In this document: positions 1-64,000 of the stretch, one piece after another
How positions within the stretch are numbered: the stretch's first letter is position 1
How the letters are laid out: every line of letters begins with the position of its first letter
Assembly (NCBI GenBank): GCA_049968235.1
Contig: JBMFRC010000006.1
Coordinates: 1-64,000 of the forward strand
Origin: Candidatus Hydrogenedens sp.
Lineage (GTDB): Bacteria; Hydrogenedentota; Hydrogenedentia; Hydrogenedentales; Hydrogenedentaceae
DNA: 64,000 nt
Direction of reading: 5' to 3'
Translations under genes and position numbers: made by a program
Notes under the pieces: model-generated
What the model was told of the DNA's origin: nothing
Databases searched by the model: none
The model's input: the letters and a program-made list of their open reading frames with translations, nothing else

Positions 1-226
1 TATGAACAATATAGATATGTGTAATTTTTTCTTATGGGAAATAAATAATTTGATTTTTGTCGTATATTCGTAAATGAATTTTTCTTTTTATATTTTCTTT
101 AAATTCACTTGAGAAATAAGAAAAGAAGGCGTCATTTTCAATTATCTCATCAAATTCTTTTTTCTCTCTTGAATTTTGCATAAAATCCTAACTATTTTCA
201 TACTTACAACTCGATAATAAAAATCA

Positions 227-817
227 CTACTTACTAATTGCCTTTTTATAGTTTTCTTCTACAAACACCCAATTAATTAAATTTTGTAATACATTCTGGA
301 CATATTTAGCCCTGTCATTTCTAACATCTATATAATATGCATGTTCCCAAACATCTATTGTGAATAATGCAACTTGATTATGTTTCATAGGCAAATCTGC
401 ATTACTTGTTTGTGTTATCTTTAATGAACCTGAATCATATACCAGCCAGGTCCAACCGGAACCAAATAAAGAAACTGCAGACTGTTGCAGATTTTCTATC
501 ATTTTCCCTATACTGCCAAAGTTTTTTTCTATTTCTTTTATTATTTCGCTTCCGGGTTCTGTCTTTTTAGGGCTTAAACAGTTCCAATAGAATGTATGGT
601 TCCATACCTGTGCTGAGTTATTAAAAATAGGACCATCAGAATTCATAATGATTTCTTCTAAATTTTTATCTTTCAAAGGAGAATTTTCTAATAATCTGTT
701 GGTGTTATTAACATAAGTTTGATGGTGCTTACCATAATGGTAATTAATTGTTTCTGAACTGATATAAGGCTCTAAGGCATTGTTTTCAAATGGAAGTTGT
801 GGAAGGGATATACTCAT
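227..817 (-). CDS. Superoxide dismutase [Fe/Mn]
   Basis: 196 aa. Classic Fe/Mn-SOD motifs (HYGKHH...; DVWEHAYYID) with metal-ligand His and Asp residues. Confidence 0.9.
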   Translation of the reverse strand: MSISLPQLPFENNALEPYISSETINYHYGKHHQTYVNNTNRLLENSPLKDKNLEEIIMNSDGPIFNNSAQVWNHTFYWNCLSPKKTEPGSEIIKEIEKNFGSIGKMIENLQQSAVSLFGSGWTWLVYDSGSLKITQTSNADLPMKHNQVALFTIDVWEHAYYIDVRNDRAKYVQNVLQNLINWVFVEENYKKAISK

Positions 818-961
818 TTTTATACTCCTTACTAAATATAAAAGTTGAAATAATTTTTTATCATATATTGTAGTATAATATTATTATTAAGATTGTCATA
901 AAAAATCAATAATAGAGTTTTGAAGCAAAAATAATTAAAATATGTTTTTAAGGAGGATAAT

Positions 962-2188
962 ATGGCTGTATTTAGTTATGTAGCAAGAGATACCAAAGGA
1001 ACCAAGCAAAGAGGGACAATTAATGCAGATAGCCGACAAAATGCCCTACAACAACTTCAATTAAGGGGATTATCGGTTGATAAGTTAGTTGAAGAAGAGA
1101 AAAAAATTTTAGGTTTTTCTTTGGGAGGTGGGGCTAAATTAAAAAGAGTAAAAACTGCAGACCTGCTTGTTTTTACCCGTCAATTATCAACAATTGTAAG
1201 TGCCGGATTACCTCTTTTACAAGGGCTTGATATTTTAGCGGACCAAACAGAAGACCCCAACTTTGCAGTAGTAATAGATTCTGTTGCGCAAGATGTAGAA
1301 GCAGGGGAAACATTTTCGGATGCTTTACGAAAATATCCCCGGACTTTTCCGGATCTGTATGTGAGTATGGTACGGGCAGGAGAAGCCGGCGGAGATTTAG
1401 ACGGAGTACTCATGCAACTTGCGGATTATCTGGAAGCCTCTGAAGATTTAAAACGGAGAATTCGTTCTGCAATGACTTATCCTGTTGTAGCATTCAGTAT
1501 GATAATTTTAATTGCAACGGGTTTGATTATTTTTGTAGTTCCTCAATTTGCGGAGATTTTTGGAAGTTTTGGTAAAAAGTTACCTGCACCTACACAGTTT
1601 CTTATTAATTTAAGTCATGCATTAAGGACACTGTATGCATGGTTTATTATAATCGGTTCTATTGTTGGAATAGTTGCATTTCTACGCATTTATGGTTCGA
1701 CTGAAATAGGAAGATATAATCTTGACCTGATAAAACTAAGATTACCTGTATTTGGTGATTTAATTCGAAAGGTATCAATAAGCCGATTTACGAGAACACT
1801 TAGTACTCTTATAAAAAGTGGTGTCCCAATATTACAGGCGTTAGAAATTGTAGAAAGAACGGCAGGGAATGAAGTGTTTGCTCGTGCTGTTCGCCAGTCA
1901 GGCGAAAGTGTTCGCAATGGTGAGGCACTATCAGAACCTTTAGGTCGTTCAGGTGTATTTCCACCTATGGTAACGCGAATGATTGCTGTAGGTGAAAAAA
2001 CAGGTGAACTGGAGGCAATGTTGAAGAAAATATCTGACTTCTACGATTCCGAAGTACGAGCTAAAGTAGATGGGCTAACAAGTCTTATTGAACCGATGCT
2101 TATCGGTTTAATGGGTATTGTAGTAGGTTCTATTATTGTTGCTTTGTTCCTACCTATACTTCAATTATCCAGCCTTGTCCAGGTGTAA
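962..2188 (+). CDS. Type IV pilus assembly / type II secretion platform protein (PilC/GspF family)
   Basis: 408 aa polytopic membrane protein with the duplicated T2SSF architecture. A GGAGG-like RBS (aaggagg) lies 6 nt upstream of the ATG. Confidence 0.8.
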   Translation: MAVFSYVARDTKGTKQRGTINADSRQNALQQLQLRGLSVDKLVEEEKKILGFSLGGGAKLKRVKTADLLVFTRQLSTIVSAGLPLLQGLDILADQTEDPNFAVVIDSVAQDVEAGETFSDALRKYPRTFPDLYVSMVRAGEAGGDLDGVLMQLADYLEASEDLKRRIRSAMTYPVVAFSMIILIATGLIIFVVPQFAEIFGSFGKKLPAPTQFLINLSHALRTLYAWFIIIGSIVGIVAFLRIYGSTEIGRYNLDLIKLRLPVFGDLIRKVSISRFTRTLSTLIKSGVPILQALEIVERTAGNEVFARAVRQSGESVRNGEALSEPLGRSGVFPPMVTRMIAVGEKTGELEAMLKKISDFYDSEVRAKVDGLTSLIEPMLIGLMGIVVGSIIVALFLPILQLSSLVQV

Positions 2189-2316
2189 GATTTTGTAAAC
2201 TAACATTAAAATTTATCGATTTTTATAAAGTATTTAAGATTATTTGTGTATATATTTTTGTTTACTAATTCGTTTATTTTTTGATAAAAAGTGTTTTTTA
2301 TTGTAAAATTTTAATA

Positions 2317-2690
2317 CTCTGAGAGTAATCTGGACGGTCGCGGCAGAAATGTCGAGGAAAGTCCGGACTCCATAGGGCACAGTGCTTCGTAACACGAAGG
2401 CGGGGTGACCCGACGGAAAGTGGAACAGAAAAAACACAGCCTAAATAGTTATCTGTGATAACTATCGGCAAAGGTGAAAAGGTGCGGTAAGAGCGCACCA
2501 GCATCATGGTGACATGATGGCTTGCCAAACCCCACTGGGAGCAATTCCAAATAGGGGAACTATAGCGTGTGCCCGCGCTGTTCCCGGGTAGGAAGCTTGA
2601 GGTATAGGGTAACCTATATCCCAGAGGAATGACCGTCTCGAAGGGTTTCCCTTTAGACAGAATCCGGCTTATAGGATTACTCTCAGAGTA
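2317..2690 (+). ncRNA. rnpB: RNase P RNA, bacterial type A
   Basis: A P1 helix (ACTCTGAGAGTAATC ... GATTACTCTCAGAGT) closes the molecule. The conserved CR-I/P4 element GGAAAGTCCGGACTCCATAGGGCA is present. The 3' conserved ACAGAATCCGGCTTATAGG region is nearly identical to E. coli rnpB. The GGTGCGGTAAGAGCGCACC module is also present. Confidence 0.93.
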
Positions 2691-2793
2691 ATTTTTATCT
2701 AAATTAGCTTTTTATTCTATGTTTTTTGTATTATTTTATGTCTAATCAAAAATTAACCAATCATAATATCCAACTTTCTATGAGGAAAAGGTT

Positions 2794-4161
2794 ATGAACG
2801 ATTACTACTATAATATACTTTTAGACCCCGCAAAACTTCCTGATGCATGGTATAATATTAATCCTGATTTACCTTCTCCGCTACCTCCTCCGCTTCATCC
2901 TGCAACAAAGCAACCTATCTCTCCATCAGATTTGCAGGCTATTTTTCCGAATGCTTTGATAGAGCAGGAGGTATCCAATCAACAATTTATCTCTATTCCG
3001 GGGGCAATAATGGACATCTATCGTTTATGGAGGCCTACTCCATTACGTAGAGCATATCGTTTAGAAAAAGCGTTAGGAACGCCTGCAAAAATTTTCTATA
3101 AAAATGAAAGCGTAAGTCCTTCAGGTAGTCATAAATTGAATACAGCCGTTGCTCAGGCATATTACAATCAGCAAGAAGGGATTCATGGACTTACCACAGA
3201 GACAGGTGCTGGACAATGGGGAACTGCTTTATCTATTGCATGCAGTATGTTTGATATGACCTGTATTGTATATATGGTTAAAATTAGTTTCCAACAGAAA
3301 CCTTACCGCAGGACATTGATGCAAAGTTATGGTGGGAAAGTCATTGCAAGTCCCAGTGACACGACAGATTTTGGTAAAGAAATACTTAATAAGTACCCTG
3401 ATAGTACTGGAAGTTTGGGAATTGCCATTTCTGAAGCAATAGAAGTGGCAGTAAAAAGTGAAGGAAAAATGAAATACACATTAGGTAGTGTATTAAATCA
3501 TGTATTATTACATCAGACTATAATTGGAGAGGAAGCTAAACTTCAAATGGACAGTGTTGGAGAATATCCTGATATTGTTATAGGTTGTGTAGGTGGCGGT
3601 TCTAATTTTGCTGGACTTGCTTTTCCTTATGTACATGATGTATTGAAAAACGGCAAAAAGATTAAATTCCTTGCGGTAGAACCTGCAGCATGTCCAACAA
3701 TGACTCGCGGTCTTTATGCATATGATTTTGGTGATACTGCTGGTATGACACCTTTGTTGAAGCAATATACATTGGGGCACAATTTCATGCCTCCTGGAAT
3801 CCATGCTGGTGGTTTAAGATATCATGGTGTTGCGGCACAACTTGCTCATCTTATACTTCATGGTATTATTACGCCTGTTTCGGTTCTACAGAATCCTGTT
3901 TTTGAAGCAAATATGTTATTTGCAAAATGTGAAGGAATTATACCCGCACCTGAAAGTGGTCATGCTATCCGTGTTGCCATTGATGAAGCACTAAAATGTA
4001 AAGAAACCGGCGAAACCAAGACCATTCTTTTCAATCTGAGTGGACATGGTCATTTTGATATGACTGCATACGAAGCATATATAAACAAAAATCTACCTGA
4101 TTATGAATTGAGCGAGGATATATTGAAATCTGGTTTTGAAAGTATTCCGAAGGTAGAATAA
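2794..4161 (+). CDS. TrpB2-type tryptophan synthase beta-like PLP-dependent enzyme
   Basis: 455 aa, the length typical of the TrpB2 subfamily. It carries the PLP-lysine motif (SGSHKLN) and a glycine-rich loop ([11 protein letters not shown]). No trpA is adjacent. Confidence 0.7.
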
Positions 4162-4184
4162 TCATTTTTTTTTTTGTTGAGTAT

Positions 4185-5543
4185 TTACTTTAAGAAAATG
4201 TATCTTAATAAAAACGCAAGAGCAATGGGATACATCCATACATTGATTTCACGGTATTTTCCGACTAAACATTTGATAACGACATAAGATACACAACCGA
4301 TACTGATACCTTCTGTTATTCCATATCCAAACGCCATAAATATAATTGTTAAAAAAGCAGGGAAGCCTTCTGAAATATTTTCCCATAGTATTCTTTTTAC
4401 ACTACCCATCATTAAAAAACCAATTACTATTAAAGCAGGTGCAACAGCAGGATACATACTAAAATTAATTCCCTCCATTCCGATTTGTTTATAGTATTCA
4501 GGACCTACATTATAGCCTAAGATTGATAGGATGGGTATGATAGGTATAGTTATTAAAAAACAAATACCTGTAACAACTGAGGCAAGCCCCGTTCTTGCTC
4601 CAACAGCAACTCCAGAAGCACTTTCCACATAACTTGTTACTGTGGATGTGCCACAAAGCGCTCCTATGCATGTCCCTAAAGCATCTGAAAGAAATGCGCC
4701 GCCGGCTCTGGGTAGTTTTCCTTCTTTCATAAATCCGGCGGTATTGCTTACACCTACCAAAGTACCTACAGTATCAAATAAATCGAGAAAGAAAAAAATC
4801 AAAACGGCAGGGATAGCATCATGCCACCTATCTATAAATGGGTAAAAGTCTAATTTGAAAAATGTAGAAAAAGAGTAATTAAATTCAAGTCGTGTTAAAG
4901 GGATAATACCTAATATCAAATAAGCAATTGAGGAAAAGAATATACCAACTAAGATAGCACCTGTAAATCGGATACTTTGTAAAAAAAGTATTATAAACAA
5001 AGAACAAATAGTTATTAATGGAATAACCATTTTTAAGTTTCCGACTGATACCATTGTCCCTTGATTTATTACGATAAGTCCAGCCCATTGCAACCCGACA
5101 AATGTAATTAATAATCCAATCCCTGCAGGTATGGCATTTTTCAGGCAATCTGGAAATATCTCTATTATTTTTTCTCGTGTCTTAAATAGTGATAGGAAAA
5201 CAAACAAAAGACCCGAAACAAATACAATTGTTAATGCAAATTGCCATGTAAATCCCATCCCAAGACATAATGTAAAAGTAAACAAGAAATTTTCACCCAT
5301 TCCGGGTGCTAATGCAAACGGATAGTTTGCTAAAATAGCCATAAGAAAGCATGCTATTGCGGATGATATACAGGTAGCGAGTATGACAGAGTTATAATCC
5401 ATTCCTGCAATTGATAATATTGCAGGTTGAACAAATATAATATAACTCATTGTGCAAAATGTTGTTATCCCACCTATAACTTCCTTTTTTACAGTGGTTT
5501 TTTCATCTTCTAACTTAAACACATGGTTTAATAATAGATACAT
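4185..5543 (-). CDS. NCS2-family nucleobase permease (AzgA/PurP-like guanine/hypoxanthine or adenine permease)
   Basis: 452 aa with about 13 TM segments. The N-terminal region (LAPGMGENFLF...) resembles AzgA/PurP family transporters. Confidence 0.7.
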   Translation of the reverse strand: MYLLLNHVFKLEDEKTTVKKEVIGGITTFCTMSYIIFVQPAILSIAGMDYNSVILATCISSAIACFLMAILANYPFALAPGMGENFLFTFTLCLGMGFTWQFALTIVFVSGLLFVFLSLFKTREKIIEIFPDCLKNAIPAGIGLLITFVGLQWAGLIVINQGTMVSVGNLKMVIPLITICSLFIILFLQSIRFTGAILVGIFFSSIAYLILGIIPLTRLEFNYSFSTFFKLDFYPFIDRWHDAIPAVLIFFFLDLFDTVGTLVGVSNTAGFMKEGKLPRAGGAFLSDALGTCIGALCGTSTVTSYVESASGVAVGARTGLASVVTGICFLITIPIIPILSILGYNVGPEYYKQIGMEGINFSMYPAVAPALIVIGFLMMGSVKRILWENISEGFPAFLTIIFMAFGYGITEGISIGCVSYVVIKCLVGKYREINVWMYPIALAFLLRYIFLK

Positions 5544-5561
5544 TGTTTTCCTCTTTCCTTT

Positions 5562-7460
5562 TTATTCTAAATCTATCCCACTTAATATTTTACTTACAAT
5601 AATAACAAAATTTTCTTCATTAGCTTCCCAATTTCTTGGCTCTTTGTTGTATATCATTAATATTTTATTCATTTTTTCACTCTTATTATGGCGAATAGAA
5701 GTAAAGATAAAAGATTCTGCTTCTAATGATTTTGTCCATAAATCGGAACGATAATCCTGTTGAGCAGAGCTGATTGTCAATATCTCAGACCATTCAAGGT
5801 TTTCGATAATAACCTTACAATTATGAATATGATATTTTTCTTCATCATTGACTATATAAATAGGCGACAAAATGTCATTTTCTCTGTCTATTTTCCAAAT
5901 CCCTACATTTTCTATTTTTAATGCGTTCTTCATTATTTCTAAAATGTTTCTCATTTTTTCTTCGTATGTTTTATTTTTATCATTGGAAATCAAAATCATA
6001 TCTCTTAATGCTATGACAAAACCCTGTATCTTTGATTTTTCTTTTGTATCAGCATCTATCTTTTTTATGTAATATTGATTTAACGATTCTATTTGTCTTT
6101 GGAGTCTGATATTTTCTCTGTATAAACTATTTACCGTTTCAATAGGAATTCCTCCTTTGCCTTCCTCGGAAAAGATAAATATGCTTTTATCTTTTTCTGT
6201 TTTGAATTCTTTGCCCGATATACCTTCTTTGTCAGTTTTTATATCTACGGTCCAAAATTTCCAGAAATATAAAATAGAGTATATTTTGTTCATTAATGTT
6301 TCATATTCAATAATCCAGAAATGTATGGGTGATTCTTGTCCTTCGACTTTTGGATTTTCCAACCAATGCGATATTTCTTTAATAGGATTTGTCAATAGAT
6401 AGCCCAGCAGAATTGCCAAAAGAACAATTACAAAAAAACAGATTAAAAATAAAAAAATAATATTCCTGTTTGTATTCGTTATATCGGAACTTTGTGGAAT
6501 ATTAAAAACACATATTAATGGAATGTTATACATAAATAAATATTCTTGCACTACAAGCAAACCATGTATTGTTTTCTGGAAATAAGGAGTTTCTCTTCTT
6601 TTATTTAATATGATATTTTTTATTTCATCAGGAAGATTTTGTAAAGAAGATGAGCGAACAATATCACGATTTGAAACACTTTCCATTCCCAACTTGCAGA
6701 CAATATACTTATCACTAAGGATATATGTATATACTGAACAATCTCTATATATATCCGATATAATAGTCTGCAACCATGACCAATCTATTTCCCATGATAC
6801 CACTGAAAATGGAGAATCATCGAACCCAATAGCCATAGCCAATCTCGAATTTATAGAAGGTCCAATTTCATTTATTTCGGGGGATGTAAACCAAATTTTA
6901 GGTATCCCTTCTCTATTCTGCATATTTTGTTGTAAACATAATGCAACAGATTCTTTATACCATTCATTATTTGTCATACTCTGGTCAGGAGATACCTCTT
7001 CCACTTCTTCATCCAATAATTGTGTTCCATCTTCTGTCCATGTAGCTGTTTTTTTTATAAAGCCTTTAGCCCCACCTGTAGTAAGAGAGACCGTTTTCCA
7101 ACCTGTATTTGCACGAAGAATTTTATACTCATATTTATTCGATAATACTAACTCAAAAGATTTTATAAACTTGTTTTTTTGTAATATTGTTGCAAAAAAA
7201 AGATTTAATAATATTCTGTCTGTTGTATTAATTGTTTTTTTAGATAATGATGTTCTAAGGGTTTCAATAATGTCACATAATTGTTCATCCGATTTTTCTA
7301 TTCTTTCTAAAGATATTTTATAATTGCTTTTTGTAATGGAATCGAAACTTGTAGAGTTGTAAAAAACAACATCCTTTTTCCAGAATGAAATAAATATAAT
7401 GGATACGAACAAAAAACAGATTATAAATATTACAATTATAATACCTCTTATAAGAATCAT
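5562..7460 (-). CDS. Two-TM sensor-like membrane protein (extracytoplasmic domain plus cytoplasmic coiled-coil and GAF-like domain; no output domain)
   Basis: 632 aa. There is an N-terminal TM helix, a loop of about 290 aa, then a second TM helix. A coiled-coil region follows (RENIRLQRQIESLNQYY), and the C-terminal ~150 aa look GAF-like. No kinase, GGDEF or HD motifs are seen. Confidence 0.4.
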   Translation of the reverse strand: MILIRGIIIVIFIICFLFVSIIFISFWKKDVVFYNSTSFDSITKSNYKISLERIEKSDEQLCDIIETLRTSLSKKTINTTDRILLNLFFATILQKNKFIKSFELVLSNKYEYKILRANTGWKTVSLTTGGAKGFIKKTATWTEDGTQLLDEEVEEVSPDQSMTNNEWYKESVALCLQQNMQNREGIPKIWFTSPEINEIGPSINSRLAMAIGFDDSPFSVVSWEIDWSWLQTIISDIYRDCSVYTYILSDKYIVCKLGMESVSNRDIVRSSSLQNLPDEIKNIILNKRRETPYFQKTIHGLLVVQEYLFMYNIPLICVFNIPQSSDITNTNRNIIFLFLICFFVIVLLAILLGYLLTNPIKEISHWLENPKVEGQESPIHFWIIEYETLMNKIYSILYFWKFWTVDIKTDKEGISGKEFKTEKDKSIFIFSEEGKGGIPIETVNSLYRENIRLQRQIESLNQYYIKKIDADTKEKSKIQGFVIALRDMILISNDKNKTYEEKMRNILEIMKNALKIENVGIWKIDRENDILSPIYIVNDEEKYHIHNCKVIIENLEWSEILTISSAQQDYRSDLWTKSLEAESFIFTSIRHNKSEKMNKILMIYNKEPRNWEANEENFVIIVSKILSGIDLE

Positions 7461-7520
7461 AAATATTGCCCTAATTTATTAGTATATATTAAAGAAACTT
7501 AAATATGAAAGGAAAATATA

Positions 7521-9680
7521 ATGTTTACATTTTTATTATTATCTTTAACTCTTTTCCATCAATCTCAAGAACAACCAATTGAGAATATAACAGTAACAAA
7601 AGAATCGTTTATGAATTTCAGAACTTGTTTTCAAACTTCTCAGGATTTCGACCCTTTAATGGATATAGCATCAGATGTAGCCATTGTATATGGAACATCA
7701 CATGATTTTCAGGAAAAAATAACCAGTTGGAGAGAACAAGGATATCGAACTGCTTATATGACCGGGATTTCCTGGGGTAATTATGCAAGTTATTATCAAA
7801 CAGAAAATGGATTAAAAAAGGAAGAGATACAAACAGATAAAACTGGTAAACTATGGATGCATGGGCACAGCACTACTGTTGGTTATAATGTTCCTACACC
7901 CAACTATGTTGAATATATTAAAACTATATTAATACCTCCATTAGAAAACCGTGTAGAAAGTATATACTTAGAAGAACCTGAATTTTGGGCAGTTACAGGA
8001 TGGAGTGATGCTTTCAAACAACTCTGGGAAAAATATTATGGTGAGCCATGGTCTCCCCCTAATCAATCCATTGAAACACAGTACAAAGCCAGTTTATTAA
8101 AATATAAATTGTATACAAATGTTTTAACAGAAGTATTTAAATTTGTAAAAGAATATGCAAAGAAAAATAATTTTCAAATAGGTTGTTATGTTCCTACACA
8201 TTCTTTAATTAACTATGCCCAATGGCGAATTGTAAGTCCGGAGTCACGATTGACGCAGATTGAATATTGTGATGGCATAATTGCTCAGGTATGGACAGGA
8301 ACAGCACGCTCAAAACACCATTATAAAGGTATTGCCCGGGAAAGGACTTTTGAGACAGCATATTTAGAATATGCACAAATGGTTGGGATGGTTTCATCTA
8401 CACAAAAGCATCTTATTTTCCTCGCTGACCCCATTGAGGATAATCCCAACTACGATTGGCATGATTATAAATACAACTACGAATGTACTGTATTGGCATC
8501 ATTATTATTCCCAGAAGTTTCCACATTTGAAGTAATGCCTTGGCCTGAAAGAATTTTCAAAGGTAAATACTCAAAATCTAAAGAAGAACGGGATATAAAA
8601 ATAAATATTATTCCTGAGTTTGCAACGGAACTGCTCACTATAATTAATACATTAAATGATATGAAACAGGAAAAAGTCGAGTGGATTTCCGGTAATTATC
8701 CTATAGGAGTAATAGTATCCGACACATTGATGTTTCAACGGGCAGAACCCTATCCAAGTCATCCCAATTTGAACTGTTTCTATGGAGTAGCAACACCCCT
8801 TATCAAAAATAGTATCCCATTAAAAATTATACAAATGGAGCATTTATTGACCTACCAGCCTCTTAAAAATATAAAAATTTTATTACTAACCTATGAAGGG
8901 CAAAAACCATTAAATAAAGAGTATCACAATATTATTAGAGATTGGGTAATAAACGGAGGAAGTTTACTTATTATTGATGATAATTCAGACCGATATAATG
9001 AACTTAATAATTGGTGGAAAAATGAAGGATACAATTCGCCGCTTGAACACTTAATCAAAACTCTCTGGGGTGATAAAGAACCTGATGAGGATATGACGCA
9101 AGTAGGTAAAGGATATGTTCGGTGGATAAAACGTAGTCCATCTATATTAAGTCTTGATAATGAGGGAGCAGAACACCTGTTAAATTGGGTAAAGGAGTTA
9201 TCTAATAAATCAGGAATAAATGTGGATTATAAGAATTACATTCACTTAAAAAGGGGGCCTTATCATATTTGTTCAGTTCTGGATGAATCTGTATCTGATT
9301 TACCTTATAAAATATCGGGTAAATTTATCAATCTTTTCAATCCTGAATTAAAAGTTGAAGAAGATGTTTTGTTGTATCCTTCTAATCGTGCTTTGCTTTT
9401 AGACATCAATTCTCTGCAATCAAAGAAAAGAGTTCCGTCCATAATTGCTTCTGCAGGGAGGATAAGAAGTCAAAAAGTAGGAGGGAATCGGTTTCATTTT
9501 ACTGTACGCGGACCTTCAGGAATACCAGGTAAAGTTGTTATTTTCTATGAGAAACAACCACAAAAAATTGTAACATCAGATATGACAGAGTTCCAACAAT
9601 ATTATGATAGTAAAAACCATTTACTTTATATTGATTTTACCCATCAGGGTAAGGACATTCATTTTGAGATTGACTTGTAA
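7521..9680 (+). CDS. Large secreted hypothetical protein with signal peptide
   Basis: 719 aa with a hydrophobic N-terminal leader (MFTFLLLSLTLFHQSQEQ). It is rich in aromatic residues, like glycan-active enzymes, but no catalytic family is recognised. It sits divergent to the sensor-like gene. Confidence 0.5.
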   Translation: MFTFLLLSLTLFHQSQEQPIENITVTKESFMNFRTCFQTSQDFDPLMDIASDVAIVYGTSHDFQEKITSWREQGYRTAYMTGISWGNYASYYQTENGLKKEEIQTDKTGKLWMHGHSTTVGYNVPTPNYVEYIKTILIPPLENRVESIYLEEPEFWAVTGWSDAFKQLWEKYYGEPWSPPNQSIETQYKASLLKYKLYTNVLTEVFKFVKEYAKKNNFQIGCYVPTHSLINYAQWRIVSPESRLTQIEYCDGIIAQVWTGTARSKHHYKGIARERTFETAYLEYAQMVGMVSSTQKHLIFLADPIEDNPNYDWHDYKYNYECTVLASLLFPEVSTFEVMPWPERIFKGKYSKSKEERDIKINIIPEFATELLTIINTLNDMKQEKVEWISGNYPIGVIVSDTLMFQRAEPYPSHPNLNCFYGVATPLIKNSIPLKIIQMEHLLTYQPLKNIKILLLTYEGQKPLNKEYHNIIRDWVINGGSLLIIDDNSDRYNELNNWWKNEGYNSPLEHLIKTLWGDKEPDEDMTQVGKGYVRWIKRSPSILSLDNEGAEHLLNWVKELSNKSGINVDYKNYIHLKRGPYHICSVLDESVSDLPYKISGKFINLFNPELKVEEDVLLYPSNRALLLDINSLQSKKRVPSIIASAGRIRSQKVGGNRFHFTVRGPSGIPGKVVIFYEKQPQKIVTSDMTEFQQYYDSKNHLLYIDFTHQGKDIHFEIDL

Positions 9681-9785
9681 TGATTGATAGTATATATATC
9701 TTAATTTTGAATTATTTTGTTAATAAATTATCATATTTTAACTTTGTCATATTTTGGGCAAATTGAATTGAAGGTGTAAGAAACT

Positions 9786-12206
9786 ATGTTAACACAAGAA
9801 CAAATCCACAAATTTACAGAAAAAATTCGTTTCAATTCTCAGAAGATTGAATCATTAATAAACTTTATTAATAAAGGATTGCACTTAGAATATATATACC
9901 ACTACTATCGAGATGAGATAGGCGTAGATAATTGGGGTTTTCTTACCCATATTATCGACGAATATAGAAAATTTGTAGAAATTGAGAATAAGAAAAACAG
10001 TGTATTAACACAATTAGAAAAGAATAACCTTTTAACCGAAGAATTAAAACAACTTATTTCTAATACATCGGATACTGCATTGTTAGATGATTTACTTCTT
10101 CCGTTGAAGAAAAAGAATCGTAGTCGTTCACAAAAACCTATACAGCAGGGATTGCAGGAATTAGCGGATTTTATATGGCAACAATTGCCTGTAAATCAGC
10201 CCATTGAAATAACCGCAGAAGCATTTGTGGAATCATCAAAATTATCTATTACTCCACAAGAAGCCATTGAAGGTGCTTTAATTATCCTTGCGGAAAGAAT
10301 TGAACAAGACTATAAAGCAAGAATGATTATTAAAGAAATGTTCTGGAGGAAAGGGCTTTTAGTCTCCACATCGACAAAAACAGCACAAAATCAAAAGACT
10401 CAATTTGAAGCCTTTTATAATTATTCGGAATCGATTCGTAAAATCTCTTCAATTCGTTTCCTTCAAATTTTAAGAGGAATGCGTTTAGGCTTCTTGAAAG
10501 TTAGTTTAGAAATTAATGAGGATGAAGCTATTGAAGAGTTAATCAAAATATATGTTAAAGATAAGGGAAGCGTATTTGAGCCTCTTATTCGTATAAGTGT
10601 ACAGGATGCTTTTCGCAAACAATTAAAAACGGTCTGTGAAAACAGAGTATTTATTGAATTAAAGGAAAATATAGAACAACAATTTATCTCTGAGTTGCGT
10701 GATGATTTAATAGATACATTAATGTTCCCCCCTGCAAATTTAGAAACTGTTATATCGATAATCCCCGGCATTGAGGAAGAATGGGCAGTGTGTGTTGTAG
10801 ACCGTGATGGCAATCTATTGGAATCTTCTCTTATTTTCCCGATGGCTCCTAGAAACGAAGTTAAGGAGGCACAGGATATTATCAAATTCTATATTGAAAG
10901 GTATCAATCAAAACATATTGTAATAGGAAACGGTGCAGGTGTTGATGAAGCCTTTCAATTTGTTGGTGAATTAGCCTCTCAATATACAAATCCGCGCGTT
11001 CGTTTTGTTACATTTGAGCAACGATTTGCTCAAAGTTTTGCCCATTCCAAAATGGCTGAAATTGATTTACCTAATCATTCCGAAAAGATACGGGAAGCAT
11101 ATTATCTTGCTCGTTACTTTAATTCTCCCCTAAAAGAACTTATAAAGTTAAATCTTTTAAGTTTACCTGAAGGTATTCTTCATAAAGAAATTAATGAAAG
11201 GAAATTTACTGCTGTTGCCCATCAAATAATCGAACATTGTATTAATAGCATAGGTGTTGACATTAATAAAGCCAGTATAAATGAGTTGCGTCATATTGCA
11301 GGACTAAAACACGATACCGCACAAAATATAATTGAATATCGAACTGCAAAAGGTGGATTTAAAAACCGTAAAGAACTCCTTGAAGTCCCCGGTATAGATG
11401 AAACTATATTTCAACAATGTGCAGGTTTTCTTTTTATAAAAAATGGAGATAATCCCTTAGACCAAACACGAATACATCCTCAATGGTATGAATATATTGA
11501 AACTGCGGTACAAGACTTAAATATTGAAATTCCGTCTTTATTCCGTTCATTTAAGAGTGCCAGAACATTAATACGACATCTTGAAACAAAAAATATACTC
11601 GGAAAACATGCAATAAGAACCATTCTAAAAGAGTTAAAGACACCAGGACGTGACCCACGAGGATATTTTGTTTTTCCAAGATATACCGAGGGGATTTATC
11701 GCGTATCTGATTTGAAGGTAGGTATGCAAACAGAAGGGATTATTAAGAAAATTTTAAATAATCTAATTGTGGTAGATATCGGAATTCCAATTGATGCAGT
11801 TATACATTTGAAAAATAATCCTTCATTAACAAAAACACTAAAAAGGAACTTGTTAGATAAGAAAATTGGAGAATTCTTAAAGGTTAATATCGAATCTATA
11901 GATTTCGATAATCAAAAAGTAATTTTAATACCTTATTTCCCTCCTAAAAAAGATAAAAAAGAAGAAGGGAAAAAAGAGAGGAAAGAAAAATCTTTTACCT
12001 CTAAGAAAGAGAATACAGCAGTTGGAACGGGTTTCAGAGACCTGCCAGTTAGCGAAAAGCCTAAATTTGATAGAAAGGTACCAAAATTTCAAAAACCTAA
12101 TATAGAAAAAGATATTAAGAAATCATCTTCTATTTTAGAGAATCAATTATTAAATACGCAATTAGCAGACCAATTAGCAATACTTAAAGATAAATTACAA
12201 CCTTAA
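9786..12206 (+). CDS. tex: Tex-like transcription accessory protein (YqgF/RuvC-like, HhH and S1 domains)
   Basis: It has a YqgF-like block (WAVCVVDRDGNLL...HIVIGNGAG), tandem HhH elements (INKASINELRHIAGL...ELLEVPGIDE) and an S1 domain (DLKVGMQTEGIIKKI). The C-terminal ~100 aa form a Lys/Glu-rich low-complexity tail. Confidence 0.8.
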   Translation: MLTQEQIHKFTEKIRFNSQKIESLINFINKGLHLEYIYHYYRDEIGVDNWGFLTHIIDEYRKFVEIENKKNSVLTQLEKNNLLTEELKQLISNTSDTALLDDLLLPLKKKNRSRSQKPIQQGLQELADFIWQQLPVNQPIEITAEAFVESSKLSITPQEAIEGALIILAERIEQDYKARMIIKEMFWRKGLLVSTSTKTAQNQKTQFEAFYNYSESIRKISSIRFLQILRGMRLGFLKVSLEINEDEAIEELIKIYVKDKGSVFEPLIRISVQDAFRKQLKTVCENRVFIELKENIEQQFISELRDDLIDTLMFPPANLETVISIIPGIEEEWAVCVVDRDGNLLESSLIFPMAPRNEVKEAQDIIKFYIERYQSKHIVIGNGAGVDEAFQFVGELASQYTNPRVRFVTFEQRFAQSFAHSKMAEIDLPNHSEKIREAYYLARYFNSPLKELIKLNLLSLPEGILHKEINERKFTAVAHQIIEHCINSIGVDINKASINELRHIAGLKHDTAQNIIEYRTAKGGFKNRKELLEVPGIDETIFQQCAGFLFIKNGDNPLDQTRIHPQWYEYIETAVQDLNIEIPSLFRSFKSARTLIRHLETKNILGKHAIRTILKELKTPGRDPRGYFVFPRYTEGIYRVSDLKVGMQTEGIIKKILNNLIVVDIGIPIDAVIHLKNNPSLTKTLKRNLLDKKIGEFLKVNIESIDFDNQKVILIPYFPPKKDKKEEGKKERKEKSFTSKKENTAVGTGFRDLPVSEKPKFDRKVPKFQKPNIEKDIKKSSSILENQLLNTQLADQLAILKDKLQP

Positions 12207-12256
12207 ACTTAATCAAGGATTTATCAAAATTTGACTTTCTTATAAGGAGTAACCTG

Positions 12257-12661
12257 ATGAAGAAAAAAAATACGACCTCGAAAGGCATAAATAAAAAAGA
12301 TTATAAATATTTTGAAACATTGCTGTTAACAGAGAGAAAAAAAGTTATTGAAAATCTAACAAATTTAGACACGACTGATTTAGTGGAAAAAAATTCGGGG
12401 ACAGGCGAAGATATATCTGATTATGCAGAAACGGGCACAGATGCTTTTGATATTCAAATTGCCCTGTCTCTGGCAAGTGGTGAATCTCAACAGTTACAAG
12501 AAATTGATGATGCATTAGGAAGAATCAAAAATAAAACTTATGGTATATGTGAAATGTGTAAAGAGCCTATCCCCCGAAAAAGATTAGAGGTACTTCCTCA
12601 TGCTCGGTTTTGTATACAATGTCAAAGTGAGTATGAGAAACAACAAGATTCCCAATACTAA
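12257..12661 (+). CDS. DksA/TraR-family C4-type zinc-finger protein
   Basis: 134 aa with a C-terminal CxxC-(17)-CxxC motif (CEMCKEPI...CIQCQ) and an acidic coiled-coil N-terminal half. Confidence 0.7.
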   Translation: MKKKNTTSKGINKKDYKYFETLLLTERKKVIENLTNLDTTDLVEKNSGTGEDISDYAETGTDAFDIQIALSLASGESQQLQEIDDALGRIKNKTYGICEMCKEPIPRKRLEVLPHARFCIQCQSEYEKQQDSQY

Positions 12662-12682
12662 TATCCTTTTACAATTTATATT

Positions 12683-13519
12683 ATGTATCCTACACTCTTA
12701 GAATTTGGCTGGATTAAAATACATAGTTATGGTTTATGTATCGCCATAGCTTTTTTATTATCTTTATATCTTACCCAACGCGATGCACGAAAACGCGGAA
12801 TTGACCCGGATATTATTCAAAGCGAAGCTATATTTGCACTTCTTGCCGGTATTATAGGAGCACGTTTTTTCCACATTATCATGTTCCCTTATGAGTACTC
12901 TTTAACCAACCCCATCGGTTGGATTGCGTTATGGCAAGGTGGACTTGTATTTCAAGGAGCTCTTCCTTTCGCTTTCGGTTATGTTATCTGGGCAATGCGT
13001 CGAAAGAAAGTTTCTTTCTTATTAGTATCAGACTGTGCAGTTCCTTATTTAGCCTTAGGACAAGGGATTGGTAGAATAGGTTGTTTTTTTAATGGTTGTT
13101 GTTATGGGAAACCCTCCAATCTCCCCTTTGCCATCTCCTTCCCTGAAGGCTGTCCTGTTTACCAGTCTTATCCTGGAAATAATGGATGGTCTCTCCCTGT
13201 TCATCCCACGCAACTTTATGCAGTAGTGGGGCTTGTTTTCCTTTGTGTATTATTGATATATCTTCGGGATGAATGGAATCCCATTACAGGTTTTACCATT
13301 CCTGAATATTTCTTTTTACATGGCATTCTCCGATTTATCAACGAATTTTTCCGTGGAGACCATAATCCTACCGTGCTTGGTTTTGGGGTTTTAACCGACC
13401 AACAAATGTTTTGTATCATCGAGATTCTATTAGGAATTTTTCTCTTCTGGCTAATTCGAACCTATCATATAATTCAAAAAGATTTCACAGAACTACAAAA
13501 AAGCCCTAAGAAAAAATAA
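12683..13519 (+). CDS. lgt: Prolipoprotein diacylglyceryl transferase
   Basis: 278 aa membrane protein carrying the Lgt signature G-R-I-G-C-F-x-N-G-C-C-Y-G. Confidence 0.88.
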   Translation: MYPTLLEFGWIKIHSYGLCIAIAFLLSLYLTQRDARKRGIDPDIIQSEAIFALLAGIIGARFFHIIMFPYEYSLTNPIGWIALWQGGLVFQGALPFAFGYVIWAMRRKKVSFLLVSDCAVPYLALGQGIGRIGCFFNGCCYGKPSNLPFAISFPEGCPVYQSYPGNNGWSLPVHPTQLYAVVGLVFLCVLLIYLRDEWNPITGFTIPEYFFLHGILRFINEFFRGDHNPTVLGFGVLTDQQMFCIIEILLGIFLFWLIRTYHIIQKDFTELQKSPKKK

Positions 13520-13582
13520 CCTTTTACCTATCTCATTTTTTATAATATTATAATCATATTAATTTTATAAGTAGGTCCCATC

Positions 13583-15517
13583 ATGTCAGTTCAAGAACCA
13601 AAAATAAGAATACTTCCTGAAGAGATAACAAATAAAATCGCTGCGGGAGAAGTTGTTGAAAAACCGGCATCTGTAGTTAAAGAACTTATTGAAAATAGTA
13701 TAGATGCCGGTGCCAAACATATTACAATTCGTCTATCTGCATCAGGTTTAAGACTCATCGAAATTATTGATGATGGTATTGGAATGTCAGAACAGGATGC
13801 AATTCTTGCTATAGAGAGACACGCAACAAGTAAGATTACAACGTCTAAGGACCTTGAATCGATACATACCTTTGGATTTCGTGGTGAAGCATTAAGTAGT
13901 ATTTCAGCGGTATCACAGTTCGTTTTAACCACAAAACGCTCGCAAGATAACACCGGCACACAAATTGTCGTTCATGGAGGCATATTAAAATCCGTCTCCC
14001 CGATAGGTAGCCCACAAGGAACTAAGATATCGGTAAATCGTCTTTTTTTTAATACGCCTGTAAGATTAAAATTTTTAAAAGGTTTAACAACGGAATTAAG
14101 TCATTGTATTGACATCGTCCAGAAATATGTCCTTTCTCATGAAAATATCGGATTTAAACTATTTCACAATGATAAACTTCTTTTTGATATACCTCCTGAC
14201 ATGAATTTGTATAATCGTATCTCTCTTATTTGGGGTAAATCTACGATTTCTGAGATGCTTCATATAAAACCGATAACACATAACCTCTTCTCTAATGAAT
14301 CTGAAATGGTACCTGTTCATATTTATGGATACATTGGATTGCCTTCGCTTACCCGTTCCCATCGTTCCCATCAGTTATTTTTTGTCAATAAAAGACCTAT
14401 TTATAGTCGAACTTTACAATATAGTCTGGAAGAAGCATATAGAAACCTTATTATGGTTGGAAGGTATCCTGTGGCTATTCTTTTTATAGAACTTCCCCCA
14501 CAATGGATTGATGTCAATATTCATCCTACAAAAAAAGAAATTAAATTTAGAGATGAAAGAATTATTTCAAAACATATTTCAACCACTCTTCGTAATCAGT
14601 TATCTTTGATTCCGGACCAGAAACATTACACTTCCTCGCAAATAAATATACAAACAACCATAAATCGCCACATAAACCCTACTGTCTCTTCTAACGATAA
14701 TATAGATACTCCATCGGTATTTTTAAATAAACTTAATAATCATACACTTCCTGAAATTACTAAGGATTTAGTAGAAAATGAAAAAATAGAAACTCAACAA
14801 AAAAGTATATCCTTCGATACTAACCTCTTCTCTAATACAGAAAGAGATGATGTCTCTACTTCTTATTTTGATGATACACAAGAACAGCAGGAGCCTACTA
14901 CCCTTCACCCCTCGCCTATTTTTTCTGAATTTATTCCCGGAGAGGAAATACCCATACAAGTCTTTGATTCTTATTTAGTTCTACCTGAGAAAGACCGTAT
15001 TTTAATTATTGACCAACATGCACTTCATGAACGACTAAATTTTGAGCAGTTAAAGAAACAATTGCAAAATAAGGATTTTGTATTTCAACGGCTTGTTATA
15101 CCGCTTCTTATTGAAGTTCCATCGAATTATTCAAAACTTTTAGAAGATAAAAAAGAAATATTTCAGAAGATAGGTATTGATATTGAACCGTTTGGAGAGA
15201 ACACATTTCAAATAACATCTATATGTGAATTATATGACGAGGGTAAAATAAAAGATACTATTTTTGAACTACTTGAAGAAATGGTGCAGGGAGATTTATT
15301 TGAAAAAGAAAATTATTTTGAATCCCTATTGAGTATTGCAACAAAAGCATGTAAGAAATCGGTCAAGGCAGGTGATAAATTAGAACCTATGGAGCGATTA
15401 TACTTAATTAAGGGATTTAAATCATTAACACCTCCTTATACATGCCCTCATGGAAGACCCATTTTAATAGAATTAACCTTGCAACAAATGGAAAAAAGTT
15501 TCCGGAGAAGGCAATAA
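13583..15517 (+). CDS. mutL: DNA mismatch repair protein MutL
   Basis: N-terminal GHKL ATPase motifs (ILPEEITNKIAAGEVVEKPASVVKELIENSIDAGA; GFRGEALSSI) and a C-terminal dimerisation domain. Confidence 0.95.
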   Translation: MSVQEPKIRILPEEITNKIAAGEVVEKPASVVKELIENSIDAGAKHITIRLSASGLRLIEIIDDGIGMSEQDAILAIERHATSKITTSKDLESIHTFGFRGEALSSISAVSQFVLTTKRSQDNTGTQIVVHGGILKSVSPIGSPQGTKISVNRLFFNTPVRLKFLKGLTTELSHCIDIVQKYVLSHENIGFKLFHNDKLLFDIPPDMNLYNRISLIWGKSTISEMLHIKPITHNLFSNESEMVPVHIYGYIGLPSLTRSHRSHQLFFVNKRPIYSRTLQYSLEEAYRNLIMVGRYPVAILFIELPPQWIDVNIHPTKKEIKFRDERIISKHISTTLRNQLSLIPDQKHYTSSQINIQTTINRHINPTVSSNDNIDTPSVFLNKLNNHTLPEITKDLVENEKIETQQKSISFDTNLFSNTERDDVSTSYFDDTQEQQEPTTLHPSPIFSEFIPGEEIPIQVFDSYLVLPEKDRILIIDQHALHERLNFEQLKKQLQNKDFVFQRLVIPLLIEVPSNYSKLLEDKKEIFQKIGIDIEPFGENTFQITSICELYDEGKIKDTIFELLEEMVQGDLFEKENYFESLLSIATKACKKSVKAGDKLEPMERLYLIKGFKSLTPPYTCPHGRPILIELTLQQMEKSFRRRQ

Positions 15518-16494
15518 TGGATGCGATAGCAGTAGTAGGACCCACTGCATCCGGAAAAACCGCTCTTTCTATTCGATTGGCAGAAGAATTCAATAGTGAA
15601 ATTATATCGGCGGATTCTATGCAATTCTATCAAGGGATGGAAATTGGGACGGCGGTTCCTTCATTAGAAATACGAAAAAGGATACCCCACCATTTTTTAG
15701 TTTTTGTTCCTCCCGATTTTCATATGAATGCGGGATTATTTCAGGATTTAGCAAGAAAAGAATTGCATAGAATCAAAGATGAAGGTAGAATTCCTATTAT
15801 TGTAGGAGGTTCAGGTCTTTATTTATCCGCTTTAATTGATGGATTATTTGAAGGTCCAGCATCCTCCGACGCGATAAGGAATAAACTAAAAAAACAATTA
15901 TCGGAACAGGGTCCTGAGTATCTTATACAAATATTAAAAGATGTTGACCCTATATACTTTTCTAAATTGACAAGTCCCAACGATATTACTCGTGTTATTC
16001 GTGCATTAGAAGTATATGAGTTAACAGGAATCCCTTTTTCAGAATGGCATAAAAAACATCAACAACAAGCACAACCATTACATGTATTACAAATCGCTTT
16101 AAACTGGGAACGGGATATTCTCTATGAGCGAATCAATAACCGGGTGGATGAAATGATTGAAAAAGGTTGGATAGATGAAGTGAAAACTTTATTAGAAAAA
16201 GGTTATGAAAAAGATATACACCGATTAAAAGCGTTAGGATATAGAGAGATTCTTTATTTTTTGAAGGGAACACAGAATATTTCAGAAACTATAGCCAATA
16301 TAAAATTGCATCATCGCAGATATGCTAAACGCCAGATAACATGGTTTAGGTCTGATAAACGGGTGCAATGGATTGATGCAAACACTGACAAATCTATGAA
16401 TGACTTACTAAATTCTATTTATTCTCTAATAGAAAGTTTTAATAAAAATAGTATTTCCGAAAACTATCGCTGTTTTTTATTTAGAAATTATTAG
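15517..16494 (+). CDS. miaA: tRNA dimethylallyltransferase
   Basis: P-loop VVGPTASGKT and the QFYQGMEIGTA motif. The start is taken at the ATG in a TAATG overlap with the mutL stop. The mutL-miaA adjacency is the classic arrangement. Confidence 0.9.
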   Translation: MDAIAVVGPTASGKTALSIRLAEEFNSEIISADSMQFYQGMEIGTAVPSLEIRKRIPHHFLVFVPPDFHMNAGLFQDLARKELHRIKDEGRIPIIVGGSGLYLSALIDGLFEGPASSDAIRNKLKKQLSEQGPEYLIQILKDVDPIYFSKLTSPNDITRVIRALEVYELTGIPFSEWHKKHQQQAQPLHVLQIALNWERDILYERINNRVDEMIEKGWIDEVKTLLEKGYEKDIHRLKALGYREILYFLKGTQNISETIANIKLHHRRYAKRQITWFRSDKRVQWIDANTDKSMNDLLNSIYSLIESFNKNSISENYRCFLFRNY

Positions 16495-16619
16495 TAATTT
16501 ATTTTATTTTTTTCTGCTCTAATATCAAGCGGTTTTTTGCAAATTACATATCAATAATGTTAAATTTTAATCAACTATTTATTAAATTATTTTATTATTT
16601 ATATTCGTTAGGTTTTTAC

Positions 16620-17267
16620 ATGGAGCAGTATAAAGAAGTATTTCATTTTTTTAGAAATTATAAAAAAGATAACATAATACAAATACGATGGCATGGTAGG
16701 GGTGGACAGGGTGCTGTAACATCTGCCAAAATTCTTGCGGTAGCGGGATTTCTCTCGGGATACAAAGGTGTTACTTCAGCCCCGTTTTTTGGTGCGGAGA
16801 GAAGGGGTGCTCCTGTTATAGCAACAACAAAATTGAGTAAAGATACAATTTATGATTTTAGCCAGATTGATTCACCGGATGTTGTAGTTATACTTGATAA
16901 CACCCTATTAAAATCTACAGATATTACACAGGGATTAAAAACTAATGGATGGGTAATTCTAAATACTCCCTCTCATCTGGAATATAACTTTCCACAGAAA
17001 CACTTTAATTTTATAATAGTAAATGCAACACAAATAGCAGAAGAATCGGGTCTTATCTATGCAGGGATACCATTAGTAAATACACCTATGTTAGGAACTT
17101 TTCTCCATGTCTTACCCCATATAGATTTTTCACATATCCATAGAGCATTAGAACAATTTTTTTCATCGACAGCCGTATCAAAGAATTTTGACGTTATTTC
17201 CCGTGTTTATAAAGAGTGTATTGTAGAAAAAACAGAAAGTAATGTTCAGGAGTTACAACAATCATGA
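16620..17267 (+). CDS. porG: Pyruvate/2-oxoacid:ferredoxin oxidoreductase, gamma subunit
   Basis: WHGRGGQGAVTSAKILA...FGAERRGAPV is typical of PorG/VorG. An internal Met (MEQYK) is preferred over the ORF-track start at 16557. Confidence 0.85.
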   Translation: MEQYKEVFHFFRNYKKDNIIQIRWHGRGGQGAVTSAKILAVAGFLSGYKGVTSAPFFGAERRGAPVIATTKLSKDTIYDFSQIDSPDVVVILDNTLLKSTDITQGLKTNGWVILNTPSHLEYNFPQKHFNFIIVNATQIAEESGLIYAGIPLVNTPMLGTFLHVLPHIDFSHIHRALEQFFSSTAVSKNFDVISRVYKECIVEKTESNVQELQQS

Positions 17268-17575
17268 ATACACGCGATTGTGGGCATATAATCTCAGCTT
17301 CATCCCCTGCCAAAGGAGAAGCCGGAAAAACGGGTGAATGGAGGACACAAAGACCTGTTCTAAATAGAGAAAAATGTTTAGCAGTAAAAGCCAATAAAGA
17401 TATATGTTATCAATGCTGGGCGTTTTGTCCCGAATGTGCTATAGAAAGAAAACCGGGAGGTGCCGTAGATTTGACTTATTGTAAAGGTTGTGGAATTTGT
17501 GCACAAATTTGTCCTGCGGACGCTATACAAATGGAAAAAGAATATGACAGTTCAGAACAAAGAAAAAACGATTAA
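17264..17575 (+). CDS. porD: Pyruvate/2-oxoacid:ferredoxin oxidoreductase, delta (ferredoxin-like) subunit
   Basis: 103 aa with two Cys clusters (CYQCWAFCPECA; CKGCGICAQICP) forming a 2x[4Fe-4S] binding domain. It overlaps porG by ATGA. Confidence 0.85.
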   Translation: MNTRDCGHIISASSPAKGEAGKTGEWRTQRPVLNREKCLAVKANKDICYQCWAFCPECAIERKPGGAVDLTYCKGCGICAQICPADAIQMEKEYDSSEQRKND

Positions 17576-18827
17576 TATTCATAATCACTTTTCTAACCCT
17601 AAAGCCTATCCTCCAGGGCAACATGTCATTACTGGAAATCAATCCGCAAGTATAGGAGCATTTCTTTGTGGTGTTCAGGTTATTGCTGCATACCCTATTA
17701 CTCCACAGTCGCCTGTTGTAGAGGAATTGGCTAAATTTGTTGAAGATGGCGAATTATCGGCGGAATTCGTTCCTGTGGAAAGTGAACACAGTGCTATGGG
17801 GGTATGTATAGGTGCATCAATTGCGGGGGCACGCGTTTTTACAGCAACGAGTGCAAACGGATTGGCATATATGTGTGAACAACTTCATTGGGCATCGGGT
17901 TCCCGTTTACCCATCGTAATGGCTTGTGTAAATCGGGCAATGGCAGCACCGTGGAGTGTTCTTAATGACCAACAGGATTCGATGTCTCAGAGAGATGCTG
18001 GATGGATACAATTATTCTGTAAAGATAATCAAGAAATAATTGACACTGTTATACAAGCATATCGCATTGCAGAAAAGGTATATCTTCCGGTTATGGTTTG
18101 TTATGACGGTTATATCCTTTCTCACACAGTAATGCCTGTTGAAGTTCCGGATGGGAATAAGGTAAAAAAATTCTTACCCATGTACATTCCTCATACTCCA
18201 TTGGATATAAATAAGCCGGTTAATATTAATCCTGTTACTCTCGCAGAACCCCGATATAATGCAGAAGGGGTTCTCTGCCACGGATATATGGAACACAAAT
18301 ACCTACATCACAAAGCTCTTCGAGATAGTCTGGAGATAATTGAACAAGTTGACGATGAATATGAAAATACTTTTGGAAGAAGTGCTGGAGGATTATTTTC
18401 ACTCTATAAAACCGATGATGCAGAGGCTATTATTATTTGTGCTGGCAGTTTGTCTAAAATGGTCATTTTAGTTATAGATATGTTGCGTGAACAAAATGTT
18501 CCTATAGGATTGGTTGCTTTAAGAGCATATAGACCTTTCCCTAATCAAAAATTATCCGAAGCGTTGAAGAATAAAAAATTAATATTAACCATAGATAAAA
18601 GCCTTAGTTATGGATACCAGGGTCCTATATGCATTGATGTAAAATCCTGTTTGTTCGAAGCAGGTATCTCATCTACTGTCATCAGTTTTATTGCGGGACT
18701 TGGCGGAAGAGATATAAAACCTTATGAAATTGCAGAAATAGCCTACAATTACTGGAAGAAGTACTTAGATAAAAAATTAACTCTTGAATATATATATGAA
18801 TCCCAATGGATTAACTGTAAATATTAG
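17544..18827 (+). CDS. porA: Pyruvate/2-oxoacid:ferredoxin oxidoreductase, alpha subunit
   Basis: PorA-like N-terminus (GNQSASIGAFLCGVQVIAAYPITPQS). The start is taken at the in-frame Met at codon 19 of the 17490 ORF. The longer ORF cannot be excluded. Confidence 0.85.
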   Translation: MTVQNKEKTINIHNHFSNPKAYPPGQHVITGNQSASIGAFLCGVQVIAAYPITPQSPVVEELAKFVEDGELSAEFVPVESEHSAMGVCIGASIAGARVFTATSANGLAYMCEQLHWASGSRLPIVMACVNRAMAAPWSVLNDQQDSMSQRDAGWIQLFCKDNQEIIDTVIQAYRIAEKVYLPVMVCYDGYILSHTVMPVEVPDGNKVKKFLPMYIPHTPLDINKPVNINPVTLAEPRYNAEGVLCHGYMEHKYLHHKALRDSLEIIEQVDDEYENTFGRSAGGLFSLYKTDDAEAIIICAGSLSKMVILVIDMLREQNVPIGLVALRAYRPFPNQKLSEALKNKKLILTIDKSLSYGYQGPICIDVKSCLFEAGISSTVISFIAGLGGRDIKPYEIAEIAYNYWKKYLDKKLTLEYIYESQWINCKY

Positions 18828-18836
18828 GAAAGTAGT

Positions 18837-19742
18837 ATGATATCTATTCTTGAATTACCTGTTGATGAATATATGTTACCGGGCAACCGTTCCTGTGCGG
18901 GATGCGGTCTTGGAATAGGCTTGAGATATATCTTAAAAGCATTAGAAGGAAAATGTGTCATGACTGTTCCGGCTTCCTGCCTTACAGTATTAGGTGGGAT
19001 GTATCCTGTCTCTTCTGTTTCGGTACCATGGATTAACTCTGTTTTCCCGGGAACTGCTGCTATGGCATCAGGCGTTGTCGCAGGTTTGAAAGCATTGAAA
19101 AAAGAAGATATTACAGTATTAGCCATGGCAGGAGATGGCGGAACTTATGATATTGGCATACAGGCTCTCAGTGGTGCAGCAGAAAGAAATGCTAACTTTT
19201 TATTCATTTGTTATGATAATGAAGCCTATATGAATACAGGGACACAACGGTCAGGTGCAACTCCGAAAGGGGTTAAGACGACAACGACCCCTATTTTAGG
19301 GAAACTACACAGTCCCAAAGATATGGGTCAAATTATGGAAGCACATCGCATTCCTTATGTTGCAACAACATGTGTATCATATCCCACGGATTTATATGAC
19401 AAAGTAAAAAAAGCAAAAGATATATATGGGTTAAGATATATTCATCTCTGTGTCCCCTGTCCTTCTGGCTGGCAATATGACCCTCAAAATACGGTAACAA
19501 TAGGACAATTAGCTGTAGAAACAGGTGCCGTTGTTCTTTATGAAATTGAACATGGGGTATTTCGGTTAACAGGGAGAAGCAGACGGCTTGCTAAAGATGG
19601 TAAATTAAAGCCCATTAATGAGTATTTATCTACTCAAGGACGATTTGGAAATATTAACTCGGATGCATTAGCGGAATTACAGGAATACATATATAAACGA
19701 TGGAATGAATTTGTAGCAAAAGATAGAACACTTGTTGAATGA
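18837..19742 (+). CDS. porB: Pyruvate/2-oxoacid:ferredoxin oxidoreductase, beta (TPP-binding) subunit
   Basis: TPP-binding motif GDGG...NEAYMNTGTQRS and an N-terminal Cys cluster CAGCG. Confidence 0.88.
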   Translation: MISILELPVDEYMLPGNRSCAGCGLGIGLRYILKALEGKCVMTVPASCLTVLGGMYPVSSVSVPWINSVFPGTAAMASGVVAGLKALKKEDITVLAMAGDGGTYDIGIQALSGAAERNANFLFICYDNEAYMNTGTQRSGATPKGVKTTTTPILGKLHSPKDMGQIMEAHRIPYVATTCVSYPTDLYDKVKKAKDIYGLRYIHLCVPCPSGWQYDPQNTVTIGQLAVETGAVVLYEIEHGVFRLTGRSRRLAKDGKLKPINEYLSTQGRFGNINSDALAELQEYIYKRWNEFVAKDRTLVE

Positions 19743-19743
19743 A

Positions 19744-21042
19744 TTATATTGTTTTATTCACCCCACAACATTTCTTAAATTTCTTTCCACTCCCACAGGG
19801 GCATAAATCATTCGGGCTAATATTGAGAAGGGAATTTACTTTTTGCTTTGAACGAATCTCATTCATAATATTTGCAGGTGCCTGCCCTTTACGAAGTTGG
19901 TTAGCCATATATTGCATATAGGCTTCGGTATGTTTGAAGAAATGAATATATCCTTTGCATAAATAGTTCTGCTTTGCATCTTCACCCGGAAGGCTTATAA
20001 AACGATGTTTTGGACAACCTCCATTACAAACAAAGAGATACTTACACCTCCGACATTTATTTGTTAAGTGCGATTTTTCTACTGCAAAATTATTCTGGAA
20101 TTCTGAATTTATCATTTCAGAGAGTGATGTTTCTAAAATATTTCCAAGATAATATTCAGGATATACAAAATGGTCACAGGAATATACATTTCCATTAGAT
20201 TCTAAGATAATTGCTTTTCCACAATTTTTACTATGAACACACAAAGGAGGTTCTATACCCATCCAACCTGCAAGGGTTATATCAAACATCTGTACAAATA
20301 TTTTTCCTACATCCTCCCGAACCCACTCATCAAAAACGGCATTAAGAAAATACCCCCAGTGTTCCGGTAATAATGTCCAATCCGTTGTTTTCGCTTCTTC
20401 GTTCCCCGGATGAACCAGTTTTAACCCATCAGAACGACAATTCCCTATTCTTTCTACAATAGGAATAAATTGCAAGTATTGACTTCCTATTGTTTTTAAG
20501 AATTTATATATTTCTTTTCCTCTCATCCAATTTCTTCGATGAATACAAGTAAGTGTATTAAATTCTACACCCGCTTCTTTTAATAATTGAATTACCTCTA
20601 CTACTTTATTAAATGTTCCATGTCCATTACTATCTATTCTGAACGAATTGTGTATTTCTTCAGGTCCATCGATAGAGATACCCACTAAAAAGTGATTATC
20701 CCTTAGAAAATTTATCCAATTTTCATCTAATAATGTTCCATTTGTTTGTAGCGTATTCAATATTTTTTTAGAACCTTTATACTTTCCCTGTAATTCAATA
20801 ACTTTTTTAAAGAACGGAAGTCCTGCCAGAGTGGGCTCTCCTCCCTGCCACCCAAAAATAATTTCTTCAGCAGGATTATTTTTAATATAGTCTTCTATAT
20901 AATGGTTGAGGACATCATCTGTCATTATTAATTGTTTTGTAAAAATATTCTTCTTTTCGTAATAAAAACAATAGATACATCTTAAATTACAAGCAGGACC
21001 CGCAGGCTTTGCCATTACATGAAAAGGAACTTTTTTTTCCAT
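19744..21042 (-). CDS. Radical SAM / SPASM-domain maturase-like enzyme (anSME family) with C-terminal SEC-C motif
   Basis: CNLRCIYC (CxxxCxxC) lies near the N-terminus. SPASM-type C-terminal Cys clusters are present (CxxxxxC...CRRCKYLFVCNGGCP). The extreme C-terminus is CPCGSGKKFKKCCG, a SEC-C metal-binding motif. Confidence 0.8.
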   Translation of the reverse strand: MEKKVPFHVMAKPAGPACNLRCIYCFYYEKKNIFTKQLIMTDDVLNHYIEDYIKNNPAEEIIFGWQGGEPTLAGLPFFKKVIELQGKYKGSKKILNTLQTNGTLLDENWINFLRDNHFLVGISIDGPEEIHNSFRIDSNGHGTFNKVVEVIQLLKEAGVEFNTLTCIHRRNWMRGKEIYKFLKTIGSQYLQFIPIVERIGNCRSDGLKLVHPGNEEAKTTDWTLLPEHWGYFLNAVFDEWVREDVGKIFVQMFDITLAGWMGIEPPLCVHSKNCGKAIILESNGNVYSCDHFVYPEYYLGNILETSLSEMINSEFQNNFAVEKSHLTNKCRRCKYLFVCNGGCPKHRFISLPGEDAKQNYLCKGYIHFFKHTEAYMQYMANQLRKGQAPANIMNEIRSKQKVNSLLNISPNDLCPCGSGKKFKKCCGVNKTI

Positions 21043-21129
21043 AAGTTTTGCATTATTTGTTATTATATTGTTAACTTATATTATGTAATTATAAGCAAAA
21101 AGAAACCTTAATTATAAAGGAGTTAATAT

Positions 21130-21555
21130 ATGGGATATGAAATTAAAAAGGTAGATGTTTGGTCAGTAGAAATATTAGACCAACCTGGTGGATTAAGTAC
21201 TGTCCTTCAACCTTTAGTGGAGGCAGGTGCTAATTTTAATTTTTTATTAGCCCGTAGAACCTCTTCGGGTAAGGGAGTAGCCTTTTTATGTCCATTGGAA
21301 GGAGCCACTATTCTTAAAAAAGCAAAACAGATGGGCTTTCAGAAGAATAAAGATATTGCAGTGATAAAAATAATCGGACCGGATAAAGCGGGGTTGGGTT
21401 TGCTTATATTGAATACCCTTAGTGCATCAGGAATTAACATTCGGGGTATATCCGCTTCATCTATCGGAAAGAATTGTAATATCTGGATTTCTTTTGATAA
21501 CAGCAAGGATGCAGGTAAAGCATTAAAATTAATCCAAAAAATTCTGGTAAAATAG
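21130..21555 (+). CDS. Tandem ACT-domain small regulatory protein
   Basis: 141 aa with two repeats of an ACT-like beta-alpha-beta-beta-alpha-beta pattern (VEILDQPGGLSTVLQPL...; IKIIGPDKAGLGLLILNTL). A strong AAGGAG RBS is present. It lies upstream of the Cys/Met-metabolism gene. Confidence 0.55.
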   Translation: MGYEIKKVDVWSVEILDQPGGLSTVLQPLVEAGANFNFLLARRTSSGKGVAFLCPLEGATILKKAKQMGFQKNKDIAVIKIIGPDKAGLGLLILNTLSASGINIRGISASSIGKNCNIWISFDNSKDAGKALKLIQKILVK

Positions 21556-21645
21556 TTTCTTCTAATTTCATCTCCCACTTGCTTTTTATTTATAAAAGGG
21601 GATTGATTTAGAATATGTATATTTCCCGGATATTGGAGTTTTTTT

Positions 21646-22878
21646 ATGAGTAAGAAAAAGTCAAAAGCGTTAAATGATAACACAATATTTCACTCTCAAA
21701 CTCTCGGAATGTCAACTCAATCCGTGCATGCAGGTGAAGACCGTACCCGTTATGCGGATTCAATAACCACACCTATTGTTCAGACCAGCACTTATGTGTT
21801 TAAAAATTCTAAAGAAATAGAAGATTATACAAAACATGGAAAAACACGATTTGAATATGGTAGATACGGGAATCCAACTGAATTAGTAGCAGAACGGCGA
21901 CTGTCTGCTTTAGAAGGAGCGGAGGACTGTCTTGTTTTTGGTTCTGGGATGAGTGCAATTACTACAACGATTCTTGCACTGGTTCATAGTAATGACCATA
22001 TTGTTATCACAGATGATGCATACAAAAAAACACTAGAATTTTGCAGTTTGTATCTCCAGAGATTTGGTGTAGAATGCACAATAGTTCCCTTTGGGGATTA
22101 TGATGCTCTTGAGAAAGCAATAAAGCCAAATACAAAATTTATCTTTTCAGAATCTCCGACCAATCCGTATTTAAATATATTTGATCTGGAAAGACTTTAT
22201 ACAATTGCAAAAAAACATGGAGTTTTGACTTTAATTGATTCTACTTTTAGCACACCTTACAACCAAAGACCTTTAGAGTTTGGTGTTGACCTTGTTCTAC
22301 ATAGTTGCACAAAATATCTTGCAGGACATAATGATATATTGGCAGGGGCTGTATTAGGTCGCAGTGAATTAGTTGATAAAGTAAGGAAACTTCATAAAGC
22401 AATGGGAGGAGTTATTGACCCTCATTGTTGCTATCTTCTTTTAAGAGGATTGAAGACCTTTTCATTAAGAATGGAACGGCAAAATAATACTGCTATGTTA
22501 ATAGCACGATTTTTAGAAGGTCATCCCCAAATTAAAAGAGTGTATTATCCGGGATTAGAAAGCCATCCGCATCACCAAATAGCCCAAGCACAGATGAAAG
22601 GATTTGGCGGGGTTGTAACCTTTGATATAAAAGGGAATTTAAATACAGCAAAAAAATTCATGGATTCTTTACAATTATGTTATATTGCCCCAAGTTTAGG
22701 TGGTGTGGAAACACTTATTACTCATCCCGCCCTTGTTAGTTATTATGATTACACACGAAAAGAACGATATGAATTGGGAATAACGGACACCTTATTCCGT
22801 CTGGCTGTGGGGATTGAAGAGCCAGAGGATATTATCGCGGATATTGACCAGGCATTAAAAAAGAGCGTTAAAAAGTAA
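21646..22878 (+). CDS. Cys/Met-metabolism PLP-dependent enzyme (cystathionine gamma-synthase / methionine gamma-lyase / O-acetylhomoserine sulfhydrylase family)
   Basis: 410 aa with a PLP lysine in SCTKYLAGH and the family-wide motifs (YGRYGNPT; GGVETLITHPA). Confidence 0.85.
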   Translation: MSKKKSKALNDNTIFHSQTLGMSTQSVHAGEDRTRYADSITTPIVQTSTYVFKNSKEIEDYTKHGKTRFEYGRYGNPTELVAERRLSALEGAEDCLVFGSGMSAITTTILALVHSNDHIVITDDAYKKTLEFCSLYLQRFGVECTIVPFGDYDALEKAIKPNTKFIFSESPTNPYLNIFDLERLYTIAKKHGVLTLIDSTFSTPYNQRPLEFGVDLVLHSCTKYLAGHNDILAGAVLGRSELVDKVRKLHKAMGGVIDPHCCYLLLRGLKTFSLRMERQNNTAMLIARFLEGHPQIKRVYYPGLESHPHHQIAQAQMKGFGGVVTFDIKGNLNTAKKFMDSLQLCYIAPSLGGVETLITHPALVSYYDYTRKERYELGITDTLFRLAVGIEEPEDIIADIDQALKKSVKK

Positions 22879-22884
22879 TCATAT

Positions 22885-23535
22885 TTATTTATTGGAATTT
22901 TCTTTTGTCCCTGGAGAAGAAGGGGTATCCACACCTTCCAACAACTGTTCTTGAGGGGCAGGTTGTACATGCATCATATGTTGTGGCTGAACAGATTTAA
23001 TAGTTAAGGAACCACCTTCTTTTGCAGGTCCGATATGTGCTTCCGTTATAACATAGAAGAATTTAACACCTTTACCCTTCTGAAGATTTAATGTGCCATT
23101 AATGAGGACAGGTTCTCGATATAAATTGGTCTTTTCATTTTCTGCCATCTGTACAATAACAACATCTCTCATAGGTGGAGCCTGACAAAAATAGCATTCG
23201 ATTGGCAATGGTAGTAGTAAGAATTCCTTTATATTGCGAAATTCATTTAAAGGGACCATGAAACCAACGATATGTATATTCTGCTTATCATAAGGTAAAA
23301 GTTCTTCATCAAAGGTAGGACCTGAACGCATGTTCCCTTTGGTCTTCTGTAACAATTTCCAAGAAATTATATTAATACCTTTTTTCTGTCTTTCCTTTTC
23401 AACTATTTGCCTCCATTTTTCACTTCGTTCTGCCAAACTACTTCGTTCAAAAAAGTTATTCATTAAGGCAACAACAGAAATAATAAAAATGACCCCTACA
23501 AAAATAGTTAAATCTCTTTTTGCTCTAAATCTCAT
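22885..23535 (-). CDS. Membrane-anchored periplasmic accessory protein of the ABC/FtsX module (possibly DUF3299-like)
   Basis: 216 aa with a single N-terminal TM helix. It is the last gene of the ATPase-permease-accessory operon. The DUF3299 assignment is from memory only. Confidence 0.4.
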   Translation of the reverse strand: MRFRAKRDLTIFVGVIFIISVVALMNNFFERSSLAERSEKWRQIVEKERQKKGINIISWKLLQKTKGNMRSGPTFDEELLPYDKQNIHIVGFMVPLNEFRNIKEFLLLPLPIECYFCQAPPMRDVVIVQMAENEKTNLYREPVLINGTLNLQKGKGVKFFYVITEAHIGPAKEGGSLTIKSVQPQHMMHVQPAPQEQLLEGVDTPSSPGTKENSNK

Positions 23536-23553
23536 ATTACTCCAAACTATTTT

Positions 23554-24849
23554 TTATAGCTCCATTAAATCTCTTGCAATATTTCGCTTATAGGCTTGCC
23601 AGGCAGGGATTATTCCTGCTAATAAACCCACCACTGCTACTGTTGCAAATGATGTAATATGTTCTGATGTTAATATAAAAGAAGTTATACTTAATCCATA
23701 TTTCTGGGATAAATAATACCCTACAATACGGGATATAATTCCACCTAAGAGATAGCCCGCCAGGATACCTAATGCAGTTACCCAAAAAGCCTCGATAAGT
23801 ACAGAACCAAAAATCTCTATTCTTGATGCACCTAATGCTCTCATTATGGCTAAATCTCTTCTTCTTTGGATAATGGCTAAGTATAAACCTATCATAATTG
23901 ATAATGCTGATATTATAACAACTAAATACCCCACAGCTAAAAGTACTGTTTTTGCTGTACCCAAAAACTGTTCGAATAATTTAGAAATTTCTTCTACAGG
24001 TGTTGCAGACATTGCTACTGTAGATTCTCTAATCATTTCTCGATATTGGAAACGTAATGCCGGACTTTTTAATTGAACTAAAATAGCAGTAATCATAGAA
24101 TGTGGGTCATTTCCCCACTCTTCATATCTAATATTGCTTTCTTCCTGTAAATTATCGTTTTCTTCATGATTAGTTTCGTGATGTTCCCCATGAATGTCCC
24201 ATACGGAATTGACCGATGTAAAAATAGCCCTATCAAAAGGAGAGTTCGAATAGTCGAATATTCCTACTACCGTATAAGGATTCTGTTCATGCTGATGTCC
24301 ACCTAACATTTCCGGGAGTTTCATAAATCCATGACTACTTATAAAAGTGTCACCAATATTCAAACCTGTTTCTCGTGCTACTAACGCACCTAATACGGCT
24401 TCAAAGGGTTTTTCAAAGATTTTTCCTTCCCTTAATTTAAAGGGATGTCGTTCTTCCCCTGATATAGGGCTTATCCATTTATGTTCAAACAAACTCGCGT
24501 CTGTTCCAACAATTCGAAATCCTTGAAAATTATCTCCAAGAGCAATTGGGTATGCGGATTGTACATACTCTTTATCACTCTTTATCTGCTCATAAACCGT
24601 CCATGGAATATTTCCTGTCGGATTGTCCATAAAATATACACTACTTAAAACAAGTTGTAAGGGACTTCCTTTTGCTCCCACAACCAAATCAAATGCTTGT
24701 CCTTCTTCCTCAAATCTCTTTCTCGTTTCTTCTCTTAAAGTTAGAACCGAACTGATAAGCGCAACTGCTAAAGCTACAGACAAAATAGTCAAAAATGTTG
24801 TAAACTTTCTATTCCATAAATATCCCCATGCTATACCCCATAAAGTCAT
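23554..24849 (-). CDS. ABC transporter permease, FtsX-like (MacB/LolCE family)
   Basis: 431 aa. It has an N-terminal TM helix, a large periplasmic domain and three C-terminal TM helices typical of the FtsX fold. It overlaps the ATPase gene by 4 nt. Confidence 0.8.
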   Translation of the reverse strand: MTLWGIAWGYLWNRKFTTFLTILSVALAVALISSVLTLREETRKRFEEEGQAFDLVVGAKGSPLQLVLSSVYFMDNPTGNIPWTVYEQIKSDKEYVQSAYPIALGDNFQGFRIVGTDASLFEHKWISPISGEERHPFKLREGKIFEKPFEAVLGALVARETGLNIGDTFISSHGFMKLPEMLGGHQHEQNPYTVVGIFDYSNSPFDRAIFTSVNSVWDIHGEHHETNHEENDNLQEESNIRYEEWGNDPHSMITAILVQLKSPALRFQYREMIRESTVAMSATPVEEISKLFEQFLGTAKTVLLAVGYLVVIISALSIMIGLYLAIIQRRRDLAIMRALGASRIEIFGSVLIEAFWVTALGILAGYLLGGIISRIVGYYLSQKYGLSITSFILTSEHITSFATVAVVGLLAGIIPAWQAYKRNIARDLMEL

Positions 24850-25511
24850 ACATCCATCTCCTCATTTACTAAATTTGAACAATCATAAATTTGGGGAAGT
24901 CTTTCAGCTATTGCTCTATCATGGGTTACTAATAACAATGTTAAGTCTTGTTCTTCACAAAGTTTTAATAACAAATCCATAACACTGTTGGCTGTTTTTG
25001 GGTCAAGGCTTCCTGTAGGTTCATCCGCCACAATTAACTTCTGTTTATTAGCAACAGCCCTGGCAATGGCTACCCTCTGTTGTTCGCCCACGCTTAATTG
25101 TGAGGGTTTGTTATTTAATCGATTACCTAAACCAACATAATTTAATAGATTTTTTGCATTCTTTTTCCATTCTATTGCGGGTATTGTATCACTAAAACGC
25201 ATTCCCAATACTACATTTTGTAAAGCGGTAAAAGGGGGAAGGAGATTAAATGTTTGAAATATAAAACCTATATTTTCACCTCGAAATTGGTCTAACTTTG
25301 ATTCGGAAAGGGAGGTTATTTCCACTCCATTGACGACAATTTTACCTCTATCGGGTCTTAATAAACCAGAAATTAAATTTAACAATGTGCTTTTTCCACA
25401 CCCACTTGGTCCCCATAGAGCAATCTTTGATTTAGGTGGTGCATAAAATTTTTCACAATAAAATTTCGTCTTAGGACCTAATTTTATAAAACAATTTTCT
25501 ACTCGAACCAT
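24846..25511 (-). CDS. ABC transporter ATP-binding protein (LolD/MacB-ATPase-like)
   Basis: Walker A GPSGCGKST, the signature LSVGEQQRVAIARA and Walker B LIVADEPTGSLD. Confidence 0.9.
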   Translation of the reverse strand: MVRVENCFIKLGPKTKFYCEKFYAPPKSKIALWGPSGCGKSTLLNLISGLLRPDRGKIVVNGVEITSLSESKLDQFRGENIGFIFQTFNLLPPFTALQNVVLGMRFSDTIPAIEWKKNAKNLLNYVGLGNRLNNKPSQLSVGEQQRVAIARAVANKQKLIVADEPTGSLDPKTANSVMDLLLKLCEEQDLTLLLVTHDRAIAERLPQIYDCSNLVNEEMDV

Positions 25512-25649
25512 AAAATCCTCATAATATTCGTTATATATAACGGAACAAATATTACATGGTAATACAAATTAATACTTTATATCATGGAAACCGTTTTATT
25601 TGCAAATCATGCTAAAATATAAATTTAAGTTATAACAAAAGGGCAGTTT

Positions 25650-28600
25650 ATGAGATTATTTTGTCTATTATATGCTTTTTCCTTTCTCTTTTTTCTTTTA
25701 CTTCCAATTTTCTACTCTTTTTCCGAAGAAATGGATATCAGTACTGAATCCATTGAATCTTTACGTGCTGAAATCCAAAAAGATACTTCTTTATCGGATG
25801 ATTTAAAAAGTTCTGCTGACAAAATGTTAAATGAAACGCTTACATTTATACAATCTTTGAATGATTGGAGTAAAAAATTAGAAGATTTAAACCAGGAGAT
25901 AAAAAATTCTCCTCTGGAAATTAAAAACAATGAAGATTTTCTCTCCGCCCCCCCTAAAATAGAACAACCTATTACTAAAAATTTATCTGTTGATGAAATT
26001 AATCAATATTTAATTCAATCTGAAGCAGAGTATCAGCAAAAGCAATCTGAATTTGAAACTCTTTATAAGGACTTTGAAAATAGAAATGAATATCGCAAAT
26101 CTATTTTATCAAGAATAAGCGATATAAAAAAGCAACTTACATCCTTAAAAGATACCCCATCCACATCTTCTCAAGACCCTCCTTTAATTCAAAAAGCAAA
26201 ACTTCTTTTTAATAATGCTCAAATTTTATCTTTAGAAAAAGAGCAAGAATATTTAAATAAAGAGTTTGATAGTTTTGAACTAAAAACAAACCTAATATCA
26301 TCAAGAATTGAGAAACTTCGATTTGAACTAAGAGAAAAAGAAAGGATTTATAATTTTTGGAACAATGAATTCAATAATAGAAAGCAGGAAGAGGTACAGA
26401 AAAATATTAGTAATTCATTAAATCTCTTAAAATCGTTAACAAAAACAAGTTCATTATTTACTGATGAACTTTCTCTTTTAGCACAGGAAAACTTAAAACT
26501 GGCTTTAAAAGCCCGTGAACCTGATGGTATAGAGAACAAAATATTATCCATAAACGATAAATACAAAAATTATAATCAGGAATACAAAAAGCAGAAAAAC
26601 CAATTAGATTTATTAAAACAAAAGTCATTAACGGAGGTTTCTACATCAGGATGGGCATTTTCTTTACGACAGGAAAAGTCGAAATTACCCAATCCCAATG
26701 ATATAAATAATCTTTTAAAAAATTTTAATAACGAATTGTTATTAATTGAAAATGAATATAATGATTTACTATCAAGAAGGCTAAAAATATCAGAAATTGA
26801 AAATCAGTTATGGAACACATTTAATCAATATACGCAGGATATTTCAGAGTTTGAAAAAAAGAATATAAGAAAATCTATCGATGATTTAATAAAGACACAA
26901 AAGAATATTTTATCTACATTAATTAGTGATTATGAAAACTATATCTCAATGCTATCTCAAACAATAGAGACATTAAATCTTTGGGGACAGCATACTTATG
27001 AATTTAAGAATTTTATTGATGAAAATATTATATGGATTCGCTCTCCTTTTCCTCGTTTAGTTTTATTAAAATCCGAATTCAATAAATTGTATGAAACATT
27101 ACTCCAAATAAACTTATACTCCTATCAAGAATTCATATACAAAATTGTTTTCATCTCTTCTATCGGGCTATTAGGTCTTATTATTTTGGTTCTTTTAAAT
27201 AATCGTTTTGAACAACAAATAGAAACTGCAACTATACAAATAAAAATTCCATTAAATTTTAGTATAAGTAAATTAATCCGCTTTTTATACCTCTATCTGA
27301 TACGGATATTATTAATTCCATTGTGGCTTTTTTTAATTGGTATGTATTTAGATACCTTTTCTCAAGGTGCCGAATTAGTCCACATCATTGCTAATGGACT
27401 AGAATTACTTTTCTTCCCCATTCTTTTCTTTCAAATATTATATACTCTCGTCAGAGTTCATTCTCTTTCTGAAATAATCCTTAAACCTATAAAACATAAT
27501 CTCATTGAATTACGATTTAAATTCCGTATTGCCTTTATCTGGCTAACAATCAATCTTTTTATAATTCTACTCAGTAGTCAACTTATTCCGGAGTTTGTGC
27601 TTGCAGATCTTGTATTTAGAATTTCCTTTTCTTTGTTTCTGTTATCTTCCGCCATCATTTCTTTTTATGTTTCCTTATTTTTAAAGAATAAGAGTCAGTC
27701 TCCTGAATGTAAAAATCAAATTGTAAAATTTATAAGTAACTTTTTGATTATTATATCCATAATTTGTACTTCCCTCGTTATATTAAATTTTACCGGTTAT
27801 AATTACGGGAGTCTTGAAATAACAAAGAAATTATTTTTTACGCTATTTTTCATTACCATTTTTTTTGTTTTATATCGTGTATCGGAAATAACCTTAAATT
27901 ATTATCGCTGGAAGTTTGCATTAAATACATCCATTGCTACTCATACAACATTATCACACTCTATACAGGTAAAAGATTCAAGTTTACAGGAATCATCTTT
28001 ACAGACAGATAACGGAGAAACTTTGTTTTATCATGTAGAGAGATTTATTCGATATTTACTTTTTATACTGTTCTTTGTCGTAACCATCTATATCTGGTCT
28101 GATACATTCCCTGCCTTGACCTATTTAGATAAAATCCATCTTTGGCGTGCTTCTTCTGTAACGGAAGTAATTAATACCGCTAATACACAAACAACCCAGA
28201 GTAATACAGGACAAGTATCTGCACCACCTATGGTGGAAGAGTGGATAAGTTTATTAGACCTTCTGGCATCTGTTATTACAATCATCATTACATTTGTGAT
28301 AATCAGAAACATTTCATTTTATTCAGATTATCTACTTTCAAAATATACTAAGATACAGCATGGTGAACGATATGCTATCATTACTTTATCTAAATATATC
28401 ATTTTTACAATTGGTTTTTTAATTTCTTTGGGGTTAATTAATATTACATGGAACAAAGTTCAATGGCTTGTAGCAGGTTTAGGCATAGGTTTCGGATTTG
28501 GATTGCAAGAAATTGTTGCCAATTTTGTCTCAGGATTAATAGTTCTTTTTGAAAGACCTTTGCGAATAGGTGATATTGTTACTATTGGAGATATTTCTGG

Positions 28601-29099
28601 AAAAGTCAAATCTCTACAAATGCGTTCAACAACCATCGTCAATTGGGACAATAAGGAACTGATAGTCCCAAACAAAGATTTGCTTACCCAGCAATTAATT
28701 AATTGGACAAGAAATGAACCCAAAATCCGTTTATGTATTCCGATTGGTGTAAGTTACCATTCAGATATAAACAAAGTTATCTCTATCTTAACAGAAATAG
28801 GACAGTCGCATCCTTTTGCAGAAACAGACCCACCTCCACGTGCCTATTTCTTGCGATTTGGTTCCAGTTCATTAGATTTTGAACTTCGTCTTTTTACTCA
28901 TTCGTCCTATTATTTAGACATACAACATGAATTATTATGTACCATATTTAACCGATTTAAAGAAGAAAACATTGAAATTTCCTATCCTCAATTAGATGTT
29001 CACATACGAAGTGAACATAGACTAACCGACAATAATAATGATTTGAATACAAGAGAACTTAATGATACTCAAGAATTAGCAAAAGATGAGCCAAAATAA
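25650..29099 (+). CDS. MscK/KefA-like large mechanosensitive channel (MscS family)
   Basis: 1149 aa. It has a signal peptide, a ~450 aa periplasmic coiled-coil region and about 11 TM helices. The C-terminal MscS domain carries GLQEIVANFVSGLIVLFERPLRIGDIVTIGDISGKV. Confidence 0.8.
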   Translation: MRLFCLLYAFSFLFFLLLPIFYSFSEEMDISTESIESLRAEIQKDTSLSDDLKSSADKMLNETLTFIQSLNDWSKKLEDLNQEIKNSPLEIKNNEDFLSAPPKIEQPITKNLSVDEINQYLIQSEAEYQQKQSEFETLYKDFENRNEYRKSILSRISDIKKQLTSLKDTPSTSSQDPPLIQKAKLLFNNAQILSLEKEQEYLNKEFDSFELKTNLISSRIEKLRFELREKERIYNFWNNEFNNRKQEEVQKNISNSLNLLKSLTKTSSLFTDELSLLAQENLKLALKAREPDGIENKILSINDKYKNYNQEYKKQKNQLDLLKQKSLTEVSTSGWAFSLRQEKSKLPNPNDINNLLKNFNNELLLIENEYNDLLSRRLKISEIENQLWNTFNQYTQDISEFEKKNIRKSIDDLIKTQKNILSTLISDYENYISMLSQTIETLNLWGQHTYEFKNFIDENIIWIRSPFPRLVLLKSEFNKLYETLLQINLYSYQEFIYKIVFISSIGLLGLIILVLLNNRFEQQIETATIQIKIPLNFSISKLIRFLYLYLIRILLIPLWLFLIGMYLDTFSQGAELVHIIANGLELLFFPILFFQILYTLVRVHSLSEIILKPIKHNLIELRFKFRIAFIWLTINLFIILLSSQLIPEFVLADLVFRISFSLFLLSSAIISFYVSLFLKNKSQSPECKNQIVKFISNFLIIISIICTSLVILNFTGYNYGSLEITKKLFFTLFFITIFFVLYRVSEITLNYYRWKFALNTSIATHTTLSHSIQVKDSSLQESSLQTDNGETLFYHVERFIRYLLFILFFVVTIYIWSDTFPALTYLDKIHLWRASSVTEVINTANTQTTQSNTGQVSAPPMVEEWISLLDLLASVITIIITFVIIRNISFYSDYLLSKYTKIQHGERYAIITLSKYIIFTIGFLISLGLINITWNKVQWLVAGLGIGFGFGLQEIVANFVSGLIVLFERPLRIGDIVTIGDISGKVKSLQMRSTTIVNWDNKELIVPNKDLLTQQLINWTRNEPKIRLCIPIGVSYHSDINKVISILTEIGQSHPFAETDPPPRAYFLRFGSSSLDFELRLFTHSSYYLDIQHELLCTIFNRFKEENIEISYPQLDVHIRSEHRLTDNNNDLNTRELNDTQELAKDEPK

Positions 29100-30939
29100 A
29101 TTAAAGGATACTATTCTTAATACCCTGGTAAATATTGATAAAATTCCTGCAAGTCCGGGTTGTTATATTTTTTATGATGACAAAAATAAAGTTATCTATG
29201 TTGGTAAAGCAAATAACTTAAAGTCGCGGATTCGCTCATATCTCCAAAATACAGACGCACGTTATCATGTTCGTTTCCTTATATCTAAAGCCAAAAAGAT
29301 TGATTATATGGTTACGAATACAGAGCGGGAATCTCTTTTATTGGAAAATACGCTTATTAAACAATATAAACCTCGCTATAATATCCGATTAAAAGATGAT
29401 AAGAATTATTTATCTCTCCGTATAGACCCCTCTGAAGATTTTCCCCGTTTAACTTTTACCCGCCAACCTAAAAAAGATAATGCAGTTTATTTTGGTCCTT
29501 TTCATTCTGCATCAATAATACGCGATGCGTATAAACATCTCCATTTTATTATTCCACTAAGAAGATGCTCCGATAATAATTTTCGGAATAGAACACGTCC
29601 CTGTCTATACTATGAATTAGGAACATGTTTGGCACCCTGTGTCCAACGAATTTCCCGTGAACAATACTCTGAACTGGTTCAACAGGCAATTTTACTATTA
29701 CAAGGTAAAACAGATGTCTTAGAGCAGGAATTTTTACAACAAATAAAAAGGCTATCTGATGAGTTACAATTTGAACAGGCAGGGATGATGAGAGACCGCC
29801 TTTTTGCTTTACGCAAGATTATGGAACCCCAAAAAACCCTGCTGTTCAACCAATCTCATAATTTAGATGTATGGGGTATATACACTTCAGATAACCATCT
29901 TGTCATTTACATTCTGTTCTATAAAGAAGGCAAACTTATTAGTTCTCGAGTTTTCAGTTCAAAAATACCTATAGAAATACCTCTATCTGAATTTTTAGGT
30001 TCTCTAATTTTTGAGACTTACACACAAAAATTGCCTGTTCCTCAGGAAATACTTCTGCCTGTTGAAATTGAAGAAAGAAATACTTTATCTGAATTACTTC
30101 TTTCTAAAACAGGTAAGAAAATAGTTATTCATTGCCCTAAACGTGGAGACAAAGAAGAGTTAGTGAAATTGGCATGTAAAAATGCCGAATCCAAATTCCT
30201 TGAAGAAAAAGAATTACAAACGAGCAAGGGTACAATACTTCAAGAAATACAGCGACTTCTATATCTTCCTAAGATTCCCCGGAGAATTGAATGTTTTGAC
30301 GCATCAACCTATCAAGGTAATAATACAGTTGTGGGCATGGTCGTTTTCGAGAATGGAAATGCATACAAATCACATTATAGAAAATTTGCTATAAAAAAGG
30401 AGAATATACATGATGATTATTATTCCCTTCGGGAGGCACTTACCCGTCGATTTAAAGATTTAACGGATATTCCATTACCTGATTTATTACTTATTGATGG
30501 GGGCAAAGGGCAACTGGGCATTGCTATTTCTGTGCTTGGTGATTTGGGCATAGATGGTATAGCATGTGCAAGTATAGCAAAAGCAAGAAATAAACCTTCT
30601 AATAAAATAACCTCTTTAACACAAGACCGTTTTTTCATTCCCAATAGGTCAAATCCGATTATTATTCATTCTAAAAACTCTCCTGCACTCTTATTACTCC
30701 AACAAATTCGTGATGAAGCACATCGGTTTGCCATACAGTATCAAAGAAAAAAGAAATTAAAAACAGATTTCACATCAAATATTAAAATTCCTGGAATAGG
30801 TACTAAAAAATTTGAACAAATTCTTTCTAAATTCAAATCCATTGAGAATCTCAAGAATGCTACAGTTGAACAACTTAGCAATGTTGAAGGTATTGGTCCT
30901 CATTTAGCATTGAATATATTTAATTATTTTCATAAATAA
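29086..30939 (+). CDS. uvrC: Excinuclease ABC subunit C
   Basis: GIY-YIG N-terminus (PGCYIFYDDKNKVIYVGKANNLKSRIRSY), a UvrBC-interaction region, an RNase H-like endonuclease domain and C-terminal HhH elements. Confidence 0.93.
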   Translation: MSQNKLKDTILNTLVNIDKIPASPGCYIFYDDKNKVIYVGKANNLKSRIRSYLQNTDARYHVRFLISKAKKIDYMVTNTERESLLLENTLIKQYKPRYNIRLKDDKNYLSLRIDPSEDFPRLTFTRQPKKDNAVYFGPFHSASIIRDAYKHLHFIIPLRRCSDNNFRNRTRPCLYYELGTCLAPCVQRISREQYSELVQQAILLLQGKTDVLEQEFLQQIKRLSDELQFEQAGMMRDRLFALRKIMEPQKTLLFNQSHNLDVWGIYTSDNHLVIYILFYKEGKLISSRVFSSKIPIEIPLSEFLGSLIFETYTQKLPVPQEILLPVEIEERNTLSELLLSKTGKKIVIHCPKRGDKEELVKLACKNAESKFLEEKELQTSKGTILQEIQRLLYLPKIPRRIECFDASTYQGNNTVVGMVVFENGNAYKSHYRKFAIKKENIHDDYYSLREALTRRFKDLTDIPLPDLLLIDGGKGQLGIAISVLGDLGIDGIACASIAKARNKPSNKITSLTQDRFFIPNRSNPIIIHSKNSPALLLLQQIRDEAHRFAIQYQRKKKLKTDFTSNIKIPGIGTKKFEQILSKFKSIENLKNATVEQLSNVEGIGPHLALNIFNYFHK

Positions 30940-30998
30940 CAAATTACTAAAACAGAGTTATTTTATCTTAAAATAATAAAGTAAAAGAGGAAAACTTT

Positions 30999-32240
30999 AT
31001 GGTTACTATTTTGTTCTTTTTTATTTTATTAATATTGTTTGCTATTTCCTTTTACGCTTATCTTGTATGGAATATATCCAATCAAGAAACTTTAAACACA
31101 AACGAGATATACTATGTCCGTAGTAAAGATTTATGGGAAATTCGTTTGTGCAGATTTAGAAATAATTCTGAAAAGAACATACCTATTTTATTTGTCCATG
31201 GATTTGGCTCAAATCAGAACAATTTCCTGCTACCTTCTGAACAAAGTATCGTCTCATACTTAAAAAGTCATAACTTTGACTGCTGGACTATAGATTTACG
31301 AGGTTGCAAATCATCCAGACCTCCCTTCGGGAGAACACATTGGGACGCTTCTATTGATGATATTCTTGTTTTTGACTTACCAGTGGTTATCGAATTCATA
31401 TTAAATATAACGGGATACAAAAAACTTTTCTGGATAGGACATTCATTGGGGGGTATGTTACTTTATGCTTATCTTATTCACAAGGGTAATGAAAAAATTG
31501 CTGGGGGAATTACTTTAGGCGCTCCTATTGGATTTCTGCATACAAAAATATATGTACCATCTTTTCTCGTTCAATTCCAAAAACGGTTTCCTAATATAGT
31601 CTTTTTACTATTCCGAATGTTAATTCCCATACTTAAATTTTTCAAAATAGGAAACTCTGTTTTTCCTGTTAATCCTTCAAATATCAATATTAATATGACT
31701 TCGTGGGATTTGTGTAAGATGGTTGAACCGCCTCCACCCAAAATGGTAGATGAAATGATGTCATGGGTAAACGAGAAAAAATGGATTATGTTAAATGGTC
31801 AATTAAATATTCTTGAGCATTTATCAGAATTAGATATTCCTCTTTTGCTTTTCTATGCATCTGATGATCCCTTTGTTAATTTAGACACTGCAAAAGAATT
31901 TTTTAACTCATTAAGATCTGCAGACAAAGAAATGTTTATCCTATGCACGGAAACAGGCTGTAAACATAATTATAATCATTGTGACCTGGCTTTTGGGGAA
32001 AATGGTGAAAAAGAAGTTTTTGAACCTATTAAAGTCTGGTTAGATAAACATGAAGCATGTCTTTATAATTCGCCTGATAGTAATGAGAAATCGAAATTGA
32101 ACAAAACATTAACTAATAGAAGTCCCATGACACAGGAAGAAAGAAAAACTATCTTATCTGGAAGAGCCTATAAAAAAACAACAAAAAATAATTCTAGTAA
32201 AAAAACAAAGGTAAATCCTAAAAGTAAGGAGGATACATAA
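30999..32240 (+). CDS. Alpha/beta-fold hydrolase (membrane-anchored esterase/lipase-like)
   Basis: N-terminal TM helix, a nucleophile elbow GHSLGG and an HGFGSN oxyanion region. The C-terminus is Lys-rich. Confidence 0.6.
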   Translation: MVTILFFFILLILFAISFYAYLVWNISNQETLNTNEIYYVRSKDLWEIRLCRFRNNSEKNIPILFVHGFGSNQNNFLLPSEQSIVSYLKSHNFDCWTIDLRGCKSSRPPFGRTHWDASIDDILVFDLPVVIEFILNITGYKKLFWIGHSLGGMLLYAYLIHKGNEKIAGGITLGAPIGFLHTKIYVPSFLVQFQKRFPNIVFLLFRMLIPILKFFKIGNSVFPVNPSNININMTSWDLCKMVEPPPPKMVDEMMSWVNEKKWIMLNGQLNILEHLSELDIPLLLFYASDDPFVNLDTAKEFFNSLRSADKEMFILCTETGCKHNYNHCDLAFGENGEKEVFEPIKVWLDKHEACLYNSPDSNEKSKLNKTLTNRSPMTQEERKTILSGRAYKKTTKNNSSKKTKVNPKSKEDT

Positions 32241-33152
32241 ATGCAATATTTTTCTCGAAGAAATTTTTTAACCTCTACAACATTATCTACCCTTTTTCTT
32301 TCTCAGTCATTTCATAAAGCACATTCAATAGATAAAACAAACCATAGTGAAACATCTTCTAATAAAATCGTTGTATTTTCAAAATATCTTCAAAATCTTA
32401 ATTGGGAAGAACTGGCAATTGCATGTAAGAATTGTGGACTTGATGGAATTGATTTAACGGTTCGAGATGGAGGACATGTATCCCCGGATAAAGTAGAAGA
32501 GGATTTACCGAAAGTTGTTGATATTTTCCGCAAAAATAATATGGATGTAATAATGATAACAACTCGTCTTCTTAATGTTAACGAGCCTTATGCGGAACAG
32601 ATATTAAAAGCCGCAGGCTCATTAAAAATTCCCTATGCTCGTATTGGTTACCATCAATATAAAAACAAATTAGACATTAAAGAACAAATCTTAACTGTAA
32701 AAAAAGACCTACAAGGATTATCTATTCTGGCTGAAAAATACAATGTAATTTTGGGTTATCATAATCATAGTGGATTAAATAATTTTGGAGGACCCATTTG
32801 GGACCTTATGGAAGTGTTTCAAGAAATTAATTCACCTTATTTAGGTTCTAATTTTGATATAGGGCATGTTAAAGCAGAAGGATTTGGTGGAGCATGGAAA
32901 ACAAACACAATAGCGATGCTTCCATGGATACGTATGGTAGCAGTAAAAGATTTTATAATTGAGAATAATAAAACTGTGTGGGTTCCTTTAGGAAAAGGTT
33001 GTGTCCCTGTAAAAGAAATCCTCGATATTATAGTTAAACAAGGAACATTTAAAGGACCCATATCTGTTCACATGGAATACGATACAAAATCCGAAGCAGA
33101 AAAATTGGATTATATTAAAAATTCAGCACAAATAATTAAAAATATAATTTAA
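32241..33152 (+). CDS. Xylose-isomerase-like TIM-barrel sugar phosphate isomerase/epimerase, Tat-exported
   Basis: The N-terminus SRRNFLTSTTLSTLF matches the twin-arginine S/T-R-R-x-F-L motif. The body resembles AP-endonuclease-2/xylose-isomerase-like TIM barrels (GYHNHSG...FDIGH). Confidence 0.6.
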   Translation: MQYFSRRNFLTSTTLSTLFLSQSFHKAHSIDKTNHSETSSNKIVVFSKYLQNLNWEELAIACKNCGLDGIDLTVRDGGHVSPDKVEEDLPKVVDIFRKNNMDVIMITTRLLNVNEPYAEQILKAAGSLKIPYARIGYHQYKNKLDIKEQILTVKKDLQGLSILAEKYNVILGYHNHSGLNNFGGPIWDLMEVFQEINSPYLGSNFDIGHVKAEGFGGAWKTNTIAMLPWIRMVAVKDFIIENNKTVWVPLGKGCVPVKEILDIIVKQGTFKGPISVHMEYDTKSEAEKLDYIKNSAQIIKNII

Positions 33153-33176
33153 TAAATAAAGAGAAAGGAATGTCCC

Positions 33177-34034
33177 ATGTTTTATTCAGGTATCAGTGAT
33201 GAAGCGGGCAAATCTATTCAAAAACAAATACAAGCTCATAAGGAATTAGGCTGGTCCTACATGGAATTGAGAATGATTGAAGGTGTTAATTTTACACAAG
33301 TTTCAGATGAAATATTCAACCATGTAAAAGATGAATTGGAAAAGAACCAGATGAAGGTTTCATGCTTTGCCAGCGCCATAGCCAATTGGGCTCGTCCTAT
33401 CACATGTGACCCTCAAATTGATATTAATGATTTAAAAACTGCCATACCCCGAATGCACCAACTTAATACAAAGTTTATCCGTGTAATGAGTTATCCCAAT
33501 GACCCCAAAAATCCCATTGATGAAAAAGAATGGAGAGATGAGGCAATCCGCAGAATGAAGGTATTATCAAAAATTGCAGAAGATGGTGGTATTACCCTTG
33601 TTCACGAAAATTGTAGTGGTTGGGGAGGTTTATCTGCTGAAAATAGCAATATTCTACTGGCTGAAGTTAATAGTCCTGCACTTAAAGTAGTGTTTGACAC
33701 AGGAAATCCAGTTACTTATGGGCAAAATGCATGGGAGTATTATCAGAGTGTGAAAAAAGATATAGTTTATGTGCATATAAAAGATGCAAAAAAGATAAAT
33801 GGAGAGGATGTATATTGCCTGTGTGGTGAAGGCGATGGTTATATCCCCGAAATTGTTACAGACTTATTACAATCTGGTTATGATGGCGGTTTTTCTATAG
33901 AACCGCACCTTGCCGCAATTATTCATACAGGGCAACAAGCAGAAAATGAGGAGCAATTATACAATTCATATATCAAATATGGGAAAAAATTAATGGAGAT
34001 TGTTAACATATCTTTAGAAAAATTATCAAAATAA
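33177..34034 (+). CDS. Xylose-isomerase-like TIM-barrel sugar phosphate isomerase/epimerase (cytoplasmic paralogue)
   Basis: 285 aa with an LVHENCSGWGG...FDTGN pattern. It is co-oriented with the upstream TIM-barrel gene. Confidence 0.6.
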   Translation: MFYSGISDEAGKSIQKQIQAHKELGWSYMELRMIEGVNFTQVSDEIFNHVKDELEKNQMKVSCFASAIANWARPITCDPQIDINDLKTAIPRMHQLNTKFIRVMSYPNDPKNPIDEKEWRDEAIRRMKVLSKIAEDGGITLVHENCSGWGGLSAENSNILLAEVNSPALKVVFDTGNPVTYGQNAWEYYQSVKKDIVYVHIKDAKKINGEDVYCLCGEGDGYIPEIVTDLLQSGYDGGFSIEPHLAAIIHTGQQAENEEQLYNSYIKYGKKLMEIVNISLEKLSK

Positions 34035-34069
34035 TTTTTGATATCCATTTCCCATTCAGGAGGTTAGCC

Positions 34070-34213
34070 ATGAAAATGACGAAAATTCGAGAAGCAATAG
34101 CAGGTATATTTGCTATCTTATTTGTTTTAATTATGGCAGGTGTAGGTGCTACGATGGCAGGCTGGAATATTCCAATACTAAGCAATATTATTAAAACAAT
34201 TATAAGCAGGTAA
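34070..34213 (+). CDS. Small hydrophobic peptide (47 aa), candidate membrane micro-protein
   Basis: An AGGAGG RBS lies 6 nt upstream of the ATG. A single predicted TM helix (IAGIFAILFVLIMAGVGATMAGW) is present. It is too short for the ORF track (<60 aa). Confidence 0.35.
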   Translation: MKMTKIREAIAGIFAILFVLIMAGVGATMAGWNIPILSNIIKTIISR

Positions 34214-34214
34214 A

Positions 34215-35537
34215 TTACTGTAAACTTTCCCTTGTTAGTTCATAGATAACTAATCCACTCGGGATTTTAGGAAAGAAGTAGGTTGCTTTTTGAGGCATAA
34301 ATTCCCCGTTATCTGCACATTTTTTAATAACTTCCGGGCATATTGGATTAATCAAAAAAGTCATTTCTGCTTTTTCCTTTTCTACCATTTCAATGCAACG
34401 GAAGGGATTTGTTTCATATAACAATTGAGTATTAGGCTCCAATTTCATTATTTCTTCAAAAATAAGTTTATGAAGAATATATACATTTACATCATGTAAA
34501 GCATGGGTACCTTTTTCCTCCGTTACTCGTTTATATCCTTTATCGTTAAGTTCAATCAAGAATCGTCCCCTATTCTTTACTACTAACCCGAAACAATGGA
34601 AATATTTTCGATTATTATTTTCACACTCTTTTTGCTTTTGCATAATATATTCAACGGGATTATTTTCTACCTGTGTTATTTTGAAATATTCATTTAAATA
34701 TTTAAAAAACTGTTCATAATTAATATCTGGGACATTATTTATTACACGATGAGGGGCATAAATTATTAACCCCGGGTCTTCAAAGGCTACAAAACCTGTT
34801 AAAACATATCGATAAGGTTCTATTTCATTTTCTTTATCCACGGATAAATTATTCTTTTTCTCTTCTAAAATCTTTTTTGCTGTCTGGAATCGATGATGCC
34901 CATCCGCAATATACAAAGTTTTATTTTCAAATAAATCTGTTAACTCATCATTCCATTTAGTTTGCCAGAGTTCATTTAGAACGCCATCTATTGTTACAAC
35001 ACTTATATCCGGGTATTTTCCTGCATCTTTAACATATTTTATAAAAAATTGTTGTAGTGCTTTTTCCTTATCGGAAAATATGAAGAAAATAGGACTTAAT
35101 TGAGCATTGGTTGCACTTAGCAAAGCCATCCTATCTTCTACAGGTTTGTTAAATGTTCTTTCATGAGGCAATATTTGAGAATTACCTTCTTGCTCTTCGG
35201 GTATTTTTGTAAGAGCCAATAAGGTAAGTCTTTCCATCTGTATGCCTCGAATGTCCGTAAACCTCTGCCGCAACCAATAAGCACTTACTTCCACCTCACG
35301 AATTAATATATTTTTATTCTGCCATTCCTGAAATAATTCATTAGCTTTTTCATACTTTGTCTTATGTGAATTTTCAACCGGCAAATCTATGTGAACAAAA
35401 TTATACTCACTCCTTTTCGCCAAATCTTCTCTTATTTCAGGAGTTATAATGTCATAAGGAGGTGTTATTACATTACTAAAATCATTTATTTTGTTATCGT
35501 TATATCTTAACGCCCGTAATCCTCTTACTAATGGCAT
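34215..35537 (-). CDS. DUF1015-family conserved protein
   Basis: 440 aa. The N-terminal pattern (P..G..ALRY...ITPPYDII) is the hallmark I recall for DUF1015 proteins. Confidence 0.5.
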   Translation of the reverse strand: MPLVRGLRALRYNDNKINDFSNVITPPYDIITPEIREDLAKRSEYNFVHIDLPVENSHKTKYEKANELFQEWQNKNILIREVEVSAYWLRQRFTDIRGIQMERLTLLALTKIPEEQEGNSQILPHERTFNKPVEDRMALLSATNAQLSPIFFIFSDKEKALQQFFIKYVKDAGKYPDISVVTIDGVLNELWQTKWNDELTDLFENKTLYIADGHHRFQTAKKILEEKKNNLSVDKENEIEPYRYVLTGFVAFEDPGLIIYAPHRVINNVPDINYEQFFKYLNEYFKITQVENNPVEYIMQKQKECENNNRKYFHCFGLVVKNRGRFLIELNDKGYKRVTEEKGTHALHDVNVYILHKLIFEEIMKLEPNTQLLYETNPFRCIEMVEKEKAEMTFLINPICPEVIKKCADNGEFMPQKATYFFPKIPSGLVIYELTRESLQ

Positions 35538-35630
35538 AAAAAATCCTCTTTCTTTATTTATTTCATGGGGAATACAAGGTTATTATATTATTCTTTAGTG
35601 ACATTTTTCTAAAAAGAATTTTTTTACTTT

Positions 35631-36008
35631 TCAATTTCTTTCATTTTTTTCTTTTATATATAGATAGGTAGAATTAATGAGCACGCAAACAAATATCGTT
35701 AGAGTAACATAATCTACCAAAACATCATTAAAGTCCTTCCCCGTTATTTTATCAAGTATATATTTTATAAACGAAATGGGTAAATTTTCTTCTCCCAAAA
35801 CTGTTTTTATCTGCCAATGAATATCTGTAAGGAAACAGTATCCAAAGCCATACAACAATCCCAGAAGAAACCACGAAATCGCAATTATAATCACTAAAAT
35901 ATAATGAATTTTTCTTGTTTTCTTAAAAATCCAGCCTGAGATAAAAAATAGTATCAGTCCCACATGTAGTATTGTTAAAAAAATATCAACAATTTTTATC
36001 CAGAACAT
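35631..36008 (-). CDS. Small integral membrane protein (3-4 TM), function unknown
   Basis: 125 aa and strongly hydrophobic. It sits immediately downstream of the mpl-like gene on the same strand. Confidence 0.45.
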   Translation of the reverse strand: MFWIKIVDIFLTILHVGLILFFISGWIFKKTRKIHYILVIIIAISWFLLGLLYGFGYCFLTDIHWQIKTVLGEENLPISFIKYILDKITGKDFNDVLVDYVTLTIFVCVLINSTYLYIKEKNERN

Positions 36009-36017
36009 TTATTTCTT

Positions 36018-37412
36018 TCACCTATAATGAGCAATTAATCTCTCTCTAATATTCCCACATGCTCCATTACTCATAAGGACGATAACAGAATTTGATTTAA
36101 CACCAGAAAGCAAATATTTAAATACCTCTTCAAAATTCTCTGCTAATTTGCCTGTTTTCCTCTTATTCTTGATTGAATTTATTAGCTCTTCCTTGTTTAA
36201 TCTTTTCTCAATGGGTATTTTTTCTTCGCGATAAATAGGAGTTAACCATATCTCATCTGCTATTGAGAGCGATTCTGCTATCTCATGCTGAAATATATTA
36301 GTAACGGTAGTATTCGAGCGTGGTTCAAATATTGCCACAAGGTATTTATCGGGATACTTTGCTTTGAGTGCTTTTAATGTTTCTTGTATCGCTGTCGGAT
36401 GATGTGCAAAATCGTCAATATATATTTTATCTTCTACCTCTAAAAATACCTCCTGACGCCTGCGAACACCACGAAACTCCTCTATTCCATCTACAATACT
36501 ATTTACAGGAATACCTATCGTATTAGCCACAGCCACAGCACATAGAATATTTAATGCATTATGTATTCCGAAAAGTTTTGTCCTTAATACACATAATTCT
36601 TTACCTTTATACAAAATATGTAATTTCATCATAGTTTTTTCTAATTCTATTTCAGTTATAACCCGCCACTCCGCATTGTCGGATGTCCCATATAACTGAC
36701 ATGTGGAAAAGCAATGTTGTTTTAGTGTTCGAGCGTGATTGTCGTTACACAATATAACAAACCCTTGGGATGGAACTATTCTTAAAAGTAATTGAAAAGT
36801 TTTTTCTATTTCCTGAAGATTACTATATATATCGCTATGGTCATATTCAAGAGATGTTATGACCAGTATTTGAGGTAAATAATGTAAAAATTTCGCTCGT
36901 TTATCAAAAAATGCAGTGTCGTATTCATCTCCTTCTATTACAAAATAAGAGTTCTCTTTGCCTGAATAAGCCGGTATTTCAAAATTTATTGGGAACCCCC
37001 CTATTAAATACCCGGGGTCATAACCTGCATATTTTAGTAGCCATGCAATTATAGAAGTTGTTGTCGTTTTTCCGTGCGTTCCTGAAACAACAATGGGCTT
37101 TCTCTTGAATAATACATGATGTTTTAGCCACTCGGGTAAACTGTAATATGGCATACCTCTATTTAATATAGTTTCAACTTCTTCATTTCCTCTACTTAGA
37201 ACATTACCTATTATGGCATAATCTGGTTTCCATTCCAGATTTGTAGAATAATATCCTTCATAAACGGGAACATTTAATTTTTCTACAAGGATGGAAGTCG
37301 GCGGATACAGTTGATTATCGCTTCCCTGAATTTCATGACCTAATTGCTTGGCAATATATGCTCCCCCAATCATGGCGGTACCGCCTATACCTGAAAAATG
37401 AATTTTTGCCAT
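36018..37412 (-). CDS. Mur ligase family protein, Mpl-like (UDP-MurNAc:tripeptide ligase) or MurC
   Basis: N-terminal IHFSGIGGTAMIGGAYIAKQLGHEIQGSD...YPPTS is Mpl/MurC-like. The P-loop GTHGKTTTTS and central and C-terminal Mur ligase domains are present. Confidence 0.75.
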   Translation of the reverse strand: MAKIHFSGIGGTAMIGGAYIAKQLGHEIQGSDNQLYPPTSILVEKLNVPVYEGYYSTNLEWKPDYAIIGNVLSRGNEEVETILNRGMPYYSLPEWLKHHVLFKRKPIVVSGTHGKTTTTSIIAWLLKYAGYDPGYLIGGFPINFEIPAYSGKENSYFVIEGDEYDTAFFDKRAKFLHYLPQILVITSLEYDHSDIYSNLQEIEKTFQLLLRIVPSQGFVILCNDNHARTLKQHCFSTCQLYGTSDNAEWRVITEIELEKTMMKLHILYKGKELCVLRTKLFGIHNALNILCAVAVANTIGIPVNSIVDGIEEFRGVRRRQEVFLEVEDKIYIDDFAHHPTAIQETLKALKAKYPDKYLVAIFEPRSNTTVTNIFQHEIAESLSIADEIWLTPIYREEKIPIEKRLNKEELINSIKNKRKTGKLAENFEEVFKYLLSGVKSNSVIVLMSNGACGNIRERLIAHYR

Positions 37413-37500
37413 TTATACAAATACCTCAAAATAGGAATTATAACTTTTGGGTATTAGTATAAATTAACAATTGAAATTACTACCATTAAGAAGGATAAAA

Positions 37501-37761
37501 TTATTTTGATAGGTTGGAGGTTAAATTCGCAGGGTGTGGTTTCAAACCTAAAATACGACGAGACATCTCAAGACATGTTGGACAGTATGTATGTGAAACC
37601 TGAGTATAAATTTTTGTTGTTTGAATCCATTCATTTGTCTCACGATTCAATATCTTTTTACATACACAGCATTGTGTAACCATAGTAGACTTCCTTGTCT
37701 TTGTATATTCAATTGTTCCTTCTATATAATGTATCGGCACTATTATGAGAAACTTTAACAT
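37501..37761 (-). CDS. Small zinc-ribbon protein (CxxC...CxxC), hypothetical
   Basis: 86 aa with QCCVCKK and CPTC separated by about 30 residues. It is divergent from the mazG-like gene. Confidence 0.35.
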   Translation of the reverse strand: MLKFLIIVPIHYIEGTIEYTKTRKSTMVTQCCVCKKILNRETNEWIQTTKIYTQVSHTYCPTCLEMSRRILGLKPHPANLTSNLSK

Positions 37762-37779
37762 TTTTTTAACTGGATTTTT

Positions 37780-38205
37780 ATGGATAAAAATGAATTTTTA
37801 AATTTTGATATATGTAAAGAAGGAGATATTTTTGAACTTCTTATAAGCCTTGCCCGTTATTTACGAAGTCCAGAAGGATGTCCCTGGGATAGAAAACAGA
37901 CTTCTTTAGATTTTGCAAAATATGCTAAAGAAGAGTGTGAAGAATTTATTGAAGCACTTGAAAAAGGAAGTATTGATGAAATAAATGAAGAGTTTGGAGA
38001 TGCCTTATTTATATTACTTGCTTCTGCTGTGGCAGGAGAATTCGAAGGTAAAATGAATTTATTAAAAGCTTTGCAATGTGCTCATAAAAAAATGATAAGG
38101 AGACATGAGCATGTTTTCGGAGATAAAAAAGCAGTTACCGAAGAAGAGGCATGGAACTCATGGCATAAAGTAAAAGAATCTGAAAAGAAAAATAAATCTA
38201 CTTGA
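37780..38205 (+). CDS. MazG-family nucleoside triphosphate pyrophosphohydrolase
   Basis: 141 aa with the EExxE / EFGDxLF metal-binding motif pair (EECEEFIEALEKG...EEFGDALFILLA). Confidence 0.75.
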   Translation: MDKNEFLNFDICKEGDIFELLISLARYLRSPEGCPWDRKQTSLDFAKYAKEECEEFIEALEKGSIDEINEEFGDALFILLASAVAGEFEGKMNLLKALQCAHKKMIRRHEHVFGDKKAVTEEEAWNSWHKVKESEKKNKST

Positions 38206-38206
38206 T

Positions 38207-39610
38207 TTATTTTTTTAGTTCTGGCAAACTTGCAGCTGCAATAGATTGTCCTACTCTTCTATTTTTTTCGTCCGGCAATTGGACATTAATTTTTTCATTT
38301 ATCTCAGGAAACTCTGTTTTTAATACTTTTAGACATTCTTCTAACATGATAGGACCTCCATTGCCGGAGGTACACCGTCCTAAAATGAGTACATGCTTTA
38401 TATCATAGAAATCATTGTAATGAGCAAGAGTATATCCCAAATAGGTACCCATAGTTTGCCAAATTTTAATAACTTCGGGATTCCCTTTTTCCAATTCTTC
38501 TTGTATTAGTTTCAATTTTTCTGCATCGGTGATATTTTCAGGAATTTTTATGCCTGCTTTCGGAGCAAGACGAAACACACATTGTTGAGAAAAATAATTG
38601 GCACCTACTCCCCTATCTCCTGACCATTCTTCTACGGGAGCATCGGGATTATAATCCACAGGGGCAAAGGCAAGTTCATTTAACCAATCTGTTATATTCC
38701 CTGCAGTGGTAACATAGCCACCCGCTTCACTGGAACCCATAGCAATTCCTAATACAGCATTGTCACCAATAGACATCGAACCTGCCAATGCTGTAACCTC
38801 TCCATCATTAACAACAACCAGCGGTACTCCCAGTTCTTTTGACATACGATTAAACAATTCATGCACCTCACCAAAACGTTCTTTAGGAACCCCTCTAAAT
38901 AATGATGCTATCATGGCACGATTATTGACATATACTCCAGCAGCACTTCCACCGACAGCATCCAATCTCGGCATTTTTGATGCGGCTGTTTTTATGGCTG
39001 TCATTATTTCATTATAGTGATAGTTGGGGTCTGTCTGTTTACGGGGTTCCCATATTGTCTCTTCGCTATATACCACTTCTCCATCTATGACAGCGGATGC
39101 TTTACGGTCAGAAGCACCTAAATCAAATCCGACACGACAACCATCCATGTGCCTACCCAAACGTTGTGATGTCTCGTTTGCATGAGGGACATCATTTTCC
39201 GATTTACATGGAACTATCGTAAATGGATTTTCATACACATCTTCTCCCATAAATTTATAGTCGAAGGCTCTCGCTCCTTGTAAAGAATAAGTTGCCTCTA
39301 AATAACGAATTAATGGTTTTGGAGCATAAACATATACCTTCCATCCTCCTTTTTGCCATAGTAAAAACTTTAATATTCTTTCTATATAATAAAATCCTGA
39401 TTCAAATAAAGGATGTCCTTCTGGAAATACTTCTGTCTCAAAACAAGATATAGAATTGTTTAACCTTTCTAAAGCAATAATAACTTTTACTGCATCTTTT
39501 GTTTCTTTCACTTTCTTTTTAAATTGGTCGTTTACTAATTTTGGTGGAATAAAACCGGGGTCCATAGGAGGAACTATTTGTGGTTTTACTAACATCCAAT
39601 CCAGATTCAT
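38207..39610 (-). CDS. ASKHA-superfamily sugar-kinase-like protein (ROK-like, lacks Zn Cys motif; ~150 aa N-terminal extension)
   Basis: It has a phosphate-1-like GFDLGAS motif and a VVVNDGEVTALAG motif resembling ROK ENDANAAALGE. No CxCGxxGC motif is present. Confidence 0.45.
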   Translation of the reverse strand: MNLDWMLVKPQIVPPMDPGFIPPKLVNDQFKKKVKETKDAVKVIIALERLNNSISCFETEVFPEGHPLFESGFYYIERILKFLLWQKGGWKVYVYAPKPLIRYLEATYSLQGARAFDYKFMGEDVYENPFTIVPCKSENDVPHANETSQRLGRHMDGCRVGFDLGASDRKASAVIDGEVVYSEETIWEPRKQTDPNYHYNEIMTAIKTAASKMPRLDAVGGSAAGVYVNNRAMIASLFRGVPKERFGEVHELFNRMSKELGVPLVVVNDGEVTALAGSMSIGDNAVLGIAMGSSEAGGYVTTAGNITDWLNELAFAPVDYNPDAPVEEWSGDRGVGANYFSQQCVFRLAPKAGIKIPENITDAEKLKLIQEELEKGNPEVIKIWQTMGTYLGYTLAHYNDFYDIKHVLILGRCTSGNGGPIMLEECLKVLKTEFPEINEKINVQLPDEKNRRVGQSIAAASLPELKK

Positions 39611-39638
39611 ATACTTTCTCCTATATCAATATCATTTT

Positions 39639-40628
39639 TTATAGTTGATCGTTCTTTTTTGCACACAAAAGAGCCGAGCCTAATGCTACTGCATCATCAC
39701 CTAATTTTCCTATTTCTAACGATACTTTTTTTCTTAGAAATGGCATGGCATGTTCTTTAATGGCCCGTTGAATTTCTGCTTCGTATATTTTCCCAACTGC
39801 TTCTATCAGTCCCCCACCTAATATAACCAATTCTGGACTCATTACATTTATAAGATTTGCGATACCCACCCCTGTTAAATATGCCGCTTTTCTCACGATA
39901 TCCTCAACTTTTTTCTCTCCATGTTCTATTGCATCTGCAATCACACTACTTCTTATTTTAGAAATATCTGTCCCTACTTTTTCTGCAAGGTATGTTGACT
40001 CACCGCGAAGAATTAGTGCGGAAATTTCCCGTGTTATTGCTATTCTCGATGCCAATGCTTCCAAGCATCCTCTTTTACCACAACCACATAATGGACCATC
40101 TATTTGTAATGTCATATGCCCAACTTCTCCTGCACCACCAGAAGCACCATGAACAATCTTGCGATTCACAATTAGTCCTCCACCAATACCTGTTCCCGGA
40201 AAAACACCCACAACATGTTTTGCTTCTCTATTATTACCTAATAGCCACTCCGCATAAGTTCCTAAATTTACATCATTATCTAATACAACAGGAACGGCAA
40301 AATGTTTTGAAAGAATATCGGCAATAGGAAAATTTTCCCATCCAAGATTTGGTGTATTTATTACAATTCCATTTTTCGGGTCAACAGGTCCAGGGGCTCC
40401 AATTCCTATCCCTACAATTTTAGGATTTCCCGCTTTTTCAATCGATTCTTCTATAGTTTGAATGATTTTATTTTCGGGTTTTGTATCTTTTAACCAACCT
40501 TTTGTTTTTTTACGACATCTTGAGATAATTTCAAATTTGTTATTAACAACAATAGATAGTATTTTTGTACCTCCGACATCCACACCTACAATATATTCAT
40601 CTGATTTCATAAATTTTCCTTTTGACAA
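39639..40628 (-). CDS. ROK-family glucokinase
   Basis: VGVDVGGTK, ENDxN-like LDNDVNLGTYAE, HGASGGAGEVGHM and the ROK zinc motif CGCGKRGCLE. Confidence 0.88.
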   Translation of the reverse strand: MSKGKFMKSDEYIVGVDVGGTKILSIVVNNKFEIISRCRKKTKGWLKDTKPENKIIQTIEESIEKAGNPKIVGIGIGAPGPVDPKNGIVINTPNLGWENFPIADILSKHFAVPVVLDNDVNLGTYAEWLLGNNREAKHVVGVFPGTGIGGGLIVNRKIVHGASGGAGEVGHMTLQIDGPLCGCGKRGCLEALASRIAITREISALILRGESTYLAEKVGTDISKIRSSVIADAIEHGEKKVEDIVRKAAYLTGVGIANLINVMSPELVILGGGLIEAVGKIYEAEIQRAIKEHAMPFLRKKVSLEIGKLGDDAVALGSALLCAKKNDQL

Positions 40629-40682
40629 TTATAGGTTTAAATAATATAGGTTAATTATACAAATTGTGAGAGGTGAAAAATA

Positions 40683-41216
40683 CTATTTTATTTTTACAGA
40701 TTCCGTTAACTTTATTCCATATTCAAATACTTCTTTATTCTGGTCATGGACTTTCCTGGGTAAATTAGAAAATATTGCATTTTGCCAGCATTCATAGGGA
40801 ATATTCATGTAATTACTTAAAGCACCTAAGAGACATATATTAAAATTTTTTTGATTTACAGGCAGATATTTTTCTCCTTTGAGAAGTGATAGTTCCCTAC
40901 TTTCTCCGACAATAAGAGAAATATCTATCACGATCCCATCTGGTTTTAACCGATACAAATTGTTTTCCAATTCGTCAGGATGCATTAAAACAAGAAAATC
41001 TGCCTCTCCATATGGAACCATAGGGCTAAAAACCTTTTTCCCGAAACGCACATCACTGGATACAGAGCCCCCTCGTTGACTCATACCATGTATTTCACTT
41101 TTTCGGACATCATATCCAGCAAGAAACGCTGAATCCGCCAGGATATTTGAAGATAAAATAACTCCAGTTCCACCAATACCTGTTAAGACAATATTAATTA
41201 CTTCCTGTTGCGACAT
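40683..41216 (-). CDS. iorB: Indolepyruvate:ferredoxin oxidoreductase, beta subunit
   Basis: 177 aa with an IorB/PorG-like fold (INIVLTGIGGTGVILSSNILA...GMSQRGGSV). It lies immediately downstream of iorA. Confidence 0.75.
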   Translation of the reverse strand: MSQQEVINIVLTGIGGTGVILSSNILADSAFLAGYDVRKSEIHGMSQRGGSVSSDVRFGKKVFSPMVPYGEADFLVLMHPDELENNLYRLKPDGIVIDISLIVGESRELSLLKGEKYLPVNQKNFNICLLGALSNYMNIPYECWQNAIFSNLPRKVHDQNKEVFEYGIKLTESVKIK

Positions 41217-42822
41217 TCGATTTTTCTCCTGTTGTCTGTTGTATTTCAGTTTTTTGTTGTTTCTTTCTTAACAAGGCACATGTTTTTCTCATAACAATAA
41301 GATTCGTCTTGTTATTATCAAGAGCTTCTTCCAACGTTTTTTTGAGAACAGAAACACGATCAGTAACAACTACATTTTCCACTCCGATGGCTTTTGCAAT
41401 ATCTTCAATTACTACTTGATTCGTTGGTTCATGATTTAATTTTTTACCCGTGCCTGGATGCTCTTGCATACCTGTCATTGCAGTTGTATTATTGTCAAGG
41501 ACAATAATGATATGTCCTGTTGGAGGTGGATTGTAAACCATTTCCACGACACCGGGCAAACCACTATGGATAAAAGTGCTGTCTCCGATTACACTAACCA
41601 CTTTCTTTGCTTCTTCAGGTGGCAATGAGTGTCTTAAACCAAGCCCAACGGTAATACTGGCACCCATACAAACACACGAGTCCATAGTCTGAAAAGGAGG
41701 CAATACACTTAAAGTATAACAACCGATATCACCTGTAACGATACAGTTCATTTTCCCTAACAAAGTAAAGGTTGCTCTATGTGGACAACCATCACATAAT
41801 CTTGGTGGTCTTTCTCGTTTTATCGGTGGTTCTGGCGAAATATCCCCTTTCAGAATTCGGCGTACCCTATTAACATTCAGTTCTCCAAAACGATACATTT
41901 CTGGCTTTTCTTCCACAGGGATACCATAATATCGACAATTTTCTACTAAAAATGGGTCTCCTTCCTCGATGACTATGCACCTTTTATGTTTTTGCACAAA
42001 ATGACGAACTTTCTCTTCGGGAAATGGATAACACATCCCTATTTTCAAAACAGAAGCATTCGGTTCCGCTTCCAGAACATGGAGATATGAGACACCGGAG
42101 GTTATAATTCCTAACTCTTCAGATTTAATTTCTTCTTTATTAAGTTTACAGATTTCATTCCATTTCTTTATTTGTGCCAATTTTTCTCTTAACTTTCTAT
42201 GTGCCGGTCTTGCATAACCAGGAATCATAACCCTCCCCGGTTTATCTGGATTATATTTAACAGGTAATACGGGGCTGTATTTCTTTTCTTCATATTCCAC
42301 AATAGACATCGAATGACATACTCTTGTAGTGGGTCTGAGTATAACAGGCAACTTCCATTCCTTTGAAAGACGAACTGCTTCAAAAAAGAAATCATAACAT
42401 TCTTGACTATCACATGGTTCCAACATCATTAGCCCTGCAGAACGGGCATAATTGCGGTTATCCTGTTCATTCTGACTGGAATGCATATCAGGGTCATCAG
42501 CAGAGATAATAACAAGAGCACCTTCAACACCTGTATAAGCCACAGTAAATAATGGGTCCGATGCTACATTTAGACCCACATGTTTCATTGTCACCAAAGC
42601 ATGTCCGCCGGCAAAAGCAACGCCAATACCCACTTCGAGAGCTACTTTTTCATTTGGACACCACTGTGCCTTACCACCATACTCTGAAAAATACTCTAAA
42701 ATCTCTGTTGAAGGTGTTCCAGGATAACCCGTCCCCAAAGTAATCCCGGAATGAATCCCTGCTAATGCAATCGCCTCATTTCCAAACATTAATTTTTTCA
42801 TAACACTACTCCCAAAAATCAA
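41194..42822 (-). CDS. iorA: Indolepyruvate:ferredoxin oxidoreductase, alpha subunit
   Basis: N-terminus FGNEAIALAGIHSGITLGTGYPGTPSTEILEYF, a TPP-binding GDSTF...DNNTTAMTGMQ region and the Cys cluster CDGCPHRATF. Confidence 0.8.
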   Translation of the reverse strand: MIFGSSVMKKLMFGNEAIALAGIHSGITLGTGYPGTPSTEILEYFSEYGGKAQWCPNEKVALEVGIGVAFAGGHALVTMKHVGLNVASDPLFTVAYTGVEGALVIISADDPDMHSSQNEQDNRNYARSAGLMMLEPCDSQECYDFFFEAVRLSKEWKLPVILRPTTRVCHSMSIVEYEEKKYSPVLPVKYNPDKPGRVMIPGYARPAHRKLREKLAQIKKWNEICKLNKEEIKSEELGIITSGVSYLHVLEAEPNASVLKIGMCYPFPEEKVRHFVQKHKRCIVIEEGDPFLVENCRYYGIPVEEKPEMYRFGELNVNRVRRILKGDISPEPPIKRERPPRLCDGCPHRATFTLLGKMNCIVTGDIGCYTLSVLPPFQTMDSCVCMGASITVGLGLRHSLPPEEAKKVVSVIGDSTFIHSGLPGVVEMVYNPPPTGHIIIVLDNNTTAMTGMQEHPGTGKKLNHEPTNQVVIEDIAKAIGVENVVVTDRVSVLKKTLEEALDNNKTNLIVMRKTCALLRKKQQKTEIQQTTGEKSNVATGSN

Positions 42823-42905
42823 TTAAAATAACAAATAATACAATAAAGGGGGTATTATAATAATTTCCATTCATATTATTCCATTAGAAATCCATATAAA
42901 TTGTA

Positions 42906-44324
42906 CTACACAACAAATAAGTTCTTTGTCATTCGATAAAGATAAATAGGAACATATCTTATAAGTGATAAAGGTCGGGGATAAATTTTTAGTAATCTGT
43001 AAATTCTATTTGGCCTTAAAAAGAACTGTCTATTTGCTTTTCGCTGGTAATAGAAAAGAACATCATCAGGTAAGTCAGTAAGATTAATTCTCACACCAGC
43101 AAAATCTATGTTCATATAATCAAAATTCTTCAATTTTTCCGGTTTATTTTGTTTAAGCCACTCAAATAATGGTGTTCCTGGGAAAGGTACCACCGTAAAA
43201 AAACTTGCAGTATGTAACATCGAATTTGTTGCAATATCTATTGTCATTTGAAGTTCTTCTTCTGTTTCTGTCGGGAAACCCATCATACAAAAGCCATTAG
43301 CATATACCCCTTTATTGACCATTATTTCTATTCCTTTTATAAATTTTGGAATATCAAGATTTTTACAGGTAAACTTTTGCATTCGTGGTGAACCTGTTTC
43401 TAAAGCAAAAGAAGACATATAAGTTCCTGCGGAGCATAAAGCCTCCGCAATATCTTCTGTAACTAAATCCCCTCTAATCGCATTGGGAAATGTTAATTTA
43501 ATATTTAATCCTTTTTGTCTCACTAATTCAGAAAATTGTATTACCCTCTGTTTGTTAAAATTAAAATTATCATCAAGAAATTCAAATTCATTAACACCAT
43601 ATTTGTGGTTTAACCATTCAATTTCTTCAATAATTCGTTCAGGTGAACAAAATCGTATCTTTTTCCCAAATATAGAATGACACCACATACACTGGTATGG
43701 ACAACCTCTACTAGTAACTAAACACATATACTTTCTTGGAGGTAAAGGGGTCATAGATTGTAAACCCCAGTATTGCTGTATATTAATTAAATCGTATTCA
43801 GGAAACGGAAGTTTATCCAAATCCGGTTCAACTGGTAATAACCCCGGATTTTCTATAACTTCCTCTGTTTCATCTTTCCATATTATCCCTGAAATATTTT
43901 TAAGATTCTTTTTATGTGGATAACTTTCCACGATTTGCTTAAATGCTATTTCACCTTCTCCTGGCACCACTATATCTAAATGCCTGCAGTCTGAAAAAGC
44001 CTGTACCTTTACAGATGAAGCATGTGGACCACCTAAAACAATCCAACAATTAGGAAGTGATTCTTTTATTTTTTCAGCGATTAGGGGTATCAAACCTGCA
44101 AAAACTGTAGATGATGATAAGCCAACAATATCCGGTAAAAACTGATATATTTCTTTTGTTAGTTCTTTAGGTGTATCATTTTTTACTTTTTGATTGATTA
44201 ATTTTATTTCTACATCTTTAATTTCCCTTTTTAAATAGCCTGCAAGATACATAATTCCCATAGGTGGTGTAGCCAATGGATACATCGGTTTCCTATACCC
44301 CAGATTTATCAATACTATCTTCAT
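42906..44324 (-). CDS. B12-binding-domain radical SAM enzyme (class B rSAM-like), paralogue A
   Basis: 472 aa. It has an N-terminal cobalamin-binding Rossmann-like domain and a CxxxCxxC motif (GCPYQCMWC). Its central ~370 aa are identical to the neighbouring paralogue. Its 80-aa C-terminal tail and 20-aa N-terminus are unique. Confidence 0.8.
   Translation of the reverse strand: MKIVLINLGYRKPMYPLATPPMGIMYLAGYLKREIKDVEIKLINQKVKNDTPKELTKEIYQFLPDIVGLSSSTVFAGLIPLIAEKIKESLPNCWIVLGGPHASSVKVQAFSDCRHLDIVVPGEGEIAFKQIVESYPHKKNLKNISGIIWKDETEEVIENPGLLPVEPDLDKLPFPEYDLINIQQYWGLQSMTPLPPRKYMCLVTSRGCPYQCMWCHSIFGKKIRFCSPERIIEEIEWLNHKYGVNEFEFLDDNFNFNKQRVIQFSELVRQKGLNIKLTFPNAIRGDLVTEDIAEALCSAGTYMSSFALETGSPRMQKFTCKNLDIPKFIKGIEIMVNKGVYANGFCMMGFPTETEEELQMTIDIATNSMLHTASFFTVVPFPGTPLFEWLKQNKPEKLKNFDYMNIDFAGVRINLTDLPDDVLFYYQRKANRQFFLRPNRIYRLLKIYPRPLSLIRYVPIYLYRMTKNLFVV
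43147..44268. repeat. Direct repeat copy 1 (~1.12 kb, virtually identical to 44731..45852)
   Basis: Nucleotide-level identity was observed by eye along the whole core. Only one difference was noticed (CATTCGTGGTG vs CATTCGCGGTG), and it is synonymous. The period is 1584 bp. Confidence 0.9.
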
Positions 44325-44489
44325 TTATTCCTCATAAAGTATTCAATATATTTTATAACATTCTAAATAATATATTACTTCCTGAATAATTAAAATTATA
44401 TGCTTTTTTTTATAATAGTTAAGCACCACTATTTAGAATTGCTTCTTTATATAAGGATATGGTTCTAATATTGTATTACACTTTATGAT

Positions 44490-45914
44490 TTATTTTACAA
44501 TAATTCCTTTCAATAATCGCTGTAATAGCATAGGAAAATACATAGTAAGATGTAATGGATGAGGATAAATTTTGATAATTCTATATATTCTATCAGGTTT
44601 AGAGAAAAACTTTATGTATGCTCTCCGTTGATATTTATAAAATACTTCATCTGGAAGGTCTGTTAAATTAACTTTGATACTCCCATATTCTGCATTATTG
44701 TAATTTATATTTTTAACCTTATTCGGGCGATTTTGTTTAAGCCACTCAAATAATGGTGTTCCTGGGAAAGGTACCACCGTAAAAAAACTTGCAGTATGTA
44801 ACATCGAATTTGTTGCAATATCTATTGTCATTTGAAGTTCTTCTTCTGTTTCTGTCGGGAAACCCATCATACAAAAGCCATTAGCATATACCCCTTTATT
44901 GACCATTATTTCTATTCCTTTTATAAATTTTGGAATATCAAGATTTTTACAGGTAAACTTTTGCATTCGCGGTGAACCTGTTTCTAAAGCAAAAGAAGAC
45001 ATATAAGTTCCTGCGGAGCATAAAGCCTCCGCAATATCTTCTGTAACTAAATCCCCTCTAATCGCATTGGGAAATGTTAATTTAATATTTAATCCTTTTT
45101 GTCTCACTAATTCAGAAAATTGTATTACCCTCTGTTTGTTAAAATTAAAATTATCATCAAGAAATTCAAATTCATTAACACCATATTTGTGGTTTAACCA
45201 TTCAATTTCTTCAATAATTCGTTCAGGTGAACAAAATCGTATCTTTTTCCCAAATATAGAATGACACCACATACACTGGTATGGACAACCTCTACTAGTA
45301 ACTAAACACATATACTTTCTTGGAGGTAAAGGGGTCATAGATTGTAAACCCCAGTATTGCTGTATATTAATTAAATCGTATTCAGGAAACGGAAGTTTAT
45401 CCAAATCCGGTTCAACTGGTAATAACCCCGGATTTTCTATAACTTCCTCTGTTTCATCTTTCCATATTATCCCTGAAATATTTTTAAGATTCTTTTTATG
45501 TGGATAACTTTCCACGATTTGCTTAAATGCTATTTCACCTTCTCCTGGCACCACTATATCTAAATGCCTGCAGTCTGAAAAAGCCTGTACCTTTACAGAT
45601 GAAGCATGTGGACCACCTAAAACAATCCAACAATTAGGAAGTGATTCTTTTATTTTTTCAGCGATTAGGGGTATCAAACCTGCAAAAACTGTAGATGATG
45701 ATAAGCCAACAATATCCGGTAAAAACTGATATATTTCTTTTGTTAGTTCTTTAGGTGTATCATTTTTTACTTTTTGATTGATTAATTTTATTTCTACATC
45801 TTTAATTTCCCTTTTTAAATAGCCTGCAAGATACATAATTCCCATAGGTGGAGATATAACGCGATATAGGAAAGAACTCCTTCCCATATTTACTAATATT
45901 ATCCTACTTTTCAT
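44490..45914 (-). CDS. B12-binding-domain radical SAM enzyme (class B rSAM-like), paralogue B
   Basis: 474 aa with the same core as paralogue A. Its C-terminal tail is divergent (RPNKVKNINYNNAEYGSIKVNL... versus KPEKLKNFDYMNIDFAGVRINL...). Confidence 0.8.
   Translation of the reverse strand: MKSRIILVNMGRSSFLYRVISPPMGIMYLAGYLKREIKDVEIKLINQKVKNDTPKELTKEIYQFLPDIVGLSSSTVFAGLIPLIAEKIKESLPNCWIVLGGPHASSVKVQAFSDCRHLDIVVPGEGEIAFKQIVESYPHKKNLKNISGIIWKDETEEVIENPGLLPVEPDLDKLPFPEYDLINIQQYWGLQSMTPLPPRKYMCLVTSRGCPYQCMWCHSIFGKKIRFCSPERIIEEIEWLNHKYGVNEFEFLDDNFNFNKQRVIQFSELVRQKGLNIKLTFPNAIRGDLVTEDIAEALCSAGTYMSSFALETGSPRMQKFTCKNLDIPKFIKGIEIMVNKGVYANGFCMMGFPTETEEELQMTIDIATNSMLHTASFFTVVPFPGTPLFEWLKQNRPNKVKNINYNNAEYGSIKVNLTDLPDEVFYKYQRRAYIKFFSKPDRIYRIIKIYPHPLHLTMYFPMLLQRLLKGIIVK
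44731..45852. repeat. Direct repeat copy 2 (~1.12 kb)
   Basis: See copy 1. The ORF-track duplicates 43483..43680 and 45067..45264 (identical 65-aa antisense ORFs) are by-products of this repeat. Confidence 0.9.
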
Positions 45915-45956
45915 AATAGAAATAATACTCCCTTATATTTTCCTAATTTTTTACCT

Positions 45957-48032
45957 TTACCTATTTAACAATACTTCTAAACTATCTCCTAAAGGGAAAA
46001 GGCAAGATTTATTCAATTTTTTACAATAATTATATATGTAACTTTTACTCCTATATTCTATCAATGGTTTAATAAATTTTTTTAATACCTCTTTTTCTTT
46101 ATATGCTATGGTAAGGTAATGTTCACAATCATCATTTTTTTTATTCATATAACAAATAATAGATTTCAACAAATATATGTCTCCAAATCGAGGATATTTA
46201 CTCAAAAGGTAATCACACATTTTGTCTGCAATATAATAATGTCCATCTTTTATTAATCCTGAAATTGTATAAATATTAATCCACGATAATATAGGCCAGG
46301 TAGCAATATATTTTTGAAGAATATATAGGTTTTCTCTTTTCGCTTTTTCGTTGTTCGAAACAATACCTATTTCATCCAATAATTTATCATAATTAATATT
46401 GTTTGTATTTATAAGGACATCACAGGTATTTTTTCCCACATTCCTAAAATTTTTTGCAACTTGACCTATATATAAATTATATTGACCCGGGTATACTTTC
46501 CAGTATACATCCAAACTATTATTATTAATACACTCTGTCAACTTAGCAATAGGGTCAGAATTATAAATAGCATATAATGTTATTGGCTCAATAACTATCC
46601 ATATCCTATTTTTTTCGTTTTCATTTAATTTTTCTTTTATTTCTTCCATTGCTCCGAATAAAGTAAAAAAAGATTGATATTTCAGGTCATTCCTTTTTAT
46701 ATAAATCTTATTTATATCCCAGAATGTGGTTGTTCTTTGTCCCAGAATAATGTCATTTAACCCTGCATTCGCCTCTATAAACTCCGTTGCATTTTTATAA
46801 TCCGTTCTATTCTTAAATGATATAAAACTAACACATTGTCCTAAATAAACAGACATTAAAAGAATTGCAAGAAAATATGACAGTATTTTAGGATTAAATT
46901 TAAAGATAATCGCAGAAGATATGATATAAATCAATGGTAAGGCATAGTAGTTATACAAAGGATGGAAAACAGGTTTATGGGTAATAACTACAATACTTAA
47001 TAATGATATAACGGGAACAAGTAAAGATAAAGTAATAAAAACTTCTCCCCTATTTTTTATATCCTTATTTTGTTTTATTTTCCATAAAATACTTAAAATA
47101 TAAATAATTGTTGTTATCACAAAAATTCCAAGAATGAAATAATCGAGAACAAATATTTTTCTTACCAATATACTTAAAATAAGGCTATCTATATTCAGGA
47201 TATTTGTCTTCCATGCAGGGATTAATTCCTCAGATATTCCAACACTATCAAAACCGAATAATCTATAAAATAATACTTTTATTTCAGTCCCTCCTCTACT
47301 GTCTATAACATTAAATAAAAATGGAGACATTTTGATATACCAAATTATCCATGGAATAACAGATAAAATGGACAGCACAGACCACAACATTTTTTTTCTT
47401 AGTAACGGTTTTGGAAAACTAAAAAGAAGTACAGGAATTTGGAACAATGGTGTTAGAACATATATCGCATGGAACCATGGCAAAATCAAATTGGAAATGA
47501 AACTAACAAGACACCACTTCCAGTTTTCTTTCTTATGGCTAAAATACATCCACAATCCTGAAAAAGAAAGAATAGCAAAAAATTGAATAAATGCATAACA
47601 TTTCAGTTCTTGATGAAACCATATATTAAAAGGAGATAAACAGAAAAGTAAACAGGCAAGGAAAGATGCTTTTCTTCCTACCAATAATTTTCCAAGAAAA
47701 TAGGTCGTTACAATTGCTAAAACACCAAAGGTTATGGGTAATACCCTCCATAACCAATCGATTTCTGGAAATAAATTTATCCAGTAATACAGAATAAAAG
47801 CAGAGGCAGGGGATATACCATAATCAGGACTATTGATATATAAAAGTCTAAAATAATCAAGTATATTACAAAATTTCGCATTACCAATGACTACATATTC
47901 ATCAAACCAAACCGATTGTTCATTTAATTTATATAAACGAAATATAAAGGAAAGAAAAATTATAACTATAATATATAATAAATCACTTTTAGTAAATTGT
48001 TCTCTGGCATTTTTAGTTTGATTCGTTTGCAT
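45957..48032 (-). CDS. GT-C fold membrane glycosyltransferase (family 39/83-like, ArnT/PMT-type) with C-terminal TPR-like domain, paralogue 2
   Basis: 691 aa with more than 10 TM helices. The first extracytoplasmic loop carries RLYKLNEQSVWFDEY, an ArnT/PMT-type DE motif. The C-terminal ~150 aa are soluble and helical-repeat-like. Confidence 0.65.
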   Translation of the reverse strand: MQTNQTKNAREQFTKSDLLYIIVIIFLSFIFRLYKLNEQSVWFDEYVVIGNAKFCNILDYFRLLYINSPDYGISPASAFILYYWINLFPEIDWLWRVLPITFGVLAIVTTYFLGKLLVGRKASFLACLLFCLSPFNIWFHQELKCYAFIQFFAILSFSGLWMYFSHKKENWKWCLVSFISNLILPWFHAIYVLTPLFQIPVLLFSFPKPLLRKKMLWSVLSILSVIPWIIWYIKMSPFLFNVIDSRGGTEIKVLFYRLFGFDSVGISEELIPAWKTNILNIDSLILSILVRKIFVLDYFILGIFVITTIIYILSILWKIKQNKDIKNRGEVFITLSLLVPVISLLSIVVITHKPVFHPLYNYYALPLIYIISSAIIFKFNPKILSYFLAILLMSVYLGQCVSFISFKNRTDYKNATEFIEANAGLNDIILGQRTTTFWDINKIYIKRNDLKYQSFFTLFGAMEEIKEKLNENEKNRIWIVIEPITLYAIYNSDPIAKLTECINNNSLDVYWKVYPGQYNLYIGQVAKNFRNVGKNTCDVLINTNNINYDKLLDEIGIVSNNEKAKRENLYILQKYIATWPILSWINIYTISGLIKDGHYYIADKMCDYLLSKYPRFGDIYLLKSIICYMNKKNDDCEHYLTIAYKEKEVLKKFIKPLIEYRSKSYIYNYCKKLNKSCLFPLGDSLEVLLNR

Positions 48033-48036
48033 ATCA

Positions 48037-50130
48037 TTATCTATTTTTCAAAAGAACAGATAGTATGGATTTATTCAATATATGATAGCCCTTTTGTTCT
48101 AATTCTTGAATGAGCAACACATCCTTATCTCCTATTCCAGAGATATTTCCTCCGTTCCACAAGTTTTTATACATATCCTTAAAAATATAATTATTTCTAA
48201 AAATACCCTCTATTATTTTTCGGGATTCATCTTGTTTGTGTTTAGAAAATAAAATTAATCCTTTTAATAATATTACATGATAGAATTCCGGAGATTTATT
48301 TATAAGATAATCACATATTTTCTCTGCAACATCTATATCTCCATTCTGTATCATCGAATTTATAATTAAAATATAATTATATGAATAAAAAGGTTGCCAA
48401 ATAGCGAAGTATCTTTGAAGTATTTCTTTTCTTCGTTGCTTTTCTATCTCATCGTTAACTTTCATTTGAAACTCTTCTATAAGGTTATCATAATCTATTT
48501 CGCCAAAGGGGCAATTTTGAATCTTTTCTTTATTAATATTTTTGTAAGAGTCCTTCTCTATTCTTAAAACATAGAGGTTAAACTTTCCCGGGAAGTGTTT
48601 TATATTCACATTAAAACCATGAGGAGATAAATTCTTTACTAATATAAATGTTGGATCTTTCTTATAAATCCATGTAATTAATGTTGTTTCCATTAATACC
48701 CATATTGAGTTACTAATCTTTTCTTCCTCCAGTGAAAGTGTGTCAACTACTGTATCAGCAATAGCCTGCAAAGAAAATACAGGATTTAATGAGTAGTCAA
48801 CTCTTTTTTTGTATACCTTCCATGTGTCAAAAACATTGGCTCCTAATTGTAGGTCAAGAACGATATCTCCTTTTTTCACATTCTCTTCCATATATGCTAC
48901 TGCCCTTTTATAATCGGGTCTTAAATTAAAATTTATAAAACCTAAACATTGAAAGGTAAATAAAAAAATAATCATTACTAAAAAAGTGGCTTTAATTAGA
49001 TGTTTATCCCATATAAAAATAGAATACGCAATAATAAGGTATAGAAACGCAAAAGCATGATAGAAATATAAAGGTAGAAAAAATGATTTCCCTGTAATAA
49101 CTCTCAAAGTAAAAAAAGGAAGTATAGAAAAGACAAAAGAATAAAGTAGCAAATACTTTTTTATTTCTCCACACTCTTTTCGCAAATTTGGTATATTTTT
49201 TACCAAATATAAACAGAACACAATAAAAAGAAAAATAGTCGATATAAATAATAAATAGTCAATAAATACCCATTTGTTTAATAAATTATCCCATATTGTG
49301 TTTCTAACTATTTCGACTGTATTTGTTTTCCAATACGGTAATAATTCATTAGAAAGACCAACACAATCAATTCCGAATAAACTTGTCACAATAAATTTTA
49401 TATTTAATGATTCCATTTCAGTAAGAGAAAGATTATATGCAGGTGGTTTTATCCAGAATATCCACAAAATGTAAGGAATTAAAACGGCAATATTTGCTAT
49501 TCCACATAAGATAGTGTCCCTAACTTTATTCTGTCTTGTAAACCATATCAACAAAAAAAACTGTATAAATGGAACTGCAAAATATACAGCATGGAACCAG
49601 GGAAGCAATAAATTAGATAGTGTTCCTATAAAAAACCATTTCTTACTTTTGCCACTACTAATGTAATTTAGAAAGGCAAACCATGATAGTAAAGAAAGGA
49701 ATAGTATAAAAGCATATCCTTTCAGTTCCTGGTGAATATAAATGTTAAATGGTGATAATACCATCAATAACCCTGCAAGAAAGCCAACCTTCCAGTCTTT
49801 TACCCATTTCCCAAGAAAATAAAGAAGTACTATAGACAGAACTCCAAAGCAGATAGGTAAAAGCCTCCATAGCCAGATATTATCCGGAAAAATATGTATC
49901 CAAAAATAATATAGAACTAACCCTCCCGGTGAAATCCCATATTCAGGGACATTTATAAACAGTAATTTAATATTTGTCCACAAATCACATATTTTGATAT
50001 TTGCTATATATACATATTCTTCATGCCATATAGACTGTTCTGTAATACGGTATAATCGCAAAGCAAAAGCAATAAGAATTAGAATAATTAGGAGAAATAT
50101 ATCTCTGTATTTGGAAATGTAATCATTCAA
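48037..50130 (-). CDS. GT-C fold membrane glycosyltransferase (family 39/83-like, ArnT/PMT-type) with C-terminal TPR-like domain, paralogue 1
   Basis: 697 aa. It carries RLYRITEQSIWHEEY and is roughly 40-50% identical to the downstream paralogue throughout. The two genes are 4 bp apart. Confidence 0.65.
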   Translation of the reverse strand: MNDYISKYRDIFLLIILILIAFALRLYRITEQSIWHEEYVYIANIKICDLWTNIKLLFINVPEYGISPGGLVLYYFWIHIFPDNIWLWRLLPICFGVLSIVLLYFLGKWVKDWKVGFLAGLLMVLSPFNIYIHQELKGYAFILFLSLLSWFAFLNYISSGKSKKWFFIGTLSNLLLPWFHAVYFAVPFIQFFLLIWFTRQNKVRDTILCGIANIAVLIPYILWIFWIKPPAYNLSLTEMESLNIKFIVTSLFGIDCVGLSNELLPYWKTNTVEIVRNTIWDNLLNKWVFIDYLLFISTIFLFIVFCLYLVKNIPNLRKECGEIKKYLLLYSFVFSILPFFTLRVITGKSFFLPLYFYHAFAFLYLIIAYSIFIWDKHLIKATFLVMIIFLFTFQCLGFINFNLRPDYKRAVAYMEENVKKGDIVLDLQLGANVFDTWKVYKKRVDYSLNPVFSLQAIADTVVDTLSLEEEKISNSIWVLMETTLITWIYKKDPTFILVKNLSPHGFNVNIKHFPGKFNLYVLRIEKDSYKNINKEKIQNCPFGEIDYDNLIEEFQMKVNDEIEKQRRKEILQRYFAIWQPFYSYNYILIINSMIQNGDIDVAEKICDYLINKSPEFYHVILLKGLILFSKHKQDESRKIIEGIFRNNYIFKDMYKNLWNGGNISGIGDKDVLLIQELEQKGYHILNKSILSVLLKNR

Positions 50131-50188
50131 TTCAAAAGGACTCCTTTGTAAAAATTTATAGCATATATTGTCAAATTAAATGTATATT

Positions 50189-51463
50189 TTAACCAATTTG
50201 AGCGAGGATTTTTGCCAATCTTCTTTCTGATTGTATGGCTGAACGGACAGTATGATAGTTAATTTTCCACGCATGAGCCATGTAATCCCATAACAGATTA
50301 TTATTTTCATCAAATAAGGGGAACCATTCCCCAACTGCATGATTAATCACATAATCCATAACAAAACGATGTACATTTTCATATGCATCAAAGTATTTTT
50401 CATCACCAAATAATAAATAAGCATCTAACATAGCCACAAGTGTTTCTGCCTGTTGCCAAAATTCTTTATTCCTTTCCCGTGCAGGGCCATCATTAGGTCC
50501 TTCACAATATACACCCCCTTTTTCCCAATCAATTCCGTATTTTAAACAATGGTCAAACATCTTCTTCATTTTTTCTTTATAAGGTTCTACATCTTCTCCA
50601 ATAATATTCAATGTATGATTTAACAACCAACAAAATTCTACATTATGACCGAAACTGGTATTATTTAATGGCCTCCCTTCCGGGTCATCTGCATCACGGT
50701 CAGAACCCCAAACATTTTTAAATATGATAGCCCGTAAAGGTTTCCAGTCAAAACTGAATTGTGCCATCCCTGTTCCATATTCCGGATGAACCATTTTATC
50801 GTAAATTAGTTTAATTACATTTAAGGTGTCCTGCTTATGTTTAAATGCACCTGTTGCTTCATACAAATTTGTAAAGGCTTCCATCAAATGCATGTGGACA
50901 TCAAATGACTTTCTATCACCACCATACACCCCTGGCTTTTTAGGCGTCCAATCTTTCTCAAAAAATTCGCCAAATCCTCCATGTGCAATATCTACAGCCT
51001 GAGCCTTAATTGTTCTCCATGTTTCTTCAGCAAGTTCAAGGGCTTCTTCATCACCTGATGCCATCGCATACTCACTCAAGCAATAAATACCAAAGGATTG
51101 ACCATACATAATTTTACTTGGGTCAACCGGTGTTCCATCTTTTTCCGTTATCCATATCCAGCCTCTATATTGATTATCCCAAAAATGTTTCTTTAAGAAT
51201 TCTACGCCTTGTTCTGCTATTTTCAGGTATTTCCCATCTCCTAAATTGGCTCGATGTGCAGATGAATAAGTATAAATCATCCGTGCCTGACAAATAAGTG
51301 TTTTTTTTGTCTCGCCTGTTGGTCGCCCTTCACGGTCAAGGTATGTTAAAAAGCCACCATATTCTTCATCAACACCATGCGTTTCCCAGAATGGAAGTAG
51401 TTCATTAAATAAGTGGTTTTGCATTTCTTTCAAAAGTTTTTCCACGCGTTCTTTTGTAACCAT
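50189..51463 (-). CDS. AGE-family (N-acylglucosamine 2-epimerase / cellobiose-2-epimerase / sugar isomerase-like) (alpha/alpha)6-barrel enzyme
   Basis: 424 aa with an N-terminus (LPFWETHGVDEEYGGF...QARMIYTYSSAH) typical of the AGE superfamily. It is the first gene of the minus-strand cluster. Confidence 0.7.
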   Translation of the reverse strand: MVTKERVEKLLKEMQNHLFNELLPFWETHGVDEEYGGFLTYLDREGRPTGETKKTLICQARMIYTYSSAHRANLGDGKYLKIAEQGVEFLKKHFWDNQYRGWIWITEKDGTPVDPSKIMYGQSFGIYCLSEYAMASGDEEALELAEETWRTIKAQAVDIAHGGFGEFFEKDWTPKKPGVYGGDRKSFDVHMHLMEAFTNLYEATGAFKHKQDTLNVIKLIYDKMVHPEYGTGMAQFSFDWKPLRAIIFKNVWGSDRDADDPEGRPLNNTSFGHNVEFCWLLNHTLNIIGEDVEPYKEKMKKMFDHCLKYGIDWEKGGVYCEGPNDGPARERNKEFWQQAETLVAMLDAYLLFGDEKYFDAYENVHRFVMDYVINHAVGEWFPLFDENNNLLWDYMAHAWKINYHTVRSAIQSERRLAKILAQIG

Positions 51464-51667
51464 AGATATATATCCTTCTTTTTATTATTGTTATTTTCAC
51501 TCCTTAAACTTTATTATATTATGAATGTTTAATATAAATCACTTTATTAAAAAGTCTGACGAATTAAACTCATTCTAAAAAATGTATATGAATACCATTT
51601 TCACTTGCAATATTTAACTAAAAATTGATATACTATGTTTCCAATTTAATAGTTTATTACTTACGGT

Positions 51668-51744
51668 GTTCCCGTAGCTCAATTGGATAGAGCGCTTGGC
51701 TACGGACCAAGAGGCTGGGGGTTCAACTCCCTCCGGGAACGCCA
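51668..51744 (+). tRNA. tRNA-Arg (anticodon ACG)
   Basis: Cloverleaf folded by hand. Acceptor GTTCCCG/CGGGAAC. D-arm GCTC-AATTGGATA-GAGC. Anticodon stem CTTGG/CCAAG with loop CTACGGA. T-arm GGGGG-TTCAACT-CCCTC. Discriminator G and an encoded CCA. Confidence 0.88.
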
Positions 51745-51775
51745 TTTTTCTTTTTAAACAACTTTTGGTAAATTC

Positions 51776-51804
51776 TTGACAATAGTATTAAAATAGTATA
51801 TAAT
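51776..51804 (+). promoter_or_regulatory. Consensus sigma70-type promoter upstream of clpX
   Basis: TTGACA, a 17-nt spacer, then TATAAT. Both hexamers match consensus perfectly, about 75 nt upstream of the clpX ATG. Confidence 0.55.
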
Positions 51805-51879
51805 TGTTAAACACACAATATAATGTAAACCAAAATACTAAATATGGTATTATATAAGTAATACTTATTGGAGTAGTTT

Positions 51880-53160
51880 ATGAACCATCAAAGAATTAAA
51901 TCAGAAATCCCTACATGTTCTTTTTGTGGTAAGAAACATAATGAAGTGTCTAAACTCATTGCTGGTCCTGATGTTAATATATGTGATGAATGTGTTCGAC
52001 TTTGTGCTGATATAATTCGTGATGACCAAAATCGTAAAAAGCATCGTCGAACAATTAAAATTCCTACACCTCGAGAAATAAAAGAATTTTTAGACCAATA
52101 TGTTATAGGGCAGGAACAATCAAAACGAATTCTCTCTGTAGCCGTCCATAATCATTATAAAAGAATAGCCTATGGTGGTGAGATTCAGGGTATAGAAATT
52201 CAGAAATCAAATGTATTACTTATTGGACCTTCGGGAAGTGGAAAGACATTACTTGCAGAGACATTAGCACGAATGTTAGATGTCCCCTTTGCTATAGTGG
52301 ATGCAACAACATTAACAGAAGCAGGTTATGTGGGTGATGATGTGGAAAATATAATACTCAAACTTTTACAAAATGCGGAATTTGACATTGCTCGTGCTGA
52401 AACTGGGATTGTTTATATTGATGAGATAGATAAAATAGCTCGCAAGAGTGATAGCCCATCAATAACCCGTGATGTATCAGGTGAAGGGGTTCAACAGGCA
52501 CTTCTAAAAATTTTGGAGGGAACCATGTCCAATGTTCCACCTCAAGGGGGCAGAAAACATCCCCAACAAGAATGTATACAGGTAGATACTCGAAATATTT
52601 TATTTATTTGTGGTGGAGCCTTTAATGGTTTAGAAAGAATTATTCAAAAACGCGTGGGTAAGAATATTATCGGTTTCAAAGCAGACATCAAATCGAAAAA
52701 TGAATACAGCATCGGTGAATTGCTTGCTATGGTCAAGCCAGAAGATTTGATTTCTTTTGGTATGATTCCTGAATTTGTGGGTAGAATTCCCATTGTTGCA
52801 ACTCTTCACGAACTTAATATTAGCGATTTAAAGAAAATCCTGGTAGAACCCCGAAATGCTATAACTAAACAATATGAAAAATTATTTGAACTCGAAAATG
52901 TAAAACTTCGCTTTCCGGAGGAAACCATTGAGGCAATTGCTGAGTATGCAATAAAGAAAGAAACAGGAGCTAGAGGATTAAGAAGCATTTTAGAAGAAAT
53001 TATGTTAGATGTGATGTTTGAATTACCCTCACGAAAAGATATACGTGAATGTATCATTACACCCGGCGTTATCACAAAATCTGAGGAACCACTCTTTGTA
53101 TATGAACAAGATAACCGCACTAAAACAGAATCTAAAAATCGTAATTCAGCTACAGCATAA
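51880..53160 (+). CDS. clpX: ATP-dependent Clp protease ATP-binding subunit ClpX
   Basis: N-terminal C4 zinc finger (CSFCGK...CDEC), Walker A GPSGSGKT and Walker [10 protein letters not shown]. Confidence 0.95.
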
Positions 53161-53269
53161 ATAACTATCGCATTTTCCTGTATAATACTTTCTCTTCAAT
53201 AATATCTATTTTATCTTTTATGTTATTCTATTTAATTAAATCTTAAAATTATTTAATCTGGTTTAATTT

Positions 53270-55654
53270 ATGGGAAAAAAAAACAAAGTAACAAAAAACT
53301 CTGCGGAAAACCTACTCCCACATCAGGAACTTCCCGTACTTCCATTAACGGACATTGTATTATTTCCTAAAAATACAGTTCCTATTTTAGTATCAAAAGA
53401 TACATCCATCCATGCTATTCAAGAATCGATGCAAACATCAGAAAAGATTTTTTTAGCCTATCAGACATATTCCAAATTTGAAACTAAGGAGCCATCTTAT
53501 TTAGAAATTGGAACCATTGCACAAATTCAACAAGCCCTTATTTTGCCCGATAATACAATTAAAATTGTTATCGATACACAATCCCGTGCAAAAATTATAA
53601 ATTGGATTCAAGAAAAACCTTTCATGAAAGCGGAAGTGCAACCTTTTTCATTAGAATCTATCCATCCTTCTAATAAACGAAATAAAAAATCCTTTAATAC
53701 TTTTAAATCTGTATTGATAAAAGAATTTGAGATTTATGCAACAGAAAATACAAAAATACCTTCAGAAACACTTAAATTAATCCAACAATGTTCCAATTTT
53801 GAAGAAATTATAGATATTATTTGCACATATCTTAACATTCCTGTTTATGATAAGCAGGACTTAATAAAACTTACTCTATTAAAGGATATTTTTTCTACAT
53901 TAATATACATACTTCGGCGTGAAAATTCTAATTACACAAAAGAAAAAAAAGTAATTTCACATATAAAATATTGTTTTGGTGATGATACCAAATCATGGAT
54001 TTTGGATGACTCGGAGGATTCCCCCTTAGATGTGCAAAGTATTTCCGATTATTCATCTGACATAGATGAATTGAAACAACTTATAAAAAAATCCCATTTA
54101 CCTCCTCATGTTCTTGAAAAAGCTAATGCAGAAATAAAACACATGGAAAAAGTTCAGTCTTACAGTCCAGAATATTCAACTATCATGGAATATATTGAAT
54201 GGCTTTGCAATCTTCCATGGAATAAAAGAACAAAAGATAGAATGGACCTGAATCGTGCTAAAAAAATTCTGGACCGAGACCATTACGGTCTGGATAAAGT
54301 CAAAGAACGAATATTGGATTTTCTTGCCATTCGTATCCTTAGTAATAATTTAACCAAAGGCCCTGTCTTATGTCTTGTCGGCCCTCCAGGAGTTGGAAAA
54401 ACTTCATTAGGAAAATCTATCGCTTTGGCCTTAAACCGTAAATTCATTCGTATGTCGTTAGGCGGAATTCGTGATGAAGCAGAAATTCGTGGACATATTC
54501 GCACCTATGTAGCATCCATGCCCGGGAAAATTATTCAAAACATTAAAACAGTTAAAGTGAAAAATCCGGTTTTTGTCCTTGATGAAGTCGATAAAATAGG
54601 AACTGATTTTCGTGGAGATCCCGCATCTGCTTTATTAGAGGTATTAGACCCTGAACAAAATAAATATTTTACCGACCACTATTTAAATGTAGAATTTGAT
54701 TTATCCGAAGTCTTCTTCATAGCCACTGCAAACAACGAATATAATATTCCACATCCATTATTTGACCGTATGGAAGTTATACGAATACCCGGTTATACTC
54801 CAACAGAAAAATATGAAATTGCTCGAAAACATTTGATACCGAGACAAATAAAACTAAGTGGGCTTAAGAAGAATAATATCTCATTTAAATCCGAATCCAT
54901 CAAATATCTGATTACAAAATATACTGAAGAAGCAGGTGTTCGTGAATTAGAAAGACAAATTTCAGGTGTGGTTCGAAAAGTTGCTCGATGGATAGTTACA
55001 AAAGAAAAAAAATATCCAATCATAATTACAAAAAATGAAGTAGAAAATATTTTAGGTTCACCTATCTATTCGCATATTCAGATGACAAAAAACCTTTCAC
55101 CGGGAATGGCTGTGGGAATGGCATGGACCCCCTATGGAGGCACAATCCAAATAATTGAAACAAGTATCATGGAAGGAAAAGGAAAACTTCTCTGCACAGG
55201 ACAATTGGGTTCTGTTATGACAGAGTCGGCTCAGACTGCATTAACATTTATCCGCTCTAATTCATCAATGCTGAATATATCTGCAAACTTTTACAAAGAT
55301 ATGGATATACATATCCACGCCCCGGAGGCTTCTATACCTAAAGATGGGCCTTCCGCTGGTATCACCATTGCAGTTTCTTTATTATCTGCATTACTAAAAC
55401 GACCCATACCCGAAGGAATTGCAATGACAGGTGAAATTACCCTGACGGGTAGAGTCCTACCCGTTGGGGGTATTCGTGAAAAACTTCTTTGTGCTTATAT
55501 GGCAGGCATAAAAAACATCATCCTTCCTAAAGATAATGAAAAAGAATTAAAAGAAATCTCAGAAGAAATAAAAGAACATTTACATTTTCATTTTGTTGAA
55601 AATATAACACAAGTTTTCGATATTGTTTTTCCCGATATAGAGAAAAAGAAATAA
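53270..55654 (+). CDS. lon: ATP-dependent Lon protease
   Basis: N-terminal LON domain, AAA+ motifs (GPPGVGKTS; VFVLDEVDK) and a protease domain with the catalytic-Ser context DGPSAG. Confidence 0.95.
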   Translation: MGKKNKVTKNSAENLLPHQELPVLPLTDIVLFPKNTVPILVSKDTSIHAIQESMQTSEKIFLAYQTYSKFETKEPSYLEIGTIAQIQQALILPDNTIKIVIDTQSRAKIINWIQEKPFMKAEVQPFSLESIHPSNKRNKKSFNTFKSVLIKEFEIYATENTKIPSETLKLIQQCSNFEEIIDIICTYLNIPVYDKQDLIKLTLLKDIFSTLIYILRRENSNYTKEKKVISHIKYCFGDDTKSWILDDSEDSPLDVQSISDYSSDIDELKQLIKKSHLPPHVLEKANAEIKHMEKVQSYSPEYSTIMEYIEWLCNLPWNKRTKDRMDLNRAKKILDRDHYGLDKVKERILDFLAIRILSNNLTKGPVLCLVGPPGVGKTSLGKSIALALNRKFIRMSLGGIRDEAEIRGHIRTYVASMPGKIIQNIKTVKVKNPVFVLDEVDKIGTDFRGDPASALLEVLDPEQNKYFTDHYLNVEFDLSEVFFIATANNEYNIPHPLFDRMEVIRIPGYTPTEKYEIARKHLIPRQIKLSGLKKNNISFKSESIKYLITKYTEEAGVRELERQISGVVRKVARWIVTKEKKYPIIITKNEVENILGSPIYSHIQMTKNLSPGMAVGMAWTPYGGTIQIIETSIMEGKGKLLCTGQLGSVMTESAQTALTFIRSNSSMLNISANFYKDMDIHIHAPEASIPKDGPSAGITIAVSLLSALLKRPIPEGIAMTGEITLTGRVLPVGGIREKLLCAYMAGIKNIILPKDNEKELKEISEEIKEHLHFHFVENITQVFDIVFPDIEKKK

Positions 55655-55708
55655 ATTCCTTATTTACCCTTATATCGTTACCTTTTTTATGGATATAAAG
55701 TAAAAAAT

Positions 55709-55717
55709 TGGTATAAT
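55709..55717 (+). promoter_or_regulatory. Possible extended -10 promoter element (TGgTATAAT) upstream of leuS
   Basis: TGGTATAAT lies about 55 nt upstream of the leuS start. No good -35 element is present. Confidence 0.3.
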
Positions 55718-55772
55718 TTATTACTCTTTTAATTTTCCGAATCAAACAAATCCATAAGGAGGTCTTTTTTAT

Positions 55773-58301
55773 ATGTCAAACGGACTGTATAATCACAATG
55801 AAATTGAGAAAAAATGGCAAAAATATTGGATAGATAATAAAACATTTAAATCTGTTATAGACACATCTAAACCCAAATATTATGTTTTAGATATGTTTCC
55901 TTATCCCAGTGGTGATGGTCTACATGTAGGACATCCTGAAGGCTATACCGCTACAGATATAGTAGCACGATATAAAAGAATGAAAGGATTTAATGTGTTG
56001 CATCCTATGGGTTGGGATGCATTCGGCTTACCTGCAGAAAGACATGCAGTCCGCACAGGTGAACATCCCGCAGTTGTAACGAAAAAAAACTGTGATACAT
56101 TCCGAAGACAAATTCAAGCACTTGGGCTTTCCTATGATTGGGACCGTGAAATCAATACTACTGACCCTTCTTACTATAAATGGACACAATGGATATTTAC
56201 CGTGCTATTTGAACGGGGACTTGCCTATGAAACAGAAGCACCTGTCAACTGGTGTCCTGCTCTGGGAACGGTTTTAGCCAACGAAGAGGTCAAAGATGGT
56301 AAGTATGTTGAAACAGGGGACCCCGTAGAAAAAAGAATGATGCGTCAATGGATGTTAAAAATTACTGCTTACGCGGAAAGATTATTAGAAGACCTTAATG
56401 AGTTAGACTGGCCTCCGGGCATAATAGCCATGCAAAGAGAATGGATTGGTAAAAGTGAAGGGGCTGATGTAGATTTTGGAATTGATGGAACTGATATGAA
56501 ATTTACTGTATTTACCACACGCCCTGATACCCTTTTTGGTGCCACCTATTGCGTATTAGCCCCGGAACATCCTTTCGTATTACAAATAACAAAACCTGAG
56601 CATATGGATAATGTAAAACGATATATTGAACAAACCACAAGAAAAAGTACTCAGGAACGCATGAAGGATGAAAAGGAAAAAACAGGTGTTTTTACCGGAG
56701 CCTATGCTATTAATCCTGTAAATAACGCTAAAATACCTATCTGGATTGCTGATTATGTTTTAGCTGAATATGGCTATGGTGCAATCATGGCTGTACCTGC
56801 CCATGACACACGTGACTACGAATTTGCAAAAAAATATAACCTTCCTATTATAGAGGTAGTCTCCGGTGGAGATATTTCAAAGGAAGCCTATACAGGAGAT
56901 GGTACTCTGGTCAATTCGCCAATAATCAATGGACTTACAGTCCCTGAAGCAAAGAAAAAAATCACAAAATGGTTAGAAGAAAAAGGTTTGGGTAAAGCAA
57001 CGGTAAATTACAAACTTCGTGATTGGCTTTTCTCCCGACAGAGATATTGGGGCGAACCTTTCCCCATTATTCGCTTATCTGATGGCACTATTAAAGTGGT
57101 TCCCTTAAAAGATTTACCTGTCCTTTTGCCTGAATTGGATAACTATAAACCTACAGAAACTGGAGAACCTCCCCTTGCCCGGGCTAAAGACTGGGTTCAG
57201 ACGGTTGACCCCGAAACAGGTCAACCCGCAACACGAGAAACAAATACCATGCCTCAATGGGCAGGTTCTTGTTGGTATTTCTTGAGATTTGTTGACCCTC
57301 AAAATGATAAAGAAGCATGGTCAAAAGAAGCAGAACGATATTGGATGCCTGTTGACCTATACATCGGTGGGGCAGAACATGCGGTCTTACACCTTCTCTA
57401 TTCAAGGTTCTGGCATAAAGTCCTGTATGACGCAGGCTATGTTTCCACCAAAGAACCCTTCAAAAAACTGTTCAATCAAGGAATGATTCTTGCATATTCT
57501 TATCAGGATAAAAATGGAAAATACTATTATCCCCATCAGGTCGAGCAAAAAGAAGGACAATGGTTTATTAAAGGCACAGATATTCCTGTGGAAACGAAAA
57601 TCGAAAAAATGAGCAAATCCCGCTACAATGTGGTCAATCCTGATGAAGTTATCGAAAAATACGGGGCAGATGCCATGCGTATGTACGAAATGTTTATGGG
57701 ACCTCTGGATAGAGATAAGCCATGGACAGATGAAGGAATACAAGGTGTTTATAGATTTCTACGAAGAATCTGGTCTCTTTTTATTGACGAAAATGGCTCT
57801 CTTTCCACAAGATTTGTATATTCCGGTGGTAACCCCAGTTTAGAAAAGGAACTCCATAAAACGATTAAATCCGTTTCCGAAGATATTGAAAATTTACAGT
57901 TTAATACTGCTATCGCCAAAATGATGGAATTTGTGAACTTCGCAAATAAGGTAGAAAAAATTGATAAGCATATCGGTGAAAAATTCATACTGATTTTATC
58001 TCCATTTGCCCCCCATATCGCTGAAGAAATCTGGCAAAAGTTAGGACATAATCAAACATTAGCATACGAACCCTGGCCAGAATATGACAAAGACCTTATT
58101 AAAGAAGATGCCATAGAGATACCTATTCAGGTTAATGGGAAATTAAGAGGAAAAATTACAATATCTATCAATTCAAAAACCGAAGAAATTCTGGAACAAG
58201 CACGAAAAGAAGAAAAAATACTTCCTCACATTTCGGGAAAACAAATTGTTAAAGAGATATATGTTCCCGGAAAGTTAATAAACTTTGTTGTAAAAGGATA
58301 G
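55773..58301 (+). CDS. leuS: Leucine--tRNA ligase
   Basis: HIGH motif ([16 protein letters not shown]), KMSKS motif (KMSKSRYN), and editing (CP1) and anticodon-binding domains. Confidence 0.95.
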
Positions 58302-58318
58302 TTAAGGAAAATATCACT

Positions 58319-59758
58319 GTGTCATTTTCCTCAAAAAAAACTACTGTTCTTATTATAACTTATTATGTTATTTCTTTTTTTTGTATTTTCCCCTTGTTCG
58401 GAGAAAATATTCCATGTTCGGATATATACAATGTCAAAGAACTTGGTGCCAGGGGTGATGGGATTACTGATGATACAGAGACTATCCAGAAGGCTCTAAA
58501 TATTGCTGGTGAAAAAAAAGGAGGCATAGTTTTTCTTCCTATAGGTTCTTATCTTATAAAAGGAAACCTAATTGTCCCAGAAAATGTAACACTTGAAGGA
58601 ATATGGCGTTCTCCATTTCGCGGTGAATCATCTAAAGCAGGTAGTGTTTTGCTTGCAGTTTCAGGCAAATGCGAAACAGATGGAATTCCCTTGATTCGTG
58701 TTAATACAAGTTCAACATTAAAAGGATTTGCAGTTTTTTACCCTGAACAAACAAGAACAGACCCTCCTATTCCCTATCCGTGGACAATTCAATGCAATGG
58801 TCCAGCAGATGATGTCTCATTGATAGACTTAACACTTATTAATCCCTATAAAGCCATAGACTTTGGAACATTTCCCGCAGGTAGACACAAAATAAAAAAT
58901 ATACATGCATATCCATTATATCGTGGGCTGTATATCAATCAGTGTTATGATGTCGGCAGAATTGAAGATATTCACTTTTGGCCCTTCTGGGATTTAAATC
59001 CCAATAGTCCTCTCTGGAAATTTACTCAAAGAGAAGGTATTGCTTTTATCATAGGAAAAACTGATGGTGAAATGGGACATAACCTTTTCAGTATCTTTTA
59101 TTCTATTGGTATGCAATTCATTGCAGGACCTATATATGATGAAAATAAAAATGTAATAAAAAATCTACCAGGCAGTGGAACTTATACACATTGTTATATG
59201 GATATTACACCTTGTGCGGTAAAAGTGGATAGTGCAATGGAAAATGCAGGCATTACCTTTCTAAACTCATCTTTTATGGCTAAAGTTGTAGTAAGTCCTT
59301 CCAATCGGGGTCCTGTAAAATTTGTCGGTTGCGGTTTCTGGGGAACTAAAGATTCCGATTATCAGGTTTTAACAGAAGGACAGGGAAGTGTTACCCTCGA
59401 TGCCTGTCATTTTAGTGGTTGGGACCGTATCTCAAAAGGGCTTCCATGTATCAACGCTAATAATAGATATTTAATCATATCAAATTGTGAGTTTATCGGT
59501 ACTTCTATAGAGAATTCCATCATCCAATTAGGACCTCGTCTTCGTTCCGGAATTATCACTTCCAATATAAGTCACGGAAGTTTTGAAATAACAAACAACA
59601 CATTAAAATCCGCTCAAATTATCATTAAAGATAATTTAGCAACACCTAAAACAAACTTCGTTTTAGATTGGACACTAGTAGGTCCTTTTCCAAATTCACA
59701 AATAATACATCAACAGATACAGAAATTTCTCGAGAAGGATTTAATAAAGACTTTTTAG
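58319..59758 (+). CDS. Secreted right-handed beta-helix protein (pectate-lyase superfamily / GH28-GH55-like or AlgG-like)
   Basis: GTG start with an N-terminal hydrophobic leader. It has the canonical N-terminal motif of this fold (VKELGARGDGITDDTETIQKALN). The downstream ORF overlaps it in another frame. Confidence 0.6.
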   Translation: MSFSSKKTTVLIITYYVISFFCIFPLFGENIPCSDIYNVKELGARGDGITDDTETIQKALNIAGEKKGGIVFLPIGSYLIKGNLIVPENVTLEGIWRSPFRGESSKAGSVLLAVSGKCETDGIPLIRVNTSSTLKGFAVFYPEQTRTDPPIPYPWTIQCNGPADDVSLIDLTLINPYKAIDFGTFPAGRHKIKNIHAYPLYRGLYINQCYDVGRIEDIHFWPFWDLNPNSPLWKFTQREGIAFIIGKTDGEMGHNLFSIFYSIGMQFIAGPIYDENKNVIKNLPGSGTYTHCYMDITPCAVKVDSAMENAGITFLNSSFMAKVVVSPSNRGPVKFVGCGFWGTKDSDYQVLTEGQGSVTLDACHFSGWDRISKGLPCINANNRYLIISNCEFIGTSIENSIIQLGPRLRSGIITSNISHGSFEITNNTLKSAQIIIKDNLATPKTNFVLDWTLVGPFPNSQIIHQQIQKFLEKDLIKTF

Positions 59759-60216
59759 AAATTATAGGAGGAGAAACAAAAACAGAGTTGCTGTCAAATA
59801 AAGATATAAAAAAACTTAAAGAAATATATAAAGATATAAAAATTGTTAATTATAATTCCTTACATACAAAGTCTGTAAAGATTAAACTTCATGAAATATT
59901 TGGTATGGAACCCGCTACCGCTTATGCCATTACTTATATTTATTCAAAAGAGAAACAAAATGTATTGCTCGAATTAGGGATGAATGATGGCGGAAAAGTT
60001 TTCTTAAATGGAAAAGAGGTTTATTCAAGATTTTCAAGAGACGGGATGACTTGTGAACCTGGCACCGATACTTTTACATCTGAATTAATGAAAGATTATA
60101 ATACTCTCCTTCTGAAAATCGCAAATTCAGGTGGAAAGTGGGAATTTATGGTAGAAATATATCCCGATATAAAAGAAGACATATCAATTACAACACAAAA
60201 ACCGATAAATAATTAA
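59668..60216 (+). CDS. Hypothetical protein (possible frameshifted C-terminal domain of the preceding beta-helix protein)
   Basis: TTG start inside the preceding gene with a 91-nt overlap. Coding-like sequence runs through the whole overlap in this frame. The C-terminal half looks like a compact beta-rich domain. Confidence 0.4.
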   Translation: MDTSRSFSKFTNNTSTDTEISREGFNKDFLEIIGGETKTELLSNKDIKKLKEIYKDIKIVNYNSLHTKSVKIKLHEIFGMEPATAYAITYIYSKEKQNVLLELGMNDGGKVFLNGKEVYSRFSRDGMTCEPGTDTFTSELMKDYNTLLLKIANSGGKWEFMVEIYPDIKEDISITTQKPINN

Positions 60217-60244
60217 TTATAAACATAAATATATACAAATAATT

Positions 60245-61717
60245 ATGCTGTTCAACTCTGTTCATTTTGCTATATTTTTTCCCATAGTAGTTACTTTATA
60301 TTTTTTATTGCCTCATAAATTCCGTTGGCTTTTACTACTTATTGCCAGTTATTACTTCTATATGGCATGGATACCTATTTATGTTCTACTTTTACTTGCT
60401 TCAACAATTGTGGATTATATTAGTGGATTGTTATTTGAAAAAACAAAGATAGAATATAAACGCAAATTAATTCTAATTTTTAGCCTTTTAATAAATTTGG
60501 GGATACTTTTTACTTTCAAATATTACAATTTTTTTATGGATAGCGTCGAAAAACTATCTATTTATCTAAATATCCCTATAAATATTCATTACTCTTCCCT
60601 TCTATTACCCATTGGCATTTCTTTCTATACATTTCAAACTTTAGCATATACCATTGATGTATATCGTCGTAAAATAAAACCAGAAAAACATTTCGGCATT
60701 TTCGCTCTCTATGTTACCTTCTTCCCGCAATTAGTGGCTGGTCCCATTGAGAGAGCAGATACATTAATTCCTCAACTTAAACAATATCATAATTTTGATA
60801 CAAAACGAGTCACTGATGGATTAAAACTTATGGCATGGGGACTTTTCAAAAAAGTCGTTGTTGCAGACCGGTTAGGGATGATGTCCGCTTATGTTTTTGC
60901 AAATCCCCAATCACATGATGGGATGGGGCTTCTCTTTGCTATGGTTTTTTCCAGTTGGCAAATATATTGTGATTTTTCGGGCTATTCTGACATTGCAGTA
61001 GGTTCTGCAAAAGTATTAGGAATTAATTTAATACAAAATTTTGAACGACCTTATTTTTCCCGTTCCTTCCCTGAATTATGGAGAAGATGGCATATTTCGC
61101 TCATGAATTGGTTTCGAGATTATGTTTTCTACCCTCTGGGAGGCAGTCGTTATGGTGTCCTCAATACATGCAGGAATTTAATTATCGTTTTTACATTAAG
61201 CGGTGTATGGCACGGTGCAAATTGGACCTATATATTCTGGGGTTTCCTGATGGGACTATGTCTGGTCATATCTCTCCTGACCCGTGATATACGGAAAATT
61301 ATTGTTGAAAAAATTGGCTTAACGCATTTCCCTAAAATCCATCAGGGAATACAAATGTTAATAACCTACTCCATTTTCTTATTCTTTGGTGTTCCATTCC
61401 GATCAGAAAAAATAGGCGATGTATTTTATATATGGTCGCACCTATTAACAGGTTGGACACATCCTACTCATGGATTGGATTTTGATGATTTTGTCGTAAG
61501 TTTAGGTATGCCAACAGAACAGGAGTTCCATGTAGCAATAATATCTCTCTTATTTTTGATAATAGTAGAAGCATTTCAAGCATATGGAATCTCTTTACGA
61601 GAAAAACTTGAACAGCGGAATATAGCAATACGATGGGCTTGCTACTATATTTTTCTTTTTTTAATTGCATTTTATGGTGTATGGAACAGTTCACCTTTTA
61701 TTTATTTCCAATTTTAA
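60245..61717 (+). CDS. MBOAT-family membrane-bound O-acyltransferase (AlgI/DltB-like)
   Basis: 490 aa with about 10 TM helices. The AlgI/DltB-like N-terminus (MLFNSVHFAIFFPIVV) and the MBOAT His region (RRWHISLMNWFRDYVFYPLGG) are present. Confidence 0.85.
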   Translation: MLFNSVHFAIFFPIVVTLYFLLPHKFRWLLLLIASYYFYMAWIPIYVLLLLASTIVDYISGLLFEKTKIEYKRKLILIFSLLINLGILFTFKYYNFFMDSVEKLSIYLNIPINIHYSSLLLPIGISFYTFQTLAYTIDVYRRKIKPEKHFGIFALYVTFFPQLVAGPIERADTLIPQLKQYHNFDTKRVTDGLKLMAWGLFKKVVVADRLGMMSAYVFANPQSHDGMGLLFAMVFSSWQIYCDFSGYSDIAVGSAKVLGINLIQNFERPYFSRSFPELWRRWHISLMNWFRDYVFYPLGGSRYGVLNTCRNLIIVFTLSGVWHGANWTYIFWGFLMGLCLVISLLTRDIRKIIVEKIGLTHFPKIHQGIQMLITYSIFLFFGVPFRSEKIGDVFYIWSHLLTGWTHPTHGLDFDDFVVSLGMPTEQEFHVAIISLLFLIIVEAFQAYGISLREKLEQRNIAIRWACYYIFLFLIAFYGVWNSSPFIYFQF

Positions 61718-61726
61718 GGGATACTT

Positions 61727-62803
61727 ATGAATACGTTTAAATATAAAGAATTACTTCCCATTATTCTTTTAATTCCCTTCTTCCTGTTTTTTATTTCTGT
61801 TAATATTTTAATTGACCCTTCCGGACTTCTGAGGAAAAGTCAGGAAAAACAAATAGCACAATGGCTCAATGATGGCTATGGTGTCATAAATGCAATCAAT
61901 GTAGATTACCGTAAAATTGTTAAAGAACGAATCAGATTAATGGAAACAATGCCGGATATTATAGTCATGGGGTCAAGCCGTGCCATGATTATTGATTCAT
62001 CCTTTTTCCCCAATCGACATCTTTTGAATTGTAGTCTTCCTTCTGCAAATTTAGAAGATATTATTGCAAATTATCAGGTACTTTACGAAGCCAATAAACT
62101 GCCTGCAAAACTTATTTTATGTCCCGATCTACATTACTTTAATGCTTATGCAAAAAGTAATTTTCATCTCTTTCAAGAGTTCGATAACGCTATGGAACGT
62201 ATGGAAATAGTTCAAAATACCACATTAAAAGATTTTATTATAAAATGGATAGACCCAAGATATTTTCAGATACTTTCCCCGGGGTATTTTCAAGAATCTA
62301 TTCGATTCCTCCCTGCATGGGTAGTGGGTAAAATTCCTCGCCCCCAACCTATTGAACATTATGAAACAGAAGAAAAAGTCATCCGTCCCGATGGGAGTAT
62401 CATCTACGAATCCTCCCGACGTCAAAAAACACTTCAGGAAATCGAATTTAAAGCAGAACGGTATGCCTTCAAACATCCCGAAGGATTAATCAATTACAGA
62501 AATTTAGACCCAACTCGAAAACAAATTTTTGAAGAGTTTTTAAAGATGGTAAAGAAAGATAGCATTGAAATAGAAGTGATTCTTATTCCTATTCATCCTC
62601 GCTCCTATGAGATTCTTACTCAAAATAAAATATATAAAATCATCATTGATGTGGAAAAATATATGAGAACGGTATTTCATTCCTTAGGCATTCCTGCTTA
62701 TGGTAGTTTCGACGCCACAAAATGCGGGTGTTATTCAATAGATTTTTATGATGCAGTACACGCAAAGCCTGAAGCCATTAAAAGAATTTTGTCCTTTTCA
62801 TAA
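61727..62803 (+). CDS. AlgJ/DltD-like single-pass partner protein of the MBOAT (putative SGNH-like O-acyltransferase component)
   Basis: 358 aa with an N-terminal TM anchor and a candidate nucleophile block (VMGSSRA) near residue 85. It lies 10 nt downstream of the MBOAT gene, the canonical MBOAT-partner arrangement. Confidence 0.45.
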   Translation: MNTFKYKELLPIILLIPFFLFFISVNILIDPSGLLRKSQEKQIAQWLNDGYGVINAINVDYRKIVKERIRLMETMPDIIVMGSSRAMIIDSSFFPNRHLLNCSLPSANLEDIIANYQVLYEANKLPAKLILCPDLHYFNAYAKSNFHLFQEFDNAMERMEIVQNTTLKDFIIKWIDPRYFQILSPGYFQESIRFLPAWVVGKIPRPQPIEHYETEEKVIRPDGSIIYESSRRQKTLQEIEFKAERYAFKHPEGLINYRNLDPTRKQIFEEFLKMVKKDSIEIEVILIPIHPRSYEILTQNKIYKIIIDVEKYMRTVFHSLGIPAYGSFDATKCGCYSIDFYDAVHAKPEAIKRILSFS

Positions 62804-62859
62804 AGTAACAACAAGTAATTTTTCTAAAACTGTCTTTTACTTGATTTATGATTGAAAAA

Positions 62860-63663
62860 TTAATTTGAGGTTTCTTCCAATATTTTTAGCAATTCATCAT
62901 GGATATACCCATTTGTTGCAATAATTCCATCATTTTTTGAGAACAAATGTATAGGTGTCCCGTCTTTTTGTGTTATTTTTCCATGTGCTTCTTCTAAAAT
63001 CAATTTACCGGCTAAAAAATCCCACGGTTGTAGTGAAGCATGAACATAAGCGTCAGCAATTCCCATAGCGACCTGTATTATTGCCAATATCGCAGAACCA
63101 ATACAGCGGACCTGCCCAAAGTGAAGTAATGGATTTATAAAAAAAGGCAGTCTTTCTTTCCTTGATGATTTTCTACCAAAATCTAATAGAACACATGATT
63201 CGTCTAATTCTTTTTTGGTAGATACTTCTATTCTTTGTCCATTACGCCATGCACCCTTCCCCTTTTTAGCAATAAATACATCTCCTGTAATAGGCACTAA
63301 TACACCAGAACAAACTAATTCACCCTTATCCGCAAAAGCAATGGCAACTGCAAATGCAGGAAAATAACTCCTTACAAAATTTGCCGTTCCATCAATAGGG
63401 TCAATAATCCATACACGCCCGTTGTAAGTATCGTTATATTGCGAAAATCCTGCTTCTTCACCAATGATGAGGTCTTGATGGAAGAAATTCTTTATTTTTT
63501 TTATAAAAGAACTCTGGACAAAAAGGTCTACTTCGGTTAAGAAGTCTGTTGCATCCCTTTTTGTGGAGATAGTTAACTCATCTTTTCTTTTATAACTATC
63601 TACAATATAAGGTGTTATTTCATCAAAAAACTCTTTTATAGCTTCTATTTCTGTTTTCTTCAT
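62860..63663 (-). CDS. Inositol monophosphatase family protein (SuhB/CysQ-like)
   Basis: The IMPase metal-binding motifs are present (EEAG...; WIIDPIDGTANF; WDFLAG). Confidence 0.85.
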   Translation of the reverse strand: MKKTEIEAIKEFFDEITPYIVDSYKRKDELTISTKRDATDFLTEVDLFVQSSFIKKIKNFFHQDLIIGEEAGFSQYNDTYNGRVWIIDPIDGTANFVRSYFPAFAVAIAFADKGELVCSGVLVPITGDVFIAKKGKGAWRNGQRIEVSTKKELDESCVLLDFGRKSSRKERLPFFINPLLHFGQVRCIGSAILAIIQVAMGIADAYVHASLQPWDFLAGKLILEEAHGKITQKDGTPIHLFSKNDGIIATNGYIHDELLKILEETSN

Positions 63664-63733
63664 AAAAGCATCTTTTAGGCTTATTTATACAAAAAAATGA
63701 TTGTGAACTTTCAGAAATTAGTATTTCTTTTAA

Positions 63734-63967
63734 TTAATCAGGTAAATATCCTTCGGGGTTTTTTGTGAGTATTGCCCAGGAGGCTTTGTCTACCCATTCA
63801 TATAATTTTTCTATTGTTAAACTTAAAGTATACCATACAGGCACAAATTCTAATGTTATTTGACCATGAAGATTATACCGGAATTGTGAGTAGTTCCATA
63901 TATTTAAGCCAAGAATTTTATGGAATATGAGTCCGGAAAAATATTCCACAATAAAAATTATCAGCAT
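63734..63967 (-). CDS. Small hypothetical membrane-associated protein, possibly N-terminally truncated by the window edge
   Basis: 77-aa ORF. The reading frame may continue upstream past position 64000. Confidence 0.25.
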   Translation of the reverse strand: MLIIFIVEYFSGLIFHKILGLNIWNYSQFRYNLHGQITLEFVPVWYTLSLTIEKLYEWVDKASWAILTKNPEGYLPD

Positions 63968-64000
63968 GTAAACAAACGCCCTAACAGGGAAAGGGATACC

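What the first reader, a model, noticed from the sequence alone, without database searches (positions are those of the whole stretch)
45957..50130. Tandem diverged GT-C glycosyltransferase paralogues with TPR-like C-terminal domains
Two ~695-aa polytopic proteins lie 4 bp apart. They share their topology and the RLY(K/R)...W(F/H)(D/E)EY motif but are clearly diverged. Each ends in a soluble helical-repeat domain (...KMCDYLLSKYPRFGDIYLLKSII... versus ...KICDYLINKSPEFYHVILLKGLI...). TPR-tailed GT39-like enzymes are a hallmark of protein or peptide O-glycosylation systems. The duplication pattern here is old, in contrast to the rSAM pair next door.
Basis: partly seen in the sequence, partly recalled or inferred. 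Interest (0 to 1): 0.5.

Follow-up and report, generated by a model that had tools for sequence, protein, structure and literature searches.

The report
Paired membrane sugar-transferases linked to radical enzyme
Two adjacent, anciently duplicated genes of an uncultivated Hydrogenedens bacterium encode membrane enzymes predicted to attach sugars to cell-envelope targets, and their kind turns up next to one conserved vitamin-B12-type radical enzyme in several bacterial phyla, a pairing I found no description of.

The parts
48037..50130 (-). GT-C paralogue B ('B-type', 697 aa). It has a polytopic GT-C membrane domain, a periplasmic alpha/beta domain and a TPR-like helical tail.
50014..50022 (-). 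Loop-1 acidic motif of B: E37-E38-Y39 (WHEEY). The ancestral Asp is replaced by Glu in all B-type orthologues.
   Evidence: Alignments A1 and A2. Motif table across 23 family members.
48934..50130 (-). Membrane (GT-C) domain of B, aa 1-399.
   Evidence: Helix list of the AF2 model. Hydropathy gives 11 segments.
48043..48492 (-). TPR-like helical-repeat tail of B, aa 547-696.
45957..48032 (-). GT-C paralogue A ('A-type', 691 aa), with the same architecture as B.
47895..47903 (-). Loop-1 acidic motif of A: D44-E45-Y46 (WFDEY). E45 and Y46 are invariant in the family.
   Evidence: Alignment A1. Motif table.
46821..48032 (-). Membrane (GT-C) domain of A, aa 1-404. It carries the conserved R96, S133-P134, Q141-E142, N181, W186-x-H188 and the long conserved external loop 236-292 (D262..S267..W274).
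   Evidence: Invariant columns. AF2 helices. Alternating K+R-rich and K+R-poor loops.
46443..46820 (-). Alpha/beta domain of A (aa 405-530), inferred to be periplasmic.
   Evidence: Five strands alternating with helices in the AF2 model. Conserved R409 and P515-G516. The periplasmic location is inferred from loop charge alternation and from analogy with ArnT and PglB.
45963..46391 (-). TPR-like helical-repeat tail of A (aa 548-690).
   Evidence: Helix pairs. Profile hits on positions 594-671 to TTC37/SKI3 (E 3.4e-4), the OGT TPR region (4.6e-3) and designed TPRs. Foldseek hit to the FKBP38 TPR domain, E 0.09. One family member (P0016) matches Pfam TPR_16 and TPR_2. Pfam TPR models do not match A or B themselves.
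44490..45914 (-). B12-binding radical SAM enzyme 1 (474 aa), 42 bp downstream of A. It is the conserved partner of the GT-C genes.
   Evidence: Pfam B12-binding plus Radical_SAM. CPYQCMWC cluster motif. No NCBIfam equivalog is reached; the best are ApyD 165/750, BchE 139/481 and HpnJ 122/578 bits. Orthologues at 40-51% identity lie next to GT-C genes in other phyla.
42906..44324 (-). B12-binding radical SAM enzyme 2 (472 aa), a near-copy of enzyme 1.
   Evidence: 89% protein identity. A 1,122-bp repeat (43146..44267 against 44730..45851) has a single mismatch.
50189..51463 (-). AGE-family sugar 2-epimerase/isomerase (424 aa, no signal peptide), 58 bp upstream of B. It is paired with the B-type gene in all Hydrogenedentota loci.
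   Evidence: PF07221 E 5e-52. NCBIfam cellobiose 2-epimerase, AGE and mannose isomerase models all score far below cut-off. Synteny. No TM segment or signal peptide.

Best explanation
A and B are two anciently diverged paralogues of a distinct lineage of GT-C (PMT_2-related) integral-membrane glycosyltransferases.

Shown:
- Both have the GT-C fold.
- Both keep the loop-1 acidic motif and a second acidic QE motif.
- Both carry an alpha/beta domain followed by a TPR-like tail.
- The A/B pair is conserved across Hydrogenedentota.
- The adjacent B12-radical SAM family is linked to GT-C genes in several phyla.

Inferred mechanism:
- As in all characterised GT-C enzymes, each takes a sugar from a polyprenyl-phosphate-linked donor at an active site on the periplasmic face. 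That site would be formed by D44/E45 (B: E37/E38) and Q141/E142. The sugar goes to an acceptor held by the periplasmic C-terminal alpha/beta and TPR-like module.
- The cytoplasmic B12-binding radical SAM enzyme(s) encoded immediately downstream tailor the sugar or the lipid-linked donor before it is flipped. C-methylation or another radical rearrangement would fit. The logic is that of the ArnT pathway: a custom sugar is made inside, placed on undecaprenyl phosphate, and transferred outside.
- The AGE-family epimerase upstream may supply a manno-configured hexose.
- The two paralogues work either as a heterodimer (as Pmt1-Pmt2 and EmbA-EmbB do) or in successive transfer steps.

Acceptor: my leading guess, about 40%, is envelope proteins, by analogy with the only characterised TPR-tailed GT-Cs (TMTC1-4 and TMEM260). 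An envelope glycolipid or polysaccharide acceptor is nearly as likely.
For: Fold:
- AF2 models have pLDDT 86.8 and 82.0.

Motifs:
- E45, Y46, R96, S133-P134, Q141-E142 and W186-x-H188 are invariant in 17 sequences.
- The loop-1 motif is DE[YF] in the A-type, C-type and outgroup sequences and EE[YF] in all B-type sequences.

Family-level homology to PMT_2: 13 of 17 members match, best E 1e-13.

TPR-like tail.

Periplasmic C-terminus: K+R-rich and K+R-poor loops alternate.

Conserved block: AGE, B-type GT-C, A-type GT-C and rSAM stay together at 33-81% identity. This holds even where the left flank differs (L015) or the gene order is rearranged (L005, L007/L014).

rSAM link beyond the phylum:
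- The Phycisphaerae locus L017 has the rSAM (51% identical) overlapping a tandem PMT_2 pair.
- The spirochaete locus L018 has three rSAM paralogues beside a tandem TMTC-like GT-C+TPR pair, plus a GT2, an NTP-transferase and an epimerase.
- L019 has the rSAM with a SAM-dependent methyltransferase, a carbamoyltransferase and a PMT_2 protein.
- Of 11 metagenome loci with rSAM orthologues at 40% identity or more and usable flanks, 7 carry a PMT_2, PMT or TPR-polytopic gene within 5 kb.
- Of 32 polytopic neighbours of more distant paralogues, 12 match PMT_2, 3 PMT, 1 STT3, 1 Alg9-like and 1 YfhO. Wzy and Wzx/MurJ-type proteins also occur.
- L021 has the rSAM beside a carbamoyltransferase and a HisH/HisF-like pair.
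- The rSAM is conserved at 47-51% across phyla, while the adjacent GT-Cs are not detectably similar by BLAST. That fits a conserved small-molecule substrate for the rSAM and variable acceptors for the GT-Cs.
Against: - No enzymatic, donor or acceptor evidence exists.
- No polyprenyl-phosphate GT2 or flippase gene was found in the parts of the 64-kb window I scanned with Pfam; the ORFs between 15442 and 25511 and those after 59668 were not scanned.
- A and B fall below the PMT_2 gathering score, and no solved GT-C is hit by sequence.
- The rSAM matches no characterised equivalog, so its chemistry is a guess.
- Four of the 11 rSAM-orthologue loci have no GT-C nearby, and a distant GT-C family member (L016) has no rSAM.
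- Much of the Hydrogenedentota synteny also covers clearly unrelated housekeeping genes (ClpX, Lon, LeuRS, IOR). Within the phylum, synteny alone is therefore weak evidence.
- I could not inspect model coordinates, so the membrane parity of segments 75-95 and 120-140 is unresolved.
- The heterodimer idea is pure analogy.
Confidence: 0.55

Rival explanations
1. A and B are bacterial protein O-mannosyltransferases of the TMTC/TMEM260 type. The TPR-like tail would recruit periplasmic or outer-membrane protein substrates, and mannose would be transferred from polyprenyl-phosphate-mannose to Ser or Thr.
For: - The layout (about 400-aa GT-C domain plus about 290-aa C-terminal region that is partly TPR, roughly 700 aa in total) mirrors TMEM260 as described in PMC10214176.
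- A DE motif sits in loop 1, as in PMTs.
- A family relative (P0030 in L019) has a weak TMEM260_N hit.
- An AGE-family enzyme (a possible mannose-forming epimerase or isomerase) and a ROK kinase lie in the block.
Against: - A and B match none of the Pfam PMT, TMEM260_N or TPR models.
- No candidate acceptor protein lies in the locus.
- Protein O-mannosylation needs no sugar tailoring, so this view leaves the conserved rSAM link and the carbamoyl- and methyl-transferase neighbours unexplained.
- From general knowledge, not tested here: periplasmic TPR domains also serve as scaffolds in polysaccharide export systems such as BcsC, AlgK and PgaA.
Confidence: 0.3
2. A and B decorate a non-protein envelope molecule with a rSAM-tailored sugar. 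Candidates are lipid A or LPS core, an O-antigen or capsule-like polysaccharide, or a lipoglycan. They would work like ArnT, GtrC-type or Emb/Aft enzymes. The TPR-like tail would be a docking or scaffold element.
For: - ArnT is the top Foldseek hit. Like A and B, ArnT has a C-terminal periplasmic alpha/beta domain (the ArnT domain is from general knowledge, not tested here).
- rSAM-family neighbourhoods contain typical surface-glycan genes: Wzy_C, Wzx/MurJ-type flippases, a GT2, an NTP-transferase, an epimerase/dehydratase, a carbamoyltransferase and a HisH/HisF-like amidotransferase pair.
- The C-type paralogue sits beside a secreted alkaline-phosphatase/sulfatase-family protein.
Against: - No lipid A or O-antigen genes lie next to A and B in the window.
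- No characterised lipid- or glycan-directed GT-C has a TPR tail (general knowledge).
- The minimal Phycisphaerae operon holds only the rSAM and two GT-Cs.
Confidence: 0.35
3. Only A is catalytic. B, whose loop-1 Asp is replaced by Glu (HEEY), is a regulatory or structural partner in an obligate heterodimer.
For: - The D-to-E change is fixed in every B-type orthologue, while the A-type, C-type and outgroup sequences keep DE.
- Tandem pairs recur independently in Phycisphaerae (40% identical to each other) and in a spirochaete (70% identical).
Against: - Glu keeps the carboxylate.
- All other invariant residues (E38, Y39, R89, SP, QE, W.H, R404, PG) are retained in B.
- B-type sequences are under clear purifying selection across the phylum.
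- Glu acts as the catalytic residue in some GT-Cs such as DPY19 (general knowledge).
Confidence: 0.12
4. The rSAM association is coincidental, and A/B form an independent pair of glycosyltransferases that happens to sit in a conserved syntenic block.
For: - The same block also carries IOR, ROK, MazG, ClpX and Lon genes, which are unlikely to be functionally linked.
- Some rSAM orthologues lack GT-C neighbours, and L016 lacks a rSAM.
Against: - The link survives rearrangement within the phylum (L005, L007).
- It recurs in at least three other lineages with GT-C partners that are unrelated in sequence.
- About half of the polytopic neighbours of more distant paralogues are also GT-C proteins.
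Confidence: 0.15

Closest known systems
ArnT (CAZy GT83; Pfam PMT_2 clan), the undecaprenyl-phosphate-L-Ara4N:lipid A transferase
   Same: [quoted passage not shown] Both have an acidic motif in the first periplasmic loop. Both have a C-terminal alpha/beta domain after the last TM helix. The pathway logic is also similar: a cytoplasmically tailored sugar is delivered on a polyprenyl phosphate.
   Different: No significant sequence similarity (a profile search of PDB sequences finds no GT-C). ArnT has no TPR tail. No Ara4N pathway genes are present here. The acceptor is unknown.
PMT/POMT protein O-mannosyltransferases (CAZy GT39; Pfam PF02366 plus MIR)
   Different: PF02366 is not matched. There is no MIR domain in the loop after TM7. 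The soluble domain here is C-terminal (alpha/beta plus TPR-like). The NCBI label 'glycosyltransferase family 39 protein' on one homologue (P0013) is only a generic annotation.
TMTC1-4 (GT105) and TMEM260, eukaryotic TPR-tailed protein O-mannosyltransferases
   Same: Same overall architecture: an N-terminal GT-C module of about 400 aa, followed by a lumenal or periplasmic C-terminal region with TPR-type repeats. TMEM260 is 707 aa and has the catalytic-type Asp in loop 1 (PMC10214176). The spirochaete locus L018 linked to the same rSAM family has true TMTC-like proteins with a YDDD loop and canonical TPRs.
   Different: A and B match none of the TMEM260_N/DUF2723 or TPR Pfam models. They have only about three degenerate TPR-like hairpins, preceded by an alpha/beta domain. 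They are bacterial, and their acceptor is unknown.
Class B (cobalamin-binding) radical SAM enzymes that tailor sugars or lipids (GenK, Fom3, TokK, AprD4, HpnJ, HpnR)
   Same: The partner genes have the B12-binding plus radical SAM architecture and the CxxxCxxC cluster motif. The best PDB sequence hits are TokK, AprD4 and 9ccb, at E about 1e-13.
   Different: No NCBIfam equivalog is approached (the best score is 165 bits against a 750-bit cut-off). I found no report of a class B rSAM functionally tied to GT-C glycosyltransferases.

Membership tests
GT-C glycosyltransferase superfamily (fold level) | A polytopic membrane domain with the conserved GT-C helix arrangement, superposable on solved GT-C enzymes. 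| tested here: met
GT-C glycosyltransferase superfamily (fold level) | A conserved acidic residue or residues (D/E) at the start of the first extracytoplasmic loop. | tested here: met
   A has D44-E45-Y46 and B has E37-E38-Y39. The E and Y are invariant in 17 sequences. The motif is DE[YF] or EE[YF] in all 23 family members compared.
GT-C glycosyltransferase superfamily (fold level) | Transfer from a polyprenyl-(di)phosphate-linked sugar donor. | not testable with these tools
   This needs biochemistry. It is inferred only from the fold.
Pfam PMT_2 (PF13231; ArnT/GT83-like clan) | A score at or above the curated gathering threshold of 26.1 bits. | tested here: not met
   A scores 19.7 bits and B 21.7 bits. 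At family level, 13 of 17 homologues match at E<=1, best 1.1e-13. The two proteins are therefore remote homologues rather than members by the curated cut-off.
CAZy GT39 (PMT/POMT) | A PMT domain (PF02366) and MIR domains in the large lumenal loop. | tested here: not met
   A and B have no PF02366 or MIR hit at E<=1. The loop 236-292 is only about 57 residues long.
TPR repeat proteins | 34-residue helix-turn-helix repeats recognisable by TPR sequence models. | tested here: inconclusive
   The Pfam TPR models do not hit the C-terminal 284-295 aa of A or B, even at E<=10. However, the family profile hits the TPR regions of TTC37 (E 3.4e-4) and OGT (4.6e-3) as well as designed TPRs. One homologue matches TPR_16 and TPR_2. 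The models show about three antiparallel helix pairs plus a capping helix. Structural hits include the FKBP38 TPR domain, CTR9 and TTC7B. 'TPR-like' is justified; canonical TPR is not.
TMEM260/DUF2723 and TMTC (GT105) O-mannosyltransferases | A match to TMEM260_N (PF11028) or to the TMTC DUF1736/loop-1 'DD' signature, plus canonical TPRs. | tested here: not met
   A, B and the other A1 alignment members have no such Pfam hit. Only the distant relative P0030 has a weak TMEM260_N hit. The architecture is analogous.
Class B (B12-binding) radical SAM enzymes (partner genes) | An N-terminal B12-binding domain plus a radical SAM core with the CxxxCxxC motif. | tested here: met
   PF02310 scores 52.9 and 53.3 bits and PF04055 scores 65 and 65.6 bits, all above threshold. 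The CPYQCMWC motif is invariant in alignment A3. Cobalamin use and the chemistry are not testable here.

The most novel reading that the evidence does not exclude
The B12-binding radical SAM enzyme and its adjacent, usually paired and TPR-tailed GT-C glycosyltransferases form an undescribed envelope glycosylation system. It occurs in Hydrogenedentota, Planctomycetota (Phycisphaerae), a spirochaete MAG and further uncultivated bacteria from metagenomes. In this system radical chemistry creates an unusual lipid-linked sugar (for example a C-methylated or rearranged one). Alternatively the rSAM pre-modifies the acceptor. Heterodimeric GT-C enzymes then install the sugar on periplasmic targets chosen by their TPR modules.
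Probability: 0.3. Interest if true: 0.7.

Novelty: new variant of a known kind. Interest (0 to 1): 0.5.

Why it matters
Taken alone, the two genes are new and very divergent members of a familiar enzyme class, so that part is ordinary. The recurrent pairing is what could matter. One well-conserved cobalamin-type radical SAM enzyme sits beside GT-C glycosyltransferases that are unrelated in sequence but similar in architecture, and it does so in several phyla of mostly uncultivated bacteria. If the link is functional, it would point to a new kind of sugar or donor chemistry in bacterial envelope glycosylation. It would assign a role to a large group of B12-rSAM proteins that currently carry only generic domain-level names or mislabels. 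It would also provide tractable bacterial counterparts of the TPR-tailed O-mannosyltransferases TMTC and TMEM260, which are implicated in human disease. The proposal can be tested directly by heterologous expression.

Tried and rejected
- **Pfam TPR models** on the isolated C-terminal domains of A and B gave no hits, even at E<=10. The TPR-like call therefore rests on profile and structural evidence.
- **Sequence search of PDB** with the family profile hit no solved GT-C. Only fold comparison identifies the family.
- **NCBIfam** gave only faint hits for A and B (MT1671 mannosyltransferase, Agl23, archaeal STT3, all below 25 bits). These were rejected as evidence of membership.
I could not test structural similarity to TMEM260 or to bacterial AlphaFold models.
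- **Promoter and terminator scan** of 38-52 kb gave counts at or below the shuffle expectation. Operon boundaries are not resolved.
- **Search for a GT2 polyprenyl-phosphate glycosyltransferase, a flippase or an acceptor gene** in the window found none in the ORFs scanned; the ORFs between 15442 and 25511 and those after 59668 were checked for TM segments only. The scanned flanks are housekeeping genes (SodA, T2SS-F, Tex, DksA, Lgt, MutL, MscK, UvrC, a Mur ligase, MazG, ClpX, Lon, LeuRS).
- **Further GT-C paralogues?** The two no-Pfam ORFs at 5562..9680 are not paralogues: few TM segments and no hmmsearch hit.
- **Literature searches** for Hydrogenedentes + rSAM + glycosyltransferase, B12-rSAM + GT-C, PMT_2 + radical SAM, and cobalamin rSAM + polyprenyl + glycosyltransferase found nothing relevant.
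- **Anaerobic sulfatase-maturating enzyme idea.** I considered this for the rSAMs next to the sulfatase-family gene in the C-type loci. I rejected it because these rSAMs are B12-binding class B enzymes with no sulfatase-maturase family match, whereas sulfatase maturases are, from general knowledge, SPASM-type enzymes. The sulfatase-like protein also lacks the C/SxPxR motif.
- **RiPP reading.** ApyD is the top NCBIfam hit for the rSAM, but at 165 bits against a 750-bit cut-off, and I did not search the cluster for a small precursor ORF. I did not adopt this reading.

Full report
**1. The observation**

The window is AT-rich (27-40% GC). A 100%-identical protein fragment annotated from a 'Candidatus Hydrogenedens sp.' MAG (P0002) places it in Hydrogenedentota.

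Two long ORFs lie on the minus strand at exactly the reported coordinates. A is 45957..48032 (691 aa, ATG start). B is 48037..50130 (697 aa, TTG start, with an AAGGAG box ending 10 nt upstream). B's TAA stop is followed by 4 nt and then A's ATG.

BLASTP of A against B gives 36% identity over 641 aa (E 3e-123). The description 'tandem, clearly diverged paralogues' is correct.

**2. What the proteins are**

Sequence libraries say little.
- Pfam gives only PMT_2, below its gathering score: 19.7 and 21.7 bits against 26.1.
- NCBIfam gives only faint hits.
- A profile of the family finds no solved GT-C by sequence.

Structure is decisive.
- With a 17-sequence alignment (A1/A2), AlphaFold2 gives confident models. 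A has pLDDT 86.8 and pTM 0.88. B has pLDDT 82.0 and pTM 0.85. The two have the same order of secondary-structure elements.
- Foldseek against the PDB returns only GT-C enzymes in its top 42 hits, led by ArnT (E about 2e-7).

The fold is therefore GT-C, roughly equidistant from all solved branches.

- The first extracytoplasmic loop carries W-F-D44-E45-Y46 in A and W-H-E37-E38-Y39 in B. The Glu and Tyr are invariant in the family.
- Further invariant residues are R96, S133-P134, Q141-E142, N181, W186-x-H188, a conserved long loop at 236-292, R409 and P515-G516.

**3. The C-terminal region**

After the last TM helix (about residue 404) the models show two parts.
- An alpha/beta domain with five strands, at residues 412-527.
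- About nine helices at residues 548-690, arranged as 12-14-residue antiparallel pairs.

Pfam TPR models do not recognise this tail in A or B, even at E<=10. Four other lines of evidence do point to a TPR relationship.
- The family profile's only PDB sequence hits are TPR regions: TTC37/SKI3 (E 3.4e-4), OGT (4.6e-3), designed consensus TPRs, CTR9, Prp6 and FKBP8. All fall on profile positions about 594-671.
- One distant family member matches Pfam TPR_16 and TPR_2.
- Foldseek hits the FKBP38 TPR domain.

'TPR-like' is a fair description; 'TPR' in the strict sense is not shown.

Short loops alternate between K+R-rich and K+R-poor in a pattern that puts the QE motif, the 236-292 loop and the C-terminal module on the periplasmic side. 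I could not inspect coordinates, so the exact TM count is unresolved. It is 11 TM helices plus a re-entrant segment, or 13.

**4. Age and distribution**

Word-indexed search finds only about 16 close homologues, all from Hydrogenedentota-type assemblies. An exhaustive profile search finds 707 cluster representatives at E<1e-30. More than 100 of these align over the full length and are about 700-730 aa long. The architecture is therefore a wider, unnamed family.

An NJ tree of 23 members from the fetched loci resolves three orthologue groups in Hydrogenedentota.
- A-type: WFDEY and FKNRTDY motifs.
- B-type: WHEE[YF] and RPDY motifs. The Asp-to-Glu change is fixed in all of them.
- C-type: ITFDE[FY] motif. 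This type is absent from this window.

**5. Genomic context within the phylum**

Nine independent loci show the same block. The order is:
- AGE-family epimerase
- B-type GT-C
- A-type GT-C
- B12-binding radical SAM enzyme of about 475 aa, in one or two copies
- IOR alpha and POR gamma
- ROK kinase
- an unknown protein of 467-470 aa
- MazG

The block persists when the left flank changes: L015 has a riboflavin operon instead of ClpX-Lon-LeuRS. Three sub-pairs survive rearrangement.
- AGE stays with the B-type gene (L007/L014).
- The A-type gene stays with the 475-aa rSAM (L005, L008).
- The C-type gene stays with a 514-524-aa rSAM and a secreted sulfatase-family protein (L006, L007).

IOR can be absent (L008). 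The window's two rSAM genes share a 1,122-bp stretch with one mismatch, flanked by sequence that is 56-66% identical. That indicates gene conversion or an assembly collapse.

**6. The link to the radical SAM enzyme extends beyond the phylum**

The rSAM family is large, and its members are 45-51% identical to the window's enzyme in other phyla. I looked at three such relatives.
- **L017 (Phycisphaerae).** The rSAM overlaps the first of two tandem PMT_2 genes (652 and 675 aa, 40% identical to each other).
- **L018 (spirochaete MAG).** Three rSAM paralogues sit beside a tandem pair of TMTC-like proteins. These have a YDDD loop, about 11 TM helices and canonical TPRs, and are 70% identical to each other. 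A 239-aa GT2, an NTP-transferase and an epimerase/dehydratase are also there.
- **L019.** The rSAM lies with a SAM-dependent methyltransferase, a carbamoyltransferase and a 727-aa PMT_2 protein of the A/B family.

A metagenome scan with the rSAM alignment returned 80 loci. Eleven of them have orthologues at 40% identity or more and usable flanks. Seven of those eleven carry a polytopic PMT_2, PMT or TPR-bearing protein within 5 kb, and several of these have canonical TPR tails. One of the other four has a carbamoyltransferase and a HisH/HisF-like pair, and two have arrays of rSAM paralogues.

Among 32 polytopic neighbours of more distant rSAM paralogues, 12 match PMT_2, 3 PMT, 1 STT3, 1 Alg9-like and 1 YfhO. 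There are also Wzy- and Wzx/MurJ-type proteins.

The rSAM is conserved at about 50% identity across phyla, whereas the adjacent GT-Cs are not detectably similar to A or B by BLAST. I found no paper describing this association.

**7. Mechanism**

Shown:
- the GT-C fold and acidic motifs
- the alpha/beta plus TPR-like tail
- the conserved A/B pair
- the conserved rSAM neighbourhood

Inferred:
- A and B take a sugar from a polyprenyl-phosphate donor at a periplasm-facing site and transfer it to an acceptor engaged by the periplasmic C-terminal module.
- The cytoplasmic class B rSAM tailors the sugar or the lipid-linked donor. The contexts with carbamoyl-, methyl- and amidotransferases, a GT2 and an NTP-transferase are typical of sugar tailoring.
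- The AGE enzyme may supply a manno-configured hexose.
- The paralogues act as a heterodimer (precedents: Pmt1-Pmt2 and EmbA-EmbB) or in sequence.

The acceptor is open. The only characterised TPR-tailed GT-Cs, TMTC1-4 and TMEM260, are protein O-mannosyltransferases (PMC10214176), which favours proteins. The glycan-locus contexts and the resemblance to ArnT favour an envelope glycolipid or polysaccharide. I put these at about 40% and 35%.

**8. Comparison with known families**

These proteins are not GT39: they lack the PMT domain and the MIR domain. By the curated cut-off they are not PMT_2 members, though they are homologous at family level. They match no TMEM260 or TMTC sequence model. They work like ArnT, PMT and TMTC-type enzymes and share the architecture of TMEM260.

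**9. Verdict**

On their own the genes are divergent new members of a known class. The conserved, cross-phylum B12-rSAM/GT-C neighbourhood is an undescribed variant worth testing. Interest is 0.5.

Noticed in passing
window 43146..44267 and 44730..45851 (within the rSAM genes 42906..44324 and 44490..45914, minus strand): A 1,122-bp direct repeat with a period of 1,584 bp and a single mismatch, flanked by sequence that is only 56-66% identical. The two B12-rSAM genes are identical in their central roughly 370 codons but diverged at both ends. This points to gene conversion between old paralogues or to an assembly collapse in the MAG. In other genomes the two copies are distinct.
   Followed up: partly
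L017 10001-15328; L018 2529-11413; L019 219-6909; L022, L024, L025, L026, L031, L032: Orthologues of the window's rSAM (40-51% identical) lie beside GT-C genes that are unrelated to A and B in sequence. These GT-C genes are often tandem pairs with TPR tails. They occur in Phycisphaerae, a spirochaete MAG and several metagenome contigs. This looks like a conserved module that has not been described.
   Followed up: yes
L006 15219-21082; L007 4752-12064; L009 10144-12198: Some Hydrogenedentota genomes carry a third paralogue group (C-type GT-C, ITFDE[FY] motif). In L006 and L007 it sits with rSAMs of 514-524 aa and a secreted sulfatase/alkaline-phosphatase-family protein of about 675 aa that has a signal peptide and no C/SxPxR motif; the neighbours of the L009 copy were not examined. 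This module is absent from the window.
   Followed up: partly
L021 884-5245; L019 1901-4584: NodU/CmcH-type carbamoyltransferase genes recur next to rSAM orthologues. L021 adds a HisH/HisF-like amidotransferase pair and L019 a SAM-dependent methyltransferase. These contexts are typical of sugar tailoring.
   Followed up: partly
L028 353-11750; L023 482-5561: Tandem arrays of ORFs of 470-546 aa. L028 has seven, of which three were confirmed as B12-binding rSAM (two by Pfam, one as the scan match). L023 has three rSAM paralogues. No GT-C gene is nearby. Their function is unknown.
   Followed up: no
window 38207..39610 (-): A 467-aa cytoplasmic protein with only a sub-threshold ROK-like hit. It always lies directly downstream of the ROK kinase in the Hydrogenedentota block (467-470 aa orthologues). 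It belongs to no described family.
   Followed up: no
window 5562..7460 (-) and 7521..9680 (+): Two divergently transcribed ORFs (632 aa, about 3 hydrophobic segments; 719 aa, with a hydrophobic N-terminus that may be a signal peptide) have no Pfam match at E<=1e-5. They are not related to the GT-C family.
   Followed up: partly
L011 (CAZJTZ010000015.1): A contig labelled 'uncultured Nitrospirales bacterium' carries a gene series whose order and sizes match the Hydrogenedentota-type block (ClpX-sized ORF, AGE, B-type, A-type, rSAM, IOR, ROK, 470-aa ORF); only the two GT-C genes were confirmed by homology. This suggests a binning or labelling error, or possibly horizontal transfer.
   Followed up: no
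window 51776..51804 (+): A perfect sigma-70 consensus (TTGACA, 17 nt spacer, TATAAT) sits upstream of clpX, in the divergent intergenic region shared with the AGE/GT-C gene string. Overall promoter-like counts in the region do not exceed the shuffle expectation.
   Followed up: no
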